Below, piece by piece: positions 1 through 64,000 of a stretch of DNA of 64,000 bases. The DNA is from an uncultured Lachnospiraceae bacterium. Lineage in GTDB: Bacteria > Bacillota > Clostridia > Lachnospirales > Lachnospiraceae. Made by a program: the position numbers and the translations under genes. Location: contig UQLY01000013.1 of the NCBI GenBank assembly GCA_900542015.1, forward strand, positions 7,961-71,960, read 5' to 3'. Under the pieces are notes generated by a model. That model saw only the letters and a list, made by a program, of their open reading frames with translations, was not told where the DNA came from and did not search any database. Numbering within the stretch: the stretch's first letter is position 1; each line of letters opens with the position of its first letter.

Positions 1-276
1 AGACAGGGAGAATTTGCGGAGAAGTATTTCCGCAAGGGAACGAAGATTGCGGTTTCAGGGCGTATCCAGACCGGAAGCTATACCAACAGGGATGGCGTAA
101 AGGTATATACCACAGAGGTTGTAGTCGAAGATCAGGAATTTGCAGAGAGCAAGGCGAGCCAGTCCGCGAATACGGATAACGGCGGTTTTGTTCCGATGCA
201 GAGCGCAGAACCCGTTGCGGCGGGCGAAGGTTTTATGAATATCCCGGATGGGATTGAAGAATTGCCGTTCAGTTAG
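1..276 (+). CDS. ssb: Single-stranded DNA-binding protein, C-terminal part (5' end cut by window edge)
   Basis: Frame 1 from base 1 translates to ...NIPDGIEELPFS*, the acidic SSB C-terminal tail (D-I/E-E-L-PF). It lies immediately upstream of rpsR, as in the conserved rpsF-ssb-rpsR arrangement. Confidence 0.8.
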   Translation, partial: RQGEFAEKYFRKGTKIAVSGRIQTGSYTNRDGVKVYTTEVVVEDQEFAESKASQSANTDNGGFVPMQSAEPVAAGEGFMNIPDGIEELPFS

Positions 277-303
277 AAAACGAAAAAGAATGGAGGCAAT
301 AGC

Positions 304-567
304 ATGGCTTATAATAAGACAGACAAATCCGATGCTCCTATGAAGAGGAGAGGCGGAATCCGCAGAAGAAAAAAAGTTTGTGTATTCTGTGGCAAAGATA
401 ATGTGATCGATTATAAAGATACGGCGAAATTAAAAAGATATGTATCTGAGAGAGGTAAAATCCTTCCCAGAAGAATCACAGGCAACTGTGCAAAACATCA
501 GAGAGCTTTAACCGTAGCAATCAAACGCGCGCGTCATATCGCTCTGATGCCTTATGTTCAGGACTGA
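304..567 (+). CDS. rpsR: 30S ribosomal protein S18
   Basis: 87-aa ORF ...[60 protein letters not shown], a typical S18 sequence. RBS GGAGG upstream. Confidence 0.95.
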
Positions 568-577
568 TTTGAGTAAC

Positions 578-613
578 GACAGCCGGCTGTTCAAAAGAAC
601 AGCCGGTTTTTTA
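578..613 (+). terminator. Rho-independent terminator after rpsR
   Basis: GC-rich hairpin acagccggctgtt...aacagccgg followed by a T-run (ggtttttta). Confidence 0.7.
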
Positions 614-737
614 CTGCCGAAAAATTCTCTTTTTACTCTTTTTCATGATAAAAGCAGTTGGTAAAAATTCTTTTTGATGTTATAATAAACAATATATGGG
701 TTTTAAACCGCAGGTTGTTTTAAAGAGGCAGTTTGAT

Positions 738-2789
738 ATGGATAAGAAATTAAAATTTAAGGGAAGGCTTCGTCTGTATTTCCAGATGCCGGTATGGTTC
801 GGCATTTTGATGGCGATTATGGATGTGCTGATCTATACGATTAACGTAAGCGCAGGCATTGTATTGTCCTGCTTTACTTTGGTTTATTTGGTTTCTTTTC
901 TTATGCTGGAGCATTTCAATCGCCCGGTCATCATGAATGAAATGGTCAGCTTTGCCACTCAATACGGGCAAATACAGAAAAAACTATTGTGGGACCTGGA
1001 GCTTCCCAACGCTTTGCTGGATGAGACTGGGCGGATCATTTGGGCGAACCGCGCATTTTTGCAGATTGCGGGCAAGGAAAAACCGGAGAATAAGCTCATT
1101 ACGACTTTGTTTCCCCTGATTACGCAGGACAGGCTGCCCGGGGCGGAGGCGGACGAGACGGAAGTGGATTTCCAGAAGGGAGACCGGGATTTTCATGCCC
1201 AGTTAAAAAAGATTCCGCTGGCGGAAACGGTAGAGAACAGCGATATTTTCGAGGCGGAAGGGACTTATGACGGATGCCTGATCGCGTTGTATTTATTTGA
1301 TGAAACGGCGTTAAAGATCGCCCTGCGTGAAAACGACAATCAAAGCCTTGCGGTAGGCTTGTTATATATCGACAATTATGAAGAAGCGCTGGACAGCGTG
1401 GAGGAAGTCAGACGTTCCCTGCTGACCGCCTTAATCGAGAGAAAGGTTAATAAATATTTTGCATCTATCGACGGAATTGTCCGCAAGATGGAAAAGGACA
1501 AGTTCTTTTTCATTTTAAGAAAACAGTCTTTGAAGACTTTGCAGGAAAACCGCTTTGATCTGCTTGAGGACGTCAAGACGGTCAATATCGGAAACGAAAT
1601 GTCCGTGACGCTGAGTATCGGCGTAGGCGTCGGCGGACTGACTTATGCACAGAATTATGAGTACGCCCGTACTTCTATTGATCTGGCGCTGGGACGCGGC
1701 GGCGACCAGGCTGTCGTAAAGACCAAGGACGGCGTAAGCTATTACGGAGGAAAGAGCCAGCGGGTGGAAAAGAATACCCGTGTCAAGGCACGCGTCAAGG
1801 CACATGCCTTAAAGGAGATTATTTCCTCCAAGGACCGGGTGCTTGTGATGGGACACCGGATGACCGATGTGGACAGCTTCGGCGCTTCCGTAGGTGTGTA
1901 CCGTATTGCAAAGGCGCTTGGCAGAAGCGCTTATATTGTCATCAACGACGTTTCCTCTTCGATTAAGCCCCTGGTGGATCATTTTACCAGTCATGAAGAT
2001 CCGGAAGAGTTGATTCTGATCAACAATACCCAGGCGATAGAGCTTGCCGGCGCCAACAGTTGTCTCGTGGTCGTGGATGTGAATAAGCCCAGTATTACGG
2101 AATGCCCGGAATTGCTGCGGCAATGCCGTTCCATTGTAGTATTGGATCACCACAGACAGAGCGAGGAAGTCATTGAAAACGCAACGCTGTCCTATATTGA
2201 ATCTTATGCGTCCAGCGCCTGTGAAATGGTTACGGAAGTCATTCAGTATATCGAAAGCGGTTTGAAGTTAAAGAGCGCGGAGGCGGACTGCCTCTATGGG
2301 GGTATCGTGATCGATACGAACAATTTTACAAGCAAAGCTGGCGTCAGAACCTTTGAAGCGGCGGCATATTTGAGGAGAAACGGCGCGGACGTGTCGAGAG
2401 TCAGAAAAATGCTCCGCGACGACGTGGCGGATTACAGAGCAAAGGCTGAGGTCATCAGCAAGGCGTATATATTTAAAGATATTTTTGCAATTTCCGTATG
2501 TGAATCCAAAGAGGCGCAGAATCCTACGATCGTGGGGGCGCAGGCGGCAAACGAGCTGTTGAATATTACGGGGATTAAGGCGAGCTTTGTGCTGACGGAG
2601 TACAATCAGGTCATTTATATCAGCGCACGCAGTATCGACGAAATGAATGTGCAGATCATTATGGAAAAAATGGGAGGCGGCGGTCACCTGAACGTGGCTG
2701 CGACGCAGCTTAAGGATATAACCCTTGAGGAAGCGCAGGAGCGGCTGAAGGAAACTTTGGTCCATATGCTGGAGGAAGGAGAAATATAG
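738..2789 (+). CDS. gdpP: c-di-AMP phosphodiesterase GdpP (TM-PAS-degenerate GGDEF-DHH-DHHA1)
   Basis: Two N-terminal TM helices, a degenerate GGDEF region, a DHH motif (VLDHHR) and a C-terminal DHHA1 with GGGH. Position between rpsR and rplI matches yybT/gdpP synteny. ATG at 738 has RBS AAAGAGG; the ORF track's alternative start at 696 lacks an RBS. Confidence 0.85.
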   Translation: MDKKLKFKGRLRLYFQMPVWFGILMAIMDVLIYTINVSAGIVLSCFTLVYLVSFLMLEHFNRPVIMNEMVSFATQYGQIQKKLLWDLELPNALLDETGRIIWANRAFLQIAGKEKPENKLITTLFPLITQDRLPGAEADETEVDFQKGDRDFHAQLKKIPLAETVENSDIFEAEGTYDGCLIALYLFDETALKIALRENDNQSLAVGLLYIDNYEEALDSVEEVRRSLLTALIERKVNKYFASIDGIVRKMEKDKFFFILRKQSLKTLQENRFDLLEDVKTVNIGNEMSVTLSIGVGVGGLTYAQNYEYARTSIDLALGRGGDQAVVKTKDGVSYYGGKSQRVEKNTRVKARVKAHALKEIISSKDRVLVMGHRMTDVDSFGASVGVYRIAKALGRSAYIVINDVSSSIKPLVDHFTSHEDPEELILINNTQAIELAGANSCLVVVDVNKPSITECPELLRQCRSIVVLDHHRQSEEVIENATLSYIESYASSACEMVTEVIQYIESGLKLKSAEADCLYGGIVIDTNNFTSKAGVRTFEAAAYLRRNGADVSRVRKMLRDDVADYRAKAEVISKAYIFKDIFAISVCESKEAQNPTIVGAQAANELLNITGIKASFVLTEYNQVIYISARSIDEMNVQIIMEKMGGGGHLNVAATQLKDITLEEAQERLKETLVHMLEEGEI

Positions 2790-2790
2790 T

Positions 2791-3237
2791 ATGAAGGTTA
2801 TTTTGTTGGAAGACGTAAAAACCCTTGGGAAAAAGGGAGATATTATCAACGCAAACGACGGCTACGCGAGAAATTACATTTTGCCTAAGAAACTGGGAGT
2901 TGAAGCGACGCCTAAAAATTTAAACGATTTGAAGTTGAAAAAGGCAAACGAGGATAAAGTGGCGGCGCAGCTTTTACAGAATGCAAAGGATTTTGCAAAG
3001 GAACTGGAGGATCAAAGCGTTGTTGTAAAAATGAAAGCGGGAGAAGGCGGAAAGGCTTTCGGATCGGTTTCCACCAAGGAAATTGCCACGGCGTATAAAG
3101 AACAATACAAAAAAGAGTTGGATAAAAAGAAAATTGTACTGCCGGAGGCAATCAAAAATTTTGGCACATATGAAGTAAAGGTAAAATTACATCCGCAGGT
3201 CAGCGGCGTATTAAAGGTAAAAGTAGAAGAGGCTTAG
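2791..3237 (+). CDS. rplI: 50S ribosomal protein L9
   Basis: 148-aa ORF MKVILLEDVKTLGKKGDIINANDGYARNYILPKKL..., a typical L9 N-terminus. Located between gdpP and dnaB. Confidence 0.95.
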   Translation: MKVILLEDVKTLGKKGDIINANDGYARNYILPKKLGVEATPKNLNDLKLKKANEDKVAAQLLQNAKDFAKELEDQSVVVKMKAGEGGKAFGSVSTKEIATAYKEQYKKELDKKKIVLPEAIKNFGTYEVKVKLHPQVSGVLKVKVEEA

Positions 3238-3238
3238 G

Positions 3239-4600
3239 ATGGCAGCAGAGGAACAGGTAATCAAAAGAATAATGCCCCATAGCGTAGAGGCGGAGCAGTC
3301 TGTCATCGGCTCCATGATGATCGACCGGGATGCGATTATTACGGCGTCGGAAATGCTTGTGGCGGAGGATTTCTACGGTAAGCAGTTCGGGACGCTTTTT
3401 GAGGCGATTGTGGAGCTTCAGGAGAGCGACGGAGTTGTGGACATTGTGACGCTTCAGGATAAGCTGAATGAAAAAGGCGTTCCCATGGAGATTAACAATG
3501 TGGAATATCTGGGAAATTTGATTACGGCAGTCCCGACCTCTGCAAATATTAAACAGTACTGCCAGATTGTTTCGGAGAAGTCTTTGCTGCGGAAATTGAT
3601 ACGGCTCAACGAGGATATCGCCAATGCCTGTTATATGGGCAGAGAAGATACGGACGTTATCCTGGAAGAAACGGAGAAAAAGATTTTTTCTCTGGTACAA
3701 AAGAGAAATACGAGGGACTACATACCGATCCGGGACATTGTCATGGAGGCAATGAATAAGATCGAAAAGGCGTCTCAGGCGGGAGGCGCGGTTACGGGTA
3801 TTCCCACGGGCTTTTTGGATCTGGATTATAAGCTTGCGGGGCTGCAGCCCTCGGATCTGGTGCTTGTGGCGGCGAGACCCTCCATGGGTAAAACGGCTTT
3901 TGTATTGAATATCGCCCAGCACGTGGCGTTTAAACAGAATTTGACGGTAGCGATTTTCAGCCTGGAAATGTCGGAAGTGCAGTTGGTAAACCGTCTGTTT
4001 TCTTTGGAATCCAATGTCAATTCGGGAAATATCAGAACCGGTAATCTGTCTGACGACGATTGGGATAAGCTGATTGAGACGGCGGGAGTTGTGGGCAATT
4101 CCAACCTGATTATCGACGCGACGCCGGGAATCAGTATTTCGGAGCTGCGGAGTAAGTGCAGAAAATATAAGATGGAAAAAGACCTGAAACTGATCATTAT
4201 CGACTACCTGCAGTTGATGAGCGGAAGCGGGCGTTCGGCGGCGGAGTCCAGGCAGCAGGAGATTTCGGAGATTTCCCGTTCCTTAAAGGCGCTTGCGAGG
4301 GAGCTAAACGTGCCGGTAATTGCCTTGTCGCAGTTGAGCCGTGCCGTGGAACAGAGACCGGATAAAAGACCGATGCTGTCGGATCTGCGTGAGTCCGGAG
4401 CCATTGAGCAGGACGCCGACGTGGTCATGTTTATTTACAGGGACGATTATTATAATAAAGATACGCAGGAAATGGGCGTTGCGGAGATCAATATCGCAAA
4501 GCAGAGAAACGGTCCCATTGGCGTCGTTAAGCTTGCATGGCTGCCGGATTATACTAAGTTTGCAAACCTGGAGCGCCAGAGCGGGCATTATGACTCGTGA
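3239..4600 (+). CDS. dnaB: Replicative DNA helicase (DnaB family)
   Basis: 453-aa ORF with an N-terminal DnaB domain and a Walker A motif (ARPSMGKTAF). The RecA-like C-terminal domain includes IIDYLQLM and LSQLSRAVEQR. Confidence 0.95.
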   Translation: MAAEEQVIKRIMPHSVEAEQSVIGSMMIDRDAIITASEMLVAEDFYGKQFGTLFEAIVELQESDGVVDIVTLQDKLNEKGVPMEINNVEYLGNLITAVPTSANIKQYCQIVSEKSLLRKLIRLNEDIANACYMGREDTDVILEETEKKIFSLVQKRNTRDYIPIRDIVMEAMNKIEKASQAGGAVTGIPTGFLDLDYKLAGLQPSDLVLVAARPSMGKTAFVLNIAQHVAFKQNLTVAIFSLEMSEVQLVNRLFSLESNVNSGNIRTGNLSDDDWDKLIETAGVVGNSNLIIDATPGISISELRSKCRKYKMEKDLKLIIIDYLQLMSGSGRSAAESRQQEISEISRSLKALARELNVPVIALSQLSRAVEQRPDKRPMLSDLRESGAIEQDADVVMFIYRDDYYNKDTQEMGVAEINIAKQRNGPIGVVKLAWLPDYTKFANLERQSGHYDS

Positions 4601-4639
4601 GAACCATAACTTGACAGAAAAACTGAAAAAGACTAAAAA

Positions 4640-4672
4640 GGGCTGCACATGAAAGGAATTTCATGTGCAGCC
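4640..4672. terminator. Bidirectional hairpin terminator between dnaB and the ferredoxin gene
   Basis: Perfect hairpin gggctgcacatgaaa-ggaa-tttcatgtgcagcc, flanked by an A-run on one side and a T-run on the other. It sits between convergent genes. Confidence 0.7.
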
Positions 4673-4687
4673 TTTATGGTTGATTGA

Positions 4688-4858
4688 TTATTCTGCAGCG
4701 ATTGCACCTGTAGGGCACTGTCCTGCACAAGTACCGCAATCGATACATTTTTCGGGATCGATTTCAAATTTACCGTCTCCCATGCTGATTGCTCCAACAG
4801 GGCAAGCAGCTTCACATGCGCCACATGCTACACAAGCGTCACCAATTTTGAATGCCAT
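4688..4858 (-). CDS. 2x[4Fe-4S] ferredoxin (56 aa); absent from the supplied ORF track because it is under 60 aa
   Basis: Reverse-strand translation MAFKIGDACVACGACEAACPVGAISMGDGKFEIDPEKCIDCGTCAGQCPTGAIAAE* carries two CxxCxxCxxxCP motifs. Confidence 0.85.
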   Translation of the reverse strand: MAFKIGDACVACGACEAACPVGAISMGDGKFEIDPEKCIDCGTCAGQCPTGAIAAE

Positions 4859-5014
4859 AATAATATCCTCCTTAAAGTTGTAAAATTTGATAAAATATTA
4901 TCAATCCATACTGTTATTCTAATACAAATGTATGGAGAAAACAAGTAGCAAATAATAGAAAATTGCCCTATTCCGGCAACGATCCCTGCGCTGTTTTCCC
5001 CAAAAACGGGCGGG

Positions 5015-5785
5015 CTAATTGTGGTGCGTAATGCCCAGCTCCGCGCGGCGTTTCCGGATGCCGTTTAAGATATATTCCTTCTTTTCGGGGATCAGTTTCT
5101 TGTCCATCGGAGGAACATCCTTTAAGACATAATCGATGCCCAGTTCTTTGTATTTTTTCTTTGCCATATCGTGATACGGCAATACGTCGAGAGCCTTCAG
5201 ATTGGTAAACTGACCGATGAAATAGCCCAGCTTATATAAAGACTCCTCATCGTCGGTTATCCCCGGAACAACGACGTGCCTGATCCACATATCCACCTTC
5301 TTTTCGTTCAGATAAGCGGCAAAGGCAAGAATACCGTCGTTGGGCTGTTGCGTGAGCTTTTTATGCTTTTCGGGATCGATATGCTTGATATCGAGCATGA
5401 CGAGATCGGTAATCTCCATCAGCTTATCCAGTTTTTTGTTATATTCGGTATTATCCGGTTTATAAGCGATGCCGGAGGAGTCAATACAGGTATGGATACC
5501 GCGCTCTTTGCAAAGCGTGAACAATTCCAGCAGAAAATCAATCTGCATCAGAGGCTCGCCGCCTGTGACGGTAATACCGCCGCCGTTTGCATAAAATGCC
5601 TTATTGCGTTCATATTGTTCAATGATTTTGGATGCTTCCATAATTGTACCGCCTGTCATAGGCCAGGTGTCGGGATTATGGCAGTAAGCGCATCGCATTG
5701 GACAGCCCTGTACGAATACTACGAAACGTGTTCCGGGACCGTCCACCGTACCAAAACTTTCTAAAGAATGAATTCTTCCACTCAT
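5015..5785 (-). CDS. pflA: Pyruvate formate-lyase activating enzyme (radical SAM)
   Basis: 256-aa ORF with the CxxxCxxC radical-SAM motif (GCPMRCAYCHN) and the typical PflA N-terminus (IHSxESFGTVDGPGTRFVVF). A TATAAT (gtgttataatga) lies upstream. Confidence 0.95.
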   Translation of the reverse strand: MSGRIHSLESFGTVDGPGTRFVVFVQGCPMRCAYCHNPDTWPMTGGTIMEASKIIEQYERNKAFYANGGGITVTGGEPLMQIDFLLELFTLCKERGIHTCIDSSGIAYKPDNTEYNKKLDKLMEITDLVMLDIKHIDPEKHKKLTQQPNDGILAFAAYLNEKKVDMWIRHVVVPGITDDEESLYKLGYFIGQFTNLKALDVLPYHDMAKKKYKELGIDYVLKDVPPMDKKLIPEKKEYILNGIRKRRAELGITHHN

Positions 5786-5885
5786 ATACCGTCCTCTTTT
5801 CTTTTTTACTGAGTCAGCTGCCGTTTGCGATGAACCGGCGGCTTGCGTTCCCCTTACTAACGCTCATTATAACACAGGTAAAGGG

Positions 5886-5920
5886 AAAGAAAAAGCCTTC
5901 CGGCAAAACCGGAAGGCTTT
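5886..5920 (-). terminator. Rho-independent terminator downstream of the stand-alone glycyl-radical-domain ORF
   Basis: On the minus strand: AAAGCCUUCCGG-uuuug-CCGGAAGGCUUUUUCUUUCC. Confidence 0.7.
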
Positions 5921-5939
5921 GAAACATACCCAAATCGGA

Positions 5940-6182
5940 TTAGATGGATTCGTGGAATGTTCTGCTGATAACGTCTGCCTGCTGTTCAGGTGTTAATTTA
6001 ATGAAGTTTACAGCGTAACCGGACACACGGATTGTCAACTGAGGATATTTTTCAGGATTTTTCTGAGCATCCAGTAAAGTCTCTCTGTTTAATACGTTTA
6101 CGTTTAAGTGATGTCCGCCTTTTGTAGCATAACCGTCTAATAAGTTTACTAAGTTATTAACCTGAGCTGTATTTTCTGCCAT
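5940..6182 (-). CDS. Stand-alone glycyl-radical domain protein (GrcA/YfiD-like, equivalent to the PFL C-terminal ~75 aa)
   Basis: 80-aa ORF ...[59 protein letters not shown]. It contains the RVSGY glycine-radical motif and aligns with the PflB C-terminus. It has its own strong RBS (AGGAGGT, 8 nt from the ATG). Confidence 0.85.
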
Positions 6183-6252
6183 GATATATTACCTCCTATT
6201 AAAATATATGGGGGATGTACATGGGGCATCCCCCGTGTGAATCTTGTTTTGC

Positions 6253-6456
6253 TTATTCGTTGCCGTCTAAGCCTTCGTGAAGGGTAGGAACGCTGCATGC
6301 AAAAGGATTTTTGGAACACTCGGTGCATCCCATAGTCTCTACGCTTTTAGACCCTTCTGCCTTTTCATCAATGTCAACATTTACATGACCGATATTGTTA
6401 GCCATGCCATTATCAAGCTGTTTGATCAGGTCTTCAATCATTGCATTTTCGTCCAT
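6253..6456 (-). CDS. Degenerate glycyl-radical-domain paralogue (67 aa from the ATG; lacks RVSGY)
   Basis: MDENAMIEDLIKQLDNGMANNIGHVNVDI... aligns with the start of the stand-alone domain ([30 protein letters not shown]) and then diverges, losing the radical glycine. It is in the same frame as the pflB body, separated by a single TAA. RBS AGAAAGGTG before the ATG; the ORF track's TTG start is at 6474. Confidence 0.45.
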   Translation of the reverse strand: MDENAMIEDLIKQLDNGMANNIGHVNVDIDEKAEGSKSVETMGCTECSKNPFACSVPTLHEGLDGNE

Positions 6457-6483
6457 AGCTTTCACCTTTCTCAATGTTAAGAA

Positions 6484-8523
6484 TTATTTGTTTAAGTCGA
6501 TCTCGATGTCGCCTGCAAATACCTGATCCTCTTTACCAAGAGCTCCGGGGATGATGGTGAAGGTATTGGAGATACCGTCCTGAGCATCATTGAAAGGAAG
6601 CTTGGATACAGAAGATAAGGAAGCTACTGCACCATGAGTATCACGTCCGTGCATCGGGTTAGCACCGGGAGCGAAAGGCTGACCTTTTCTACGTCCGTCA
6701 GGTGTGTTACCTGTTGCTTTACCATAAGTTACGTTAGAAGTAATGGTAAGGATGGATGTTGTAGGAACACCGTTTCTGTAGGTATGATGTCTTCTGATCG
6801 CTGTCATGAACTTGTGTACGATATCCTGAGCGATTTCGTCTACGCGGTCATCATCATTACCGTATTTAGGGAAGTCTCCGGTTGTCTTGAAGTCAACGAT
6901 AATGCCGTCTTCGTCACGGATAACTTCAACTTTTGCATATTTGATAGCAGATAAGGAGTCAGCTACGATGGACAGACCTGCAACACCTGTTGCAAAGTAA
7001 CGTTTTACGTCTCTGTCATGTAAAGCCATCTGAGCTCTTTCATAGCAGTATTTATCGTGCATATAGTGGATGATGTTCAGAGTATTTACATATACGTCTG
7101 CCTGCCATTCCATCATATCCATGAATTTATCCATTACGTCGTCATAATCAAGTACGTCGCCGGTAACAGGACGGTATTTGGGACCAACCTGTTTCTTGGT
7201 AACTTCGTCGATACCGCCGTTCAAAGCGTACAGTAAGCATTTCGCTAAGTTAGCACGAGCTCCGAAGAACTGCATTTCTTTACCGATTACCATGGAGGAT
7301 ACGCAGCATGCGATACCGTAGTCATCGCCATGAGTTACTCTCATCAGGTCATCGTTTTCGTACTGGATGGAAGAAGTCTTAATGGACATCTTCGCACAGA
7401 ATTTCTTCCAGCCTTCCGGTAATCTTGTGGACCAGAGAACCGTTAAGTTGGGTTCAGGAGAAGGTCCTAAGTTGTTTAATGTATTTAAGTAACGGAAGGA
7501 CATCTTTGTTACTAACGGACGTCCGTCTACGCCGACACCGCCGAGGGACTCTGTAACCCATACAGGATCGCCTGCGAAGATCTGGTTGTATTCAGGTGTA
7601 CGAGCGAATTTAACGCAACGCAATTTCATGATGAAGTGGTCAACAAATTCCTGAATCTGTTCTTCTGTGAAAGTACCGTTCTTTAAGTCTCTCTCAGCAT
7701 AGCAGTCAAGGAATGTGGATGTACGTCCGAGGGACATAGCAGCACCGTTCTGCTCTTTTACCGCGCATAAATATCCGAAGTAAGTCCACTGGATAGCTTC
7801 CTGTACGTTGGAAGCGGGTTTGGAAATATCGCAGCCGTAAGAAGCAGCCATTTCCTTCATCATCTTCAGTGCTGTCATCTGTTCGGAAAGCTCTTCACGA
7901 AGACGGATAACGTCATCTGTCATAACGCGTCCTGTGGAAGCCTTCTGTGCTTCTTTGTCCTCGATCAGTCTGTCGATACCGTATAATGCAACACGTCTGT
8001 AGTCGCCGATGATACGTCCGCGTCCGTAAGCATCCGGAAGACCGGTAATGATATGAGAGGAACGACATGCTCTCATTTCAGGGTTGTAAGCATCGAAACA
8101 ACCAGCGTTGTGTGTTTTTCTGTGGGTGGAGAAGAACTCGGAGATTTCGGGATCTACTGTGTAGCCGTTATCTGTACAAGCTTTCTCTGCCATACGGATA
8201 CCGCCGTAAGGCTGCATGGAGCGTTTGAAAGGTTTGTCTGTCTGGAAGCCTACGATAGTCTCTTTGCTCTTATCGAGGTATCCGGGACCGTGGGAAGTGA
8301 TAGTGGAAACAACTTTGGTATCCATATCCAGTACCCCGCCTGCTTCACGTTCCTTTTTCTGTAAGTCAAGCACCATGTTCCATAAATCTTTGGTGTTCTG
8401 TGTAGGTCCTGCCAAGAAGCTCTCGTCTCCTTCGTAAGGAGTGTAGTTTCTCTGGATGAAGTCGCGAACATTGACTTCTTTGTCCCATTTGCCGCCTACA
8501 AAATCTGTCCATTCTGGTCTCAT
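6484..8523 (-). CDS. pflB: Pyruvate formate-lyase catalytic body (residues ~1-680 of PflB), lacking the glycyl-radical C-terminus
   Basis: 679-aa ORF with the PFL active-site CC (GIACCVSSM) and global similarity to E. coli PflB up to ...ALGKED, after which it reads [13 protein letters not shown] and stops. Confidence 0.9.
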
Positions 8524-8813
8524 TTTGAAATAGCCTCCTATAAAAATATAATTTTTTTGAACGGAATTTAACCGTTAAGTCACGCATAAAAACTATGCTC
8601 ATCCCATGCCTTAATTATAGGTTAAAAGAAGTGGCTGCGTCAAGACAAGGGTTGTACTTTTTTATATACAAACCGCTGTAAAATCAAAAGAAATTTATAA
8701 AAATTTACTAAACTTTTAAAAGACGGAGCGAACGTTTCAAAATGGAATATTGATAAAAACACAAGAAGGGGTTATACTATCAAAAAACAATACAAAATAA
8801 GGAGGTCACAGAC

Positions 8814-9005
8814 ATGACAGGAATCACGAAGGACATGACAATCGGAGAGATTATCAGAATAAATGCAGATGTTATTCCCGTGCTGATCAACGCAGGTATG
8901 CACTGTGTGGGATGCCCCTCCGCCCAGGGAGAAACTTTGGAAGAGGCGGCTATGGTACACGGGATGGACGTAGATGATTTGATGACTAAGATTCAGGCAT
9001 TATAA
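8814..9005 (+). CDS. DUF1858 / hybrid-cluster-protein-associated redox disulfide protein (small)
   Basis: 63-aa ORF with MTIGEIIR...[19 protein letters not shown], typical of this family. RBS AAGGAGG. Confidence 0.7.
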
Positions 9006-9099
9006 TCGGTGCACGGATCAGGTGCAAAACATAAAGGTTAAGAACCGGCGTTTGGCAGGAAAGAAGCCAGACGCCGGTTTTTTGCCCTTTTGCTATCCG

Positions 9100-9867
9100 C
9101 TAGACCTCTGCGAGGGATTGCAAAGCGTGATCCAGGCAGATCGGTTCAAAATGTTCTGTCAGGTAAGCGTCCTTTCCGGGGGCGCTTTTTAAATAATATC
9201 CGTATTCGGAAAAAATATTGCATAATTTATTAAAATTTTCGGCGGATACATGCTCGCTGCTGATGATCAGCCGGTACTCGCGGGAAAAGCGGTCTTTATA
9301 AAGAGAGTTGCTTCCCAGGGGAATGTCGGAAACGACATGTGCAAGCCTGATAACATGATCCAAATTTGAAAAACGATATACTCTTGCAGGAGCGGGCTCC
9401 AATTCGGAAACGGACAATTTACCGGGAACAGGTTTATCGCGCCCTTTGTCCGGCAATTTTTCAATCCTGGAAACATCGCTTAATAAGCCGCTTTCCGCAT
9501 TCTGGACTTTCTGGAATAAGTTCATGACTTCATCGGTAATGTCTTCTATATCGGAATCGCCTGCGGCGTCTTCGTGAACGGAAGGCGCAAACTTGGAAAA
9601 ACGGGTATCCAGCTCTTCGGGGTCCTCCACTTTGGTAATCGTCAAAACAATACACTCCGCGCTGATAGGCACGGCTTCAATCATTAACGGGATGTCGTCC
9701 GCTTCAAAGCCGCATTCCCAGGACGCCTGTTCCATCATATCCTTAAAAAGCAACTTAGCCTTTTCGCTGCCATAGGCAAGTTCGCTTATCTTGAGCTCTC
9801 TGTCTGCCAGATCGTTTTTGGTTAAAGTGCAACGTATTTGATTTTCGTTGATTCTTTCGATTTTCAT
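9100..9867 (-). CDS. mecA: Adapter protein MecA (ClpC adaptor)
   Basis: 255-aa ORF MKIERINENQIRCTLTKNDLADRELKISELAYGSEKAKLLFKDMMEQA... with MecA family N-terminal and C-terminal domains. Confidence 0.8.
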   Translation of the reverse strand: MKIERINENQIRCTLTKNDLADRELKISELAYGSEKAKLLFKDMMEQASWECGFEADDIPLMIEAVPISAECIVLTITKVEDPEELDTRFSKFAPSVHEDAAGDSDIEDITDEVMNLFQKVQNAESGLLSDVSRIEKLPDKGRDKPVPGKLSVSELEPAPARVYRFSNLDHVIRLAHVVSDIPLGSNSLYKDRFSREYRLIISSEHVSAENFNKLCNIFSEYGYYLKSAPGKDAYLTEHFEPICLDHALQSLAEV

Positions 9868-10404
9868 CTTCTCACATCCTTACCGGCAACTGAAAAAATT
9901 GTAAAAGTATCTTATACTTATTAGTTTATTAAGTCAATAGAAGCGAGTGCCAGTTTTATAAATTTTAATAAAATTATCACAAACATCTTGTCAAATTTTA
10001 AGAAATCACATATAATAGCCCCACAAGATGCTTCCGGGACAATCTGTAAAGGGAAGGAGGCATACGGATCTTAATTTATCTTAACACAGGAAAGTGAATT
10101 CTTTAAAGCAAATCAAATTCACACTCTAACACCCGACGGGTGGTCTAAGGCTTCGTGCCTGGTCGATGATTGAAATCCAATTAAAATTCAAAGCTAGAAC
10201 GTTATAATCAAATTGTTACAAAGCTGTTTTTACACGTCCCGAGGCATTTCTTGTACGACTCAATTATATTATCGTCATATTCAGGAAAAGTATGATAACA
10301 AAATTTTTGGCAAAAATATATCACGCTCCTTTTGGATACGCTGAAAATAGAGTTTTGACGCTTTTCCGGGCGAAATCCGTCAAGGTTTTGACAGGAGGTA
10401 TTCA

Positions 10405-10623
10405 GTGAACAGAACAGACAGGAAAAAGGCGCAGAAAAAAATCAGATCGGATCTGCGCCAGTCGCTCAAACAGGGAGCACTGTTATATATGGACGGAAAA
10501 CTTGCGGCTCCGTCGCAGATCAGCGACAGCATCGTGCGTGAAAACGGCGGCTATATGGCTGATTACGTCATGGACGAGGACGGGCGCATCTGTGAAATCC
10601 ATTACGACAGAATCAGGATTTGA
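10405..10623 (+). CDS. Small hypothetical protein (72 aa, GTG start)
   Basis: Strong RBS ACAGGAGGT 6 nt upstream of GTG. No recognisable family. Confidence 0.4.
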   Translation: MNRTDRKKAQKKIRSDLRQSLKQGALLYMDGKLAAPSQISDSIVRENGGYMADYVMDEDGRICEIHYDRIRI

Positions 10624-10781
10624 GTCTGAAAAAAAGCCGGTGCGGTGCTTAACGGGTAACAGGAAAATCAGGTCCTTCTATGCTGATCGTCGGATTACCG
10701 AAAGGTAAGGGTAAGGGGAGTTTAAGCATTGTGCAGACGGCAATTTTTTGATATAATCATTTCAAATTGGAGGATATGCAA

Positions 10782-12458
10782 ATGAAGAAAAAACTGATCC
10801 CTGTAGCGGTAGCTGTCGGATTGATTGTAATTTTTGTTGTGATCGGGCTTTTAACGGGCGTTTTGGAGAGGTTCTCCTATTCCAGGGAAAAAGCGGATCT
10901 GTATGAATATTTCGGTATTACGGGCGGAGAGGAAGCCGCCGTTATTTTAAATGATGAAATCGTGGAGACAAACGCGCTTTACAGAGACGGACAGTGCTAT
11001 CTCCCGATTGATTTTGTCAATGAGAACATCAACAATCACTTCTATTATGATATGACGGAAGGATTGGTTTTATTTACAACGGATTATGATAAAGTGGTAA
11101 CCGTAGTGGGAAGCACGGATTATACCATGGGAGATACCTTTACTTCCGAAGCCTTTGCGCTGACGGTAGCCGCTAACGATACGGTCTACCTCTCGGCGGA
11201 TTTTATAAGAAATTTCAGCAATTTCTCTTATGAGTATTTTGCAGAACCGAACCGCATCAAGCTGACCACCGTATGGGAGACCGAGACCTATGCACAGATT
11301 AAAAAGGATACGCAGGTCAGAGTTTTAGGAGGCGTAAAGAGCGAAATACTGACGGAAATAGAAGAAGGTGCCAGCGTAGAGATACTGGAAAAAATGGACA
11401 CTTGGAGCAAGGTAAAGACCAACGACGGGTTTATTGGTTACGTGGAAAATAAGCGGCTGGAAAACGAGACGGAGGTAACGCCCCAGCCTGTCAGCGACGT
11501 GGCGGTTCCCGAATACGCATCCATCAAGAGGGACGGAAAGATCTGCCTGGTATGGAATATGGTAACCAACGCGGAGGCAAACGCCCTTGCGGACGGTTTG
11601 CTTGCCACGACGCAGGGAGTCAATGTGATCTCTCCCACGTGGTTTGCTTTAAGCGACAATCTGGGAAACTTTACTTCCCTGGCAGACGCTTCCTATGTGG
11701 AAAGGATGCACGCAAGAGGCATTGAGGTATGGGCGCTGATCGATAATTTTACTAACGACGTGAATACGGCGGAGGTGTTAAACGTTACTTCTCACCGGGA
11801 AAATCTGATCAATCAGTTGGTCAATACCGTGCTGGCGTATGGAATAGACGGGATCAATGTCGATTTTGAATATGTGACCCAGGAGGCTTCGGACGGTTAT
11901 ATTCAGTTTTTGCGGGAGCTTTCCATTGAATGCCGCAAAAACGGCATTGTGTTGTCGGCGGATAACAGCCATTTGGTAAACTATGACCGTGCCAAGCAGG
12001 GTGAGGTCGTGGATTATGCGATCATTATGGGGTACGACGAGCATGTCGCTGCAGCCGACGGACCGGGATCGGTGGCTTCCATCGGATTTGTCCAGAAGGG
12101 AATTGAAAAAACCATCGCTTTGATACCGGAAGAAAAAGTAATTAACGGTATTCCTTTTTATACAAGGCTCTGGACCACAACCGGAGAAATCGGCAATACG
12201 GCTTATGGTATGCAGGAAATAGAAAATTATCTGGCGCAGAACGGAATACAGGCTGCATGGGATGAAACCGACTGCCAGTATGTGGCGCAGTTTACATTGG
12301 ACGGCGTGGGACATGCCGTATGGCTGGAGGAAAAAGAATCCCTGTCCGTAAAGCTCAACGTCATGAGCAATTATAATCTTGCCGGAGTCGCATGTTGGAG
12401 GCTGGGGCAGGAAAAAGCGGACGTATGGGAAGCGATTGCAGGCTATCTGCAACAATAA
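10782..12458 (+). CDS. Glycoside hydrolase family 18 protein with N-terminal TM anchor and SH3b-like domain (YaaH/SleL-like cortex hydrolase candidate)
   Basis: GH18 catalytic motif DGINVDFEY, a TM helix at the N-terminus, and an SH3b-like segment (VRVLGGVKSEILTEIEEGASVEIL...GFIGYV). ATG at 10782 follows GGAGG; the ORF track start is 10767. Confidence 0.8.
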   Translation: MKKKLIPVAVAVGLIVIFVVIGLLTGVLERFSYSREKADLYEYFGITGGEEAAVILNDEIVETNALYRDGQCYLPIDFVNENINNHFYYDMTEGLVLFTTDYDKVVTVVGSTDYTMGDTFTSEAFALTVAANDTVYLSADFIRNFSNFSYEYFAEPNRIKLTTVWETETYAQIKKDTQVRVLGGVKSEILTEIEEGASVEILEKMDTWSKVKTNDGFIGYVENKRLENETEVTPQPVSDVAVPEYASIKRDGKICLVWNMVTNAEANALADGLLATTQGVNVISPTWFALSDNLGNFTSLADASYVERMHARGIEVWALIDNFTNDVNTAEVLNVTSHRENLINQLVNTVLAYGIDGINVDFEYVTQEASDGYIQFLRELSIECRKNGIVLSADNSHLVNYDRAKQGEVVDYAIIMGYDEHVAAADGPGSVASIGFVQKGIEKTIALIPEEKVINGIPFYTRLWTTTGEIGNTAYGMQEIENYLAQNGIQAAWDETDCQYVAQFTLDGVGHAVWLEEKESLSVKLNVMSNYNLAGVACWRLGQEKADVWEAIAGYLQQ

Positions 12459-12584
12459 TTACGGGCTGACAGAGGTTTTTGCCTTTTCTGCGGGAGGGAA
12501 TGCGGCAGACTGGCGGAAACCTTTTCTCATATTTTGAGAGGCAGACACATATAATATGGTAAGGTTTTTTGCGGCGGTGCAAAA

Positions 12585-13271
12585 ATGAGGAAAAAGGCAG
12601 TCGCTCTTATCATGGCGGTTTTTATGTTGGCGGCAATGTATTTTTTGGCGAAAGAGGCGGCGACCTATACCATATCCCAACGGACGGAAGAAAAATATGT
12701 GGTGGTTATCGACGTGGGGCACGGGGGAAATGATCCGGGCAAGGTCGGAGTAAACCAGATACTGGAAAAAGATATCAATTTGCAGGTGGCGTTAAAATTG
12801 GAGACATTTCTGCAGCAATCGGACCTGACCGTTATCCTGACCAGGCGAGAAGATATGGGACTGTATGACGAGGGCGCGTCCAATAAAAAAGTGCAGGATA
12901 TGAGAAGGCGCATTGAGCTGATTCAGGAAGCGGACGCGGACCTGGTGGTCAGCATCCATCAAAACAGCTACAGCGACGGAGCCGTCCGGGGTCCCCAGTG
13001 CTTTTATTACCGGGATTCGGAGGAAGGGCAGAGAGCTGCGTTGATTTTACAGGAACAATTAAATAACGGGCTTGAAGTGGAACGCCCCAGAGAAGCAAAG
13101 GCAAACGACAGCTATTATCTGCTGAAGAAATCCACAGTGCCCACGATCATTGCGGAGTGCGGTTTTTTATCCAACCGGGAAGAAGCGCTTTTGCTGGACA
13201 GCGAGGCTTATCAGGAAAAATTGGCATGGAATCTTTATTTGGGAATTTTAAAGTATTTTAATACGGACTAA
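12585..13271 (+). CDS. cwlD: N-acetylmuramoyl-L-alanine amidase (Amidase_3), CwlD-like
   Basis: VVIDVGHGGNDPGKVG...SIHQNSY... Amidase_3 motifs, an N-terminal TM helix, and a size (~228 aa) typical of germination-specific CwlD. Confidence 0.7.
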   Translation: MRKKAVALIMAVFMLAAMYFLAKEAATYTISQRTEEKYVVVIDVGHGGNDPGKVGVNQILEKDINLQVALKLETFLQQSDLTVILTRREDMGLYDEGASNKKVQDMRRRIELIQEADADLVVSIHQNSYSDGAVRGPQCFYYRDSEEGQRAALILQEQLNNGLEVERPREAKANDSYYLLKKSTVPTIIAECGFLSNREEALLLDSEAYQEKLAWNLYLGILKYFNTD

Positions 13272-13291
13272 ATTATGATATACTATGCTGA

Positions 13292-14356
13292 TTGGAGATG
13301 ATGGGCATGGATACAAAATGGCAGAAAATTTCCGAAGAACATCCCGACGCCGGTGTGCTGCGGGAAGCCGGCAGGATTATTAAAAACGGCGGGCTTGTGG
13401 CGTTTCCTACAGAGACGGTATACGGTCTCGGAGGCGACGCGCTGAATCCGGAATCTTCCAGAAAAATCTATGCGGCGAAGGGCAGACCTTCGGACAACCC
13501 TTTAATCGTGCATATTGCGGATCTTTCTGATCTGCCGCGGCTTGTGGCTTATATTCCCGATGCGGGAAAGGCGCTTGCAGAGAGGTTCTGGCCGGGACCC
13601 CTGACGATGATTTTCCAAAAGAGCGACCTGGTGCCGTATGAGACGACGGGTGGTTTGGATACCGTTGCCGTAAGGTTTCCTGCGAATCCCACAGCGCTTG
13701 CATTTATCAAAGAGGCGGGCGGGTATGTGGCGGCACCCAGCGCCAACACATCAGGACGTCCTTCACCCACAAAGGGAAGGCATGTCTATGAGGATCTGAA
13801 CGGAAAAATAGAAATGCTTCTTGACGGCGGAGACTGCGAAATCGGGCTGGAATCTACGATTGTGGATCTGACGGAGGATATTCCCGTTATCCTGCGACCC
13901 GGGTATATTACGGAGGAAATGCTTTCCGAAGTGTTGGAGCAGGTTGATGTGGACAAGACTATTTTAAGCGCGGCGTCGGGCATCGCGCCGAAGGCGCCGG
14001 GAATGAAATACCGTCATTATGCGCCGAAAGGGGATCTTGTCATTGTAAAAGGAAAGACGGACAAGGTGGTTTCCTATGTAAACGGGCGGATTGAAGAGGA
14101 TCTGCACCGGCATAAAAAGGCGGGGGTCATCGCCACCGACGAAACGATCGGCGCATATGGGGACTGCGTAAAAAAAAGCGTCGGAAAACGATCGGACGAG
14201 GCTTCCATCGCGCGGCGGCTGTATGAGATTTTGCGGGAATTTGACGAAGAAGCGGTGGAGGACATTTACGCCGAAGCGTTTGACAGCACCGGCATGGGAC
14301 AGGCAATTATGAACCGGATGCTGAAAGCGGCAGGACATAGAGTGATAGAAGTATAA
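13292..14356 (+). CDS. L-threonylcarbamoyladenylate synthase (Sua5/YwlC/TsaC family, with Sua5 C-terminal domain)
   Basis: Motifs FPTETVYGLGGDA and KGRPSDNPLIVHI, plus a C-terminal Sua5 domain. Confidence 0.9.
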   Translation: MEMMGMDTKWQKISEEHPDAGVLREAGRIIKNGGLVAFPTETVYGLGGDALNPESSRKIYAAKGRPSDNPLIVHIADLSDLPRLVAYIPDAGKALAERFWPGPLTMIFQKSDLVPYETTGGLDTVAVRFPANPTALAFIKEAGGYVAAPSANTSGRPSPTKGRHVYEDLNGKIEMLLDGGDCEIGLESTIVDLTEDIPVILRPGYITEEMLSEVLEQVDVDKTILSAASGIAPKAPGMKYRHYAPKGDLVIVKGKTDKVVSYVNGRIEEDLHRHKKAGVIATDETIGAYGDCVKKSVGKRSDEASIARRLYEILREFDEEAVEDIYAEAFDSTGMGQAIMNRMLKAAGHRVIEV

Positions 14357-14417
14357 AAGGACGGTCCGAAAGCAGGACGCGGATTTCATGAAGAGTATAG
14401 TATAAGGAGGAAATGAT

Positions 14418-14846
14418 ATGGTAGCAATCGGAAGCGATCACGGCGGCTTTGAGTTAAAGGAGCTGGTGATCAGGCATTTGGAAGAACAGGGAGTGGATGT
14501 AAACGACATGGGCTGTTATGACAAAAGCTCCTGCGATTATCCCGTTTACGGAAAGGCTGTGGCAAATGCCGTGGCGGACGGAAGCTGTGACAAGGGCATT
14601 GTGATTTGTACCACCGGCATTGGCATTTCCATTACGGCGAATAAGATCAAAGGTATCCGGGCGGCGCTTTGCGCGGATACGGTTTCGGCGAAGCTGACAA
14701 GACTTCATAACGACGCCAACGTCCTTGCTTTGGGGGCGGGGATCGTAGGACCGAATCTTGCCATGGAAATTGTGGATACCTTTTTAAATACGGAGTTTTC
14801 GGGCGAGGAACGCCATCAGAGAAGAATTGACGCAATTGAGGAATAG
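14418..14846 (+). CDS. rpiB: Ribose-5-phosphate isomerase B
   Basis: [15 protein letters not shown]...[15 protein letters not shown], typical RpiB/LacAB. Confidence 0.9.
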
Positions 14847-14878
14847 CAGAAAATAAAAAATGTACGGGAGGAAAAATA

Positions 14879-15508
14879 ATGGGTAAAGTAGTCATCATGG
14901 ATCATCCGCTGATCCAGCACAAAATCGGTTATATCAGAAGGATCGATACGGGAACCAAGGATTTCCGCCAGACAATCAGCGAGATTGCCATGCTGATCTG
15001 TTATGAGGCGACGAGGGAGCTGCCCCTGACGGATGTGGAAATCGAGACGCCGATCTGCAAAACGACCGTGAAAGAACTGAAAGGAAAGAAAATGGCTGTC
15101 GTGCCGATTTTGAGAGCGGGGCTTGGCATGGTCGACGGAATGCTCAATCTGATTCCGGCGGCAAAAGTAGGGCATATCGGACTTTACAGAGATCCGGTAA
15201 CGGTCAAGCCGGTAGAATATTATTGCAAGCTGCCGGCGGATTGTTCCGAACGGGAAGTGTTTGTCGTAGACCCTATGCTGGCGACGGGCGGTTCTTCCGT
15301 GGCGGCGATTCAGATGCTGAAGGATAAGGGCTGCAAAAACATTCATTTTATGTGCATTATTGCGGCGCCCGAAGGGGTAAAGGCGATGCAGGAGGCGCAT
15401 CCGGACGTGGATATTTATATCGGAGCGTTGGATGAAAAGTTAAATGAGCACTGTTATATTGTTCCGGGGCTCGGAGACGCCGGCGACAGGATCTTCGGTA
15501 CAAAATAG
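14879..15508 (+). CDS. upp: Uracil phosphoribosyltransferase
   Basis: 209-aa ORF with [18 protein letters not shown]... and a PRPP-binding [11 protein letters not shown] motif. Confidence 0.95.
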
Positions 15509-15523
15509 GAGAGCGTAAGCGTT

Positions 15524-16009
15524 ATGTCGGAAAAAAGAAAAGACTATATATCCTGGGATGAGTATTTTATGGGAGTGGCAACTTTGTCGGGGCTGCGTTC
15601 CAAGGACCCCAATACCCAGGTGGGAGCGTGCATCGTAGGAAAGGATCATCGGATTTTATCCATGGGATACAACGGGTTTCCCAACGGCTGTTCGGACGAT
15701 TTGTTTCCGTGGGCGAGGGAAGGGAAGGAACTGGATACCAAATACCCTTTTGTGACGCACAGCGAATTGAATGCGATTTTAAATTACAGAGGCGGCAGCC
15801 TGGAAGGCACTACCTTATATGTGACGCTGTTTCCCTGCAACGAGTGTGCGAAGGCGATAATTCAGGCGGGAATCAAAACCGTCGTATACGCGTTGGACAA
15901 GTATGAGGACCAGCCGTCGTTTATCGCGTCCAAAAAGATGTTTGACGCGGCGGGGGTCGCTTATTACTCCTATGAACAGACAGGTAAAAAGATAGAATTG
16001 AATCTGTAA
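15524..16009 (+). CDS. dCMP deaminase (ComEB-type cytidine/deoxycytidylate deaminase)
   Basis: Zinc-binding HSELNAI and PCNECA motifs of the CDA fold. Confidence 0.85.
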   Translation: MSEKRKDYISWDEYFMGVATLSGLRSKDPNTQVGACIVGKDHRILSMGYNGFPNGCSDDLFPWAREGKELDTKYPFVTHSELNAILNYRGGSLEGTTLYVTLFPCNECAKAIIQAGIKTVVYALDKYEDQPSFIASKKMFDAAGVAYYSYEQTGKKIELNL

Positions 16010-16025
16010 AAACAGAGGTGTAAAA

Positions 16026-17174
16026 ATGAAAGAGCCGGTGCGGATCGTTTCGGCATTTGTCACGGCGGCAGTCCTGTTTGTGGGAACGGCAATGAATATT
16101 CCGGCATCTACATACGGACAACTGCAGGAGGCGCAGAGTGACAAGCAGGAAGCGGAGAGCGGAATCGATGATACGCAGGAGGACATCGACAATCTGAATA
16201 CGGAAAGGGCGGACCTTCAGACTTATCTGAATCAGTTAAACGGAGAGCTTGCTACTGCAAGCGGGGAATTATCCAATATTGAAACGCTGATCGGAGAAAA
16301 AGAACAGAAGATCATGGAGACCCAGGGAGAGTTGGAAGAGGCGAAGCGGGAAGAGGAAGAGCAGTATGAGGCGATGAAACAGCGGATACAGTTTATGTAT
16401 GAACGCGGCGAGGTTGCCTATCTGGAGCTTTTCTTTTCCGCGGAAAGCTTTGCGGATTTTCTGAATAAATCGGAGTATGTCGAGAGACTGAGCGAATATG
16501 ACAGAAAAATGCTGGAAAGCTATATAGAGCTTCAGGAGGATATCCGTAAAAAAGAACAGTCGCTTGTGGATGAAAGGGCGGCTCTGGATGTGCTGAGGGA
16601 AGAGGCGCAGGCAAAGCAGGATGAAGTGGCGGGGCTGGTACAGGAGACCAGCGCCAATATGGCGGATTACGAAGAACAGATATCCGCAAAAGAGCAGGAA
16701 CTGTTGGAATATGAAAAACAGTTGGAAGAAAGTGAAAACGATATCGCCACGTTACAGGCTAAACTGGAGGAGGAAAACAGGCTGACGCAGCAAGCGGCGC
16801 TTGCAGGCTTTACCGATTTATCCAACATTACCTTCGCGGCGGGCGATATTGATTTGCTGGCTGCGATCATAGAGTGTGAAGCGGGAGGAGAATCCTATAC
16901 GGGCAAGGTTGCGGTAGGAAATGTCGTTATGAACCGTGTGAAAAGCTCGGTATTCCCCAACACGGTACTGGAGGTTATATATCAGAACAGACAGTTTTCC
17001 CCTGTAGGAAGCGGGCGATTTGCGATCGTTCTGGCAAGAGGCGCCAATGCGGAATGCTATCAGGCGGCGCAGGATGCCATGGCGGGCGCGGCGCCGGTAG
17101 GCAATTGCCTGTTTTTCAGGACGCCGATACCGGGATTGACCGGTATACAGATCGGCGGGCATATTTTCTATTAA
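16026..17174 (+). CDS. Secreted coiled-coil protein with C-terminal SleB-type cell wall hydrolase (Hydrolase_2) domain
   Basis: Signal/TM at the N-terminus, a long E/Q/K-rich coiled coil, and a C-terminal ...AIIECEAGGESYTGKVAVGNVVMNRVKSSVFPNTVLEVIYQNRQF... Hydrolase_2 domain. Confidence 0.8.
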   Translation: MKEPVRIVSAFVTAAVLFVGTAMNIPASTYGQLQEAQSDKQEAESGIDDTQEDIDNLNTERADLQTYLNQLNGELATASGELSNIETLIGEKEQKIMETQGELEEAKREEEEQYEAMKQRIQFMYERGEVAYLELFFSAESFADFLNKSEYVERLSEYDRKMLESYIELQEDIRKKEQSLVDERAALDVLREEAQAKQDEVAGLVQETSANMADYEEQISAKEQELLEYEKQLEESENDIATLQAKLEEENRLTQQAALAGFTDLSNITFAAGDIDLLAAIIECEAGGESYTGKVAVGNVVMNRVKSSVFPNTVLEVIYQNRQFSPVGSGRFAIVLARGANAECYQAAQDAMAGAAPVGNCLFFRTPIPGLTGIQIGGHIFY

Positions 17175-17256
17175 AACGATTGAAATAAGCAGAGACAAAT
17201 AAAACGATTGAAATAAGCAGAGACAAATAAAACGATTGAAATAAGCAGAGGCAAAC
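17174..17256 (+). repeat. Tandem direct repeat, 3 x 28 bp (aaacgattgaaataagcagagacaaata), third copy diverging
   Basis: Read directly: copies at 17174-17201, 17202-17229 and 17230-~17256, starting at the last base of the stop codon of the SleB-domain gene. Confidence 0.9.
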
Positions 17257-17275
17257 GCCGGGACAAAACGGATCG

Positions 17276-17794
17276 TCACATGGCGGAGCCGGATTCATAT
17301 TGTTCCAGATATTGCTGATATTTTAAAAATTCGCCGGAGTAAATCAGATCCAAAAGCGCGCTTAAACGGTTTAAGGCGGCTTTTAAGAGGCTGATGTCAA
17401 GGAAGCCCTTTTCAAGAGCGACGGTAAGCTCGTTCAGATCCACGACCTTTACGAAGCCGTCCGGGTAGACGATGACGTCGGCAAGCAGATCGGTGGCTAC
17501 GAAGCGGCTCTGATCCGGCAGATCCGTCGTTTCGCCGGCGGGGTACGCGACGTCGATGATATCGCAGTACCAGTACAGCAGGTCGCCGTTTTCACGGTAA
17601 AATTTGCTGATTTTGAAGCCTTTATCCCAAAAGTAACAGGAATAGCCGTGATGGAGATCTTTTTTGGGCTTTAAAGCGTGCCATTTTGTGACGAGGATGC
17701 AGTCTTTGGAAGAAAAGTGAAGGATTTCATCGTCCTTTAAACAGATACATTCCTCCGGGATCAGACGTTTTCGGAATAAAACAGGATTTGTCAT
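17276..17794 (-). CDS. DUF402-like (FomD/YgaC family) hypothetical protein
   Basis: 172-aa ORF with a decent RBS; family call by weak motif resemblance only. Confidence 0.4.
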   Translation of the reverse strand: MTNPVLFRKRLIPEECICLKDDEILHFSSKDCILVTKWHALKPKKDLHHGYSCYFWDKGFKISKFYRENGDLLYWYCDIIDVAYPAGETTDLPDQSRFVATDLLADVIVYPDGFVKVVDLNELTVALEKGFLDISLLKAALNRLSALLDLIYSGEFLKYQQYLEQYESGSAM

Positions 17795-18038
17795 GGCAAA
17801 TTCCTTTCTTTGTCAGCAACCTTATAACAGGTTGATTTTTTCTATAAATGTTACACTTTCGGAACGTAAAAGTCAACGAAAACGCCGGGGGTTTTTGTAC
17901 GTAAAATTTATGCTAATTTTATAAGTATTAAGTGGACATAAAACGGAAAAATTAGTATAATAAGTATTGTATTTGCGAGCAAACATAAAAGTTTTCACAG
18001 TGGGAAGAAAATAGAATGAAAGAGGGGCGTTATATATT

Positions 18039-18299
18039 ATGAAATACAACCGAAATGTATACCGTTCTCTTGTAATGATAACCCAGTTTGGACTGAACAT
18101 GCTGGTTCCCATATTGATTTGTACGTTTGTGGGAAACTTCATGGACAAAAAACTGGGTACTTCTTTTTTTGTCATTATTTTCTTCTTTGTGGGCGCTCTG
18201 GCGGGTTTTCGCAACGTGTTTCTGTTCGCCAGAAAGATTTATGAAGAAAAAGGGAGTCGGGATGAGAAAGCTAAGAGCAAAACTAAGAGACATAAATGA
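18039..18299 (+). CDS. atpZ: ATP synthase-associated small membrane protein AtpZ
   Basis: 86-aa two-TM protein immediately upstream of atpI; K-rich C-terminus. Confidence 0.6.
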   Translation: MKYNRNVYRSLVMITQFGLNMLVPILICTFVGNFMDKKLGTSFFVIIFFFVGALAGFRNVFLFARKIYEEKGSRDEKAKSKTKRHK

Positions 18300-18660
18300 T
18301 TCTTTGCCGGCTCTGTTTTTGGGAATACTGGCGTTTGGATTTCTTGCGGAAATCATTCCCGTATGGTTTGTGGACGATAAGGCGGGATATACGGCAGGAC
18401 TTTTGATCGGCGTTGCCACGGCTCTGTTTTCGGCATGGCATATGGCGTGGTCTTTGGACAGGGCGTTTGACTGCGACGAAGGCACCGCGACGAAGCGGAT
18501 GCAAAAATACAGCGCGCTGCGTTACGGAGTGCAGTTGATTGTGCTGGGAGTGCTGATCGCGACGGGGATCGGGAATCCCTTAGCCGCGTTTTTAGGAATG
18601 TTCGGGCTGAAAGTATCGGCGTATTTAGCGCCGTTTACTGATAAATTATTTAGGAGGTGA
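18262..18660 (+). CDS. atpI: ATP synthase protein I
   Basis: ATG at 18262 with RBS AAGGGAG. 132-aa hydrophobic protein preceding atpB. The ORF track's longer ORF begins at 18127, inside atpZ. Confidence 0.6.
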   Translation: MRKLRAKLRDINDSLPALFLGILAFGFLAEIIPVWFVDDKAGYTAGLLIGVATALFSAWHMAWSLDRAFDCDEGTATKRMQKYSALRYGVQLIVLGVLIATGIGNPLAAFLGMFGLKVSAYLAPFTDKLFRR

Positions 18661-18664
18661 ATGT

Positions 18665-19686
<1,022 letters not shown>

Positions 19687-19724
19687 AAGCCTTCCAAAAA
19701 TAAAAAAGAAAGGAGGCTTAAGAC

Positions 19725-20303
19725 TTGAATACGTTAGTGAATACAGGGCTCATCCTGCTGAGCGAAACGTCGGTGGCAGAAGCGGGCATGACGAGACTGT
19801 TTGATCTGGATTTCCAGTTGATACATGATGCGGTGCTGATGATTATTGCCGTCTTCGTTTTATTTCTGATCGCTTCCAACAAGCTGTTTAATCCTGTCAG
19901 AAAAATGATGCAGGACAGGCAGAACCGGATTGAGAACGACATTGAAAGCGCAAAGGAAGATAAGGAAAGCGCCAACGAGCTGAGACTGGAATATGAAGAA
20001 AAGTTAAAAAACATTGATAAGGAAGCTGAGCAGATTTTGAGCGATGCGAGAGCGAAAGCACTTAAGAACGAAGATCAGATCGTCGCGAAGGCAAAAGAGG
20101 AGGCGGCGGCAATCATTGCGCGTGCCAACAAGGAAGCCGAGCTGGAGAAACAGAGAGTTGCCGATGAAGTGAAGAAGGAAATGATCTCTCTTGCAAGCAT
20201 CATGGCAGGCAAGGTGGTAAAGGCTTCCATCGATACGACGGTTCAGGACAGCTTAATCGATGAAACATTAAAGGAAATGGGTGAGAGCACATGGCTAAGC
20301 TGA
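19725..20303 (+). CDS. atpF: F0F1 ATP synthase subunit b
   Basis: N-terminal TM followed by a long charged helix (KEDKESANELRLEYEEKLKNIDKEAE...). TTG start per the ORF track. Confidence 0.85.
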   Translation: MNTLVNTGLILLSETSVAEAGMTRLFDLDFQLIHDAVLMIIAVFVLFLIASNKLFNPVRKMMQDRQNRIENDIESAKEDKESANELRLEYEEKLKNIDKEAEQILSDARAKALKNEDQIVAKAKEEAAAIIARANKEAELEKQRVADEVKKEMISLASIMAGKVVKASIDTTVQDSLIDETLKEMGESTWLS

Positions 20304-20854
20304 TTTCAAAAACCTATGGAGATGCTTTATTTGAGCTGGCGGTAGAAAAGCAATGTGAAGACGACCTGTTTGCCGAAGCGGAGGCGGTTTTGAAAGCGCT
20401 TGTCGATAACCCGGATTTTTCCAGGCTGATGACTCATCCCAAGATTTTAAAGGAAGAAAAGTTAAAGATTTTGGAAGAGGTCTTTCAGGGGCGCGTTTCA
20501 GACGAAATGACTGGATTTATGGAGATCGTCATTAAAAAGGACCGTTTTAGTGAAATGGAAGAAATTTTCCGCTATTTCATTTCCAGGGTAAAAGAATATA
20601 AAGGAATCGGAGTTGCATATGTCACGACTCCCCTCGGTTTGAATGAGATCCAGAAGGCAAATGTGAAAGAAAGACTGCTTGCCACGACTTCTTATAAGCA
20701 GATGGAGATCCATTACCGTGTGGATGAAGAGCTGATTGGCGGAATGGTAATCCGCATCGGCGACAGAGTGGTGGACAGTAGCGTCCGGACAAAATTAGAA
20801 GAGCTGAAACGGCAGCTTTTAAAGGTACGGCTTGACTGTGCCGACCGTAATTAA
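20291..20854 (+). CDS. atpH: F0F1 ATP synthase subunit delta
   Basis: 187-aa OSCP/delta-like protein between atpF and atpA, overlapping the atpF stop. Confidence 0.85.
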   Translation: MAKLISKTYGDALFELAVEKQCEDDLFAEAEAVLKALVDNPDFSRLMTHPKILKEEKLKILEEVFQGRVSDEMTGFMEIVIKKDRFSEMEEIFRYFISRVKEYKGIGVAYVTTPLGLNEIQKANVKERLLATTSYKQMEIHYRVDEELIGGMVIRIGDRVVDSSVRTKLEELKRQLLKVRLDCADRN

Positions 20855-20870
20855 AAAGAAAGGTGCGTAA

Positions 20871-22382
<1,512 letters not shown>

Positions 22383-22419
22383 GCATTAAATGAGCAACAG
22401 AAAGTAAAGGTGACAGACT

Positions 22420-24694
<2,275 letters not shown>

Positions 24695-24698
24695 TTAA

Positions 24699-25103
24699 GT
24701 GGCGGACGAAAGAGCATTTGAATTAAAGATCATTACACCCGACCGTGTTTTCTATGAAGGAAACGCGGACATGGTAGAGTTTAATACCACGGAAGGAGAA
24801 ATCGGCGTATATAAAAACCATATTCCGATGACCGTCATCATCAGTCCGGGTATTCTGACCATTACAGAGGCGGAGCAGACCAAAGAAGCTGCGCTTCATG
24901 CGGGATTTGCGGAAATCCTTCCCCATAAAGTTACGATTATGGCGGAGATTATAGAATGGCCTGATGAAATCGATGAAGAAAGGGCGGAGCAGGCGAAAGA
25001 GCGCGCTATGGACAGACTTTCGCACAAAACGTCGGAAACCGATGTGGCAAGAGCCGAAACCGCTCTCCAACGTGCCATTGCCCGTATTGAAGTATTAAAA
25101 TAA
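24699..25103 (+). CDS. atpC: F0F1 ATP synthase subunit epsilon
   Basis: 134 aa, beta-sandwich plus helical C-terminus; last gene of the operon. Confidence 0.9.
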   Translation: MADERAFELKIITPDRVFYEGNADMVEFNTTEGEIGVYKNHIPMTVIISPGILTITEAEQTKEAALHAGFAEILPHKVTIMAEIIEWPDEIDEERAEQAKERAMDRLSHKTSETDVARAETALQRAIARIEVLK

Positions 25104-25142
25104 TTAAAAACCAACGGCAGGAAATTTTTTCTCAGCCGTCCC

Positions 25143-25176
25143 GGGGGATGCCGCTAAAAGCCGCATCCCCCATTTT
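25143..25176 (+). terminator. Rho-independent terminator of the atp operon
   Basis: gggggatgccg-ctaaaag-ccgcatccccc hairpin followed by attttaaaat. Confidence 0.75.
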
Positions 25177-25611
25177 AAAATAAAAAAGCGAAAATCTATA
25201 TGTTTTCATAGAAAATACATATTTTCGACATAAAATAAAACCGAAAAAACAGAAACCAAATAGTAGATACAACCAAAACCCCTTCCCAAAATGGGAAAAA
25301 CGGAGACAGCCAGAAAGCAGGAGATTTGCATATTGCCTGATTTTTCAAGCCGTATGTAAAGAAGTGCCGATTTTTCTTACAGAATGCCTCACAACCAGGG
25401 TAATCCTGCCATGGATGGCAGGATTAGGTTCCGTCGTGCATGGATGCACGTTGGAACCGACCCGTCCGGTATTCAATAAATCGCCGCATTCTGTTAGAAA
25501 AATGCACTTCGTACTCCGGCTTGAAAAACCAAGCAATATGCAAATCTCCGTCCGGCATCACTTTTTCCCCATGTATCTACTATTTCCCATACATACAAAG
25601 GAGGACTCACA

Positions 25612-26013
25612 ATGAATGTTATTTCTCTTTTACTACCGAAAACACAGGTCGCTTATCTGGAGGAGGACGATTCGATCCGGCAGGGGCTGGAAAAGATGCG
25701 CGCCCACCGTTATACGGCGATTCCCGTTTTATCCAAGGACGGGCATTACATAGGGACCGTCAGCGAAGGCGACTTTTTATGGCATATAATAGAATGTCAG
25801 AACAACAGCCTGAAGGCACAGGAAATGCTTTCGATCAGGGAAGTGCTGCGCGACAGCTTTAATCCGGCGGTAAAGATCGGCGTTTCCATGGAAGAATTGC
25901 TGGAAAAGGTCATGCAGCAAAATTTTGTGCCCGTAGTGGACGACCGGGACTTTTTTATCGGTATCGTTACCAGACAGAGCATTATCAGAAATCTGCTGAC
26001 GACGAAAAAATAA
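25612..26013 (+). CDS. CBS-pair domain protein (133 aa)
   Basis: Two CBS motifs (HRYTAIPVLSKDGHYIGTVSEGD / NFVPVVDDRDFFIGIVTRQ). RBS AAAGGAGG. Confidence 0.8.
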   Translation: MNVISLLLPKTQVAYLEEDDSIRQGLEKMRAHRYTAIPVLSKDGHYIGTVSEGDFLWHIIECQNNSLKAQEMLSIREVLRDSFNPAVKIGVSMEELLEKVMQQNFVPVVDDRDFFIGIVTRQSIIRNLLTTKK

Positions 26014-26042
26014 CTGCGGCAGACAACAATGAGGGACGGAAT

Positions 26043-26608
26043 ATGAAAGAACTGTATTCTATCGGAGAGGCTGCAGGGATTATGGGGATTTCCGTACAGA
26101 CTCTTAGAAATTATGCTAATTCGGAGCTGTTGAAGCCTCAATATATTGATGAAAAAACGGGGTACCGTTATTATTCCTTTAAACAGTTTCATATGATCGA
26201 CAGGATTGCTATCTGCGAAGTCTGAACATGCCTCTTTCGGAAATCGAGGAGATTATGAAAAGCGGAAACGTAGACGGATTAAGCGGGCACCTCGCCCTGC
26301 AAAAGAGCAGGATTGCGGGTAAAATTGAAGAACTGCAGGGAAAACCGGACGATATCCAATGGTATGAGAAATATTTCGCTTATATGAAAGACGATCCTTT
26401 GGACGGACATACCTATAAAATAATTTTGCCGGAACGCTATGCGATCTTTGAAGAATACAAAGAAGGCGATACGGTGGAAACCATCGAGGCGCGGCTTGTC
26501 ATATTAAAGCACCGCTGCGAGGCGGCAAGTCTGGCGGCATTGTCGCACTGTCTGCGGATACGCAGGTTGGCGGTATGGATTCCGCGGTACACAAGCCAGG
26601 AAGCATAA
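26043..26608 (+). pseudogene. MerR-family transcriptional regulator, disrupted by a frameshift (ORFs 26043-26225 and 26228-26608 in different frames)
   Basis: N-terminal HTH (YSIGEAAGIMGISVQTLRNYANSELL). The reading frame stops at ...RIAICEV*. The -1/+2 frame at the same position reads ...YLRSLNMPLSEIEEIM, the canonical MerR helix-5 junction, and continues as the second ORF. Confidence 0.7.
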
Positions 26609-26934
26609 GGGCAGCCGGAGGTACCTGTCAGCATACGGACAGAATGGATGTTTTCATATAAATTCATATCTTTTACGGTAATGGAGCCTGCAAGGGCGTC
26701 GGAATGTCCGTTGATAAACTTAGTCAGGCTGTTGATCACGATGTCCGCGCCCAAAGTAAGGGGCTTGATGCAGATCGGGCTAGTAAAAGTGTTGTCCACC
26801 ATCAGCAGAACATTCTGTGTATGAGCGATATTGGCAAGCTCTCCGATATCGCAAAGACGGTCTGTAGGGTTGCTCGCCACCTCGGTATATAGCATTTTCG
26901 TGTTGGAAGGCATCGCCTCTTTGACTGCCTCCAA
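26437..26934 (-). pseudogene. Fragment of a Cys/Met-metabolism PLP-dependent enzyme (cystathionine gamma-synthase / O-acetylhomoserine sulfhydrylase family), N-terminally truncated
   Basis: 165-aa ORF begins at the equivalent of residue ~140 of the family (LMVDNTFTSPICIKPLTLGADIVINSLTKFINGHSDALAGSI...) with no upstream coding sequence. Its 3' end overlaps the MerR remnant and degenerates. Confidence 0.7.
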
Positions 26935-27166
26935 ATTGTCAAAAGGAACAAAAGTAGTTTCCGCGACAGGTATCTGATTATTTTTATAAACTCTATAATA
27001 GTATTAGAGTCAAGGGAAAAAATAAAAAAAGTTGTTTTGATATGGAGAGCAGACATAGAAAAAAGCAAAAAGCGTTGGATCAATGTTTTGACAGAGGAGA
27101 GCCAGAAAGAAGGAACAATCCATATAAATCGCACATAATATAATAAAAAACGGAGTCGCTTCGGCT

Positions 27167-27556
27167 ATGGACAATCGAAAAATTCTTCCTTTTTACATGA
27201 CCTATCCGCTTCCTTTATATTATGAAGACGAGCATGAATGGATGAAAGATATGGAATATCTTCAGGGGCAGCATCCCATAGAGATCAGAATACTGCAGGG
27301 GGAAGTCGTGCAGTTTATGAATATGATGGACTATAGCGGCAGTATGATTTATGATGAATATCCCGATCGCTTTCTTTTGCAGAAATACGGAAAGGATATT
27401 GCGGATAAAGTGCGTAGAAAATATAAAGATGATGTGGAAAACCCCGTCCATAAAACCCTTGACTGGGACGGATTTGAAGAGATTATTATGTTATTGCTGC
27501 ATGAGGAAATCCTCAAAAGGCGTCATCGCAGAAACAGAGGGTCTCTCAGATTTTAA
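27167..27556 (+). CDS. Hypothetical protein (129 aa, acidic/aromatic-rich N-terminus, basic C-terminus)
   Basis: ORF with a modest RBS; no family recognised. Confidence 0.4.
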   Translation: MDNRKILPFYMTYPLPLYYEDEHEWMKDMEYLQGQHPIEIRILQGEVVQFMNMMDYSGSMIYDEYPDRFLLQKYGKDIADKVRRKYKDDVENPVHKTLDWDGFEEIIMLLLHEEILKRRHRRNRGSLRF

Positions 27557-27757
27557 TGGAAGGTTTTAGCAGAAAGCGTGGAAACGCCACCGGTTTATGA
27601 AAAAACGTGTACGCCGGCGGCGTTTTTTGGCGCTTTAAAAAGAAAGGCAGGAGAGGAGTTCAGAGAAATTTTAGTTGTGGTTTTGAGGGAAAGGAATTAG
27701 AATAGAGTCATACTTATGTACAAATGAAAATAAAGAATACCGTAAAGGAACTGCAGC

Positions 27758-28951
27758 ATGGATAAATTAGAGGAGCTTCTTTCGCAAATATTAAATGAAA
27801 ACCTGACGCAGATCGTGATCAGCGGACCTAAGAAAAGCGACGCTGCAAAATCGGAGCATTTTGTCAGGAAAATTCAGATCCGTCCGGTGTTATTAAAGGG
27901 ACAGCTCTTATTTCAGGCGTCAAGCTACACAAAAAAGCAGGTCTTTCATGAAAATCTCTCAAGGCAGCAGGCAATAGACTATATCGCAAAGGCAATGGGA
28001 GATTATAAACAGTTGCAAGCCTATGGAGACGGGATAAAGGCAGACGTGCTGTCCGGGAAAAAGGGCAATCTGTCGATCAAAAGCGAGATAACGCCGCCGG
28101 CGGGCAAGGAAGGGGAAAGCGGGGAGCGAAAGGCGTCTCTGTCCCATAACCGGGAAAAGGAATCGATTCTGCCCAAGGATGAGCCGGTGCCTTTTTTGGT
28201 AGATTTGGGAGTACAGACCAAAGAAGGCAGGATCGTTGCCGGGAAATATGATAAATTCCGCCAGATCAACCGCTTTTTGGAGTTTATCAGGGATATTTTG
28301 CCTGTTCTGCCCAAGGATGAGCCGGTTTCCATTCTGGATTTTGGCTGCGGGAAAAGCTATCTGACCTTTGCCATGTATTATTACCTGAGGATCATGAACG
28401 GGTTGGACGTGGATATTGTAGGGCTGGATTTGAAGGAAGACGTGATTGAAAAATGCAACCGGCTGAAGGAAAGCTATGGATATGACCATCTGCATTTTCT
28501 CGTAGGGGATATCGGACAGTACGAAGGCAAGTCCCGGGTGGATATGGTGGTAACGCTTCATGCCTGCGATACGGCGACGGATTATGCTTTGGCAAAGGCG
28601 GTAAAGTGGAATGCGAAAGTTATTTTGTCCGTTCCCTGCTGTCAGCACGAATTAAACGGACAAATATCCCAGGAGCTGTTGCAGCCGGTATTGAAATACG
28701 GACTTTTGAAGGAACGGATTTCCGCGCTTTTGACGGACGGCATCAGAGCCTCTCTGCTGGAAGAGGCGGGATATGACGTGCAGGTTTTGGAATTTATCGA
28801 TATGGAGCATACGCCCAAAAATATTTTGCTGCGGTGCGTTAAAAATACCCGTATGCGGGCGAAAAACAGCGCGCGGCTTGATGAAATGATTGATTTTTTG
28901 AACGGGAAGCCGACGCTTCAAAAGTTATTGAAAGAACAACAGGGTGAATAA
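27758..28951 (+). CDS. Class I SAM-dependent methyltransferase with N-terminal extension (Methyltransf_32-like)
   Basis: Motif I ILDFGCGKSYL, motif IV-like LHACDTATD, and a conserved CCQHE. The stop overlaps the start of the next gene by 8 nt. Confidence 0.7.
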   Translation: MDKLEELLSQILNENLTQIVISGPKKSDAAKSEHFVRKIQIRPVLLKGQLLFQASSYTKKQVFHENLSRQQAIDYIAKAMGDYKQLQAYGDGIKADVLSGKKGNLSIKSEITPPAGKEGESGERKASLSHNREKESILPKDEPVPFLVDLGVQTKEGRIVAGKYDKFRQINRFLEFIRDILPVLPKDEPVSILDFGCGKSYLTFAMYYYLRIMNGLDVDIVGLDLKEDVIEKCNRLKESYGYDHLHFLVGDIGQYEGKSRVDMVVTLHACDTATDYALAKAVKWNAKVILSVPCCQHELNGQISQELLQPVLKYGLLKERISALLTDGIRASLLEEAGYDVQVLEFIDMEHTPKNILLRCVKNTRMRAKNSARLDEMIDFLNGKPTLQKLLKEQQGE

Positions 28952-31490
28952 GGATATTATGAAAAAGGGATTGATAAAAGGAATTGTCTGTTTCGTAACG
29001 TTTATGGTGTCGCTGTTTGTGATCAGCGCCGTTATGAACAGAGGAAATACGGATATTACCATGGAAATGAGCGCGGCGTCCTATCCGCTTGTGTATATCA
29101 ATTATGAAGGAGAACATATTAACTGCCTGCACGGATACAGTAACGAAATGGACGTTTCGTTTATGCGGGATACGGTAACGCCTTTGGGAGAGGACCGGAA
29201 AATCTCCCTGTATATTGATAAATTTAACAGCGATATTGCCTCTCTGTCTTTTGAGGTGCGCTCCACGGACGGAGAGAGGCTGATTGAAAATTCCGAGATC
29301 TTTAATTATAAGGAAAAGGACGCGGGAATTTCCGCGGACGTGGTTATTAAGGATCTGATCGAACAGGACACGGAATATGAGTTTATCGTTCTTGTGGAGA
29401 CGGCGGAAGGAAAGACGCTGCGGTATTATACCCGCATTATTCAAAGAAGCGAAAATCATGCGGGAGAAGAAATCCGTTTTGTACAGGATTTCCATACGAA
29501 AACCTTTGACAAAGATGCGGCAAGGGATTTGACAAAATATCTGGAGACCGATGAAACCGGGGATAACACCTCGTACAGTTATGTGAATATCCACAGCAGT
29601 TTTTCCCAGCTTACCTGGGGGGATTTGAAGGTGAAAAAAATCTCGGAACCGCAGATTTACGTCACGGAATTTTTTTCACAGACGATGCGTGTGAAAATGA
29701 CCTATTTTGTATCGGTAACGACCGAAGAGGGCGAAAAAAGATGCAGAGTGGAGGAATTTTACAGACTCCGTTACGGAACGCAGAGAATTTATCTGTTGGA
29801 TTTTGAGAGAACCATGAACGAAGTGTTTGAAATGGATATAGAGGCGTTTAATAAAAATAAGCTGGATCTGGGTATCCGAAGCGCTGATGTGGAAATGATG
29901 GAGAGCGAGGATGGCGGTGTTTTTGCCTTTGTATCGGAGAACAGACTGTTTTGCTACAATTCCACAAGCAACCGATTCGCGCAGCTGTTTGGTTTTTATG
30001 AAAAGGATCACGAGGACGAAAGGACCTTTTATGACCAGAATGATATTCGCATTTTGAACGTGGACGAGACGGGAAACGTACAGTTTATGGTATACGGTTA
30101 TATGAACCGCGGCACCCACGAGGGAAATATGGGCATTGCGGTCTATTTCTATAACAGCGTGCTCAATACCATTGAGGAGGAAGTGTTTATTCCTTATGAC
30201 AAATCCTATGCGGTGCTTGCCAGCGATTTGCAGCAACTGACTTATCTTAACAGCAGCAACGAGCTGTTCCTCTATCTGGGCGGCAGTATCTTTTGCGTGC
30301 ACCTCGAGGAAAACAGCTACGAGACGGTCGCGGAAAACCTTCCTCAGGGGAGTCTCAAGGTATCCCAATCGAACCGGATGGCGGTATGGCCGGAAGGAGA
30401 GGATTTAAACAGGAGCACAAGTCTGGCGTTGATGAATTTAAACAGCCGCAGTATTTCTACGGTAGAGGCGGGAAGCGGAAATTATATCCGCCCCCTGGGA
30501 TTTATGGAGGAAGATTTGATTTACGGGCTTGTCAGGGCGTCGGATATCTATACGGACAATGCGGGCAGCATTTTAATGCCGATGTTTCGCATCAGTATTT
30601 GCAGCGGTTCGGACAATACGGTTACGATGAACTATGAAAAGTCCGGAATTTATGTGACGGATATCAGTATTGAGGACAATCAGATCAATCTGGAACGGGT
30701 TAGCAGAGATGCGGAGAGCGGGACCTATGTTTCCGTCGTTTCGGATCAGATCATGAGTGCGGAAACCGGATTAGCGGGTGAAAACGTGGTGGAATTGGCG
30801 GCGACCGAGGCTAGGGAAACGATTGTGCAGATTGCGGCAAAGGGAACCATTGAGACAAAGTCACTGAAATTTTTGACGCCGAAAGAGGTCATGTATGAAG
30901 GCGGGCATGAGATGGTGTTCGGTTATCCTGAGCAGACGGAGCATAAGTATTATATTTACGGGGCGGACGGAATAACCGGAGTGTATTCCAGTCCCTCGGA
31001 AGCGATTATCTCGGCGGACGAAACGGCGGGAACAGTCATCAACGAGGCGGGCGATTATGTGTGGGTCAAAGGAAACCGCGTAACCCGCAATCAGATAATG
31101 AAGATCGAAGGAACCGCAGCGGATGAGGAAAATTCCTCCCTTGCCGTATGCCTGAATACGATGCTTGGGGCGGAAGGCATTACCCGCAACAGCCAGTATA
31201 TGCTGGACCAGGGGCAATCCGTACTCTCCATTCTGGAAGAGCAGATGCCGGAAGCGGAAATACTGGATTTAAGCGGATGCAGCCTCGATTCCGTACTCTA
31301 CTACGTCAACAGGGACATTCCGGTCATGGCGATCTTAAAGGATAAAAGCGCGGTGCTGATCGTAGGCTTTAACGAACTGAATACGGTCATTATGGACCCT
31401 GCAACCGGCACGATTTATAAAAAGGGAATGAATGATTCGACGCAGTGGTTCCAGGAGAATGGGAATCAGTTTATAGCGTATATACGATAA
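28944..31490 (+). CDS. Large membrane-anchored protein (848 aa) with C-terminal peptidase-C39-like domain
   Basis: N-terminal TM helix (GIVCFVTFMVSLFVISAV), ~700 aa of extracytoplasmic sequence, and a C-terminal ~130 aa with a C39-like Cys (SSLAVCLNTMLGAEG). Translationally coupled to the methyltransferase. Confidence 0.6.
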   Translation: MNKDIMKKGLIKGIVCFVTFMVSLFVISAVMNRGNTDITMEMSAASYPLVYINYEGEHINCLHGYSNEMDVSFMRDTVTPLGEDRKISLYIDKFNSDIASLSFEVRSTDGERLIENSEIFNYKEKDAGISADVVIKDLIEQDTEYEFIVLVETAEGKTLRYYTRIIQRSENHAGEEIRFVQDFHTKTFDKDAARDLTKYLETDETGDNTSYSYVNIHSSFSQLTWGDLKVKKISEPQIYVTEFFSQTMRVKMTYFVSVTTEEGEKRCRVEEFYRLRYGTQRIYLLDFERTMNEVFEMDIEAFNKNKLDLGIRSADVEMMESEDGGVFAFVSENRLFCYNSTSNRFAQLFGFYEKDHEDERTFYDQNDIRILNVDETGNVQFMVYGYMNRGTHEGNMGIAVYFYNSVLNTIEEEVFIPYDKSYAVLASDLQQLTYLNSSNELFLYLGGSIFCVHLEENSYETVAENLPQGSLKVSQSNRMAVWPEGEDLNRSTSLALMNLNSRSISTVEAGSGNYIRPLGFMEEDLIYGLVRASDIYTDNAGSILMPMFRISICSGSDNTVTMNYEKSGIYVTDISIEDNQINLERVSRDAESGTYVSVVSDQIMSAETGLAGENVVELAATEARETIVQIAAKGTIETKSLKFLTPKEVMYEGGHEMVFGYPEQTEHKYYIYGADGITGVYSSPSEAIISADETAGTVINEAGDYVWVKGNRVTRNQIMKIEGTAADEENSSLAVCLNTMLGAEGITRNSQYMLDQGQSVLSILEEQMPEAEILDLSGCSLDSVLYYVNRDIPVMAILKDKSAVLIVGFNELNTVIMDPATGTIYKKGMNDSTQWFQENGNQFIAYIR

Positions 31491-31519
31491 TTAGAATGAA
31501 AAGGGGATGAGAAGGGGAC

Positions 31520-31690
31520 GGCTGTCAGCGGCTGGGAAACGAACAAAGCAGAGTATCACGGAAACACGCTTGCGCTCTGCAAGGACGCAGCGGGCGCATA
31601 AGATTGCAAAAGACGCAATCTAAGCGCCGGCGTCCTTGCAAAGGTTTCCTTTGATACTCTGCTTTGTTCGTTTCCCAGCCGCTGACAGCC
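31520..31690. repeat. 171-bp imperfect palindrome (39-bp perfect outer arms), related to the MITE-like repeats B and C
   Basis: Arms ggctgtcagcggctgggaaacgaacaaagcagagtatca (31520-31558) and its exact reverse complement (31652-31690). Inner imperfect pairing down to a central gattgc-aaaa-gacgcaatc hairpin. It carries the cacggaaacacgctt and aaaggtttcctttgat motifs shared with repeats B and C, and is followed by a T-run. Confidence 0.85.
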
Positions 31691-31778
31691 TGTTTTTCGG
31701 ACCTTTTTAATATGATGTATATTAGCTGATGGCATACCGGCTGATTGTATATTGACTGTATCGGGGAAGTATGATTCA

Positions 31779-31954
31779 GGGAGCCTCCGCATTTATATTG
31801 ATCAATTTATATATCGATCAAAGGAAACCTTTATAAAAACACCGGTACTTAATCCGCGTATTTTGCGGATTTATGTACCGCTGCGTTTTTATAGAGCGAA
31901 AGCGTGTTTCCGTGAGCGATATATAAATTGATCAATATAAATGCGGAGGCTCCT
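31779..31954. repeat. MITE-like palindromic repeat, copy B (~175 bp, ~38-bp terminal inverted repeats)
   Basis: Left end gagcctccgcatttatattgatcaatttatatatcg is the exact reverse complement of the right end. The internal core (atcgatcaaaggaaacctttataaaaacaccggtacttaatccgcgtattttgcggatttatgtaccgctgcgtttttata) is shared with copy C and has a nested hairpin plus U-run. Confidence 0.85.
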
Positions 31955-31968
31955 ACATTACTTCAATT

Positions 31969-32457
31969 TTAAGTACGGAAGAGGATATGGCGGTATTTTT
32001 GGAGGAGGAATAAAAGGAGCATTCCCAGGATTCCGCAGGCTAGTACTTCACCGATGCCGACGGTCAGCATGAAGAAGGGAATGCCGCCGGGGATTCCGTA
32101 AGCATAATGCAGGACAAAAGGGATAATGAGGATATTTGACAAAATAGGGGGAACGGGAGCGAGCCACTTCCATTTACGGAGAGCATAGGTTCCCAGGGCG
32201 CCGAGCAGCGTGGCAAGGCTGCCAAATATAATATCCCAGATGGGCGCGCCGGTCATAAAATTGCTCAGTAAACAGCCTATAAAAAGACCGGGAATGGCGG
32301 CAGGCGTAAAAAACGGTAAGATGGTAAGAGCTTCGGAAATTCGGAATTGAATGGCGCCGTTTGCCAGTTGAAAGACATCAATGGCGAGGGTAAGCACCAC
32401 ATAGATTGCGGCGATAACCGCTGACTGCGTGATAAAGTAAGCTTTTTTGTTTTTCAT
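31969..32457 (-). CDS. queT: Queuosine-precursor transporter QueT (ECF S-component-like)
   Basis: 162-aa multi-TM protein MKNKKAYFITQSAVIAAIYVVLT..., typical of the QueT family. Confidence 0.8.
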   Translation of the reverse strand: MKNKKAYFITQSAVIAAIYVVLTLAIDVFQLANGAIQFRISEALTILPFFTPAAIPGLFIGCLLSNFMTGAPIWDIIFGSLATLLGALGTYALRKWKWLAPVPPILSNILIIPFVLHYAYGIPGGIPFFMLTVGIGEVLACGILGMLLLFLLQKYRHILFRT

Positions 32458-32525
32458 ATTTTTTTCTCCTTTAGTTTTGTTTTTCAGTCCGCGCCGCTAT
32501 GCGCGAACCGAGGTCAGGAAGGTCT
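32458..32525 (-). promoter_or_regulatory. Candidate preQ1-I riboswitch in the queT 5' leader
   Basis: Minus-strand RNA ...GGUUCGCGCAUAGCGGCGCGGACUGAAAAACAAAACUAAAGGAGaaaaaaauAUG has a 5-bp GC hairpin followed by an A-rich tail ending CUAAAGGAG. This resembles the preQ1-I tail AAAAAACUAAGGA, which sequesters the SD. queT is a classic preQ1-riboswitch target, but the loop is shorter than consensus. Confidence 0.35.
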
Positions 32526-32758
32526 CGAACTGACCGTTTTTCCATGAGAGCGTTTTGCAGCTCTATGGTTTTGCAACGTTGCCAGTGTAGCATAAAGGGA
32601 GCAAAAATGCAATGATAAAATAATTTGTCGGAGTTTGGCGGGGAATGGCGGTTAAAACCGATTAAATCTTTATAAAACCGGGGGCAAAGCGATTGACTTT
32701 TGCGATTCCGTATTTTACCATGAAACATAATAAGAAGTTTGTGAACGGAGGGAAAAGC

Positions 32759-33169
32759 ATGGATTTTTTAAGTAAGGTATCAGCGAAGGCGGGCGAAACA
32801 TTTCAGACCATAAAGGATAGTGAAGTAACGAAAAAGGCGAAAAACTATGCGGGCATTCCGGGACTGCAGGTGCAGGTCGGCAAGTGCGAGAGTTTGATCA
32901 AGAAAGCATATGAAGAGATCGGCGAAGCGTATTTTAAGGCGCATGAGCACGAGGACGGCGGCGAATACGCGGAGAAGTTCGGGATCATTAAGGAAAATAT
33001 GCAAAAGATCGGTCAGTTGAAAGCCGAGATTGAGGAGAAGAAAAAGGGCGGAGACAATACGACCGAGGCAAAGGAAGGAGACGTCTCCATTGAAAAAGTA
33101 TGTCCGATCTGCGGAAGGACCGTTCCCGACGACGCGGCATTCTGCAGCGTCTGCGGACACCAGTTTTAA
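32759..33169 (+). CDS. Small zinc-ribbon protein (136 aa from ATG 32759)
   Basis: RBS GGAGGGAAAAGC-ATG. C-terminal CPICGRTVPDDAAFCSVCGHQF zinc ribbon. The ORF track's longer version starts at 32693. Confidence 0.6.
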   Translation: MDFLSKVSAKAGETFQTIKDSEVTKKAKNYAGIPGLQVQVGKCESLIKKAYEEIGEAYFKAHEHEDGGEYAEKFGIIKENMQKIGQLKAEIEEKKKGGDNTTEAKEGDVSIEKVCPICGRTVPDDAAFCSVCGHQF

Positions 33170-33253
33170 CCCCAGCGTCCTCTAACAAAGAGCCGGACCA
33201 AGAAAATACAAAAAGGATATAAAAGGATACAAAAAAGGGCTGCCACATTTATA

Positions 33254-33396
33254 ATTTTTGTATCGATCAAAGGAAACCTTTATAAAAACGCCGGTACTTA
33301 ATCCGCGTATTTTGCGGATTTATGTACCGCTGCGTTTTTATACCCCAAGGGCACAAGTAGAGCGCAAGCGTGTTTCCGTGATCGATACAAAAATTG
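33254..33396. repeat. MITE-like palindromic repeat, copy C (~143 bp)
   Basis: An ~85-bp core nearly identical to copy B (1 mismatch), flanked by terminal inverted repeats aatttttgtatcgatcaaaggaaac / gtttccgtgatcgatacaaaaatt. It lies between the convergent zinc-ribbon gene and prs. Confidence 0.85.
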
Positions 33397-33414
33397 ATAA
33401 ACATGACACCCTTT

Positions 33415-34599
33415 TTACACTTCCCCTTTTTTATATCTTGCCAGCAAATTCTGAATCCTGTCGCTGGGATTGAGCAGATCGCTGATGGAAGCGTCATGAT
33501 TGAGCGTGTCGATAATATAGGCGATATATTTGCTCATATCGCAGTCAATGTAATAAGGTCTTTCCAAAAGCTCCGGAGTCTGGTAAATCAGATTGGTGGT
33601 CAGGATATCGTCGATAAAGCCTTCTTCATATGCCTGATCAAATTTCGCAAGTCCGTTTGTAAACAGTCCGAAGGTCGCACAGATGAAAATGCGGTTTGCT
33701 TTGCGCTTCTTTAGCGCCGCCGCGACTTCCAATACGCTTTCGCCGGAAGAGATCATATCGTCCACGACGATAATATCCTTGCCTTCCACGCTGGAGCCCA
33801 GAAATTCATGGGCGACGATGGGATTGCGACCGTCTACAATCTGCGTGTAGTCCCGGCGTTTATAAAACATACCCATATCCAGTCCTAATACGTTGGCGAT
33901 ATAAATAGCACGGCTCATACCGCCTTCATCGGGGCTGACAACCATCATATGATCTGAATCAATCGTCAGATCCCTGACATGGGAAAGAAGCCCTTTGATA
34001 AACTGGTAGGCGGGCTGAACGGTTTCAAAACCGTTTAAGGGAATTGCGTTTTGTACCCGGGCGTCATGAGCGTCAAAGGTAATAATGTTGTCCACGCCCA
34101 TATTGACAAGCTCCTGCAGGGCGATTGCACAGTCAAGAGACTCGCGGGTACTTCTTTTATGCTGCCTGCTTTCATAAAGAAACGGCATAATAACGGTAAT
34201 TCGTCTTGCCTTTCCGCCGACAGCGGCGATAATACGCTTTAAATCCTGGAAATGATCGTCAGGAGACATATGATTGGGATGTCCGCATAGGGAATAGGTC
34301 AAAGAATAGTTTGCTACGTCTACCAACAGATAGAGATCGGTGCCTCTGACCGATTCTAAAATGACGCCTTTTGCTTCGCCGGAACCGAAGCGGGGTACTT
34401 TTGCTTTGATTAAATAGGAATCGCGCTGGTAGCCTTTGAAGGCAAGGCTGTCGCTGTGGGCGTTTTCACGTTCCGTTCTCCAGTCAACCAGATAATTGTT
34501 GACCTTTTCTCCGAGAGCCTTACAGCCTTCCAGAGAGATAATTCCCAAAGAGCCTACGGGAATGGTTTCCAGGTTTCTCATTTCTTCACGTTTGGACAT
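33415..34599 (-). CDS. prs: Ribose-phosphate pyrophosphokinase (PRPP synthetase, long form)
   Basis: 394 aa with the PRPP-binding loop IIVVDDMISSGESV and a typical Prs fold. Confidence 0.9.
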   Translation of the reverse strand: MSKREEMRNLETIPVGSLGIISLEGCKALGEKVNNYLVDWRTERENAHSDSLAFKGYQRDSYLIKAKVPRFGSGEAKGVILESVRGTDLYLLVDVANYSLTYSLCGHPNHMSPDDHFQDLKRIIAAVGGKARRITVIMPFLYESRQHKRSTRESLDCAIALQELVNMGVDNIITFDAHDARVQNAIPLNGFETVQPAYQFIKGLLSHVRDLTIDSDHMMVVSPDEGGMSRAIYIANVLGLDMGMFYKRRDYTQIVDGRNPIVAHEFLGSSVEGKDIIVVDDMISSGESVLEVAAALKKRKANRIFICATFGLFTNGLAKFDQAYEEGFIDDILTTNLIYQTPELLERPYYIDCDMSKYIAYIIDTLNHDASISDLLNPSDRIQNLLARYKKGEV

Positions 34600-34611
34600 G
34601 ATGAAAGATCC

Positions 34612-35586
34612 TCACTTTCTCTTATCTTGAAATTTCTTTAGCATTCGAATATCTCGTCCCTCAAATTTACAAAAAGTGAAATGACTGCTGACACGGGAAA
34701 AAATTCTTTCCGAATAGCGTCTGTTCAGTTCATCCAAAGTCAGATTCGTAGAAATCAGGGTGGCTTTCTTTAGCAGATCCCGGTTGTTCAGGCAGGTAAA
34801 TAAATCCGCCTTTACTCTTTCGCTGATGGCTTCGGTGCCCAGATCATCGATAATCAGAAGGTCGCATTGGTTAATATCCTCCAGGAAGGAGAAATAAGCG
34901 TCCTTATCGTCCTGGAAGCGATAATCCACAAAATTTTTGAAAAATTTATCCGCGCTGTAATAGGTAACCGAATGTCCCTGTTCCATCAATTCCTTTGCGA
35001 TGCAGCAGGATAGAAAAGTTTTACCAGTACCAACATTACCATAAAATACAAGATTTTGGTAGTCCGAGTTGAAATTTCCCGTAAACTTTTTGCTGACGTT
35101 TAAGGCGTTGGCATAGGAAGCGGCTTCCGCTTCGTTGAAATAATCAAAAGAAAGGGTATCAAAATTCTGTACCGTGATCAGATCAAAAATGCCGGACTGC
35201 TCAAATAAAAGTCTGGTCTGCGCCTCGATAAAACAACTGCATTTGGCGCGGCTTTCGGGAAGAAAGCCCGTATCATGGCACTTTTGGCAGGTATAAATGG
35301 GAGCGAGATAATCCTTCGGATAACCCGCGTCCGTCAAAATACGGTCCCTTTTGTCCATCAGAAGCTCCTCTTTGGTCTTAGCGGCGGTAAAAGCGTCCGT
35401 ATCTTTGTCCAGGTTCGCCTGCATACGCTGCATACGCAGGCTACGCAGCTCGTCCTCCGTATCAAAATAGGCGGGGAGCTTTTGGCGGATCTCCTCGGTG
35501 CGTTCCACCTGAATCCTGTGATTTTCCAGGCGGATATTATCGTATTTTTCCATAATGGAATCAAATTGCTTGTTGCTCAAACCCAT
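34612..35586 (-). CDS. Helicase loader, DnaC/DnaI family AAA+ ATPase
   Basis: Walker A GNVGTGKTFL, Walker B LLIIDDLGTE, and an N-terminal Cys-cluster (CQKCHDTGF...CSCF) like the DnaI zinc module. Confidence 0.8.
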   Translation of the reverse strand: MGLSNKQFDSIMEKYDNIRLENHRIQVERTEEIRQKLPAYFDTEDELRSLRMQRMQANLDKDTDAFTAAKTKEELLMDKRDRILTDAGYPKDYLAPIYTCQKCHDTGFLPESRAKCSCFIEAQTRLLFEQSGIFDLITVQNFDTLSFDYFNEAEAASYANALNVSKKFTGNFNSDYQNLVFYGNVGTGKTFLSCCIAKELMEQGHSVTYYSADKFFKNFVDYRFQDDKDAYFSFLEDINQCDLLIIDDLGTEAISERVKADLFTCLNNRDLLKKATLISTNLTLDELNRRYSERIFSRVSSHFTFCKFEGRDIRMLKKFQDKRK

Positions 35587-35612
35587 AAGCGGTACCTCAT
35601 GTGAATATGTAT

Positions 35613-36689
35613 CTAGTTGCTCAGTAACATTTTTTCCAGCTCGTCATAATCGTAAGAACGCTGTTGAAAGTCGTTGAAGCCGCCGTCCTTTTTGGAAGGA
35701 GAGGCAGGAGCCTTCTGATGAGAAGTATCCAGGGCTTCGATATCCCTGAGGTTTTTGACATTGGCGTCATGCCATTTGGTCAGGATCGCGTTGGTATATT
35801 GGAAACGGTTGTGATCCGTGGCAAGCACGGCACGTTCGCACGCTTTGAGCACGATGTCGGTGGAAAAGCCGAACTGCCCGAACCATTTTTTGATATAGGC
35901 AACCTCCGGTTCCGTAGGCTCGGCGTTTTTCCCGAGGGCGCGCATAACGCTGTATACCTGTTTATCGTATTTGGAAGTCCGCAGCTTTGCCTGGCGGACA
36001 GTGGATATATGTGCCTCCGCCCAGTCAACGGCTACCTTTTCCATATAGGAAAACTGTTTTTTGCCCCTGCCTACACAGTATTGGATCAGATAATCGATCA
36101 GATCGGTGGAAAAGCCCAGCGTATCATAGATAAAAAGCAGGGTCTCCAGATCGCTGCGGGACAACAGCCTGCCCGTATATTGTTCGGCGATAAAAATAAT
36201 CTGAGAGGTCTCGTTGTTGCTGCGAAAGGCTGCAAGATCGTCTGCGGAAAAAGACGTCCTGACCGGAGCCGTATTTTTGGAAACAGCAGGCTTTGGCGTT
36301 TCCTTTGCAGGCTTGGGATTCTCCGCGGCAAGCTTGGGAGAAAAGGACACAATTTCAGCCTTGGAGCTCATGGACGGAAAGGGGAGCACATGCACCGCCT
36401 TCAGATTCTGCTCGCCGTCATAATCGAGAGAAAGGAGCTTTAACTTTTCCCAGTAACGCAGCGCGCGCAGTACGTCCTTTTCCGTATAATTAAAGCGGTC
36501 GGCAATATCCGAAATGCTAAAGGACAGCTTCGCTCCCGTCATGCGGATCAGATACAGATAGATTTTAATTTGAGCATCATTGGCGGATACCATATATTCG
36601 TCGATAAACTGATTGGATATAATGGTGGCGTCCTGTCCCTGCTCCTGATAAATTGTTAAATGAGACATCTTATCACCCGGTTTATTCAT
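35613..36689 (-). CDS. DnaD-domain replication initiation/membrane attachment protein (B. subtilis DnaB/DnaD-like)
   Basis: 358 aa with a C-terminal DnaD-like domain (...FGFSTDIVLKACERAVLATDHNRFQYTNAILTKWHDANV). Forms an operon with the loader gene. Confidence 0.75.
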   Translation of the reverse strand: MNKPGDKMSHLTIYQEQGQDATIISNQFIDEYMVSANDAQIKIYLYLIRMTGAKLSFSISDIADRFNYTEKDVLRALRYWEKLKLLSLDYDGEQNLKAVHVLPFPSMSSKAEIVSFSPKLAAENPKPAKETPKPAVSKNTAPVRTSFSADDLAAFRSNNETSQIIFIAEQYTGRLLSRSDLETLLFIYDTLGFSTDLIDYLIQYCVGRGKKQFSYMEKVAVDWAEAHISTVRQAKLRTSKYDKQVYSVMRALGKNAEPTEPEVAYIKKWFGQFGFSTDIVLKACERAVLATDHNRFQYTNAILTKWHDANVKNLRDIEALDTSHQKAPASPSKKDGGFNDFQQRSYDYDELEKMLLSN

Positions 36690-36791
36690 TCTTTAAAGCA
36701 AGTGAAAGTATAGCATAATCGGAGCAAAAATGAAATAGTAAATTTTTCGCGAACCCGCATAAAACCTAGATTTTCACAACTTTGTTTAAAT

Positions 36792-36954
36792 TGTGGATAA
36801 TGTGGATATCAGGTGGACATAATTTAAAAAAATTGTCGATACCACAGGTTGGGCAGGGGTTTGTCAAGAAAATAAAAATAATTTATGTAAATTAAAATAT
36901 CCACAACAAAAAGTGGGTAATTTTCACAGGTTTGTTGTGGATATTGTGGATAAT
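36792..36954. promoter_or_regulatory. Cluster of DnaA boxes (2 perfect TGTGGATAA, 3 single-mismatch) upstream of the dnaD-like/dnaI-like operon
   Basis: Perfect boxes at 36792-36800 and 36946-36954. One-mismatch boxes at 36801-36809, 36897-36905 (opposite orientation) and 36937-36945. Confidence 0.6.
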
Positions 36955-38330
36955 TATTTTTTTAACAGGTTTTCGCCGATATTTACAACGTCTCCGGCTC
37001 CCATAGTTATCAACAGGTCCCCGGGGGAATAATTTTTTTTCAAAAAAGCTTCGATTTCTTCAAAGGTGGGAAAATAATCGCATGGCGTTCCCAGCTTTTG
37101 TATTTCCGTCTGCAGGGTCCCCGAGCTGATTCCCAGAGTGTCGGTTTCCCTTGCGGCATAAATGTCGGCTAAGACCACATGGTCCGCGGCTGACAGCGCC
37201 CTGGCAAATTCGGGAAGGAAGGCGCGGGTCCTCGTGTAAGTATGGGGCTGGAACACGCACCACAGCTTTTTGTGGGGATAGTGCGCTGCGGCTGACAGCG
37301 TCGAAGCGATCTCCGTAGGGTGGTGTGCATAATCGTCGATGACAGTAACGCCGTCCACCGTGCCCTTTAACTGAAAGCGCCTATCCGTGCCACTGAAATG
37401 ATGCAGAGCGTCTTTTGAGACTTCCCGGGGAATGCCCAGGATATCGGAAAGCGCGATTGCCGCGAGGGAATTGTATACATTGTGTTCGCCGGGAACGCCC
37501 AGCGATATTTTTTCTTTTTTGCCGTCGTGGCAAAGTACATAGGAAGGTCTCGCCAATTCATCGTATGCAATCGCCTCCGGATAATAATCGCAGGCGCTTT
37601 CTTTGCCGTAGGTAACGACGCGGCAGTCCAGTCCGTTTGTGATTTCCTGCAGGGAAGGAATATCCCCGTTGATAATTAAAGTGCCGTCTTTGGGAAGCAA
37701 AGATGCAAATTTTTGGAAAGAATGACGGATGTCCTGAATATCTTTAAAAAAGTCCAAGTGGTCTTCCTCAATATTTAAGATGAGGCTGATCTTCGGATAA
37801 AAGCTTAAAAAGCTGTTGGTATATTCGCATGCTTCGGTAACGAATAAGCCGGACGCGCCTACACGGATATTGCCGTGAATGGAAGGCAGTATTCCGCCGA
37901 TGGATAAAGTAGGGTCCGCATCCGCGGCAAGGAGGATTTCGCTGATCATGGAAGTCGTGGTCGTCTTGCCGTGGGTGCCGCTGACGGCGATGGGAGTGTC
38001 GTAGTTACGCATGATCTGTCCCAGCAGTTCTGCTCTGGTCAGGCAGGGGATGCCGAGATCCCTTGCGGCGCAAAGCTCGGGATTGTCATCGTGGATCGCT
38101 GCCGTATAGACGACGGCGTCGGTATCTTTGGTAATATTGCCGGCGGACTGTCCGTAAATGACGGAAGCTCCTTTTTCCTCAAGATGGATTGTCAGAGCGC
38201 TTTGTCTGGCGTCGGAACCGGAAATGACAAAGCCCCGGTCCAGCAAAACTTCGGCGAGACCGCTCATACTGATACCGCCGATGCCGATAAAGTGGACATG
38301 AATTGGTTTGTTAAAATTGATATGGTACAT
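36954..38330 (-). CDS. murC: UDP-N-acetylmuramate--L-alanine ligase
   Basis: 458-aa Mur ligase with N-terminal GIGGISMSGLAEVL and Mur ligase middle and C-terminal domains. Confidence 0.95.
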   Translation of the reverse strand: MYHINFNKPIHVHFIGIGGISMSGLAEVLLDRGFVISGSDARQSALTIHLEEKGASVIYGQSAGNITKDTDAVVYTAAIHDDNPELCAARDLGIPCLTRAELLGQIMRNYDTPIAVSGTHGKTTTTSMISEILLAADADPTLSIGGILPSIHGNIRVGASGLFVTEACEYTNSFLSFYPKISLILNIEEDHLDFFKDIQDIRHSFQKFASLLPKDGTLIINGDIPSLQEITNGLDCRVVTYGKESACDYYPEAIAYDELARPSYVLCHDGKKEKISLGVPGEHNVYNSLAAIALSDILGIPREVSKDALHHFSGTDRRFQLKGTVDGVTVIDDYAHHPTEIASTLSAAAHYPHKKLWCVFQPHTYTRTRAFLPEFARALSAADHVVLADIYAARETDTLGISSGTLQTEIQKLGTPCDYFPTFEEIEAFLKKNYSPGDLLITMGAGDVVNIGENLLKK

Positions 38331-38707
38331 GGATACACTTCCTATTCGTTATTCCTTTTTTCATTCTTTTTTCATTATAACCACCTGCGGAGGAAAAACC
38401 AACTGTTATTTTGAAGAAGCTCAAAAAAACGTAAAAGGGGGGATTTTTATACAATTTTAACAAAAAATGGTACTAATATACCAAAGAACAAAAAGAACAA
38501 ATGTGCAAAATGACGGGGAAAATATACAAAAGAAAGATAGATTTTGTATATTTTTTACATAAACTTTGAAAAAAGGAAAGATTTTATTTGTAAAAAATAT
38601 TCACTTTAAAATGATAGTATGCTATAATCAATTTGTTATTTATTAAAAACATTCTTTTCGTAATATTAGATGGTTGGATATTTGGAGAGATAGCAAGAGG
38701 TGAAGAC

Positions 38708-39982
38708 ATGATTAAGAAAGAAATGATTGCCATGCTGTTAGCTGGAGGACAAGGCAGCAGGCTTGGCGTATTGACAGCAAAGGTGGCAAAACCCGCTGTA
38801 TCCTTTGGCGGCAAATACCGCATCATTGATTTCCCGCTCAGCAACTGTATCAATTCAGGGGTTGATACGGTGGGCGTACTGACTCAGTATCAGCCGCTTC
38901 GGCTGAATACGCATATCGGCATCGGTATTCCGTGGGATCTGGACAGGTCAATCGGAGGGGTTACGGTTCTTCCACCTTATGAGAAGAGTTCCAATACGGA
39001 ATGGTATACAGGTACGGCAAACGCCATTTATCAGAATATCGATTATATGGACAGCTTCAATCCCGACTATGTGCTGATTCTGTCAGGGGACCACATCTAT
39101 AAGATGGATTATGAGGTTATGCTGGATTATCACAAGTCCAAAGGGGCTGAGGTCACGCTTGCGGCGATGCCGGTACCGTTAGAGGAAGCGAAGCGTTTCG
39201 GTATCCTGATTACCGACGAGGACCGCAGGATCAATGAGTTTGAAGAAAAACCGGAAAACCCCAGAAGCAATCTGGCAAGCATGGGTATCTACATATTTAA
39301 CTGGAAGACGTTAAAAGAGGCGCTGATTGCCAACGCACAGCAGCCGTCTCTGGATTTCGGCAAGCATGTAATCCCGTACTGCCACGCAAAGGGCGCGCCC
39401 TGCTACGCTTATGAGTACAACGGATACTGGAAGGACGTAGGCACGCTCAATTCCTATTGGGAAGCAAATATGGAGCTTATCGATATCGTACCGGAGTTTA
39501 ACCTGTATGAGGAATACTGGAAGATTTATACCAAGTGCGACAAGCTGCCGCCGCAGTACATTTCCTCCAACAGCGAGATTGAGAAATGTATCATCGGCGA
39601 AGGCGCGCAGATTTACGGTAAGGTTTACAATTCCGTAATCGGCTGCGGCGTTACGATCGGGGAAGGAACGGTAGTCAGGGATTCCATTATCATGAACGAC
39701 GCCGAGATCGGCTTTGGAGGCAATGTGGAAAAAGCGATCATTGCCGAAAACGTCCGCGTCGGAGATCATGTTAAGATCGGCGTCGGAGAAGAAGTTGAAA
39801 ATGATACCGCACCGCATATTTATAATCATGGATTGGTATGTATAGGAGAAAAATCCGTTGTGCCAAGCGACGTTACCATCGGAAAGAACGTGGTAATTTC
39901 CGGCGTGACAGGTGTGGAAGATTATGACAACATGTGTCTGGCAAGCGGCAAATCTTTGATTAAGGCAGGTGACGAGGTATGA
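38708..39982 (+). CDS. glgC: Glucose-1-phosphate adenylyltransferase
   Basis: [21 protein letters not shown]...; ATG at 38708 with RBS AAGAGGTGA. The ORF track start at 38633 adds a hydrophobic non-homologous extension. Confidence 0.9.
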
Positions 39983-41097
39983 GAGCGATAGGAATTATTT
40001 TAGCCGGCGGCAATAATCACAGGATGGGAGAGCTGTCCAAGAAAAGAGCGATCTCAGCTATGCCCATTGCCGGAAGCTACCGCAGTATTGATTTTGCATT
40101 GAGCAACATGACCAACTCCCGTATTCAGAAAGTAGGAGTGTTTACACAGTATAATGCCAGAAGTCTGAATGAACATCTGAGCTCTTCCAAGTGGTGGGAC
40201 TTCGGCAGAAAACAGGGCGGCTTATTCGTGTTTACGCCGACGGTAACCAGCGATAACAATTCCTGGTACAGGGGCACGGCGGATGCGATTTATCAAAACC
40301 TCTCTTTCCTGAAGGAAAGCCATGAGCCTTATGTGGTTATCGCGTCGGGCGACTGCGTATACAAAATGGACTACAACAAGGTGCTGGAATATCACATCGC
40401 CAAAAAAGCGGATATTACCGTTGTCTGCAGGGACATGGAGCCGGGAGAGAACGTAGACCGTTACGGCACGATCAAAATGAATGAGGATTACCGCATCGAA
40501 GAGTTTGAAGAAAAACCCATTGTGGCGAAATCCAATACGATTTCCTGCGGTATCTATGTGATCCGCAGAAGACAACTGATCGAGCTGATCGAGAAATGCG
40601 CGGAAGAGAACTTATATGATTTTGTTAAGGACATCCTGATCCGTTACAAGAGCCTGAAAAGAATCTACGGCTATAAGATGACGGATTACTGGAAAAACAT
40701 TGCGACGGTTGAGGATTACTTCAACACCAATATGGACTTCTTAAAACCGGAGATCCGCAACTATTTCTTCAGACAGTATCCGGACGTATATTCCAAGGTG
40801 GATGATCTTCCGCCGGCAAAATATAATGTGGGAGCGAAACTGAAGAATTGTCTGATTTCCAGCGGAAGCATTATAAACGGAACCGTGGAAGATTCCGTTA
40901 TCTTTAAAAAGGTATTTGTGGGTAACAATTGTACAATCAAAAATTCCATTATTTTGAATGACGTTTACATCGGAGACAATGCATACATTGAAAACTGTAT
41001 TGTGGAAAGTCACGACACCATTCGCGCCAATTCGTACCTGAAAGGGGAAGACGGCATTAAGGTAGTGGTAGAGCAAAACGACAGATTTGTAATTTAA
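39979..41097 (+). CDS. glgD: Glucose-1-phosphate adenylyltransferase subunit GlgD
   Basis: 372-aa paralogue immediately after glgC with a degenerate NTP-transferase motif, typical Firmicutes glgCD pair. Confidence 0.85.
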
Positions 41098-41127
41098 TCG
41101 GTCAGAAAGGACTAAGGGGGATACTAA

Positions 41128-41403
41128 ATGAACATTACTGACGTACATGTGCGAAAAATCAGTCACGAGGGTAAAATGAAGGCTGTAGTATCTATTACTT
41201 TGGATGATGTGTTTGTAGTGCATGACATCAAGGTAATTGACGGTGAAAAGGGATTATTCATTGCAATGCCCAGTAAAAAGACTGCCGACGGAGAGTATCG
41301 GGATATTGCACATCCGATCAATTCGGCAACGAGAGAAATGATTCAGACTACGATTCTGAACGCCTATGAGGACGCGTTGTCAGCAGAGGAGCCGGAGGCG
41401 TAG
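41128..41403 (+). CDS. spoVG: Septation protein SpoVG
   Basis: 91 aa, [49 protein letters not shown]..., essentially the SpoVG consensus. Confidence 0.95.
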
Positions 41404-41500
41404 GAAACTGTTTTTTTCGAGCAGGTAAAACTGAGAAGAGGGTATAAAAGAGGCTGATGTCGGGGGGCGTCGGCTTCTTTTGCGGAAAGGAAGGAAAAGA

Positions 41501-42481
41501 ATGAAAATAGGAATTATCGGTTATGGAAATCTGGGAAGAGGCATAGAATGCGCCGTCAGACAGAACGAGGATATGGAGTTAGCCGCGGTATTTACGAGAC
41601 GAAACCCCGGAGACGTCAAAATCCTGACGCAGGGGGTCCCCGTATATTCCGTGGATGAAGCGGAAAAGATGCAGGGCAAACTGGACGTGGTAATCCTTTG
41701 CGGAGGGAGCGCGACGGATCTGCCGAAACAGACGCCGGTCTATGCGAAATATTTTAACGTAGTGGACAGCTTTGACACCCATGCAAAAATTCCGGAGCAT
41801 TTTGACCGAGTGGACGCGGCGGCAAAGGAGGGCGGACATGCCGCCCTGATTTCCTGCGGCTGGGACCCGGGCATGTTTTCCTTAAACAGACTGTATGCAA
41901 ACGCCATACTGCCGGAGGGAAAAGATTATACCTTTTGGGGAAAAGGCGTGAGCCAGGGGCATTCCGATGCGATCCGGCGCGTGGAAGGCGTGAAGGACGC
42001 AAAGCAGTATACCATTCCCGTAGAGGAAGCGCTGCAGCAGGTAAGAAGCGGCAGCAACCCGGAGCTTACCACGAGACAGAAGCATATCAGGGAGTGCTTC
42101 GTGGTTGCAAAAGAGGGAGCGGATAAGGCAAAGATTGAAGAGACGATCAAGACGATGCCCGATTATTTTGCGGATTATGATACGATTGTGCACTTTATCA
42201 GCGAAGAGGAATTAAAAAGGGACCACAGCGGCATTCCTCACGGGGGATTTGTGTTCAGAACGGGAGAGACAGGGTGGAATAAAGAGCATAAGCATGTGAT
42301 AGAATACAGTTTGAAGCTGGATTCCAATCCGGAGTTTACGGCTTCGGTACTGCTTGCCTATGCAAGAGCCGTCAACCGCCTGCAAAGAGAAGGACAGACC
42401 GGAGCCAAAACGGTCTTTGACATTGCTCCGGCATATTTAAGCCCCAAATCCGGAGAAGAATTGAGAAAACATTTGCTGTAA
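41501..42481 (+). CDS. ddh: meso-Diaminopimelate D-dehydrogenase
   Basis: MKIGIIGYGNLGRG... Rossmann N-terminus and Ddh-family length. ATG at 41501 with RBS GGAAAGGAAGG; the ORF track TTG start is 41480. Confidence 0.8.
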   Translation: MKIGIIGYGNLGRGIECAVRQNEDMELAAVFTRRNPGDVKILTQGVPVYSVDEAEKMQGKLDVVILCGGSATDLPKQTPVYAKYFNVVDSFDTHAKIPEHFDRVDAAAKEGGHAALISCGWDPGMFSLNRLYANAILPEGKDYTFWGKGVSQGHSDAIRRVEGVKDAKQYTIPVEEALQQVRSGSNPELTTRQKHIRECFVVAKEGADKAKIEETIKTMPDYFADYDTIVHFISEEELKRDHSGIPHGGFVFRTGETGWNKEHKHVIEYSLKLDSNPEFTASVLLAYARAVNRLQREGQTGAKTVFDIAPAYLSPKSGEELRKHLL

Positions 42482-42552
42482 AGGTTGAAATGCTTCGCTT
42501 CCTATGATAAAAAATGGGATAAGAAGTGAAAAAAGAAAGGCAGGCAGAAAAA

Positions 42553-43125
42553 ATGTTTATCGTCGCAGGACTCGGAAACCCGTCGAAGGAATATGATAAA
42601 ACGAGGCATAACGTTGGCTTCGATACCGTTGATTATCTTGCAGAAAAATATGGGATCACCATAGGAGAAAAAAAGCATAAGGCGCTGACGGGGAAAGGGA
42701 TCATCGCGGGGGAAAAGGTTGTGCTGTTAAAGCCCCAGACCTTTATGAATTTAAGCGGAGAGAGTATCCGTGCGGCGCTGGATTTTTACAAGGCGGACGA
42801 AACGACGCAGTTGATTGTGATCTACGACGACATTTCCCTGCCGCCCGGGCAGCTTCGTATCCGCAAAAAGGGAAGCGCCGGAGGACATAACGGAATCAAA
42901 AATATTATCGCCCATTTGGGGCATGACCGGTTTATGCGGATCAAAATCGGCGTCGGAGAAAAACCGGCGGGATACGATCTTGCCGCCTATGTGCTGGGGC
43001 GTTTTTGCGCCGCCGAGCGGGAAATTATGGAGGAAGCTTTTGAAAAAGCTGCGGACGCCGTGGAGGTCATGATAACCGAAGGACCGGATGCGGCAATGAA
43101 TTTATATAATGTTAAGAGGAAATAG
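42553..43125 (+). CDS. pth: Peptidyl-tRNA hydrolase
   Basis: MFIVAGLGNPSKEYDKTRHNVGF... canonical Pth N-terminus. The ORF track GTG start is 42526. Confidence 0.9.
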   Translation: MFIVAGLGNPSKEYDKTRHNVGFDTVDYLAEKYGITIGEKKHKALTGKGIIAGEKVVLLKPQTFMNLSGESIRAALDFYKADETTQLIVIYDDISLPPGQLRIRKKGSAGGHNGIKNIIAHLGHDRFMRIKIGVGEKPAGYDLAAYVLGRFCAAEREIMEEAFEKAADAVEVMITEGPDAAMNLYNVKRK

Positions 43126-43127
43126 AC

Positions 43128-46100
43128 GTGAAAGTATTGCGGGAATGTCTGAGAGGACTTTCGGATTTTGAAGATATGCAAAAGAGTATGCAGAGCGGAA
43201 AAAGCATCGCCGTTTCCGGCTGCGTGGATTCTCAAAAAGTTCATATGATGTGGGGGCTTTCCGAAGACTTCCCTTATCGGGTGGTGGCGACCTATTCCGA
43301 GAAAAGGGCGAGGGAGCTTTATGAGGATTTTTCTTTTTATACGAAAGACGTTTTATATTTCCCGGCGAAGGATTTTATTTTCTTCCAGGCGGATATCCAT
43401 AGCAATAAGGTAACCAGAGAGCGGATCGCCGTTTACCGCAGGATTTTGGAAGCGGAGCCGGTAACGATCATCACGACCTTTGACGCATTTATGGCGCCGT
43501 GTATGCCCTTAGGCGTTATGGAAAACAATGTGATTGCGCTGGATGAAGACAGCGCGGTGGATGAAAAGGCGCTTGCCCTGAAGCTGACGCGTATGGGCTA
43601 TGAGAGGGTTCCTCAGGTGGAAGCGGGCGGTCAGTTTTCCATCCGGGGCGGGATTATAGACGTTTTTGACCTGACGGAGGAAAATCCCTATCGAATCGAG
43701 CTGTGGGGCGACGAAATCGATTCCCTGAGGAGCTTCGACGTCCTGAGCCAGCGCTCTGTGGAGACCTTATCGGAAATCACGATTTATCCGGCGACCGAGT
43801 TGCTTTTGACGGCGAAACAGCGGGAAGAAGGGCTTGCCGGGATCAGGAAGGAAGCCGAAAAAGCGGAGAAGCGGTTTCGGGAGGCGCATGAGCCGGAGCT
43901 TGCTGCAAGAATCAAAAGCCAGATGGAGGTGCTTAAGGAACAACTGGAGGAGTTTGGCGTGCTTGCCAACCTGGACAGCTATATCCGGTATTTTTGTGAT
44001 GAAACGGTGCCCTTTCCCCAGCTTTTATCCAAGGAAGAGACCGTCTTTTTTATTGACGAGCCCCTGCGGGTGGCGGAGCATACGGACGCTATTGAGCTGG
44101 AGTTTCGGGAGAGTATGAAAAACCGCCTGGAGAAGGGGTATGCGCTTCCCGGGCAGACGGAGATCCTCTATCCGGCGAAGGAGGTCATGGCAAAGCTGCA
44201 AAGAGGCTATTTTGCATGTATATCTACTTTGGACGGACGGACGCCCGGCATAGAGATCGACAAGAAATATTACATTACGGCAAAGAGCATACAATCCTTT
44301 CACAACAGCTTTGAGGAGCTTTGCAAGGAATTAAAACGATATAAAAAGAACGGATATCAGGTGCTGTTGGTAACGCCTTCCCGGACAAGGGCGAAGAGGC
44401 TGTCCGAGGAGCTGCGGGATATGGAGCTTTCCTGTTTTTACAGTGAAGACATGGACGAGGCGCCAATGGCGGGACAGATCATGTCCGTATACGGGCAGAT
44501 CTTAAAGGGCTTTGAATATCCCCATTTAAAATTTGCGGTCATTGCCGAAAGCGATATTTTTAGCAGCAAGACGGTTCGCAAAAAGAAGAAAAAACGCTAT
44601 GAGGGACAGAAGATCAATGACTTTACGGATCTGAAGGTAGGGGATTACGTGGTTCATGAAAGCCACGGTCTCGGCGTTTACCAGGGAATTGAAAAAGTGG
44701 AAATTGACCATGTGGTCAAGGATTATATGAAGATCGCATACCGGGACGGAGGCATTTTGTATGTGCGCGCCACCGGATTCGACGTGATCCAGAAATACGC
44801 CGCCGCGGATGCGAAGAAGCCCAAGCTCAATAAGCTGGGCACCCAGGATTGGGAAAAGACCAAAACAAAGGTGAAGAGCGCGGTTTCCGAGGTGGCGAAG
44901 GAGCTGGTGGAGCTGTATGCGGTCCGCGCCAATAAGGAAGGCTACGCTTACGGCAAAGATACGGTATGGCAGAGGGAATTTGAAGAACTGTTTCCCTATG
45001 AGGAGACTGAGGACCAGCTTACCGCCATAGAAGCCACCAAAAAGGATATGGAGAGCAAGAAGATCATGGACCGTCTGATCTGCGGGGACGTGGGATTCGG
45101 CAAGACCGAGATCGCTATCCGCGCCGCGTTTAAAGCGGTACAGGAAGGCAAACAGGTCGTTTATCTGGTGCCGACGACGATTCTTGCCAAACAGCACTAC
45201 GATACTTTTAAGCAAAGAATGAAGGATTATCCGGTTACCATAGAAATGCTGTCCCGTTTCCGTACTGCGGCGGAACAGAGGCATACCATAGAGGAACTGA
45301 AAAAGGGCATGGTGGATATTGTCATCGGAACCCACAGAGTCCTTTCCAAAGACGTCGCCTTTAAAGATCTGGGGCTTTTGATCATTGACGAGGAACAGCG
45401 CTTCGGCGTGTCCCATAAGGAAAAGATCAAACAACTGAAAAATAATGTGGACGTATTGACCCTGACGGCAACGCCGATTCCGAGGACCCTCCATATGAGT
45501 CTGGTGGGTATCAGGGATATGAGCGTGCTGGAAGAGGCGCCTAACGACCGGATGCCGATTCAGACTTATGTGATGGAATACAATGAAGAAATGGTCCGGG
45601 AGGCGATCAACAGGGAGCTTGCCAGAAACGGACAGGTATATTATGTTTATAACAGGGTCGATTCCATCGGAGAGATCACGGCGTCGGTACAGGCGCTGGT
45701 ACCCGATGCGGTTGTGGCGTTCGCCCACGGGCAGATGAAGGAATCGGAGCTGGAAAAGATTTTGTATGAATTTATCAACGGGGAAATCGACGTGCTCGTA
45801 GCGACGACGATTATTGAGACGGGTATCGATATCCCCAATGTCAATACGATGATTATCCACGATTCCGACAGTATGGGGCTTTCGCAGCTTTACCAGTTGA
45901 GAGGGCGGGTCGGCAGAAGCAGCCGCAACGCTTATGCCTTCCTGATGTACCGCAGAAACAAGGTGCTTAAGGAAGTGGCGGAAAAACGGCTGGAGGCAAT
46001 TAAGGAATTTACGGATCTGGGCAGCGGATTTAAGATTGCCATGAAGGATCTTGAGATCAGGGGCGCGGGCAACCTGCTTGGAAAAATGCAGCATGGGCAC

Positions 46101-46655
46101 ATGGAAGCGGTCGGATACGATCTCTACTGCAAGATGTTAAACGAGGCGGTAAAGCACCTAAAGGGCATCGATCTGAAGGAAGATTTCCAGACGACGATAG
46201 ATCTGGATATCAACGCCTATATCCCCGCGGAGTATATTTTAAACGAGTTTCAGAAACTGGATATTTATAAAAGAATTGCGGCGATTGAAAACGAAGAGGA
46301 ATGCGACGATATGCGTTCGGAGCTTTTGGACCGTTTCGGCACGATTCCGGCGTCGGTGGAAAATCTGCTGCAAATATCTTTAATCCGCGCAAGGGCGCAC
46401 CGGATGTATGTGGAAGAGATTAAGGGAAAGAAAGACGGCATTACGATTATTATGAATGTCAGGGCGGATATTAAAGTGGAAAACATTCCCTATGTCATAA
46501 AGGAAATGGAAGACAAACTGAAATTTACCGTAAAAAATATCCCCACGTTTTCCTATAAACTATATCCGACGGGATTCGATAAAAAAGATGAAGAAATGCT
46601 GTTGGAGACGACTGTAAAAATCATTGCCTGTATGGAAAAACATCTGGCGGATTAA
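43128..46655 (+). CDS. mfd: Transcription-repair coupling factor
   Basis: 1175 aa with UvrB-homology, TRG and DEAD/helicase motifs (GDVGFGKTE, DEEQRFG). pth-mfd synteny. Confidence 0.95.
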   Translation: MKVLRECLRGLSDFEDMQKSMQSGKSIAVSGCVDSQKVHMMWGLSEDFPYRVVATYSEKRARELYEDFSFYTKDVLYFPAKDFIFFQADIHSNKVTRERIAVYRRILEAEPVTIITTFDAFMAPCMPLGVMENNVIALDEDSAVDEKALALKLTRMGYERVPQVEAGGQFSIRGGIIDVFDLTEENPYRIELWGDEIDSLRSFDVLSQRSVETLSEITIYPATELLLTAKQREEGLAGIRKEAEKAEKRFREAHEPELAARIKSQMEVLKEQLEEFGVLANLDSYIRYFCDETVPFPQLLSKEETVFFIDEPLRVAEHTDAIELEFRESMKNRLEKGYALPGQTEILYPAKEVMAKLQRGYFACISTLDGRTPGIEIDKKYYITAKSIQSFHNSFEELCKELKRYKKNGYQVLLVTPSRTRAKRLSEELRDMELSCFYSEDMDEAPMAGQIMSVYGQILKGFEYPHLKFAVIAESDIFSSKTVRKKKKKRYEGQKINDFTDLKVGDYVVHESHGLGVYQGIEKVEIDHVVKDYMKIAYRDGGILYVRATGFDVIQKYAAADAKKPKLNKLGTQDWEKTKTKVKSAVSEVAKELVELYAVRANKEGYAYGKDTVWQREFEELFPYEETEDQLTAIEATKKDMESKKIMDRLICGDVGFGKTEIAIRAAFKAVQEGKQVVYLVPTTILAKQHYDTFKQRMKDYPVTIEMLSRFRTAAEQRHTIEELKKGMVDIVIGTHRVLSKDVAFKDLGLLIIDEEQRFGVSHKEKIKQLKNNVDVLTLTATPIPRTLHMSLVGIRDMSVLEEAPNDRMPIQTYVMEYNEEMVREAINRELARNGQVYYVYNRVDSIGEITASVQALVPDAVVAFAHGQMKESELEKILYEFINGEIDVLVATTIIETGIDIPNVNTMIIHDSDSMGLSQLYQLRGRVGRSSRNAYAFLMYRRNKVLKEVAEKRLEAIKEFTDLGSGFKIAMKDLEIRGAGNLLGKMQHGHMEAVGYDLYCKMLNEAVKHLKGIDLKEDFQTTIDLDINAYIPAEYILNEFQKLDIYKRIAAIENEEECDDMRSELLDRFGTIPASVENLLQISLIRARAHRMYVEEIKGKKDGITIIMNVRADIKVENIPYVIKEMEDKLKFTVKNIPTFSYKLYPTGFDKKDEEMLLETTVKIIACMEKHLAD

Positions 46656-46676
46656 AACGATTACGAAGGAGGCATT

Positions 46677-47606
46677 ATGGAAATGTATCATTACTCGCTG
46701 CAGCAATGGCTGTTGTTCTTTTACATTTATTGCTTTTTGGGGTGGTGCTGGGAATCCTGTTATGTATCTGTCAAAAAGAGAAAGTGGGTCAACCGGGGGT
46801 TTTTAAACGGACCGTTTCTGCCTATTTACGGTTTTGGGGCACTGGCGGTGTTAATTGCCACGCTTCCGGTCAGATCAATGCCGGTATTGGTCTATGTATT
46901 CGGCATGATCGGCGCGACGCTTCTGGAGTTGGTGACGGGGATCTGCATGGAAAGCCTGTTCCATGTGCGTTATTGGGATTACAGCAATCAGAAATTTAAT
47001 TATAAAGGGCACATATGTCTCGGATCATCCATCGCATGGGGATTCTTTTCGCTGGCGATGATCTACGGTTTTCATAAACCTATCGAAAACCTTGTGCTGG
47101 GACTGCCTTATTGGTTTACCAATGCCGCTTCCTTTGTATTGACGGCGGTATTTGCCGCAGACTTTGCCGTCAGCTTCAAGACCGCTATGGAACTGCGCGA
47201 TATTCTTGACGGAATTGAACGTATGAAGGCGGAGATGAAGAGGCTGCAGAGAAGGGCGGAAATTATGGAAACCTTCCTTGCGGACAGCGCGGAGAAGAGA
47301 AGCGAAGAACGTCTGAAGAACAAAGAGGAATGGAAAGACGAGCTGGAAGAACTGAAAGCCGAATTTAAAACGGGTCTGCAGGATAAAAAAGAGGACATTA
47401 TGGCGGAGCTTCGCGATATCCGCGAAAGACAGCAGATGTATGCCGGCAGGCTGAAAGGGGAAGGCAGGAGAAACAGATCCGTCGAGCATATGCTCAAGAG
47501 GAACCCTACGGCGGCTTCGCGTAAATATGCCGCGGCGTTAAAAGAATATAAAGATCAATTCATCAGCGCGGTAAAGGAAGAAATAGAAGAGAGAAAGAAA
47601 CGATGA
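46677..47606 (+). CDS. Polytopic membrane protein (CmpB-like putative ABC-transporter type IV family) with C-terminal coiled coil
   Basis: N-terminal ~170 aa with 5-6 TM helices and W/Y-rich loops, then a K/E-rich helix (~120 aa). Confidence 0.5.
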   Translation: MEMYHYSLQQWLLFFYIYCFLGWCWESCYVSVKKRKWVNRGFLNGPFLPIYGFGALAVLIATLPVRSMPVLVYVFGMIGATLLELVTGICMESLFHVRYWDYSNQKFNYKGHICLGSSIAWGFFSLAMIYGFHKPIENLVLGLPYWFTNAASFVLTAVFAADFAVSFKTAMELRDILDGIERMKAEMKRLQRRAEIMETFLADSAEKRSEERLKNKEEWKDELEELKAEFKTGLQDKKEDIMAELRDIRERQQMYAGRLKGEGRRNRSVEHMLKRNPTAASRKYAAALKEYKDQFISAVKEEIEERKKR

Positions 47607-47977
47607 AAATCACACCGTTAATAAAAGACATGGCGAAAGAAAAGCTGCCGGAGCAGGAAAAACTCGCACAGGAGCTCAAACAGGCAAAGGCGTTCGGAGA
47701 AATCAGGATCGGAACGGAGCATTTATTTTACAGAAGCCTGATCCGGTGGCGTTTTATTCCCTTTCGCGAATGCGAACGCATTTATATCAGAGTGGAATTT
47801 GGGGAATATGGAGAATTTCCGCTGCACGAGCATTATGTGATTGCGGATACCGGGAAAGGCGGAGAAAAAAAGCTGCGCGTAGAGCGCCCGGATGACGCAA
47901 AAGAGGTGCTTGCCTATTTGGGGGAGCATGTCAAAAATTTAAAGCTCGGCAAAGAGAAGCCGCAGCGGGAAGGCTAA
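47603..47977 (+). CDS. Hypothetical protein (124 aa), translationally coupled (ATGA overlap) to the upstream membrane protein
   Basis: ORF only; no recognisable family. Confidence 0.4.
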   Translation: MKITPLIKDMAKEKLPEQEKLAQELKQAKAFGEIRIGTEHLFYRSLIRWRFIPFRECERIYIRVEFGEYGEFPLHEHYVIADTGKGGEKKLRVERPDDAKEVLAYLGEHVKNLKLGKEKPQREG

Positions 47978-47999
47978 TCATGAGAACGGAGGAAAGCAG

Positions 48000-48215
48000 A
48001 TGGACGAGGATAAAATGATCGATGAAATCCTAAAGCATTTGGATACCGAGACCGGACAGGGCGTTGTCAGAATGAGCGTGCAGATCGACGAAGAAACGGA
48101 GACGTTTAAGCAGATCGATCACGGCTGCTGTCATATGTATGGTAGACCGGCAAACGAAACCGTGGGTCTTTTGGATATGTACACGGATATTAGCCATGGG
48201 GAAGCCGACCGTTAG
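48000..48215 (+). CDS. Small hypothetical acidic protein (71 aa)
   Basis: Good RBS ACGGAGGAAAG; contains a CC-H motif. Confidence 0.35.
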   Translation: MDEDKMIDEILKHLDTETGQGVVRMSVQIDEETETFKQIDHGCCHMYGRPANETVGLLDMYTDISHGEADR

Positions 48216-48241
48216 TCTGCAGGATAAAAGGGGGGAACGGT

Positions 48242-50833
48242 ATGTATGCGATGATCAATATTATCCAGATTGTCGGGGTAATCGTAGGATTTCTGACGAT
48301 TATCGTTGTAGCGCGGCAAAAGGCATCGGAAAACCAGAAGGTTTTGCTGCTTGCCTGTTGCTGCGCTTTTTTAAGTATTCTTGCCTACACGATGGAAATT
48401 AACAGCACGTCGTTAGAAGCAATGCTTGTGGCGCTGAAATTCGGCTATCTGGGAAAATGTTATGTGTTGTTATTCTTTTTTATGTTTATGGCGGCATATT
48501 GCAGGATTTCGTTCCCAAAAAGTATTTTCCGCTTTTTTCTGATCTTTAATACGGCGATGCTTGTCGTGATCGTTACCTGTGAGCGGCACAGCCTTTACTA
48601 TCGGAATCTGCATATGGATACCGGCGGAATGTTTCCGCACCCTGCTTTTGAAAGAGGAGTCTGCTATTGGATGTTTATGGCGGTCATGCTGCTGTTGATG
48701 ATCTGGTATCTGGTTATTTCCGTGATTGAAGTCCATAAAAGGAACGGAAGGGAAAGAAAACAGATCCTTTTGCTTTCCATGGCGGGAATTATTCCCTCCT
48801 TTATGCTGGTGGTATATCTGACGGGCATTCTGGACGTATTTGATCCGGTTCCCATCGGAATCGTGGCGTCCTGCAGCCTGCTGACCATAAATGTATTAAA
48901 ATACGGGCTTTTTGATACGCTGCAGTTGGCAAAGGAAAAGGTCATCGAGAGCACCAAGGAAGGGCTGATCGTTGTGGACCCCGATTACCGCCTTTTGTAT
49001 GCCAACGAGGTTGCCGGACAGCTTTTCCCGGATATTAACGATCAGAAAAAGCGGGAAGAACGTCTGGAGGAAATATTCGGGAAAGACCAGCGGGAAACCA
49101 TTGTGATGCAGGACGGCAGAAATTATGAAATCCGTGTTTCCAAAATCACGGAGGACGCTTATCAGGAGACGGTTAAAGGATATCTTGCATGGATTTTTGA
49201 TATGACGTTTATCAATCGTTATACGGAGGAAATGATCTGTTTAAGGGAGGAAGCGGAAAAGGCGAATCTGGCGAAAACTTCCTTTCTGGCGCACATATCC
49301 CATGAGATCAGGACCCCGATGAACGCCATTGTGGGTTACTCGGACCTGTGCATCAGAAGTGATTCTTATCATGAAATCGAGCAATATGTGGGACATATCA
49401 AGACCTCGGCGGAGACGCTGTTAAACCTGATTAACGACGTACTGGACATTTCCAAAATAGAATGCGGAAAAATGGAACTGGTGGAAATGGAATATTCGTT
49501 AAAGGCGATGATGAGCGAGACGATATCGGTCATCGGGCAGCAGGCGCATGAAAAAGGTCTGATGTTTCGCTATATGCTGGAGGAACGCCTGCCGTCTTCA
49601 CTGTACGGCGATAAAACCCGCGTCAGGGAAATCGCGTCGAACCTATTATCCAATGCCGTCAAATACACCGACGAGGGAACGATTTACTTTAAGATTAAAG
49701 AAATTGAGCGGCTCGGCAACAAGGTCCTCATGGAAATTATTGTAAGGGATACAGGAATCGGGATTCGGGATGAGGATAAGGAAAAATTATTTCAAAAATT
49801 CGAGCGGTTTGACAGCGTGAGGAATTATTCCAAGGAAGGTACGGGGCTGGGACTTCCGATTGTAAAGAGCCTTGCCGAGCTGATGGAAGGTTCTGTGGAG
49901 GTGGAAAGCGTTTACGGCAAGGGCAGTACTTTCCGGGTCCGGATATGGCAGAAAATCGCGGATGCAACGCCCGTGGGAGAGTATCGCGGGACGAATGAGG
50001 ACAAGATCATTCCGGAGAGAGAAGCATATGGGAGCGGGCAGAGGGTTCAATTTCCGAAGGCGTCGGTGCTTGTGGTGGATGATAATGAAGTAAACCTGCG
50101 GGTTGCTTACAGCTTATTAAAGCTCTACGGCATTGAGGCGGATCTGCTGGAATCGGGAAAGGCGTGTTTGGAAAAAGCGGCGGACAGGCATTATGATCTC
50201 GTATTTATGGATCTGATGATGCCGGAGACGGACGGCGTGGAGACCATGCACCGGTTACGGCAGGAGCGGGAAGGCTGTCAGGATACGCCGATCGTTGCCC
50301 TGACCGCAAATACGCTGGTAGGGGTGAAGGAAGAAATGCTTTCCGAGGGCTTTGACGACTTTTTGGGAAAGCCCATTGAACTGACGGAGCTTCAAAAAAT
50401 GCTGGAGCACTTTTTGAAGGATTATTGCGAACGGTTGCCAGAGGACGCGGGCAGGAAGGCAGAGAAAGTGGAAAGCGGTTATGAGATTCTCATACAAGGG
50501 GGCATTGAGGCGGAGGTTGGAGAAGCGTACTGCGGCGATGCAGCCGGATATCGGGAAATTTTACAGACCTTTGCAGATCACGGACCCGGACAACAGCAAT
50601 TACTTCGGGAGGCGTTGGACGGACAGGAACCGGAGCAATATGAGATACAGGTGCATGCCTTGAAAAGCTCTGCCGCCGTTATCGGGGCAAAACAGTTGTC
50701 CCAGCTTGCAAAAGCGCATGAAAAGGCGGTTAAGGAAGAGAACTTTGCCTTTGTCCGGGAGCATTTTCCCATTCTGCAAAGCGCCTATGAACAGGTGCTG
50801 GAAACGATCCGGCGCTATTTGCAGACGCTGTAA
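48242..50833 (+). CDS. Hybrid sensor histidine kinase (7TM sensor - PAS - HisKA - HATPase_c - REC - HPt)
   Basis: Six or seven N-terminal TM helices; H-box FLAHISHEIRTPMNAIVGYSDL; N/G boxes; receiver VLVVDDNEVNLR...DLVFMDLMMPETDG; C-terminal HPt (VHALKSSAAVIGAKQLSQLAKAHE). Confidence 0.9.
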   Translation: MYAMINIIQIVGVIVGFLTIIVVARQKASENQKVLLLACCCAFLSILAYTMEINSTSLEAMLVALKFGYLGKCYVLLFFFMFMAAYCRISFPKSIFRFFLIFNTAMLVVIVTCERHSLYYRNLHMDTGGMFPHPAFERGVCYWMFMAVMLLLMIWYLVISVIEVHKRNGRERKQILLLSMAGIIPSFMLVVYLTGILDVFDPVPIGIVASCSLLTINVLKYGLFDTLQLAKEKVIESTKEGLIVVDPDYRLLYANEVAGQLFPDINDQKKREERLEEIFGKDQRETIVMQDGRNYEIRVSKITEDAYQETVKGYLAWIFDMTFINRYTEEMICLREEAEKANLAKTSFLAHISHEIRTPMNAIVGYSDLCIRSDSYHEIEQYVGHIKTSAETLLNLINDVLDISKIECGKMELVEMEYSLKAMMSETISVIGQQAHEKGLMFRYMLEERLPSSLYGDKTRVREIASNLLSNAVKYTDEGTIYFKIKEIERLGNKVLMEIIVRDTGIGIRDEDKEKLFQKFERFDSVRNYSKEGTGLGLPIVKSLAELMEGSVEVESVYGKGSTFRVRIWQKIADATPVGEYRGTNEDKIIPEREAYGSGQRVQFPKASVLVVDDNEVNLRVAYSLLKLYGIEADLLESGKACLEKAADRHYDLVFMDLMMPETDGVETMHRLRQEREGCQDTPIVALTANTLVGVKEEMLSEGFDDFLGKPIELTELQKMLEHFLKDYCERLPEDAGRKAEKVESGYEILIQGGIEAEVGEAYCGDAAGYREILQTFADHGPGQQQLLREALDGQEPEQYEIQVHALKSSAAVIGAKQLSQLAKAHEKAVKEENFAFVREHFPILQSAYEQVLETIRRYLQTL

Positions 50834-50970
50834 GAAAAGTGTCAAATAAAGGGAAAAAGAGGTTGTATATTTTAGGGGGTATGTTACAATCAAGATAGGA
50901 GAAAGACAGTACCAAAAGTACTGCTTTTGACAGGACGGTTGGGTTATAACAAAAGAGAAGGAGAAGGCAT

Positions 50971-51360
50971 ATGAGGTGTTTAGCATGTGGAAAAGACAGT
51001 GTGGGGGAATTGTGCAACGCATGTATCAGATCCGAGGAGGTAAAATATTCCAAGGAGTGGGTGTATAAGGAAGGACTGCTGATGAAAAAGACAGAAGATT
51101 TCAAGGTAGTCATATCGACCATGCGTATAAGCGGGAAATTTGCAATCTGTGATAATACTTCCGGTATGAATGCGCGTTTGGACAGCGCGTCCCATTATAT
51201 CAAAAATATAAAAGGAGTCGTGTCCGCTACCTATAACAAAAAGGAGTGTCCGGCGATCGCCATTGAAAATGCCGAAACGGGAATGAAGAGATTCCTGCTG
51301 ATGCCCATGTTTAACGGCGATAAGGCTGAACTGGAGGCGGCGATCAAGGCGTGCCAGTAA
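50971..51360 (+). CDS. Hypothetical protein with N-terminal CxxC...CxxC zinc-ribbon (129 aa)
   Basis: RBS GAAGGAGAAGG; N-terminal MRCLACGKDSVGELCNAC. Confidence 0.4.
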   Translation: MRCLACGKDSVGELCNACIRSEEVKYSKEWVYKEGLLMKKTEDFKVVISTMRISGKFAICDNTSGMNARLDSASHYIKNIKGVVSATYNKKECPAIAIENAETGMKRFLLMPMFNGDKAELEAAIKACQ

Positions 51361-51529
51361 AGAAGGAGAGAAGGGGCTGTTACGTTTATAAAATTTTGCG
51401 CGTATCCGCGATGGGCTGCAGGATTTTATCAATGTGACAGTCCTTTTTTCTATTTTTTTGCAAAATTGCTTCATAGAAGATATAATGTTCTAATAACGAA
51501 AATACTTTTTATCATGGTGGGAGATTTTT

Positions 51530-52681
51530 ATGAAGGCATTGATACTGTCCTGCAATACGGGCGGGGGACACAATTCTGCGGGATTGGCAATGAAAGAACG
51601 GATAGAAGCGGAAGGCGGAGAAGCCTATTTTTTTGACTATCTGACGCTGGCGGGAGGTAAGGTATCCTGGATGGTGGGAGAAGGTTATGTGAAGCTGGTC
51701 AAAAGGACCCCGGTCCTATTTGGGCTGATATACCGGCTTGGAGCGATGGTCAGCAAAATGACCAAGCGTTCTCCCGTGTACTTTGTCAATGGAATGATGG
51801 CGAAATATCTGGATGAATTTTTGAGGCTGAATGCGTTTGACGTAATCATTATGCCCCATCTGTATCCGGCGGAAACCATTACCTATATGAAAAGAAAAGG
51901 AATGGAGCTGCCGTTGACGATCGCCATCGGCACGGATTATACCTGCATTCCCTTTTGGGGAGAGACGGAATGCGATTACTATATGATTCCCCATGAGGAG
52001 CTGACGGACGAATTTGTAAACGGAAAAATCACCGGGGAACAGATTTATCCGTCCGGGATTCCCGTATCCATGAAATGCGCGGAGCCTTTGGATAAAAGCG
52101 AAGCGAAGGAAAAGCTCTGTGAAAGTCTGGGGATTGAAAGGAACCCGAAGGAAAAGCTTCTACTGATACTTGCCGGAAGCATGGGAGCAGGAAATCTCAA
52201 AACTCTTACCCGTGTCATTTACCTGTTGAAAAAGCGCAGGGACCGGATGATCGTGGTATGCGGCACCAACGAAATTGTCAAGAAACGGCTGAAACATATT
52301 TTCAGAAAGAAAAACAGCGTAACCGTGTTGGGAAGGACTGATGAGATGCCGCTGTTTATGAAAGCCGCCGATGTGATCTATACGAAGCCCGGCGGACTGA
52401 CCACAACGGAAGCGGCGGTCACGGGCAGCGCCCTTGTGCTGACCAATCCCATTCCGGGCTGCGAGACAAAAAACCGCCAGTTTTTTTACAGACATGGCAT
52501 GTGCGCCGGAGGAAGGAATCTTTACGCCCAGGCAGCGGCGGGAATCCGCCTTTTAAACGATGAGGAACGAGTTAAAAAAATGATTGAAAAACAGCACGGC
52601 GTAATTTTTCAGGACGCGTCTTATCGGATTTTCCGGTTCATAGAAGAAAAGCTGAAGGAAAGGAAGAAAACGGATGCGTAA
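51530..52681 (+). CDS. Glycosyltransferase family 28 (MGDG synthase / UgtP-YpfP-like diacylglycerol glycosyltransferase)
   Basis: N-terminal ILSCNTGGGHNSAG and GT-B C-terminal domain motifs. Confidence 0.8.
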   Translation: MKALILSCNTGGGHNSAGLAMKERIEAEGGEAYFFDYLTLAGGKVSWMVGEGYVKLVKRTPVLFGLIYRLGAMVSKMTKRSPVYFVNGMMAKYLDEFLRLNAFDVIIMPHLYPAETITYMKRKGMELPLTIAIGTDYTCIPFWGETECDYYMIPHEELTDEFVNGKITGEQIYPSGIPVSMKCAEPLDKSEAKEKLCESLGIERNPKEKLLLILAGSMGAGNLKTLTRVIYLLKKRRDRMIVVCGTNEIVKKRLKHIFRKKNSVTVLGRTDEMPLFMKAADVIYTKPGGLTTTEAAVTGSALVLTNPIPGCETKNRQFFYRHGMCAGGRNLYAQAAAGIRLLNDEERVKKMIEKQHGVIFQDASYRIFRFIEEKLKERKKTDA

Positions 52682-53264
52682 TCTTTTGATTATGATTTCA
52701 GGCTATCTTTTGGGAAGCATTTTATTTGGAAAAATTTTTTTGAAATTATTTAAGCATAAGGACATTTCCATGGAGGGAGAGGACGGGAACCCGGGGACCT
52801 TTAACGCCTTTGCGGCGGGAGGTATGCTGTGCGGTGTACTGACCCTGGTCTGTGATCTGGCGAAGGGGGCGATTCCGGTTGCGCTGTATCTTTACTGCAA
52901 TAAAGGGGACCGTATCGGCTGGATGCTGGTCCCGGTTATGATCGCCCCGGTGCTGGGACATGCCTTTCCGATTTATCAGGGCTTTCGCGGAGGCGGAAAG
53001 GCAATTGCGGTCAGCTTCGGTTCTCTTTTGGGATTTTTCCCCAATTTGCTGCCGGCGCTGATCCCGGCGGCGTTTTATCTGTTGTACTCGGCAATGCGGA
53101 TTCAGCCTCATGCAAAGAGATCCGTTCTGACCTTTTCCTGCAGCGCCGCCGTTGCGTCCATTGCGATCAGGGAACATGCGGTCAAGGTCGGCATGATATT
53201 GATCTGCGCGATTGTGATCGGCAGGCATCTGCCTTTGAAAACGGAAAAAAGTACCGGCGCATAA
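52674..53264 (+). CDS. plsY: Glycerol-3-phosphate acyltransferase PlsY
   Basis: 196 aa, GSILFGKIF...GNPGTFNAF... PlsY signature. Overlaps the stop of the glycosyltransferase gene. Confidence 0.9.
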   Translation: MRNLLIMISGYLLGSILFGKIFLKLFKHKDISMEGEDGNPGTFNAFAAGGMLCGVLTLVCDLAKGAIPVALYLYCNKGDRIGWMLVPVMIAPVLGHAFPIYQGFRGGGKAIAVSFGSLLGFFPNLLPALIPAAFYLLYSAMRIQPHAKRSVLTFSCSAAVASIAIREHAVKVGMILICAIVIGRHLPLKTEKSTGA

Positions 53265-53303
53265 AGCCTCATATCAGGGGCTGTGCGCCGGTATTTCCGT
53301 CTG

Positions 53304-54218
53304 TTATGCCGTTTCGGCGTTCGTCATTTCTTTTTTCGCCTTTTGAAACAGGGATTTGAATTTTGCGCTGAAACCGCAAAGCTTATCATAAAGGTCATAA
53401 GTAATCTCCGTGGAAGGAGCAACCTCCATATAAGAAACCATCATTTTTACCATCATATAGCTGTCGATGAATGCCAATTTAATAGCCACGGCAACAAAGA
53501 TGGAAAGGAAGGCGGCGATTGCGACGCTTCCGCCGAAAATTTTAAAAATCCCGGACAATACAAGGAAAGGAACGATCCAGGCAAGGAAGGTGGCGGTTAC
53601 TACGATCAGAGTTGTAACTGCGGCGTCTTTTAATAATTTTTTGGCGTTCTGAAAATAAATGACAACGCCGTCGCAGGACGCTTTAAAAGCGCCTTCCTCT
53701 TTTTTGATGAAACAGTAACCGAGACAGCATTCGTCCACATAGCCCAGCGCAATGCCGATAAAGGTCTGCAAGATATTTGTCATACTGTCCATACCGGGGA
53801 TCATATTCAGGGCGCCGCCGATTTTGCCTACGACCTTTTGCAATTGTTTGACAGCGCCGCTGACAAGGTTGTCGATGACAAAGTAAACGTTGGACGTGGC
53901 AAAACGTTCGGTAACCGCCTGTTTACCGTAAGCAAACTGGTTTGCCGGGAGCTGTCCGCTTGTCACGGTCTCGGCAATGACCGCCACATGACCGGCTTTC
54001 AGCATATAGCCTACATAGTGCATACCGAAACGGTAAATGCCGCCTGTGAATACCAGCCACAGGCAGATAAAGACAGCCATGGCTGAACCGCCGAGCAGGC
54101 GCCCGATCAGCAGGAAAATTCCCAGCAGTACCAGAGACGCGGCAAAAACGGCGGCGCCAAAGGCAAGCTTCAGCCACACAAATTTCATGGTTTTCAGATA
54201 GACATCTTTTGTTTTCAT
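53304..54218 (-). CDS. Polytopic membrane protein of unknown function (304 aa)
   Basis: Multiple TM helices; no family recognised. Confidence 0.45.
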   Translation of the reverse strand: MKTKDVYLKTMKFVWLKLAFGAAVFAASLVLLGIFLLIGRLLGGSAMAVFICLWLVFTGGIYRFGMHYVGYMLKAGHVAVIAETVTSGQLPANQFAYGKQAVTERFATSNVYFVIDNLVSGAVKQLQKVVGKIGGALNMIPGMDSMTNILQTFIGIALGYVDECCLGYCFIKKEEGAFKASCDGVVIYFQNAKKLLKDAAVTTLIVVTATFLAWIVPFLVLSGIFKIFGGSVAIAAFLSIFVAVAIKLAFIDSYMMVKMMVSYMEVAPSTEITYDLYDKLCGFSAKFKSLFQKAKKEMTNAETA

Positions 54219-54323
54219 AGAAACCCTCCCATAAGAATCCGCTTTGTTAAGCGGGCGTGATGATGAATTTATGTTAGCATAATCACAGTCAGAGGGAGGA
54301 ACCTTTCAGATCAACGGCAAGGA

Positions 54324-55621
54324 TCAGCCGATAAGCGGAAGGGGAAACAGGATCTGTACGGAAAAGATGTTGTTTTGATCTTCGATCCGGTGGGTCCCGT
54401 GATATTTATTGATAATTTCCATGACATTTTGCAGCCCGATCCCATGATAACCGCCGGGTTTGGCGGATAGATAGCGGTTGTCCTGCAACACGGGTTTTTC
54501 TTTCAGGGGGTTGCAGATTTCCAGATACAGAGTCTGTTCGCTCTGCCTGCAGATAAATTCAATATACCGGTTGCTTTCCAGTTTCCTGTTTGCTTCAATG
54601 GCGTTGTCGATCAGGTTGGAAAAAAGGATACAGCAGTCCACTTCGTTCATAAATTCCAGACCGGACAGGGGCGAGGCGCAGCGCAGATCAATATTTTCGC
54701 TGCAAAACAGATCAGCTCTTGCGTTCAGCAAAAGATCAATCAAATTGTTTCCGGTCAGTATGGTCCTGACGCCGGCAGGAAAACTTTCGGTCAGAGAGGA
54801 GAAATACTTTTCCGCATTCCTGTAGTCTCCCTTTGCGATCATTTCCTGTAAAAGCATCATATGGCTGTTGAAATCATGACGGAATTTGGCAAGATCGTGT
54901 TGTGCCTCCTGATAGTCCTTAAAATAGTGATATTCCGAATCAAACTGTTCTTTATAGTTTTCGGAAAGCACTTTATAGTACTGCGCCCGATGGCGTAGAT
55001 CATGGTGAAGTTTAAGGCAAGCAGAAACAGAATCCATGCGAAGTTGTAAAGGACATTGTCAAAGTAGTCTTCCAGAACCGTAAAGATTTCCTGAGCCATC
55101 GGCAGAAAAAAACAAAGAAGGGAAATGATGATTCCTTCGCCCAGAGTCAGTTGAATATAAAAGGCGTGTTTTTCGCCGTAGGAGGCGATCAGCATCAGTA
55201 AAATAAAGAGCAAAGGTTCTAAGAGGATATCCGTAACAGTAATATTCCGGGTGGGATAGGGAAAATAGAATCGGTCCAGGCGAAAGAGGATTTCAATCAA
55301 AGAGGCGAGCGAAGTCCATTGTATGTATACCAGGAGGGCGGGAATTGTCAGCAATGCAGCCTTCATGCGATGTGTTTTGGTCAGAACCAGCACGACGATT
55401 ACGATATAGGCGTAGAGCAAAACGAATGTGAGATTGGGAAAACGGTCGGAAAGCAGGAGGGAAATGGCAATATTCAGCACAAAAAACAGGCTTCCCGTTA
55501 TAAGAAGCGTTTTACGGTTCAGGGTCATATCGCAGCCGAACAGATATTTTGCGATTAAAATAATATTCAGTATGGTAAAAGTATTGGCAAGAAATATAAT
55601 GAGTGAAATCAAATAAAACAT
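54324..55621 (-). CDS. AgrC/LytS-type (HPK10) sensor histidine kinase, frameshifted (ORFs 54857-55621 and 54324-55037 overlap in different frames)
   Basis: N-terminal 6-TM sensor domain in one frame; H-box (FRHDFNSHM) and GHKL ATPase (GGYHGIGLQNV) in another. The minus-strand frame switch maps to about 55040-55060, next to a TGA in the downstream frame. Confidence 0.7.
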
Positions 55622-56364
55622 TATACCAGATCATCCTTCATAAAATGAAATAGTTTTCTTTTGTAAGCTTCGTTTCTGCGCCTGCTTAAAGGAAGCTCAA
55701 TGCCGTGAGAGAGAAGCAGTTTATTTCCGGAAACGGACTTATGATAATACATATTGATCAGATATTTCCGATGAATGCGGAAAAAGCCGAGAGGGACTAA
55801 TTTGCCTTCGTAGTATTTCAGGCTTTCATCGGTAATATAATAATTATTTTGGGTATAGACGATCGTATATTTGTCTTCGGCGCTGATATAAATAATATCG
55901 CGGACAGGCAAAAGGATTTCGCCTTCGCCGGATTTGATCATGATTTTTTTTTGCAGCGCGTTTTCTGCGAAAATGTCCGAAATCAGTTTGCGGATATCCC
56001 CGGCGGAAACAGGTTTTAATAAATAGCGGAATGCGTTTGCCTCATATCCCTTCATGGCGTATTCCGCGTAGGCGGTAACAAATACCAGACGCAGATCGGG
56101 AGAAATGCGTTTGAGTTTTTTTCCCAGCGTGATGCCGTCCATTTCCGGCATTTCTATATCGATCAGGATCAGGTCCGGACCTTTTTCTTTGTTTGCCGAG
56201 GCGCTTTCGAGGCGTTCCAGAAGCTTTGCCGGCGAAGTAAATTGCCGAAGCTGGATTTGATAATCATCGGTAAGTGTGCAGACGGTTTTGGAAAGAGTTT
56301 GCAAATGCGCTTCGTTGTCGTCGCATAAGTAGATTTTGATAACCTCGTTGGAAGCAGAATACAT
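55621..56364 (-). CDS. LytTR-family response regulator (AgrA/LytT-like)
   Basis: N-terminal receiver (IYLCDDN...LILIDIEMPEMDG) and C-terminal LytTR DNA-binding domain. Its stop overlaps the kinase start. Confidence 0.85.
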   Translation of the reverse strand: MYSASNEVIKIYLCDDNEAHLQTLSKTVCTLTDDYQIQLRQFTSPAKLLERLESASANKEKGPDLILIDIEMPEMDGITLGKKLKRISPDLRLVFVTAYAEYAMKGYEANAFRYLLKPVSAGDIRKLISDIFAENALQKKIMIKSGEGEILLPVRDIIYISAEDKYTIVYTQNNYYITDESLKYYEGKLVPLGFFRIHRKYLINMYYHKSVSGNKLLLSHGIELPLSRRRNEAYKRKLFHFMKDDLV

Positions 56365-56465
56365 GGTTTATTCTCCGTTTTACAATTTTTCTGATATTTT
56401 TTAAAAATTTATTGGAAAATGTCATTTCTATCATAGCATAGATGCAAAAAATTATATATTTTTTT

Positions 56466-56497
56466 CGATCAACGGAACTATTTTCCGATTAACGGAA
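56466..56497. promoter_or_regulatory. Pair of direct repeats (cgatcaacggaa / cgattaacggaa, 20-bp register) resembling a LytTR binding site
   Basis: Two 12-nt imperfect direct repeats 20 nt apart in the intergenic region upstream of the LytTR regulator gene, divergent from spoVT. Confidence 0.45.
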
Positions 56498-56601
56498 ACG
56501 AAAAGCATCGACGTAATCGGATTTTAACAGGGTATAAAATTCCACTGTTTACAAATACTACTAGCACGCAAGTAGAAAATGTAAACGGAGGAAATTTTTA
56601 T

Positions 56602-57147
56602 ATGAAAGCTACGGGAATTGTTCGGAGAATTGATGATCTGGGGAGAATCGTAATTCCGAAGGAAATCAGAAGAACGCTGCGTATCAGGGAAAGCGATCCT
56701 TTGGAAATTTTTACCGGAAGAGAGGGAGAAATCGTCTTAAAAAAATATTCGCCCATCGGGGAAATGAGCTCTTTTGCAAAGCAATATGCGGAAAGTCTGG
56801 CGCAGGTATCGGGCAAGGTGGCGTTAATTGCGGACCGGGATCAGTTTATCGCAACGGCTGGAGGCGGAAAAGCGTTTAACGGTAAAGGATTGAGCCGTCA
56901 TCTGGAGGACGCGCTGGAGAGGAGAGAAACGATCCTTGCCGGAAAGGGAGAAAAACAGTTTCTGGAAATCGCCTCGGATATCCAGGACGCTTATGAACAG
57001 GAAATGATTGCGCCGATTATTTGCGAAGGAGACGTTATCGGAGCGGTTATTCTGCTGGAAACCGAGGATAAGAGCAAAATGGGCGAGGTGGAAAGGAAGC
57101 TGGCGCAGTCTGCCGCCGCCTTTCTGGGAAGACAGATGGAGCAGTAG
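56602..57147 (+). CDS. spoVT: Stage V sporulation protein T (AbrB-type N-terminus plus GAF domain)
   Basis: MKATGIVRRIDDLGRIVIPKEIRRTLRIRESDPLEIF... SpoVT/AbrB swapped-hairpin N-terminus and C-terminal GAF. mfd-spoVT synteny. Confidence 0.9.
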   Translation: MKATGIVRRIDDLGRIVIPKEIRRTLRIRESDPLEIFTGREGEIVLKKYSPIGEMSSFAKQYAESLAQVSGKVALIADRDQFIATAGGGKAFNGKGLSRHLEDALERRETILAGKGEKQFLEIASDIQDAYEQEMIAPIICEGDVIGAVILLETEDKSKMGEVERKLAQSAAAFLGRQMEQ

Positions 57148-57240
57148 GATTGTAAAAGTACAAAAGTGAAAAAAAGATGAAAATGGAGCGGAATACTCCA
57201 TTTTTTTCTTTTTTGTGCTAACATAAAAATAGCAGGTAAT

Positions 57241-60099
57241 ATGAAATGGTGGTTAAAGATGAAAAATTGTATGCGTAAAACGACTTTCCGGGAAATTAAA
57301 AGCAGCTTAGGGCGTTATATGGCTATTATGGCGATCGTGGCGCTGGGCGTAGGATTTTTCGGAGGATTGAAGGTCACAAAGCCTGCCATGATACAGGCGG
57401 GAGATCAATACATAGCAAACCAGGAACTTTACGATTACCGGCTTATAAATACGCTGGGATTTGAGCAGGAAGACGTGGAAGCGCTCTTACAGGATGAAGA
57501 TGTGCTGGATGCGGAGGGAAGTTTTTATGAAGACTTTCTTTGCGGCACGGATAACGGGGAGGTCTATGTCATCAAGGCGCACGCCCTGACCGGGGAGATC
57601 AACAGACCGGACGTATTGGAGGGGCGGCTGCCGGAGGCTTCGGATGAGTGTGTCCTGGATCAGAGGGCAAGAAGCTTATCCGGTTTTACGGATCTTGCAT
57701 TGGGAGATACGATCGTTTTGGACGAGAGCAACAGCGAGGATACCTTTGACGCCTTTACCCATAAGGAATATACGGTGGTGGGCTTCGTTAATTCGCCCTA
57801 TTACCTGAATTATGAGAGAGGCACTTCCAAGCTGGGAAGCGGTAAAGTCAGCGCGTTTATCTATATCCCGATGGAAGGGTTTGATACGGAGTACTATTCG
57901 GAGATTTTTGTCAAATTAAAAGAGAATGGGGGAATCTATACCCGGGAATATGACGACCTGATTGACAGAACCGAAGACCGCATGACGGAGATTTGTGAAA
58001 GTCAGGCAATGCGCCGCTACGATTCCATTGTGGAGGAAGCGCAGGCGGAGGTGGATGACGCAAGGCAGGAGCTGGACGATAAAAAAGCGGAAGCCGAAGA
58101 GGAACTTGCCGACGCTTATGACGAGCTGACGAAGGCGCAGGAGGAATTGGACGATGCGTCGGCTTCGCTGGACCGTCAGGAGGAGGCGTTAAAGGAACAG
58201 GAAAACGCGCTTCTTTCCGTTCCTGAGCAAATGCGTCCCGCAGAGGCGGTTGCCGCTATTGAAAGCGGTAAGGCGCAGATCAGAAACGGATGGGCGGAAC
58301 TTGCCGACGCGCAGGAAGAGATCGACAGCGGCTGGGAGGATTACGAGGAAGGCAAAGCGGAATTTGACGAAGAGATAGCCGATGCGGAGAGCAAACTTGC
58401 CGACGCACAGCAGGAAATAGATGATATTGAAGAACCGGATTGTTATGTGCTGACCCGGGACAGCAATGTGGGGTATGCCTGCTTTGAAAATGATTCCGAT
58501 ATTGTGGAATCCATTTCTTCGGTATTCCCGTTGTTTTTCTTTCTGGTAGCGGCGCTTGTATGTATGACCACGATGAACCGCATGGTAGAGGACCAGCGGA
58601 CCCAGATCGGGGTATTAAAGGCGCTGGGATACAGCGACGGCAAAATTATGGGAAAATATATTTTCTACGCAGGAAGCGCCGCGCTTGTGGGCGGAACGAT
58701 CGGTTTTGCGGCGGGGTGTTATGTTTTTCCCAAGGTAATCTGGGCGGCATATGACACGATGTATGAGTTTGCCGAAATTGATTATATATTTAACATTCCT
58801 CTGTTTGCGATTTCCATGGCGGCTGCGCTGTTGTGCTCCGTGGGCGCGACTTATTTTACATGCAGAACGGAACTGACCTCGACGCCGGCGAACCTGATCA
58901 GACCCAGGGCGCCTAAAGGCGGGAACCGTGTCTTTATGGAATACATTCCGTTTATCTGGAACCGTTTGAAATTTTTACAAAAGGTTTCGGTGCGAAATCT
59001 GTTCCGTTATAAAAAGAGATTCTTTATGATGGTTATCGGTATCGGGGGCTGTACGGCGCTTTTGCTGACCGGTTACGGGATTAAGGATTCTGTTGCGGGA
59101 ACGGTAGGAAAGCAGTATGACGAAATACAATTGTATGACGTGCTGGTATCCTTTGAAGATCCGCTGACCGCCGCTGAAGAGGAGGCGCTTGCCGAAGAGA
59201 CAGCGGATGTGGCGGAAAGCTTTGTCTGCGTCAGAGAAGAGACGGTTACTATTGAAGCGGACAGCGGGGAGAAAGAGTGTACGATGATCATACCGCGGGA
59301 GACGGATTCTTTTGGAGAGTATGTAGATCTGCATACGGCAAAGGACGAACCGATTTCCTATCCCGGAGAGGGAGAGGCGGTTTTAAGCAGGAAACTTGCG
59401 AATAAATCCGGTTTACAGGAAGGGGATACCATTCGGTTCCGGGATGAAGACGGCAATACTTTTACCTGTACGATCAGCGCCGTATGTGAAAATTTTGTAT
59501 ACAACTACCTTTATATCAGCGAAGAAACCTATGAGAAAGAGGCGGGGAGCGAACCCGAGTACGGACATGCGATGTTTAACATACGGGAAGATCAGGATAT
59601 CCATGAAGCGGCGGCTGTGCTCAGCGATGCGGAGCATGTCAGCGGCGCGTCGGTCAACCAGGATTTCAGGGACAGGTTTGACAATATGATCGTCAGCATG
59701 GATTATATCGTACTGGTTATCATACTCTGCGCCGGCACACTGGCGTTTATCGTTTTATATAATCTGACCAATATTAACATTACGGAGCGTATCCGGGAAA
59801 TTGCGACCATCAAGGTGCTGGGCTTCTATCCCAAGGAAACGGCGTCCTATGTGTTTAAGGAAAACTTTGTCCTGACCGCCATCGGAGCCGCAGTAGGACT
59901 GGTACTCGGCGTTTACCTGCACCGCTTTGTCATGGCGAATGTGGATCTGGAGACGATTTCCTTTGACGTGAGAATCAATGTACAGGGCTATGTGCTGAGC
60001 GTTCTGCTTACCTTCCTCTTTACGGCGATTGTGGATATTGTAATGTATTATAAGCTGGATAAGATTGATATGGTGGAGTCGTTGAAGTCTATTGAGTAA
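57241..60099 (+). CDS. FtsX-family ABC transporter permease (MacB-like, ~950 aa, with an acidic coiled-coil insert in the extracytoplasmic domain)
   Basis: TM1 then a large periplasmic-type domain, three TM helices, a second large domain and three C-terminal TM helices (FtsX x2). No adjacent ATPase gene. Confidence 0.8.
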   Translation: MKWWLKMKNCMRKTTFREIKSSLGRYMAIMAIVALGVGFFGGLKVTKPAMIQAGDQYIANQELYDYRLINTLGFEQEDVEALLQDEDVLDAEGSFYEDFLCGTDNGEVYVIKAHALTGEINRPDVLEGRLPEASDECVLDQRARSLSGFTDLALGDTIVLDESNSEDTFDAFTHKEYTVVGFVNSPYYLNYERGTSKLGSGKVSAFIYIPMEGFDTEYYSEIFVKLKENGGIYTREYDDLIDRTEDRMTEICESQAMRRYDSIVEEAQAEVDDARQELDDKKAEAEEELADAYDELTKAQEELDDASASLDRQEEALKEQENALLSVPEQMRPAEAVAAIESGKAQIRNGWAELADAQEEIDSGWEDYEEGKAEFDEEIADAESKLADAQQEIDDIEEPDCYVLTRDSNVGYACFENDSDIVESISSVFPLFFFLVAALVCMTTMNRMVEDQRTQIGVLKALGYSDGKIMGKYIFYAGSAALVGGTIGFAAGCYVFPKVIWAAYDTMYEFAEIDYIFNIPLFAISMAAALLCSVGATYFTCRTELTSTPANLIRPRAPKGGNRVFMEYIPFIWNRLKFLQKVSVRNLFRYKKRFFMMVIGIGGCTALLLTGYGIKDSVAGTVGKQYDEIQLYDVLVSFEDPLTAAEEEALAEETADVAESFVCVREETVTIEADSGEKECTMIIPRETDSFGEYVDLHTAKDEPISYPGEGEAVLSRKLANKSGLQEGDTIRFRDEDGNTFTCTISAVCENFVYNYLYISEETYEKEAGSEPEYGHAMFNIREDQDIHEAAAVLSDAEHVSGASVNQDFRDRFDNMIVSMDYIVLVIILCAGTLAFIVLYNLTNINITERIREIATIKVLGFYPKETASYVFKENFVLTAIGAAVGLVLGVYLHRFVMANVDLETISFDVRINVQGYVLSVLLTFLFTAIVDIVMYYKLDKIDMVESLKSIE

Positions 60100-60110
60100 A
60101 AGGAACGGCG

Positions 60111-60180
60111 CCGGCAGCTTTCCTGCATTTCGTGACAGATGCGTAATGCGGGAAAGCTGCCGGCGCCTGGTTTTTCCTCG
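60111..60180. terminator. Long hairpin (17-bp stem) bidirectional terminator between the permease gene and pncB
   Basis: ggcgccggcagctttcc ... ggaaagctgccggcgcc with a ~26-nt loop, followed by a T-run. Confidence 0.7.
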
Positions 60181-60244
60181 CTTTTGAAAAAAGGATTTGC
60201 GCTTGCGGCTTTTTGTGAGGGCATTTTGATACGCCCATGAGGTT

Positions 60245-61699
60245 CTATTCTGCGCCCATGCGGTCGAGAAGGTCGATTTTGATGTCGTAAAGCTTTTTGG
60301 ACAGATCGACGTAGACTTTGTGGGGGTTTACCAGTCGCCTTGTCTCCGGCCAGAGGGTTTCCAGCTCCTGCTGGCAGTATTTTCGGATATCCATGACCTT
60401 TGGAGATTCGTAGACGCATTCGCCGTTTAAGAAGACGGGAACCAGGATTTCTTTCATTGTGTAAGAGCCGCCTTTTAATTTGGTTTTTTTCCAGGGCTCT
60501 AACGGGTCGAAAAGCATCAGGTCTTTCTTTTCGTCAAATTTTTCATCCACCAGACAAATAAGGTCGGCTTTGATTTTACCGGAATCCTTTTCATAGATGC
60601 GGTAAATCGTCTTGTTGCCCGGATTGGTAACCTTTTCCGTGTTTTCGGAAAGCTTGATCTTGGGAATAAATTCCCCATCCTTGCCCTTTACGGCTGCAAG
60701 TTTGTAGACGCCGCCGAAGGAAGGGCAGTCTTTTGCCGTGATCAGATGGGTCCCGACGCCCCAGGAAGTAATCGCAGCGCCCTGCACCTTTAAAGAATCG
60801 ATCAGGTATTCGTCCAGATCGTTAGAAGCGGAGATAATCGCGTCGGGGAAGCCTGCAGCATCCAGCATCTTACGCGCTTTCTTGGAAAGGTATGCAAGAT
60901 CGCCGCTGTCCAGACGGATTCCGTAGTTTTTCAGTTCGATACCGGAATCGCGCATTTCCTGGAAGACGCGGATTGCGTTGGGAATACCGGATTTTAAAGT
61001 GTCATAGGTATCTACCAGAAGCAGGCACGCATTGGGGTAGATTTCGGAATATGCCTTAAAGGCGGTATATTCATCAGGGAAACTCATGATCCAGCTATGA
61101 GCGTGGGTCCCTTTTACGGGAATATCAAACAACTGACCTGCGAGTACGTTGGAGGTGCCGATACAGCCGCCGATAACGGCAGCGCGGGCGCCGTAAATGC
61201 CGGCGTCTGGTCCCTGGGCGCGGCGCAGTCCGAATTCCATGATGCCGTCGCCTCTTGCCGCATAGCAGACGCGGGAAGCTTTGGTTGCGATCAGGCTCTG
61301 GTGGTTAATAATATTTAAAATTGCAGTTTCTACAAGCTGCGCCTGCATAATAGGCGCGATGACCTTGATCATGGGCTCCCTCGGGAACATAATGCTGCCC
61401 TCGGGGATCGCGTAGATGTCGCCGGTAAATTTGAAATCCTTCAGGTAGGCAAGGAAGTCATCGTCAAATAAATTGAGACTTGCAAGATAGTCGAGGTCTT
61501 CCTTGGAAAAGTGAAGATTTTTGATCAAATCAATGACCTGCGCCAGCCCTGCGCTGATGGAATAGCCGCCGTCCATGGGGTTGTTGCGAAAAAACGCATC
61601 AAAAATAACGGTTTCGTTCTGGTCCTTGTTCCGGAAATAACCCTGCATCATAGTCAACTCATAAAGGTCTGTCAACAGAGTCAGATTCTGTCTGTCCAT
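60245..61699 (-). CDS. pncB: Nicotinate phosphoribosyltransferase
   Basis: 484 aa, LTDLYELTMMQGYF... NAPRTase N-terminus and conserved catalytic domain. Confidence 0.9.
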   Translation of the reverse strand: MDRQNLTLLTDLYELTMMQGYFRNKDQNETVIFDAFFRNNPMDGGYSISAGLAQVIDLIKNLHFSKEDLDYLASLNLFDDDFLAYLKDFKFTGDIYAIPEGSIMFPREPMIKVIAPIMQAQLVETAILNIINHQSLIATKASRVCYAARGDGIMEFGLRRAQGPDAGIYGARAAVIGGCIGTSNVLAGQLFDIPVKGTHAHSWIMSFPDEYTAFKAYSEIYPNACLLLVDTYDTLKSGIPNAIRVFQEMRDSGIELKNYGIRLDSGDLAYLSKKARKMLDAAGFPDAIISASNDLDEYLIDSLKVQGAAITSWGVGTHLITAKDCPSFGGVYKLAAVKGKDGEFIPKIKLSENTEKVTNPGNKTIYRIYEKDSGKIKADLICLVDEKFDEKKDLMLFDPLEPWKKTKLKGGSYTMKEILVPVFLNGECVYESPKVMDIRKYCQQELETLWPETRRLVNPHKVYVDLSKKLYDIKIDLLDRMGAE

Positions 61700-61700
61700 T

Positions 61701-62957
61701 TTATTTTTCCTCCAAATTCTCTGCTTTCATGATTTTTTCAGATTTGCAAAGGAAGCAGAAGCCTATTACAAATAGTACGATAAGTGACAATACGCCATAT
61801 TTGGAACTGTGTAAAAAGAAAGCGCACGCCGAAATGATCAGGGGACCGAAAAAGTCCGCAAATTTGCCGAATATATCAAAGAAGCCAAAGTATTCGCTGG
61901 ATTCTTTTTTGGGTATCATCCTACCGAACTGGGAGCGGGAGAGAGCCTGTATGCCGCCCTGGCAAATGCCTACGCATAAGGCGAGAATCCAAAATTCCAA
62001 CGCCGTATCCAGACCGTATCCAAAGGCGCAGATGCCTATGTACAGGATGATGTAGACTTTCATGACCGTTATGGCGCCGAATTTTTTGGCAAAAACCGCG
62101 CTTAAAATGCTGCACGGAAACGCTACGATCTGAGTCAGGAGAAGGGCAAGAACCATCTGAGTAGAATCGATTCCGACTTCTCCGCCATAGGTAGTCGCCA
62201 TGGAAATAATGGTGTAAACTCCGTCGATATAGAAAAAATATCCCAAAATATAAAACAGCAGTTTCCGGTCGCGGCGTAATTTGAGGAATGTCACGCCCAA
62301 TCTCCTGAAAGAGTGGGAGACCACATGCTTTTTAGGTTTCAAATAATGGGTCTGCTTTACGTTTTTCAGCAGAGGAAGGGAGAGAACCAGCCACCATACG
62401 ATTGTGATAAAAAAGGAAAGCTTGGTGGCGGAAACCGTATCCAGACCAAAGGGAGTCAGGAAAATTAAAAGGATTCCGATCACAAACGGAATGCAGCTTC
62501 CGATATAACCGCAGGCAAAGCCCATGGAGGAAATATAATCCATCCGGTCATCCGCCGTCACGTCGATGAGCATCGCATCGTAAAAAATGTTGCATGCCGC
62601 ATAGCCGATACGGGCAATGACAATACAGGTAAGAAAAGAAATCCAGCCGGGTGCGAAGATCATTCCCATGCCGCCTAAGATGCCAAGGGTCAAAAACCAG
62701 CCGAAGATCCGCTTTTTCATGTTCTGGTAGTCTGCCAGTGCGCCCAAAATCGGCGAGAGGCAGGCAAGGATCAGAAGCGCCGCGGAAGTAGTCGTCCCCC
62801 AAATAGAGGTGGCATGTTCCGGCGCAACATTTACCGCGCTTGCAAGTGAGCGGAAGTAAATCGGAATGGTTGCCGTCAGGATCATCGTGAAGGCTGAGTT
62901 TGCAACATCATATAAAATCCAGCTTATTTCCTGTTTGGTTAATTTGGTTTTTCCCAT
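61701..62957 (-). CDS. MFS transporter (UMF1 / Atg22-like family)
   Basis: About 12 TM helices; ATG at 62957 with RBS AAAGAGGA. The ORF track start at 63053 lies further upstream. Confidence 0.8.
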   Translation of the reverse strand: MGKTKLTKQEISWILYDVANSAFTMILTATIPIYFRSLASAVNVAPEHATSIWGTTTSAALLILACLSPILGALADYQNMKKRIFGWFLTLGILGGMGMIFAPGWISFLTCIVIARIGYAACNIFYDAMLIDVTADDRMDYISSMGFACGYIGSCIPFVIGILLIFLTPFGLDTVSATKLSFFITIVWWLVLSLPLLKNVKQTHYLKPKKHVVSHSFRRLGVTFLKLRRDRKLLFYILGYFFYIDGVYTIISMATTYGGEVGIDSTQMVLALLLTQIVAFPCSILSAVFAKKFGAITVMKVYIILYIGICAFGYGLDTALEFWILALCVGICQGGIQALSRSQFGRMIPKKESSEYFGFFDIFGKFADFFGPLIISACAFFLHSSKYGVLSLIVLFVIGFCFLCKSEKIMKAENLEEK

Positions 62958-63439
62958 AAATCCTCTTTCCGGGAAACATAAAGCTTCCCTTATTTTATGC
63001 TTTTTGTGACATAGTGTCAATACAACTGACAAGACAGAAAAGCACCTGTACAACTGTCTTATGTCTAGTATAGCATCGGATTGGGGATTCGACTATATTT
63101 AATCTTTCCCATATAAGTAAAATTATTGCCTGGTGAGATAAAGGATTTGTAAAAGGGAAGTAAGATTTAAAATAAAGTGATAGGGAGCAAAACGGCGGAT
63201 CACTTTTTGCCAGTTAATGGAATTTTGCAAGACACGTAGGGCTTCTTTAGATATTTTTATGCTATAAGACATATTTTAGTCTGTTTATAATGATCCGGTA
63301 TGCTTCTTCAAGAGAATACATATTTTGGTTTTCCAGATCATCAATACCTTTATCAAGAAGTAACCTGAAAATGAGGCATTTTTTTGTAAGGTTTTCACAA
63401 ATTTTTGAAACGGCGGTAAAAGAAAAGCGTTTTGCAGTA

Positions 63440-63469
63440 TTGACAACGGTCTTTTATGAGAATTATAAT
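63440..63469 (+). promoter_or_regulatory. Near-consensus sigma-A promoter (TTGACA - 18 nt - TATAAT)
   Basis: ttgacaacggtcttttatgagaattataat, read directly. Positioned to start transcription at about 63477. Confidence 0.6.
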
Positions 63470-63477
63470 ACAAGCAG

Positions 63478-63782
63478 TTAAAAATCAGAAAGACGTTGAC
63501 GAAGAGAGTACCTTATTTTGGAAAGTTTCAGCGAGCCGGAGGCGGTGGGAGTCCGGTACGAGTAAGAAATTCGGGAAAATCACTTCTGAGTTGCAAGAAC
63601 CAAAGACAGGATTGTGCATTTGTTTACCGTGTTGCAGACCGGGAAATAATCATATCCGTGTCGAGTAGTTTGAGACGGCGGTCCCCCGTTACGGGAAATC
63701 ATATGAATCTATGAAGAGAGTATGCTGTAACAGGTGGTAACGAATTTTAACCTTCGTCCTTTTACGGGCGAAGGTTTTTTTG
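63478..63782 (+). ncRNA. Candidate T-box-like leader RNA with intrinsic terminator (downstream gene lies beyond the window)
   Basis: 5' GACGAAGAGAGUACC (GA/K-turn-like AGAGA-AGUA); an F-box-like CCGUUA at about 63686; AACAGGUGGUAACGAAUUU resembling the T-box AAUUAGGGUGGNACCGCG; then terminator AACCUUCGUCC-uuuuac-GGGCGAAGGUU-UUUUUUU (63749-63782). Confidence 0.4.
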
Positions 63783-64000
63783 CGCGAGTAGCGAGTCGGG
63801 CGACGCGAAGCGTTGCCGTATCTGGAGAGAATATCTCACGTATGCTTGCATACAGTGAGATATTCTCTCAGGATACGAGGAATGCCGCAAGGCATTCGAC
63901 GAGCACCGCGACACTTGGCATTTCACAGAGTGAAATGCCAAGTGTCGTAAGATGCAAAACGAGTTAGGCACGCGAAGGAAGACTTTTACGCATACAAAAA

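Follow-up and report, generated by a model that had tools for sequence, protein, structure and literature searches.

A PFL locus that appears naturally split into a catalytic body, a stand-alone glycyl-radical domain and a conserved 67-residue partner

Here we report a PFL locus in which the catalytic body and the glycyl-radical domain are encoded by separate genes, with a gene for a conserved 67-aa protein (mid) located between them. The locus lies within a 64-kb stretch of DNA from a gut Lachnospiraceae bacterium, which was analysed as a whole and is referred to below as the window. The reading that we favour, with a modest lean and from homology and analogy with known systems, is that the locus specifies a naturally split PFL consisting of the body, the 80-aa stand-alone radical domain GrcA3 and mid, in which mid or the Cys module that it carries would latch the domain socket while this is empty. 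No other glycyl radical enzyme is as widespread as PFL, which performs a central fermentation step in gut anaerobes; its one weak point is the radical glycine, where oxygen cleaves the polypeptide. A radical domain that occurs naturally as a separate 9-kDa protein bears on the way in which the domain moves out of the barrel and back for activation, on target recognition by spare-part proteins and on the means by which strict anaerobes keep oxygen damage cheap. The locus also provides two or three ready-made pieces with which EPR, binding and structure can be studied.

The features of the locus are given below; the ORFs, hairpin, ribosome-binding site and terminators lie where the preliminary description of this DNA had placed them, all on the minus strand.

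8614..8643, minus strand: predicted promoter-like site TTGACG-18 nt-TATAAT, 5' of the PFL body (11/12 in a consensus scan)
6484..8523, minus strand: 679-aa catalytic body of PFL; contains the Cys-Cys loop IACCVSS, no glycyl-radical domain; TAA at 6486..6484
6487..6531, minus strand: acidic body tail after ALGK, conserved, with no counterpart in unsplit PFL
6253..6456, minus strand: mid, 67-aa partner protein, ATG at 6456, start preceded by AAAGGTGA
6352..6456, minus strand: mid N-terminal module (residues 1-35), a homologue of the opening helix and beta10 strand of the glycyl-radical domain
6256..6342, minus strand: mid C-terminal Cys motif VETMGCTECSKNPFACSVPTLHEGLD, 19 columns invariant in 35 close relatives
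6205..6239, minus strand: GC-rich hairpin in the mid/GrcA3 spacer, followed by AGGAGGT
5940..6182, minus strand: GrcA3, stand-alone glycyl-radical domain of 80 aa that contains RVSGY; strong ribosome-binding site AGGAGGT
5892..5920, minus strand: terminator-like hairpin 3' of GrcA3, 13-bp stem (7 GC pairs), T-rich tail
5015..5785, minus strand: PflA, radical-SAM activase (TIGR02493, 305.1 bits against a cutoff of 231.75)
4688..4858, minus strand: 2x[4Fe-4S] ferredoxin, 56 aa, two CxxCxxCxxxCP motifs, candidate PflA reductant
4641..4672, minus strand: terminator-like hairpin 3' of the ferredoxin, 14-bp stem and T-run

The body has the PFL barrel in full, matches PF02901 (E 4.8e-222) and passes the PFL equivalog cutoff even without its radical domain, scoring 1101.7 bits against TIGR01255 (cutoff 994.2) over profile positions 2-665 of 744. 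It aligns to E. coli PFL residues 10-681, and in this alignment its residues 403-411, GIACCVSSM, correspond to the loop with the adjacent catalytic cysteines (Cys418-Cys419). The RVSGY motif is absent from the body polypeptide and is located on the separate 80-aa ORF. This ORF matches PF01228 (E 1.6e-23) and covers TIGR01255 positions 663-744, so that the two proteins meet on the profile without gap or overlap; in E. coli PFL its residues 7-79 correspond to 681-758, and in YfiD its residues 20-80 correspond to 67-127. On these alignments GrcA3 is exactly the domain that the body is missing, comprising the pre-beta10 helix, the beta10 strand, the RVSGY Gly loop and the C-terminal segment, and the body plus GrcA3 is a whole PFL with a break at E. 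coli residue 681. Together they align end to end with E. coli PflB residues 10-758 and share with that enzyme (PDB 1H16, 2PFL) the barrel, the Cys-Cys loop, the RVSGY loop and the adjacent radical-SAM activase PflA. E. coli PflB, however, is a single polypeptide, whereas here the chain is broken at 681, the body has an extra acidic tail and the break harbours the gene for a third small protein.

The mid protein is encoded in at least 594 GTDB species genomes, and the order body, 67-aa ORF, 80-aa GrcA3 and pflA was found in 78 of the 80 loci sampled from them; our two locus samples, each seeded from one lineage, lack phylogenetic independence. The end-to-end profile fit and this recurrence across hundreds of species support the earlier suggestion of a naturally split PFL that receives its radical C-terminus in trans from a neighbouring GrcA-like protein. 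The body stop is common to all 76 complete related loci, and the identical 679-aa body protein is present in 99 blocks of independent assemblies, which means that the TAA is no sequencing error. A base-call error had been raised beforehand, as had the case in which relatives have a single-ORF pflB and this strain alone carries the stop; the relatives have the same stop. Shine-Dalgarno motifs precede the body, mid and GrcA3 genes (AGGAGG before GrcA3 in 77 of 78 loci, a Shine-Dalgarno-like motif 5' of mid in 72 of 81), in keeping with separate translation of the pieces, and dN/dS is low for every piece: 0.05 for the body, 0.07 for its tail, 0.10 for mid, 0.067 for GrcA3 and 0.05 for pflA. The body is among the most conserved genes of the locus, at 87-98% identity. 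An artificial query spanning the junction returned only C-terminal fragments of unsplit PFLs, with 64-81% identity (mostly at least 70%).

These data make it extremely unlikely that the locus is a pflB pseudogene, that the TAA arose in sequencing, or that readthrough, frameshifting, an intron or an intein rejoins the pieces. What could suggest rejoining is that the window's middle ORF begins 27 nt past the body stop in the same frame, where it reads 73 aa from a TTG at 6474. The true start codon is ATG 6456, from which 67 aa are read, in agreement with all homologues; the shared frame, correctly noted earlier, is incidental, as gaps in related loci range from 14 to 163 nt and fall in all three frames. 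The stop is shared by the related loci and assembly blocks above, purifying selection acts on each piece in the frame in which it is read, the spacer itself encodes a selected protein, and GrcA3 has its own AGGAGG. An Rfam scan of 5700-8800 gave only sub-threshold chance matches, none better than E 1.2, so that no intron or riboswitch is present in the spacer. The idea of a PFL undergoing inactivation is likewise rejected on the purifying selection acting on every piece and on the 99 blocks with an identical body. The 70-nt spacer between mid and GrcA3 folds with -16.1 kcal/mol in RNAfold; a similar hairpin occurs in the closest relatives only (L001, L003, L004, L006), and many loci have mid/GrcA3 spacers of 2-30 nt, so that the hairpin is lineage-specific rather than a core part of the arrangement.

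GrcA3 takes its name from NCBI, which applies it to homologues 93% identical to the window's 80-aa protein. The corresponding model, NF038360 ('autonomous glycyl radical cofactor GrcA3'), is matched by the ORF over its full length (positions 2-78 of 78) at 156.4 bits, just below the cutoff of 158, and the GrcA3 partners of domain-less bodies in five other lineages score 162-170 bits. The GrcA model TIGR04365 is matched at 103.7 bits (cutoff 170), over positions 65-126 of 126 only. The NCBI name implies a spare part, and no paper using the name GrcA3 was found in the literature. Like GrcA3, YfiD/GrcA (PDB 6OWR; TIGR04365) is a small stand-alone radical domain; PflA can activate it, and it provides the radical for a PFL without a working domain, as is proposed here for GrcA3. 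YfiD, however, repairs an oxygen-cleaved full-length PFL; it carries a disordered N-terminus of 60 residues, which GrcA3 lacks, and begins at beta10, whereas GrcA3 also contains the pre-beta10 helix. With these features, and next to a body that never had the domain, GrcA3 looks like an obligate subunit.

By analogy with GrcA, the family name would fit GrcA3 as a YfiD-like spare part for a full-length PFL elsewhere, with the adjacent truncated body inactive or otherwise employed. We consider this highly unlikely. The body is conserved to the degree given above, retains the Cys-Cys loop and exceeds the PFL equivalog cutoff, and it is always directly 5' of GrcA3 in one operon; the helix of GrcA3 corresponding to PFL 681-695 is lacking in YfiD, whose long N-terminus is in turn lacking in GrcA3; and the 64-kb window contains no second PFL-like gene.

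The third component, mid, is a real and conserved protein family by its sequence record. Its homologues form 98 clusters, mostly of 67 aa, and the wider family comprises 205 representative clusters at 50% identity, all of them small proteins. No Pfam or NCBIfam family of its own exists for mid; the 112 family members examined gave only weak GrcA3/Gly_radical matches, 53 of them to the NCBIfam GrcA3 model. In almost every case the mid gene is bordered by those of a domain-less PFL body and GrcA3, and members only 25-40% identical are still flanked by a 683-688-aa body and a 78-80-aa Gly_radical ORF; two orphan copies were found far from any PFL gene. The preliminary description had regarded the middle ORF as a degenerate domain copy. 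Its dN/dS of 0.10 (0.065 for the C-terminal Cys motif) and the fusion of this motif to body tails elsewhere instead point to a conserved component dedicated to the locus.

The N-terminal half of mid had been proposed to be paralogous to the start of the glycyl-radical domain, and this relationship holds. Mid residues 2-35 align to GrcA3 3-36 in hhalign with a probability of 95.8% (P 7.9e-9, score 42.6), the best score in 30 column shuffles being 13.5, and RVSGY is absent from mid. On this homology, the helix and beta10 strand with which the radical domain docks into the barrel recur, in diverged form, as mid residues 1-35. D15, G23, H24 and N26 are conserved throughout the family in this module, and the mid pattern LD...G-GH-N-V consists of residues that are also conserved in PFL domains.

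In the Cys motif, the residues conserved family-wide are C47, C54, P57, T58, L59, G62 and D64. Among 35 close relatives, C44, C47, C54 and H60 do not vary; C44 and H60 are present in only about one third of the wider family, and of the four only C47 and C54 exceed 80% there. A fixed Cys3His metal site was therefore downgraded as a candidate, C44 and H60 not being general in the wide alignment. The two family-wide cysteines probably serve in metal binding or as a redox switch. AlphaFold2 models of mid alone reached pLDDT 55 with 35 close sequences and 68 with 112 diverse sequences; helix 3-19 alone was confident (82-84), and the strand and Cys motif were unstructured (pLDDT 52-75). A PDB search with the mid profile gave only spurious matches. 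Comparison of the profile with the body aligned FACSVPT to the catalytic IACCVSS without significance (P 0.39), and that with PflA was likewise not significant (P 0.043).

The distribution of the Cys motif was assessed in 75 loci sampled via GrcA3. A separate mid gene with a Cys-free body tail was present in 13 loci, while 59 had no mid gene and a body tail with at least two Cys; three had neither and none had both (Fisher 4e-12). An HMM of the mid C-terminal half scored 18-30 bits on nine tail types and at most 8.0 in 840 shuffles. By this homology, the Cys motif of mid is related to an extension that the majority of other domain-less PFL bodies have fused to their C-terminal tail. Where a tail bears Cys, it has two or more, in CxxC, CxC or CC patterns.

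The body tail after ALGK is conserved in 76 loci. Distant lineages preserve its pattern G-D/E-I/L-D/E-x-D/E-L, and in other lineages the tail runs on into the Cys motif. The earlier view of this tail as a third, decayed copy of the junction found no support in hhalign comparisons of the tail with mid or GrcA3 (P 0.13, 0.22 and 0.76). The conserved strand-like tail is present even alongside mid, which the latch model leaves unexplained.

For the favoured split enzyme, the following mode of working is proposed. PflA would place the radical on Gly55 of GrcA3, the adjacent ferredoxin probably reducing PflA, and the active enzyme would be GrcA3 inserted into the body, an arrangement that mirrors the engineered E. 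coli pair tPFL(1-695) + truncYfiD(61-127). The strand-plus-Cys module, a separate protein in this locus and part of the body in others, would be the latch at the empty domain socket, covering or stabilising the nine-stranded barrel and the active-site cysteines while GrcA3 is unbound. Once displaced, it may act as a recognition element that aids GrcA3 binding and activation, the part that residues 696-733 of oxygen-cleaved E. coli PFL play for YfiD. The pay-off would be that oxygen damage costs a 9-kDa cartridge only and the 75-kDa body is spared. The latch role is deduced from homology together with the cis/trans fusion pattern and the E. coli analogy. If the helix/beta10 copy of mid takes the same slot as that of GrcA3, mid must compete with GrcA3; the data give no explanation for the retention of such a competitor.

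The engineered E. coli pair is broken 14 residues from the natural split and is as active as wild type once activated, with a kcat of 204/s against 105/s for PFL (Andorfer et al. 2021, PMC8683613). It binds weakly, and its activation is 6- to 32-fold poorer; residues 696-733 of cleaved PFL are the YfiD recognition element needed for efficient rescue (PMC8683613). The natural conserved tail and Cys module may be what this engineered pair lacks.

Small Cys-rich subunits encoded beside the catalytic subunit and placed near the radical domain are known from other glycyl radical enzymes (BSS beta/gamma, HPAD gamma, MASS delta; PMC13450708). The Cys module, as mid or as a fused tail, might by comparison be a permanent metal-binding small subunit that sits with GrcA3 on the assembled complex, without taking turns with it at the socket, and clamps the domain via Zn or Fe-S. 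All known small subunits carry iron cofactors near the radical domain and HPAD gamma has a Cys3His site (PMC13450708); the module itself is near-universal in split PFLs, each Cys tail has the paired cysteines described above, and the four potential ligands C44, C47, C54 and H60 are invariant in the window's clade. We nevertheless regard this alternative as unlikely. The BSS, HPAD and MASS subunits are HiPIP-like or rubredoxin-like with four metal ligands, whereas mid has two family-wide Cys, too few for a mononuclear site without a partner, and resembles no small-subunit family in sequence; AlphaFold2 predicts one helix and neither of those folds. Its N-terminal half, moreover, copies the docking elements of GrcA3, which argues for the same site rather than a second one.

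Oxygen destroys PFL at its radical glycine, and small thiols quench the glycyl radical. The Cys module could be a redox or radical safety device that protects GrcA3 from oxygen cleavage, either by disulfide oxygen sensing or as a built-in deactivase that quenches the radical through hydrogen-atom donation; it has two conserved cysteines 6-7 residues apart and is positioned where the Gly loop would be delivered. We judge this quite unlikely, as the spacing and number of Cys vary widely among the tails (CC, CxC, CxxC, C-x6-C), a poor fit to one chemistry, and unsplit PFLs do without such a module.

Parts of this arrangement have already been noticed, in the NCBI GrcA3 model and in two PDB entries titled 'Formate acetyltransferase'. 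The latter (38LA and 38LB), from other organisms, contain chains of 687 and 739 residues that score 1112 and 1146 bits against the window's body and, compared by sequence, are domain-less and stop at this junction or shortly past it (...SLGKED and ...ALGKSGNVMFGECDMCEMKELDDVSKID...); the 38LB tail is of the CxxC type, as in metagenomic loci. No glycyl-radical-domain or mid-like chain matching from these entries was found, nor a paper associated with them. The literature search likewise returned no paper on the body/GrcA3/67-aa architecture, and no family or paper describing the truncated body or the 67-aa partner was found among those searched. A June 2026 review of glycyl radical enzymes reports small subunits in HPAD, BSS and MASS only and YfiD/GrcA as the spare-part protein (PMC13450708); with three small-subunit enzymes listed and PFL not included, the arrangement appears to be absent from the literature.

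The locus provides a function-linked context for at least 205 clusters of small 'hypothetical' proteins, as well as for the Cys-rich tails on many annotated 'formate acetyltransferases'. Beyond the favoured reading, we put forward tentatively, as a possibility we hold with low confidence, that domain-less PFLs are a large undescribed class of 'cartridge' glycyl radical enzymes, in which GrcA3 would be disposable and a Cys latch, possibly metal- or redox-dependent, would control its loading and unloading; in most lineages this latch would be part of the body, and in the present locus it would be set free as the 67-aa protein. If so, damaged domains could be swapped without remaking the 75-kDa body, and the 67-aa protein would be the first known mimic of the docking half of a glycyl-radical domain.

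In the window, pflA lies 154 nt downstream of GrcA3, and 68 of 81 loci likewise have a co-oriented pflA downstream. A ferredoxin gene follows within 600 nt of pflA in 48 of 67 loci and also in a distant locus, L084. The neighbouring MecA and DUF1858 genes are kept among close relatives only, which indicates synteny rather than a functional link.

The pfl locus lies on the minus strand of the window, where the ORFs, the hairpin, the AGGAGGT motif and the terminators named in a preliminary description of the DNA were confirmed in place. Its features are as follows.

8643..8614, minus strand: near-consensus promoter-like site ahead of the body
8523..6484, minus strand: PFL body, an ORF of 679 aa ending in TAA
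6456 (ATG) to 6253, minus strand: middle ORF, starting 27 nt past the body stop in the same frame
6239..6205, minus strand: GC-rich hairpin followed by AGGAGGT, between the middle ORF and GrcA3
6182..5940, minus strand: GrcA3, an ORF of 80 aa with the RVSGY motif
5920..5892, minus strand: terminator-like hairpin after GrcA3
5785..5015, minus strand: pflA, the radical-SAM activase gene
4858..4688, minus strand: 56-aa 2x[4Fe-4S] ferredoxin, directly after pflA
4672..4641, minus strand: second terminator, after the ferredoxin

The body is a PFL by its match to PF02901 (E 4.8e-222). Against TIGR01255 it scored 1101.7 bits (cutoff 994.2) over profile positions 2-665 of 744 only, and positions 663-744 were covered by the 80-aa ORF. 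Aligned to E. coli PFL, the body corresponds to residues 10-681 and GrcA3 to residues 681-758. The two proteins thus abut with neither gap nor overlap, and the natural break differs from that of the engineered truncation tPFL(1-695) in lying 14 residues upstream of it. The GrcA3 of the window scored 156.4 bits against NF038360, slightly below the cutoff of 158, and the five GrcA3 proteins tested from other loci (three metagenomic loci, the distant locus L084 and the L086 query) all exceeded the cutoff, at 162-170 bits. NCBI curates this family as 'autonomous glycyl radical cofactor'; a literature search found no paper using the name GrcA3. As judged by alignment, the body has no radical domain of its own, GrcA3 is precisely the missing part, and the activase is encoded next to them. 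A naturally split PFL with its radical domain supplied in trans, as first proposed, is supported by the abutting alignments together with the conserved architecture of the locus.

The same proposal had offered a PFL undergoing inactivation as the alternative, and had considered a base-call error at the TAA. Independent assemblies contained the identical 679-aa protein in 99 blocks, every time followed by genes of 67, 80 and 256 aa, which rejects the base-call error. When each GTDB species was scanned through a single genome, at least 594 genomes were found to encode relatives of the middle ORF; nearly all were Lachnospiraceae MAGs, with Kineothrix and Acetatifactor among the names. The order body, middle ORF, GrcA3 was present in 76 of 80 fetched loci, with two more cut at contig ends and the remaining two holding an orphan copy of the middle ORF; pflA came next on the same strand in 68 loci. 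Gene content was read at the loci, in two locus samples with one seeding lineage each, and the genomes may carry a further, unsplit pflB elsewhere. The stop of the body occupied the identical position in every complete locus, so it is common to relatives and not limited to the strain of the window. Shine-Dalgarno motifs preceded the body, the middle ORF and GrcA3 in nearly all loci. The gaps from body to middle ORF (14-163 nt) and from middle ORF to GrcA3 (2-690 nt) both included all three reading frames; the in-frame relation of middle ORF and body, real in the window, is therefore incidental. An Rfam search with the spacer gave no match. Pairwise dN/dS was lowest in pflA and in the last 100 codons of the body (0.05 each), followed by GrcA3 (0.067), the body tail (0.07) and the middle ORF (0.10); these ratios are rough at saturated or nearly saturated dS, yet clearly far below 1. 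The conserved stop, the purifying selection, the variable frames and the 99 identical bodies together rule out a pseudogene, a sequencing error or a recoded gene. On two contigs of the MAG RGIG9247 (L065 and L066) the locus was repeated with identical coordinates and identities, reflecting either a duplication or assembly redundancy.

The middle ORF had been described as degenerate; at a dN/dS of 0.10 and with 205 family members, it is instead a real protein family and a conserved third component of the locus. Its homologues begin at the position of the ATG at 6456 and almost all are exactly 67 aa long. The 205 members were recovered at E <=0.001 by a profile search run exhaustively over 1.84 billion cluster representatives; among the 150 listed, nearly all had 60-90 aa and none lay within a large enzyme. 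Five members at about 25-40% identity each stood directly upstream of a 78-80-aa Gly_radical ORF, with a truncated PFL of 683-688 aa upstream wherever the contig reached that far. No Pfam or NCBIfam family describes the 67-aa protein and no PDB relative was found. Within it, an eight-residue linker was nearly neutral (dN/dS about 0.6) and the halves on either side were constrained (0.12 and 0.065). Orphan copies with 73% identity were seen at L026 (4778..4978) and L042 (6001..6201), upstream of deoC, which is adjacent in L042 and one ORF away in L026; the fetched loci (2-6 kb on each side) held no PFL body, GrcA3 or pflA.

The N-terminal half, which had been called paralogous to the start of the glycyl-radical domain, was verified as such by profile comparison. 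Residues 2-35 aligned to GrcA3 residues 3-36 with the wide family profile (hhalign probability 95.8%, P 7.9e-9, score 42.6); a reversed profile reached 9.1 and 30 column shuffles at most 13.5. As an independent check, the NCBI GrcA3 model matched 53 of 112 members, with a best E of 1.5e-6. The segment corresponds to E. coli PFL 681-707, structurally the pre-beta10 helix and beta10 (PMC8683613), and its family-wide conserved positions (I7, D8-D9, L14, D15, G21, G23, H24, N26 and V27) match the LD...GG-H-x-N-V of PFL domains. AlphaFold2 with 112 sequences predicted a helix at residues 3-19 (pLDDT 82-84) and left the strand and the C-terminal half unstructured, a model that may fit elements folding only on a partner. 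The helix and strand module also appears elsewhere in the window, in a 71-aa ORF at 48000..48215 on the plus strand (MDEDKMIDEILKHLDTETGQGVVRMSVQIDEE...), which scored 30.1 bits against the family HMM (33% identity by tblastn), differs in its C-terminal half, where it includes a CC pair, and is closely followed downstream by a 7TM hybrid histidine kinase (48242..50833); this exact 71-aa protein was called in 156 assembly blocks.

The body itself ends in a tail of 15 residues after ALGK that has no counterpart in unsplit PFLs, where ALGK-D/E-x(4-6)-NLVxxLDGY leads directly into the radical domain. All close loci conserve this tail, and distant lineages keep its acidic/hydrophobic alternation. 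Its interpretation as a third, decayed copy of the junction found no statistical support (P 0.13-0.22). One unsplit PFL fragment, P0366, has about 35 extra residues inserted precisely where the split occurs (ALGKSDDTFTKLSDAANKVVDEKDCINEEVDKVYVAPDASESQIENLISLIDGY), indicating that the junction tolerates insertions.

In profile comparisons the C-terminal half of the 67-aa protein resembled neither the radical domain nor the body nor PflA. In 35 close relatives it has 19 invariant columns, V-x-TMGC-xx-C-xxx-P-x-ACSVPTLH-x-GLD; across the family conservation is limited to C47, A53-C54, P57-T58-L59, G62 and D64, and C44 and H60 are clade-specific. Split loci were sampled without using the middle ORF, through GrcA3 of a distant lineage, which gave 80 metagenomic loci; all 80 matches were stand-alone ORFs of about 80 aa, and a domain-less body was visible upstream in 75. 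A separate middle gene accompanied a short Cys-free tail in 13 of the 75, 59 had no middle gene and at least two cysteines in the body tail, three had neither and none had both (Fisher 4e-12, for phylogenetically non-independent loci with >50 distinct tail sequences). In many Cys tails the C-terminal motif of the 67-aa protein is plainly recognisable, joined to the tail strand, e.g. ALGKEDRVFAGDIDVDLDCGGACFSPTLFEGIDEE and ALGKDDQIFAGDIAIDIDCCASGACSSPTLFEGLDTDAE; a motif HMM scored 18-30 bits on nine tail types and at most 8.0 on 840 composition-preserving shuffles. Other tails are shorter variants such as ...ELEPDCACCEPNL... and ...DDCVTCG. From these counts and the fused tails, the 67-aa protein of the window is the version, encoded in trans, of a Cys-bearing module found almost universally at the C-terminus of PFL bodies without the radical domain. 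In the window a copy of the radical domain's docking half is attached to this module; a simple origin, we infer, would be a partial duplication of the grcA3 5' end, inserted between tail strand and Cys motif. Split loci L121, L162 and L165 lack both the Cys tail and the separate 67-aa gene, hence the module is not strictly obligatory; the L162 body ends in SLGKN, like PDB 38LA. In P0241, P0258 and P0360 the motif GCTDCSRTPLACSVPTLHxGLD ends proteins of 111-140 aa with unrelated N-termini, which could be real fusions or gene-calling artefacts.

The engineered E. coli pair tPFL(1-695) and truncYfiD(61-127) reaches wild-type kcat once activated, with binding too weak for ITC and activation 6- to 32-fold poorer (PMC8683613). 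YfiD needs a recognition element, residues 696-733 of oxygen-cleaved PFL, which comprises beta10 and half of the Gly loop (PMC8683613). By analogy, we infer that the tail and the Cys module could be a natural answer to this binding and activation problem. On this view the module would occupy the vacant socket, held there in trans by its copy of the helix and beta10 and in cis by the tail, and would stabilise or shield the open barrel; once displaced, it might help GrcA3 to dock and to be activated by PflA, making the radical domain an exchangeable part. The two cysteines may form a metal site, a redox switch or a radical quench, and module and GrcA3 may alternate at the socket or bind side by side. 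The body retains its own strand even alongside the middle protein, a feature for which the proposed model gives no reason.

A June 2026 review of glycyl radical enzymes lists small subunits for three enzymes only, HPAD, BSS and MASS; the spare-part protein that it names is YfiD/GrcA (PMC13450708). Two PDB chains deposited as 'Formate acetyltransferase', 38LA_A (687 residues) and 38LB_A (739), are domain-less bodies close to that of the window (1112-1146 bits); one ends ...LGKED, and 38LB goes on with a CxxC tail (ECDMCE). No radical-domain chain was matched in these entries and a literature search found no associated paper. Domain-less bodies have evidently been studied by someone, and the split itself is therefore less novel; the novelty of the 67-aa protein and of the cis/trans module is not lowered.

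The operon is flanked by a DUF1858 small protein (8814..9005, plus strand) and a MecA adaptor homologue (9100..9867, minus strand). Of 81 close loci, 43-45 share these neighbours; in the GrcA3-seeded metagenomic sample (3-kb flanks) MecA was absent and DUF1858 present in only 8 loci, so they look like clade synteny. In 48 of 67 related loci, and also in L084, pflA is followed by the ferredoxin, which could plausibly donate electrons to the activase. The hairpin at 6205..6239 (minus strand; GGGGGATG...CATCCCCC) is kept, with varying sequence, only in the closest relatives (L001, L003, L004 and L006), and may serve in mRNA processing or stability.

Follow-up and report, generated by a model that had tools for sequence, protein, structure and literature searches.

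Few families of repeats are present in bacterial genomes, and the well-studied ones, REP/REPIN, Correia, ERIC and BOX, have each yielded some insight into genome plasticity, termination or mRNA stability. The stem-loop-forming intergenic repeats include the Correia/NEMIS, ERIC, RUP, BOX, bcr1 and Enterococcus EFAR types, which have conserved termini and usually target-site duplications, unlike the repeat described here; we know of no such family that combines a constant three-way-junction core with copy-specific arms. The attC sites of integrons carry conserved outer core sites (RYYYAAC / GTTRRRY) around a variable centre, and they occur in uniform orientation with an integrase nearby. The general class of stem-loop-forming intergenic repeats of bacteria has been surveyed (PMC2267715). 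REP sequences and REPINs are mobilised by RAYT transposases, and in a REPIN two short, conserved REP units, inverted relative to each other, enclose a spacer that varies (PMC3116915, PMC3337134). Palindrome-associated elements derived from IS200/IS605 employ HUH single-strand transposition (PMC6006769), and quasipalindrome template-switch mutation is a documented way of creating and repairing stems (PMC8794818; also PMC7202029, PMC8604942).

Palindromic elements in the window

The 64-kb stretch of DNA analysed here, hereafter the window, contains three palindromic elements, A, B and C (Table 1), whose positions agree essentially with the original prediction. Exactly three occurrences each were counted in the window for two conserved blocks, ATCAAAGGAAACCTTT and AGAGCGNAAGCGTGTTTCCGTGA (chance expectation about 0), and a covariance model applied to the window detected A, B and C alone, the next match (10.8 bits) lying inside a gene. 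The near-identical core attributed to B and C was confirmed, with 97% identity over 90 nt and 87% over 47 nt, C having 17 nt extra. This insert of 16–17 nt marks a subfamily and is also present in the loci L054, L099, L105 and L112.

Element A had been thought to carry the same motifs in rearranged order; instead, it has the same architecture on the minus strand and is collinear with B and C, its differences from them being compensatory and located in helices P3 and P3b. Its folding energy is -131.9 kcal/mol (z = -18), and directly past it the plus strand reads TGTTTTTC (31691-31698). The U-run noted earlier in the core is internal and forms one strand of helix P3. Since A has UCCUUGCA in place of this U-run and its partner strand is changed to match, it is the pairing rather than the U-tract that is conserved. 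Elsewhere in the window, a coreless hairpin has a foot similar to that of the family arms (GGGCTGCCRCAT); going by this resemblance, it may be a decayed copy, or merely a similar terminator.

Table 1. Positions of the repeat elements, their parts and the flanked genes in the window.
Feature	Position	Strand	Remarks
Element A, full copy	31520-31690	minus (family orientation)	repeat search, alignment, covariance model 124 bits
A arms	31652-31690 (5' arm), 31520-31558 (3' arm)	minus	39 bp, 100% complementary
A core	31559-31651	minus	93 nt
Element B, full copy	31780-31953	plus	covariance model 129 bits
B arms	31780-31820, 31913-31953	plus	41 bp, one mismatch (98% complementary)
B core	31821-31912	plus	92 nt, GAAA loop
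Element C, full copy, long-core subfamily	~33231-33417	plus	covariance model 114 bits
C arms	33237-33269 (5'), 33379-33412 (3')	plus	imperfect towards the outside
C perfect inner arms	33253-33269, 33379-33395	plus	17 bp
C core	33270-33378	plus	109 nt
C bracketing runs	33231-33236 (A-run), 33413-33417 (T-run)	plus	
Insert in C, CCCCAAGGGCACAAGTA	33343-33359	plus	17 nt, between helix P3 and the GNRA mini-hairpin
Coreless hairpin, AAAAGGGCTGCACATGAAA-ggaa-TTTCATGTGCAGCCTTTAT	4636-4677		19-bp stem
queT	31969-32457	minus	PF06177; flanked host gene, outside the element
Zinc-ribbon protein gene	32759-33169	plus	136 aa; weak Zn_Ribbon_1 / UPF0547 matches; flanked host gene, outside the element

Distribution and database searches

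A scan for the exact core found three copies in the Lachnospiraceae MAG RGIG9054 and 99 core-containing stretches in metagenomes. With the covariance model, about 65 further sense-strand matches scored 55 bits or more in 660 kb of Lachnospiraceae loci from gut and rumen, at least 8 of them on one 400-kb contig; the copies sampled come mostly from a few related genomes. The elements thus belong, as predicted, to a dispersed, non-coding, non-autonomous palindromic repeat family with copies on other contigs of other Lachnospiraceae, and the alternative of a local duplication at this locus was not borne out. The explanation favoured below confines the repeat to one group of Lachnospiraceae from gut and rumen.

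No Rfam 15 family reached the gathering threshold in the region, and below threshold (E<=10) the long hairpins matched miRNA precursor models alone; apart from these generic hairpin matches, Rfam gave nothing in favour of a known RNA family or ribozyme, and that reading was rejected. A plasmid or phage origin was likewise rejected, neither a blastn search of plasmids with B as query nor an exact scan of viral contigs with a 20-nt core word giving a match. Nor do the arms appear to be spacer-like phage memories, as 13 unique arms had no match at E<=1 among 50,697 phage records; arm k-mers had no further occurrence in the DNA compared. A description of this repeat family was not found in the literature. 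As far as the Rfam, plasmid, phage, viral-contig and literature searches could show, this hairpin repeat family is undescribed.

Structure and conservation of the core

The core, 92–109 nt in length, forms a three-way junction that caps a copy-specific inverted repeat of 33–41 bp. The repeat is typically about 170–190 bp long, the units ranging from 140 to 190 bp. The arms have a GC-rich foot, often GGCTGYCGCA and sometimes placed between A- and T-runs, an AT-rich, hypervariable middle and a short proximal box (WNTCA / TGANW), which is followed by an AA/G internal loop and helix P2 (GGAAAC/GUUUCC). The first branch of the junction is a long hairpin, P3 plus P3b, in which a U.U mismatch is conserved and which also has a bulged U and a GUAUUUU loop. 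The second is a hairpin of only two base pairs, closed at its end by a GNRA loop.

Covariation in the core is strong and shows that compensatory changes preserve the fold. Double changes were found in 29 of the 43 pairs, versus 13 +/- 1.8 in shuffled alignments, and 96.9% of the paired alignment cells were complementary, versus 85.3% in shuffles, while slid controls gave 33–48% pairing. Helix P2 covaries in divergent members (GGGAAC/GUUCCC, AGGAC/GUCCU, GGCGGC/GUUGCC), which also retain the CUUA/UAYG internal loop with its U.U mismatch and bulged U. The loop of the mini-hairpin is of the GNRA type (GAAA, GCAA, GAGA or GGAA) in 35 of the 36 aligned copies, the remaining one, L022a, having AAAA, and the TCA/TGA boundaries of the core are constant among the aligned copies. 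Conservation of the core, overstated at 20 positions because the copies were sampled via a 20-nt exact core word, is strict and includes the unpaired bases and the GNRA loop, which suggests a specific RNA or protein-binding function. Mismatches in the arms gave no asymmetry that would indicate the strand of function (39 G.U versus 44 A.C); those in the core numbered 29 G.U versus 20 A.C, with one column dominating. A micro-ORF across the core was considered and rejected: all three elements keep its frame open, yet there is no conserved start, and the changes between A and B/C are compensatory in nucleotides and non-conservative in protein.

Genomic context

Copies of the repeat lie just downstream of stop codons, at distances of 1–100 nt, the following start being farther away. 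Divergent promoter regions are avoided. Among 44 copies, 21 were situated between convergent genes, 12 and 11 were in tandem contexts in either orientation, and none was between divergent genes (P = 3e-4 for 0/44 divergent and P = 3e-6 for at least 21/44 convergent). The location of all three elements of the window at convergent gene ends, as claimed originally, was confirmed. Two to three copies tend to cluster in one intergenic region. The genes flanking the copies are functionally unrelated.

Judged from position, a terminator role is plausible. The foot of the arms has a GC content of 64%, and C combines a GC-rich foot with T-runs on both strands. A T-run of at least 4 at the 3' foot was found in 13 of 45 copies (about 29%), versus 13% of control windows, and in the window the intrinsic-terminator arrangement of a GC-rich stem with a U-tract directly behind it is present in C on both strands, in A on one and in B on neither. 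Given the scarcity of T-runs and their absence from B, many copies would make poor canonical intrinsic terminators. No conventional terminators were predicted in the two intergenic regions of the window; plain hairpin terminators with stems of 16–19 bp also occur in this genome. The structured tip of 100 nt would be odd for a terminator loop. A promoter scan of the element detected nothing above its threshold, the only candidate being a weak by-eye match, TTGTAT-17-TATAAA.

Such a conserved fold could mean that the core is a functional structured RNA needed at many genes, with the arms serving as closing stem and terminator. It would be a small RNA in multiple copies, or else a cis-acting element of 3' UTRs that binds a protein or folds by way of a GNRA-receptor contact. 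The covariation, the conserved unpaired nucleotides, the nearly invariant GNRA loop and the persistence of the CUUA/UAYG loop in divergent members agree with this explanation, as do the U.G pair that 9 of 36 copies have at one position of P3 and the better folding of the sense strand than of the antisense strand, by 4.7 kcal/mol and in 31 of 36 copies, a test that is not independent because the copies are related to one another. However, orientation to the upstream gene in tandem contexts is random, no promoter was found by the scan of the element, the flanking genes share no function, and copies are variably present among close relatives and grouped by twos and threes within intergenic regions. 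The arms, moreover, are perfect Watson–Crick helices with no excess of G.U over A.C, and interior deletions are frequently tolerated. We therefore regard a functional RNA as an unlikely basis for the family.

The queT locus

B and C are copies in direct orientation that bracket queT, its leader and the zinc-ribbon gene, and it was proposed that they are the ends of a composite element moving these genes as a cassette. In relatives whose prs is 88–97% identical, prs, the zinc-ribbon gene, queT and the 845-aa gene follow one another in the same order and orientation without B and C. The two genes are syntenic in all relatives examined, so that the check for their absence from this position gave the opposite result. 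B is missing from relatives at <=97% prs identity and C from all relatives at this level. A has orthologous copies at the same site in L120, L123 and L124. The preservation of gene order without B and C indicates that queT and the zinc-ribbon gene are ancestral and that the repeats were inserted around them at different times. B and C, in addition, belong to different subfamilies. On this comparative evidence, a composite cassette is next to impossible, and the elements, as judged from synteny, do not mobilise queT.

Variation of arms, core exchange and decay

Core and arms are decoupled: paralogues whose cores are identical or differ at 1–2 of 92 nt have unrelated arms. The arms and core of B vary even among 99% strains. 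The 17-nt insert is carried by B and not by C in L127, and by neither in L128, where the B core is identical to the C core. Among strains of one species, this insert, the GAAA/GCAA loop and single-base variants swap between B and C, which shows that neighbouring copies exchange their cores and fits gene conversion. A role of the repeats as recombination substrates, raised earlier as possible hotspots, receives some support from this exchange and from a flank switch inside an element in L075.

Changes in one arm are mirrored in the other. A comparison of the window strain with L127 shows a 6-nt deletion and an AT-to-GC change in B, each of them repeated in both arms. Across the four orthologues of the A site, the inner hairpin is common and the arm middles differ in every lineage; the window and L120 share the arm foot and the arm length of 39 bp, while the arms of L123 and L124 are shorter and lack this foot. 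What distinguishes L114 from L115 is the insertion of a divergent family member, 176 bp in length. Interior deletions, which leave plain hairpins, were found in L005 (compared with L110), in L033 and L044 between TTTTTGTA repeats, in the mini variants of L054 and L022, and in the hairpin of L123 at the C site. Clean empty sites were not found among the metagenome loci, which yielded orthologous filled sites and deletion variants only.

The occurrence of identical cores inside unrelated, locus-unique arms could be explained if the core of about 100 nt (TCA-core-TGA) were alone mobile and were copied or homed into the centre of long terminator palindromes already in place, the arms being host terminators. 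A site-specific enzyme, or one acting on single-stranded DNA, might for instance do this. The constant TCA/TGA boundaries, the lack of target-site duplications and the plain hairpin terminators of this genome are in line with such a process, as are coreless long palindromes at the orthologous C site of relatives: in L125 the arms measure 25 bp and meet at a CA|TG centre, and L121 reads ...CAGATATC...TGATATCTG.... However, canonical 34-nt arms are common to many copies at different loci, and thus the arms travel with the core, at least in the canonical-arm subfamily. Likewise, L116 is without even the small hairpin retained in L114, so in that case the arms came with the element. The arms are also uniform in their three-part design and length of about 40 bp; no loop remnants, which would point to insertion into hairpin loops, were seen beside the core, mismatches being spread evenly along the arms; and the exchange of cores between B and C already explains how one and the same core can occur in different arms, with no need for the core to transpose by itself. 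Mobility of the core by itself is therefore decidedly improbable.

Mode of propagation

The elements were initially called MITE-like. In a loose sense this description holds, as the repeat is small, non-coding, intergenic and dispersed, with inverted-repeat flanks (140–190 bp; about 65 copies in 660 kb, on many contigs). In the strict sense, however, in which a classical MITE is an internally deleted DDE-type insertion sequence moved via its terminal inverted repeats, the description fails, because the terminal repeats are not conserved, target-site duplications are absent and no transposase is nearby. It is the interior that is conserved among copies, not the termini; flank repeats of 32 copies were distributed like those of randomly paired flanks, that is, target-site duplications were no commoner than by chance. 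Neither a related insertion sequence nor a parent element was found. The earlier statement that no transposase is present was upheld by Pfam labels within 10 kb of the window copies, and some 500 kb of flanks contained no multi-copy ORF in a scan that sees multi-copy genes only. The plasmid search with B and the viral-contig scan with the 20-nt core word, both without matches, also speak against a classical MITE, which we consider very unlikely.

Two further candidates were rejected. Autonomous copies bearing cargo were suspected in L021 and L100, odd copies that merely adjoin a host gene of 130–142 aa. An attC site or integron cassette is contradicted by the central position of the conserved part, the inversion of A relative to B and C, and the lack of an integrase within 10 kb. 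In the loci compared, no mobilising enzyme, parent element or new insertion with clean boundaries was identified.

Taken together, it appears fairly likely that A, B and C were inserted independently of one another and are copies of a palindromic intergenic repeat that is dispersed, non-autonomous, confined to one group of gut and rumen Lachnospiraceae and terminator-like, with template-switched arms. Its copies differ in presence between close relatives. The repeat would spread as selfish DNA through a trans-acting function that reads the internal core and not the termini; it would be tolerated or even useful, its arms acting as a 3'-end or bidirectional terminator hairpin; and the perfect yet fast-diverging arms could arise from replication template switching at the inverted repeat. 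We give a low probability to a new kind of mobile or self-propagating bacterial DNA recognised by its internal core (three-way junction, GNRA loop and receptor-like CUUA/UAYG loop), in which the core would be copied by conversion or homing into terminator hairpins, or the arms built from flanks by template switching, bidirectional terminators being made and replaced genome-wide.

The hosts of the repeat are abundant human-gut Lachnospiraceae, and the usual conservation pattern is inverted in it, a constant structured core being combined with hypervariable yet perfectly paired long arms. The family offers a natural system in which to study how template switching keeps up hairpins, how ectopic gene conversion acts between dispersed repeats, and how terminator hairpins arise and decay. 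The outcome at the queT locus is deflationary, as no mobile cassette exists there. The palindromes also break short-read assemblies, L014 ending inside B and L129 just before C, and chimeric joins at them are possible too, as the flank switch in L075 illustrates; they therefore matter for MAG quality and strain-level comparison.

Comparison with known systems

Bidirectional intrinsic terminators resemble the repeat in lying right after stop codons, mostly between convergent genes, in the GC-rich foot of the stem and in the A- and T-runs beside some copies, such as C. However, the stems here are 30–45 bp long with a structured tip of about 100 nt, and the units are repeated and polymorphic. Template switching would account for multi-base changes that are mirrored, for arms that pair perfectly and for an apparent inverted copy of the flank at the L114/L115 site, but it is a mutational process and not an element family, and leaves core conservation and the spread of copies unexplained.

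Like IS200/IS605-derived elements, the repeat would be recognised via an imperfect hairpin, internal or subterminal, that has an extrahelical T, its terminal inverted repeats would need no conservation, and no target-site duplication would be made. Those elements, however, have a pair of subterminal hairpins, and the target on one side is a fixed sequence of four or five nucleotides, whereas here there is one main hairpin in a symmetric palindrome without orientation bias (12 versus 11), and no TnpA was seen near the copies.

The stem-loop repeat families share with the present one a size of 100–200 bp, long stem-loops and a location near stop codons or between convergent genes; they are often co-transcribed, and an effect on termination or mRNA stability has been proposed for them. 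No sequence or Rfam match to any of these families was obtained.

With REPINs, the repeat differs in having a conserved, structured centre and variable inverted arms, with no recurring REP unit of 20–40 nt and no GTAG-type REP head, and in its Lachnospiraceae hosts, REPINs being found in Proteobacteria; no RAYT gene is present within 10 kb of the window copies according to Pfam labels. Both are nevertheless non-autonomous and extragenic, form single-strand hairpins, reach many copies per genome, occur in doublet and triplet clusters, persist at orthologous sites and keep up their hairpin by compensatory change. The family is best described as a new, structured intergenic repeat of a REPIN/MITE-like kind, which probably provides hairpins for 3' ends or terminators.

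Palindromic elements around the queT locus

Direct reading of the sequence, together with the repeat listing, confirmed with two corrections the original prediction of three palindromic elements (A, B and C) around the queT and zinc-ribbon genes. In the repeat listing, two stretches are common to B and C, one of 90 nt at 97% identity and one of 47 nt at 87%. The blocks ATCAAAGGAAACCTTT and AGAGCGNAAGCGTGTTTCCGTGA are each found at exactly three places in the 64-kb window, where none is expected by chance. Element A had been described as carrying the shared motifs in rearranged order; however, its reverse complement aligned collinearly with B and C throughout, and A is therefore an opposite-strand copy without rearrangement. 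The differences in the comparison of A with B and C are mainly paired changes, TTTATAAAAACGC/GCGTTTTTATA versus TTTGCAAGGACGC/GCGTCCTTGCA and ATCCGC/GCGGAT versus GATTGC/GCAATC. The U-run previously noticed in the core is indeed present in B and C, but it is a single strand of a helix and is gone from A along with a matching change in the partner strand. A covariance model search of the window yielded A, B and C as the sole copies, the next match falling within a gene. A coreless hairpin with a foot (AAAAGGGCTGCACAT) similar to that of the family arms may be a decayed copy.

The conserved protein encoded next to A, for which a Pfam search gave no match, is syntenic in all relatives. An unrelated TwoAYGGAY RNA was the sole Rfam family at the gathering score in the window.

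Coordinates of the repeat elements and neighbouring features (L numbers denote contigs of relatives or metagenome loci)
Feature	Location	Strand	Remarks
Element A, palindromic	window 31520-31690	minus (family orientation)	arms 39 bp, 100% complementary; direct reading and repeat listing
Element B, palindromic	window 31780-31953	plus	arms 41 bp, 98% complementary; direct reading and repeat listing
Element C, inner arms	window 33253-33269 and 33379-33395		17 bp, perfect; direct reading and repeat listing
Element C, imperfect arms	to window 33237-33269 and 33379-33412		A-run and T-run at outer ends; whole element 33231-33417
Coreless hairpin	window 4636-4677		19-bp stem
TwoAYGGAY RNA (RF01731)	window 25354-25517	+	full-length; 93 bits
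Gene for 843-848 aa protein	window 28944-31490	+	adjoins A
queT leader	window about 32458-32600	-
Tandem duplication	L052 3267-3617		236-bp unit
Canonical copy	L052 4094-4209		500 bp from the tandem duplication
Divergent family member	L115 7800-8030 vs L114 7813-7856		176-bp insertion in L115
Element with switch	L075 4558-4715
Insertion	L118 7278-10415		3.4 kb, between prs and the zinc-ribbon gene

A maintained fold

Folding of single copies and an alignment of 36 distinct copies revealed a common architecture, in which the arms (P1) are followed by an AA/G internal loop, P2 (GGAAAC/GUUUCC) and a three-way junction that holds a long hairpin (P3 and P3b) and a two-base-pair hairpin with a GNRA loop (GAAA, GCAA, GAGA or GGAA). 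The long hairpin keeps a U.U (or U.Y) mismatch, a bulged U and a GUAUUUU loop. Paired cells made up 96.9% in the alignment versus 85.3% in shuffles, and both-sided changes occurred in 29 of 43 pairs versus 13 +/- 1.8; in a control where partners were slid by 1-3 columns, pairing fell to 33-48%. Since P2 covaries in divergent family members as well, these data together indicate that the fold is maintained. RNA, single-stranded DNA or a cruciform is each compatible as the selected molecule, and covariation alone does not discriminate between them.

A dispersed repeat family at gene ends

In a Lachnospiraceae MAG from the rectum of a water deer, a 20-nt core word picked out three copies, each on its own contig, besides three chance matches. 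A slightly degenerate word matched 99 stretches among metagenome contigs. The covariance model, built from the 36 distinct copies, detected about 65 sense-strand copies at >=55 bits in 660 kb of loci; groups of two or three within 1 kb were common, and a single 400-kb contig carried at least eight. The expectation of a dispersed, non-autonomous repeat was thus borne out, with no transposase within 10 kb of the window copies. The 17-nt insert of C recurs in copies from other genomes, so B and C belong to different subfamilies and did not arise by local duplication. In L052, each unit of a tandem duplication contains a divergent copy (P2 AGGAC/GUCCU). Since contig L014 (GCA_900759495.1) stops inside B, and contig L129 stops 64 nt past prs, immediately before C, the palindromes break short-read assemblies, and MAG-based counts of the family are too low.

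No family in Rfam 15 corresponded to A, B or C, and at E<=10 only long-hairpin miRNA models matched. Searches of plasmids with B, of viral contigs with a 20-nt core word and of phage records with 13 arm sequences gave no match, and a literature search found no description of this family.

Of 44 copies with a called gene on each side, 21 had convergent neighbours, 12 and 11 had tandem neighbours in one or the other orientation, and none had divergent neighbours. Against the intergenic regions of the same loci, the probability of no divergent case is 3e-4, and that of at least 21 convergent ones 3e-6. The stop codon is nearer to the copies than the next start codon, and copies are oriented at random with respect to the upstream gene. 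From this genomic position we infer that the repeat plausibly acts as a terminator or 3'-end hairpin. GC content is 64% in the outer 10 bp of the arms and 31% in the remainder. A run of at least four T 3' of the foot was present in only 13 of 45 copies, versus 13% of control windows; in the window, T-runs occur on both strands at C, on one strand at A and on neither at B, and terminator prediction in the two intergenic regions found no conventional terminator.

Relatives at the queT locus

Relatives were located through homologues of the adjacent prs gene with 99, 97, 96, 94, 93 and 88% identity. All three elements occupy identical places in eight same-species contigs. No relative at <=97% prs identity carries B or C. 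An orthologue of A that matches it in site, orientation and derived inner hairpin CTTAGATTGCGTYYTTTGCAATCTTA is found in three 97% relatives; A therefore inserted earlier than B and C, which are species-specific. The flanks and arm foot of A are common only to the window and contig L120.

The mobilisable queT cassette, one of the possibilities in the original prediction, is refuted by these comparisons: both genes are present in all relatives examined, in the order prs, zinc-ribbon gene, queT and 845-aa gene, with or without B and C, and are thus ancestral. In several relatives the 3' ends of queT and the 845-aa gene overlap. One 88% relative, L118, has an insertion with a radical-SAM gene, a DUF5685 gene, two small ORFs and an HTH regulator.

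All relatives have an invariant CGGTCAGTTCGAGACCTTCCTGACC and a nearly invariant AAAAA(C/T)AAAACTA(A/T)AGGAG in the queT leader. The leader scored only 15.8 bits against Rfam PreQ1 (gathering score 39) and is probably a preQ1-type riboswitch variant with a hairpin inserted between the aptamer stem and the A-rich tail, an area where L120 has an additional insert of ~70 nt.

Core exchange and mirrored arm changes

Among strains with 99% identical prs, stretches of core are exchanged between B and C. The 17-nt insert and a GCAA loop are located in C in the window strain and in B in L127, whose C has no insert; in L128, the B core equals the C core, and the insert is missing from both. Single-base variants, too, trade places. 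As read from these sequences, the exchange bears the signature of ectopic gene conversion restricted to the core.

The arms change in a mirrored fashion. Compared to the window strain, a 6-nt deletion and an AT-to-GC replacement each appear identically on both arms of B in L127. At the A site, the window and L120 have 39-bp arms with the foot GGCTG kept, and a middle of ~27 bp that is unrelated on both arms. An AGTATCA-type proximal box is present in 4/4 orthologues; in L123 and L124 the boundary pair is flipped and the arms are shorter than in the window and L120. Arm mismatches are mostly transitions, spread evenly over the arm length and without strand bias (39 G.T versus 44 A.C). Template switching during replication of inverted repeats is documented to generate and mend stems and to lengthen the repeats (PMC8794818, PMC8604942, PMC13100816); it would keep the arms perfect while allowing quick divergence.

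Gain, decay and possible recombination of copies

The repeat is mobile. L115 and L114 encode the same prs protein. The zinc-ribbon and queT genes start divergently, and between their starts L115 has an insertion of a divergent member (P2 GGCGGC/GUUGCC). At this site L114 has a small hairpin with a 20-bp stem, composed of the outermost arm parts, and L116, the next relative, has neither; L114 is thus most simply a deletion footprint. The arms here include what looks like an inverted copy, about 10 nt, of the apparent host flank.

Interior deletions have removed 73 nt from L005 relative to its orthologue L110 and, in L033 and L044, the segment between TTTTTGTA repeats; L054 and L022 are reduced to P1, the AA/G loop and P2. 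The C site in relatives holds plain hairpins, some with element-specific pieces (P2 in L123, CAGATATC...TGATATCTG in L121). Taken with the interior deletions, these pieces suggest that plain terminator-like hairpins in these genomes may partly be decayed elements. A rival explanation of opposite polarity is that the core inserts into pre-existing palindromes.

Recombination hotspots had also been proposed, and the core exchange among strains makes the repeat a plausible substrate. Contig L075 matches L079 up to the element and L085 beyond, with the switch inside the element, reflecting either recombination or rearrangement between copies or a chimeric assembly.

Relation to known repeats

The label of MITE suits a small dispersed palindromic repeat but is imprecise, since the termini are the least conserved part. 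Cores of 92 nt may be identical or 1-2 nt apart, yet their arms are unrelated, each being unique among all DNA compared. For core pairs <=1 nt apart, 75% have an arm distance above 0.6 (0.87 +/- 0.08 with shuffled arms), and the correlation of arm distance with core distance is only weak (r = 0.19, p about 0.04). Repeats shared by the two flanks of a copy do not exceed the length seen when flanks are paired at random, which speaks against target-site duplication, and no multi-copy ORF was found in about 500 kb of flanks. Variable termini, chance-level flank repeats and the lack of a transposase or multi-copy ORF nearby argue against a classical MITE. Among known repeat types, REPINs and the stem-loop intergenic repeats described in other bacteria come closest; the Lachnospiraceae family differs from them in combining a constant structured core with hypervariable arms.

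Follow-up and report, generated by a model that had tools for sequence, protein, structure and literature searches.

The intergenic region between murC and a helicase-loading operon in the analysed window (the whole 64-kb stretch of DNA) carries a dense cluster of DnaA boxes, and comparison of this region among related genomes makes it likely that the cluster is a conserved DnaA-binding region outside the origin which controls the helicase co-loader/loader operon in Lachnospiraceae. Part of the cluster overlaps a predicted transcription terminator of murC.

Gene context and DnaA boxes

Upstream of the cluster lies murC (36954-38330, minus strand; TIGR01082, 463 bits), and its stop codon touches the first box. 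Downstream, profile matches identified a gene for a DnaD-domain replication-initiation protein or helicase co-loader with two DnaB_2 matches (35613-36689, minus strand), followed after 26 bp by the gene for a DnaC/DnaI-like AAA+ helicase loader (34612-35586, minus strand; NCBIfam PRK06835, 307 bits). The true start of the DnaD-domain gene is probably M8 (ATG at 36668-36666), where the family alignment begins, and a Shine-Dalgarno sequence, GGGTGA, is found ahead of it at 36678-36673. The initial annotation had described a "dnaD-like/dnaI-like" operon; the profile matches agree with these gene identities, but the description overlooked the architecture of the first product. Both Pfam DnaB_2 (PF07261) and TIGR01446 match this protein in two stretches, which gives it the architecture of Bacillus subtilis DnaB, an N-terminal domain and then two DnaD-like C-terminal domains, rather than that of DnaD. 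Small ORFs of 21-39 codons in the intergenic region were rejected because they lie in DNA that is variable between species, and an Rfam search over 36000-37600 with a permissive E-value returned only sub-threshold chance matches.

We scored as a DnaA box any 9-mer differing from TTATCCACA at no more than one position, and as a weak box any 9-mer with two mismatches. The box scan of both strands of the window found five boxes at 36792-36953, in a span of 162 bp, and these are the same five listed in the initial annotation (two perfect and three with one mismatch, in both orientations, within 165 bp). Distal box 1 (36945-36953, minus strand, TTATCCACA, perfect) starts immediately behind the murC stop codon, and distal box 2 (36936-36944, minus strand, ATATCCACA, one mismatch) follows it head-to-tail with zero spacer. 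The inverted box 3 (36897-36905, plus strand, ATATCCACA) reads TGTGGATAT in the gene orientation; boxes 2 and 3 lie in the 5' and 3' arms, respectively, of a hairpin described below. The proximal array consists of a one-mismatch unit (36801-36809, minus strand, ATATCCACA) and a perfect unit (36792-36800, minus strand, TTATCCACA), again head-to-tail with no spacer, and a decayed third unit (36783-36791, minus strand, ATTTAAACA). Weak boxes with two mismatches are located between the two sub-clusters (36834-36842, minus strand, GTATCGACA) and in the hairpin loop (36912-36920, minus strand, TTACCCACT). Note that a sixth one-mismatch box, within murC (37007-37015, plus strand), codes for the LLIT part of LLITMGAGD, a conserved motif, and its conservation probably reflects the encoded protein.

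Conservation among related loci

The same cluster was found in about 150 related loci, including those of Agathobacter rectalis (annotated) and Eisenbergiella tayi, in every case with the order murC, boxes, DnaD-domain gene, AAA+ loader gene and prs. Across 80 species-level Lachnospiraceae genomes, the box density was 15.3/kb in the 400 bp upstream of the DnaD-domain gene, compared with 0.45/kb elsewhere, and the order and orientation of the boxes were the same. Of 71 metagenome loci at a greater distance, with DnaD-like proteins of 35-51% identity, 69 had at least three boxes. The upstream gene was murC in all loci with enough flank (77/77), and the position of box 1 adjoining the murC stop codon was kept in 77 related loci. 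The box positions are invariant while the adjacent intergenic bases vary, and the alignments indicate that the boxes are under strong purifying selection as a DnaA-box set.

The cluster was not found upstream of the homologous operon in Clostridioides difficile, Monoglobus and Vescimonas. In other Clostridia, whose genomes lack the cluster, 2-37 kb separate the homologous operon from dnaA. These comparisons suggest that the cluster is specific to the family Lachnospiraceae, a point that the initial annotation had overlooked. The absence from C. difficile, Monoglobus and Vescimonas implies that the wiring was gained or lost within Clostridia, and that the link between the boxes and the operon is not a general requirement. 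A literature search of limited coverage gave no relevant pairing of 'DnaA box' with Lachnospiraceae.

Promoter and proposed role of the boxes

The cluster had been placed directly upstream of the promoter region of the DnaD-domain gene, and the promoter prediction bears this out. A predicted sigma-A promoter with an extended -10 element, TATGcTATACT (36707-36717, minus strand), and a poor -35 element lies about 70 bp past the proximal array. Since the hits of a promoter scanner were all on the plus strand, which is wrong for the DnaD-domain operon, they were rejected and cross-species conservation was used instead: the pattern TRTGnTATAAT located the promoter in 72 of 79 sequences, and the family consensus is TRTGcTATAAT. 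The proximal array of the relatives contains two to four tandem units, and the gap from the last proximal box to the -10 element falls into three classes (67-71, 76-80 and 87-89 bp) separated by a step of one 9-bp unit. This fixed distance from the array to the -10 element is the pattern of a transcriptional operator; together with the purifying selection on the boxes, it is consistent in silico with the DnaA-dependent control or titration that the initial annotation had proposed. Nevertheless, the geometry is unlike that of a classic repressor, as no box overlaps the -35 element, the -10 element or the transcribed leader, and every box is situated farther upstream than about -80, counted from the predicted start. 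Further conserved motifs, including palindromes, are present between the proximal array and the promoter, and given these motifs the direct regulator may be another factor.

In the role that we propose, DnaA would occupy the high-affinity boxes, and the output of the operon promoter would follow the amount of active DnaA. We favor repression, which would provide negative feedback on helicase-loading capacity, because an extended -10 element close to the consensus should need no activator, and because DnaA reportedly represses dnaB of B. subtilis. The alternative direction may be sda-type activation, since all of the boxes are upstream of about -80. The strong, clustered sites would also sequester some DnaA, as the DnaA-box clusters (DBCs) of B. 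subtilis do, and the murC terminator would keep murC transcription out of the proximal operator and the promoter.

Alternatively, the cluster could serve purely as a sink for DnaA, similar in kind to datA or a B. subtilis DBC, which titrates or inactivates DnaA and thereby times initiation, with no role in transcription of the neighboring operon. Dense and strong boxes beyond oriC are in line with this explanation, and so is the variable spacing (approximately 87 to 165 bp) that separates the distal pair from the proximal array, which fits the case that site number alone matters. In B. subtilis, initiation occurs early once six clusters are deleted, and re-insertion of a single cluster at any site partly rescues this (PMC3245932). 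However, the cluster stays at one promoter in about 150 loci, and the fixed phase of the array to the -10 element is needless for a mere sink. We thus regard a pure sink as unlikely, although titration and regulation are compatible with each other.

The predicted murC terminator and its overlap with the distal boxes

The inverted repeat, RNA folding, covariation and a strand-specific T-run together point to a terminator-like hairpin of murC (36888-36945, minus strand), which begins 8 nt past the murC stop codon. The stem is a perfect 15-bp helix (36931-36945 pairing with 36896-36910), directly followed by the T-rich tail TTTTAATTT at 36888-36895, and the RNA hairpin of the window has a dG of -20 kcal/mol (z = -5.7). 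Its length is 46-49 nt in nearly all loci, and the loop sequence is not conserved among the relatives. In 54 aligned sequences, columns 17-24, which belong to box 2, are invariant. Eight pairs of the lower stem never vary, whereas six to seven pairs of the upper stem covary; for example, one upper pair is GC in 19 sequences, UA in 19 and AU in 8. Paired cells amounted to 89.5%, compared with 74.7% in shuffled alignments (0 of 500 shuffles reached the observed value) and 35-59% with slid partners. The covariation score was 0.34, against 0.11 after shuffling and 0.09-0.21 with the partners slid, with changes on both sides in eight pairs, and RNAalifold gave the same helix. The signal is specific to the murC-sense strand: the mean T content of the tail is 5.6/8 in the sense direction versus 2.9/8 in the antisense direction, and G-U pairs number 35 in the murC-sense RNA versus 15 in the antisense RNA. 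In the most distant loci, the inverted box is degraded to TGTGGATtt while the hairpin pairing and the T-run are kept. A consensus terminator scanner found nothing here, but this scanner accepts only loops of 3-8 nt.

The covarying upper stem and the T-run led us to predict that the hairpin is the intrinsic (Rho-independent) terminator of murC. The list of five boxes in the initial annotation stands, but it overlooked that two of the five build the stem of this putative terminator. For this reason, RNA structure may be part of why the inverted box exists; in fact, the terminator alone can explain it. The overlap appears unusual in that box 2 and the inverted box 3 supply the unvarying lower part of the predicted terminator stem.

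A tentative and rather improbable extension is that the overlap itself is functional. In this case, the distal boxes would lie in the transcribed 3' end of murC and each murC transcript would sweep DnaA off them ahead of termination, the palindrome would also serve as a DnaA-box hairpin in single-stranded DNA, and transcription of murC, a gene of cell-wall synthesis, or a head-on replication fork would be coupled to DnaA occupancy and hence to the expression of the helicase-loading genes. If this were true, one sequence would be both a terminator stem and an initiator-binding site, that is, a composite RNA/DNA element.

A different explanation of the same palindrome places the hairpin at the DNA level, where a stem containing the box, formed in single-stranded DNA such as the lagging-strand template or as a cruciform, would recruit DnaA and helicase loaders, like the A-site of the ABC primosome. 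The base of the stem is an exact DnaA-box duplex, the element adjoins the loader genes, and the length of the hairpin is held more tightly than a terminator usually needs; moreover, DnaA-box hairpins load the helicase of Escherichia coli in vitro (PMC6127211). Against this, the T-run is specific to the murC-sense strand, as is the G-U pair excess, the position is exactly where murC needs a terminator, and the distant loci lose the quality of the 3'-arm box but retain the pairing and the T-run. A DNA-level hairpin is therefore very unlikely in our judgment, and we retain the reading of the hairpin as a predicted RNA terminator.

Identity of the boxes, origin and chance

The TCCACA repeats might be sites of another transcription factor, with no more than a resemblance to DnaA boxes, and the additional conserved palindromes in the region could be taken in this direction. 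However, the 9-mers TTATCCACA, ATATCCACA, TTTTCCACA and TTGTCCACA match the canonical Firmicute box over all nine positions and in both orientations. DnaA boxes vary mainly at positions 1 and 3, and the variation among the related loci is found mainly at the same two box positions. We hence give little credence to this possibility.

A replication origin, or a part of one, was also considered, be it oriC, another origin besides it, or one brought in by an integrated phage or plasmid with its DnaD- and DnaC-like genes adjacent. Many DnaA boxes are located beside genes for an initiator and a loader, 32 nt between the sub-clusters are about 90% A+T, and the pairing of DnaD-like and DnaC-like genes is frequent in phage replication modules. 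On the other hand, the GC skew is positive over all 64 kb (+0.1 to +0.25 on either side of the cluster) and shows no switch, and neither dnaA nor dnaN was found in the window. The search for dnaA was a tblastn with a B. subtilis DnaA sequence, which is 86.5% identical over its full length to DnaA of Priestia megaterium, and its sole match in the window was to the loader's AAA+ core; given the limits of the window, dnaA is more than 27-35 kb away from the cluster. The missing skew switch and the absence of dnaA place the cluster outside oriC, in agreement with the initial annotation. In addition, neither the sequence nor the length of the A+T-rich spacer is conserved in the relatives. An origin on a mobile element was rejected on the basis of synteny and weak matches: across about 150 loci the region is flanked by murC, prs and glgC and mobile-element genes are absent, the highest identity to a phage or plasmid is 39% at most, and the matching plasmid records carry housekeeping genes. 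An origin of any of these kinds is highly improbable.

With at most two mismatches allowed, the intergenic region contains seven boxes, compared with 1.1 expected from the window-wide density, and the box total in the window is 30, compared with 14.3 +/- 3.8 in shuffled sequences. The rest of the window has at most two boxes per 165-bp span, and so do the related loci beyond the cluster region (501 kb scanned). Simulated 64-kb sequences reached at most three boxes per 165 bp, both in 300 Markov runs matched to the window's composition and in 300 runs with the AT-rich intergenic composition. Although the G+C content of the region between murC and the DnaD-domain gene is only 31%, a chance build-up of box-like 9-mers in AT-rich intergenic DNA, which the initial annotation had named as the outcome that would undo its proposal, can be set aside almost entirely, because none of the 600 simulations, those with the region's own composition included, reached five boxes per 165 bp and because the box positions are kept over about 150 loci.

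Implications and comparison with known systems

To our knowledge, the control of replication in Clostridia has barely been studied except in C. difficile. The Lachnospiraceae belong to the most abundant bacteria of the gut. A positionally fixed, family-wide DnaA operator, as suggested by the alignments, would predict a direct feedback from the initiator to helicase-loading capacity. The region of about 260 bp is a compact DNA target for work in cultured A. rectalis and E. tayi. It also offers a natural case of an intrinsic terminator stem constrained as a putative protein-binding site, and such an overlap allows the evolution of joint constraints on RNA structure and DNA binding to be addressed.

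In E. coli, datA and DARS1/2 are DnaA-box clusters outside the origin which modulate the pool of active DnaA; they require IHF or Fis sites and a specific box geometry, and their target is the nucleotide state of DnaA. No such features are recognizable in the Lachnospiraceae cluster, which has no sequence relationship with these loci. The distal hairpin resembles the E. coli A-site of the ABC primosome (Masai 1990; Carr and Kaguni 2002; as described in PMC6127211) in being a stem-loop with a DnaA box as the stem. The A-site functions in single-stranded form during the replication of plasmids and phages, whereas the Lachnospiraceae element bears a strand-specific signature of an RNA terminator. 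Among Clostridia, C. difficile CD3653/CD3654, encoding a DnaD-domain protein followed by a helicase loader (PMC7561715), is the gene pair homologous to the Lachnospiraceae operon. Its 124-bp upstream region is free of boxes at the one-mismatch limit, and a different gene, in divergent orientation, lies beyond it.

The DBCs of B. subtilis are usually proximal to oriC. Their neighbors (sda, ywlC, yydA, vpr, trmE and gcp) differ from those of the Lachnospiraceae cluster, but the two are alike in being intergenic, dense groups of boxes that allow no more than one mismatch and lie outside oriC (Ishikawa 2007, PMC2533591; PMC3245932). DnaA-box clusters beyond oriC regulate adjacent genes and restrain initiation in B. 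subtilis (Okumura 2012, PMC3245932), and the Lachnospiraceae cluster, too, would be expected to adjoin a DnaA-regulated gene, to retain DnaA stably and to restrain initiation.

A close counterpart concerns the dnaB(-dnaI) genes of B. subtilis, in which a co-loader gene likewise precedes the gene for an AAA+ loader and DnaA boxes lie in the promoter region. dnaB is described as negatively regulated through DnaA at its promoter (Goranov et al. 2005, as summarized in PMC2533591), and it is outside the eight stable DnaA-binding regions of B. subtilis (PMC2533591). Unlike dnaB, the Lachnospiraceae operon has a dense cluster with perfect boxes, and murC upstream, the overlap with the putative terminator and the zero-spacer tandem arrays are specific to Lachnospiraceae. 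In both cases, however, active DnaA would be tied to helicase-loading capacity.

Box density in the window

The window contained 30 sites matching the canonical DnaA-binding site TTATCCACA with at most one mismatch (boxes), compared with 14.3 +/- 3.8 in dinucleotide shuffles. The five boxes of the initial annotation, in both orientations, were confirmed just as it described them, at 36792-36953: two perfect boxes and three with one mismatch, of which four lie on the minus strand and the other on the plus strand. The same annotation had considered that 9-mers of this quality might be equally dense by chance in AT-rich intergenic DNA. This explanation fails, because the fullest 165-bp span held 3 boxes both across 300 first-order Markov simulations of the window and across 300 simulated 64-kb sequences with the intergenic region's own composition (31% G+C), and 2 boxes both in the remainder of the window and in 501 kb of related loci with the cluster region left out. 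A chance origin of the cluster was thus excluded by the simulations and the counts in related loci. A sixth box (37007-37015), in the last 60 bp of murC, codes for LLIT of the conserved C-terminal LLITMGAGD motif, so that MurC protein coding appears to account for it sufficiently. At 36834-36842 and 36912-36920 there are two boxes of lower quality, each with two mismatches.

The cluster lies between murC (36954-38330; TIGR01082) and the genes for a DnaD-domain protein (35613-36689; two DnaB_2/DnaD domains), a DnaC/DnaI-like AAA+ protein, referred to here as the loader (34612-35586; PRK06835), and PRPP synthetase (prs, 33415-34599; PRK06827), all on the minus strand. The domain plan of the DnaD-domain protein is of the B. 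subtilis DnaB type rather than that of DnaD. The longest open reading frame of its gene begins at ATG 36689; since homologues align only from residue 8 onwards, and ATG 36668 has a Shine-Dalgarno sequence upstream of it (GGGTGA, 36678-36673), the true start is probably 36668, which would make the 358-aa model of public assemblies 7 codons too long. At E <= 0.001, neither Pfam nor NCBIfam gave a match for two open reading frames in the window, of 848 aa (28944-31490, plus strand) and 85 aa (32471-32728, minus strand).

Conservation of the cluster

Relatives of the DnaD-domain protein number in the thousands, and those named are from Lachnospiraceae. Scanning one genome per GTDB species gave 80 loci (46-87% protein identity, almost all Lachnospiraceae), including Eisenbergiella tayi and genomes assigned to Kineothrix, Acetatifactor, Roseburia and Robinsoniella. 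The cluster was present with identical layout in every one of these loci that had enough upstream sequence, the box density was 15.3 per kb in the 400 bp upstream versus 0.45 per kb elsewhere, and murC was the upstream gene in 77 of 77 assessable loci. In a second set of 80 metagenome loci, which was seeded with representatives 36-39% identical to the DnaD-domain protein of the window and whose proteins are 35-51% identical to it, murC was again upstream and at least three boxes were found in 69 of 71 loci (background, 0.50 per kb). The annotated record of Agathobacter rectalis (Lachnospiraceae) has glgC, murC, the DnaD-domain gene, an ATP-binding gene and prs arranged alike, and carries the two box pairs together with the hairpin and -10 element described below. 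In the annotated records of C. difficile, Monoglobus and Vescimonas, no box was found upstream of the homologous gene pair (CD3653/CD3654 in C. difficile; PMC7561715). This distribution indicates, at the sequence level, that the trait is wide within Lachnospiraceae but not general to Clostridia.

In these other Clostridia the homologous operon is a near neighbour of dnaA. The gene order in the Monoglobus record (L163) is dnaA-mnmE-dnaD-like-loader, with the box-free region upstream of the operon, and the distance from dnaA to the homologous operon is about 27 kb in C. difficile (L162, NZ_CP149720.1) and about 37 kb in Vescimonas (L164, NZ_AP023416.1). These three PLSDB 'plasmid' records, with dnaA and other housekeeping genes, look like pieces of chromosomes.

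Direction of replication

The initial annotation had stated that dnaA is absent and that the site is not oriC, and both statements held. A tblastn search of the window with B. subtilis DnaA (a query that shares 86.5% identity with Priestia megaterium DnaA along its full length) matched only the AAA+ core of the loader, and the GC skew, +0.1 to +0.25 at both ends, kept its sign throughout. These results show that the cluster is not oriC and that transcription of the operon runs head-on to replication. An origin at the cluster, either oriC or that of a mobile element, is excluded or very unlikely. In the window, the lagging strand carries the whole block from murC to prs (33415-38330, minus strand). 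Of 128 related loci (among L001-L160), 92% had negative GC skew when read in the direction of the genes, which suggests that the head-on orientation is conserved across relatives, the skew of loci of 6-7 kb being only suggestive. Conserved head-on orientation of essential replication genes is unusual for Firmicutes.

Distal pair and predicted terminator hairpin

In gene orientation (the minus strand of the window), the distal pair consists of TTATCCACA and then ATATCCACA, head-to-tail with zero spacer, and in essentially every locus its first box directly abuts the murC stop codon. About 29 nt beyond the pair is an inverted box, TGTGGATAT, followed by a T-run, and the second distal box pairs with the inverted box to form the base of a hairpin. 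The total length is 46-49 nt in nearly all loci, with a median RNA folding energy of -18.6 kcal/mol; the window hairpin has a perfect 15-bp stem (dG -20 kcal/mol, z = -5.7). An alignment of 54 sequences showed that the eight lower stem pairs were invariant, but that the next six or seven covaried strongly (one pair is GC in 19, UA in 19 and AU in 8 sequences), and this argues that the lower-stem sequence itself, beyond mere pairing, is under selection. Paired cells amounted to 89.5%, versus 74.7% in shuffles (0 of 500 as high) and 35-59% with the partners slid, and RNAalifold recovered the same helix. The T-run was confined to the murC-sense strand (5.6 of 8 T versus 2.9 of 8), and 35 wobble pairs were usable only in the sense RNA versus 15 only in the antisense RNA. 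We thus predict that the hairpin is the intrinsic terminator of murC. In the remotest loci, TGTGGATtt is what remains of the 3' arm, with pairing and T-run kept, so the inverted 'box' may be at least partly the complement required by the terminator.

An attractive alternative is that the hairpin acts at the DNA level, in the manner of the ABC-primosome A-site of E. coli (PMC6127211). This would suit a stem that contains an exact box duplex and a length so tightly fixed, although the strand-specific terminator signature argues against it as the main function.

The closest relatives of the window share TTTACATAA just past the hairpin and TTATGTG(T/G/C)ACC just upstream of the proximal array (loci L001-L009, L036, L069, L079 and L080; 36881-36889 and 36813-36823, respectively, in the window). 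The two form an imperfect inverted repeat; with at least three mismatches, neither is a DnaA box.

Proximal array and predicted promoter

A variable spacer of about 87-165 bp separates the distal pair from the proximal array, which across loci comprises 2-4 head-to-tail 9-mers with zero spacer (ATATCCACA, TTATCCACA and a decayed third unit in the window). Downstream, a conserved TRTGnTATAAT is predicted to be an extended -10 element with the Gram-positive -16 motif (TATGCTATACT, 36717-36707, minus strand, in the window); the -35 position is poor. Measured from the last good box, the distance to this -10 hexamer fell into classes of 67-71, 76-80 and 87-89 bp, and because these differ by one 9-bp unit, the end of the whole array appears to be fixed about 70 bp upstream of the predicted -10. 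In one metagenome locus (L103, about 1990-2480), about four tandem copies of a unit of about 118 bp (..cagcggctggatgttcatcaccggatctgtgcagtgacagggaagctgcggaactttaaacagctgcttccctgttactgcactgatgaatattcagacgccgt..) are inserted in the 5' leader, between promoter and dnaD-like start codon, and the boxes are displaced more than 450 bp upstream.

Between array and promoter, a LexA (Cheo-box)-like palindrome, GAAC-N4-GTTC, was found in 16 of 79 sequences (78 related Lachnospiraceae loci and the window), about 45-60 bp upstream of the -10, where about 0.005 per region is expected from background. All 16 matches are in related loci (L011, L012, L013, L019, L026, L028, L031, L032, L033, L037, L043, L052, L056, L057, L061 and L076) and none in the window, which suggests that SOS control may have been added to the same operon in some lineages. 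Many relatives also have the palindrome GCAAACCC-N11-13-GGGTTTGC between array and promoter together with a near-palindrome, GGCA(A/G)(A/T)TTGCC, over the -35 position (36735-36775 in the window; same position in L010, L017, L018, L049, L054, L073 and L074). The window copies, CGGGTTCGCG and GCGAAAAATTTAC, are degenerate. These palindromes may be sites for another factor.

Proposed mechanism

From this anatomy and its conservation, we propose that DnaA would bind both box groups and control the operon promoter. Of the two directions of control, repression is favoured, since the near-consensus extended -10 should need no activator and since the dnaB gene of B. subtilis is reported to be under negative control by DnaA bound at its promoter (PMC2533591). 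Activation by DnaA, as at sda, is possible given that every box is placed upstream of about -80. So strong a cluster would also keep DnaA from oriC, as B. subtilis DnaA-box clusters both hold DnaA from oriC and regulate their neighbours (PMC3245932), and the two roles are compatible. The terminator would stop murC transcription from entering the proximal operator and promoter. Because the termination point of murC lies beyond the distal pair and the inverted box, its transcription has to traverse both; that the overlap of boxes and terminator links DnaA occupancy to transcription of murC or to the passage of the fork seems to us rather improbable. The match to the canonical box extends over all nine positions, which makes it unlikely that the TCCACA repeats are bound by another factor.

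Comparison with known systems

Judged from its sequence, the cluster is real and highly conserved, and the DnaA control or titration proposed initially is a sensible interpretation. In the literature searched we found no account of DnaA boxes from Lachnospiraceae, or of boxes placed between murC and a dnaD-like gene, and we know of no description of a terminator stem built from DnaA boxes or of zero-spacer tandem arrays phased to a promoter family-wide. The locus is a good experimental target, and its principle would not surprise a specialist. At the sequence level, the locus matches its nearest known counterparts, both from B. subtilis, in density, non-origin position and promoter association: the dnaB promoter, which is regulated by DnaA, and the DnaA-box clusters outside the origin.
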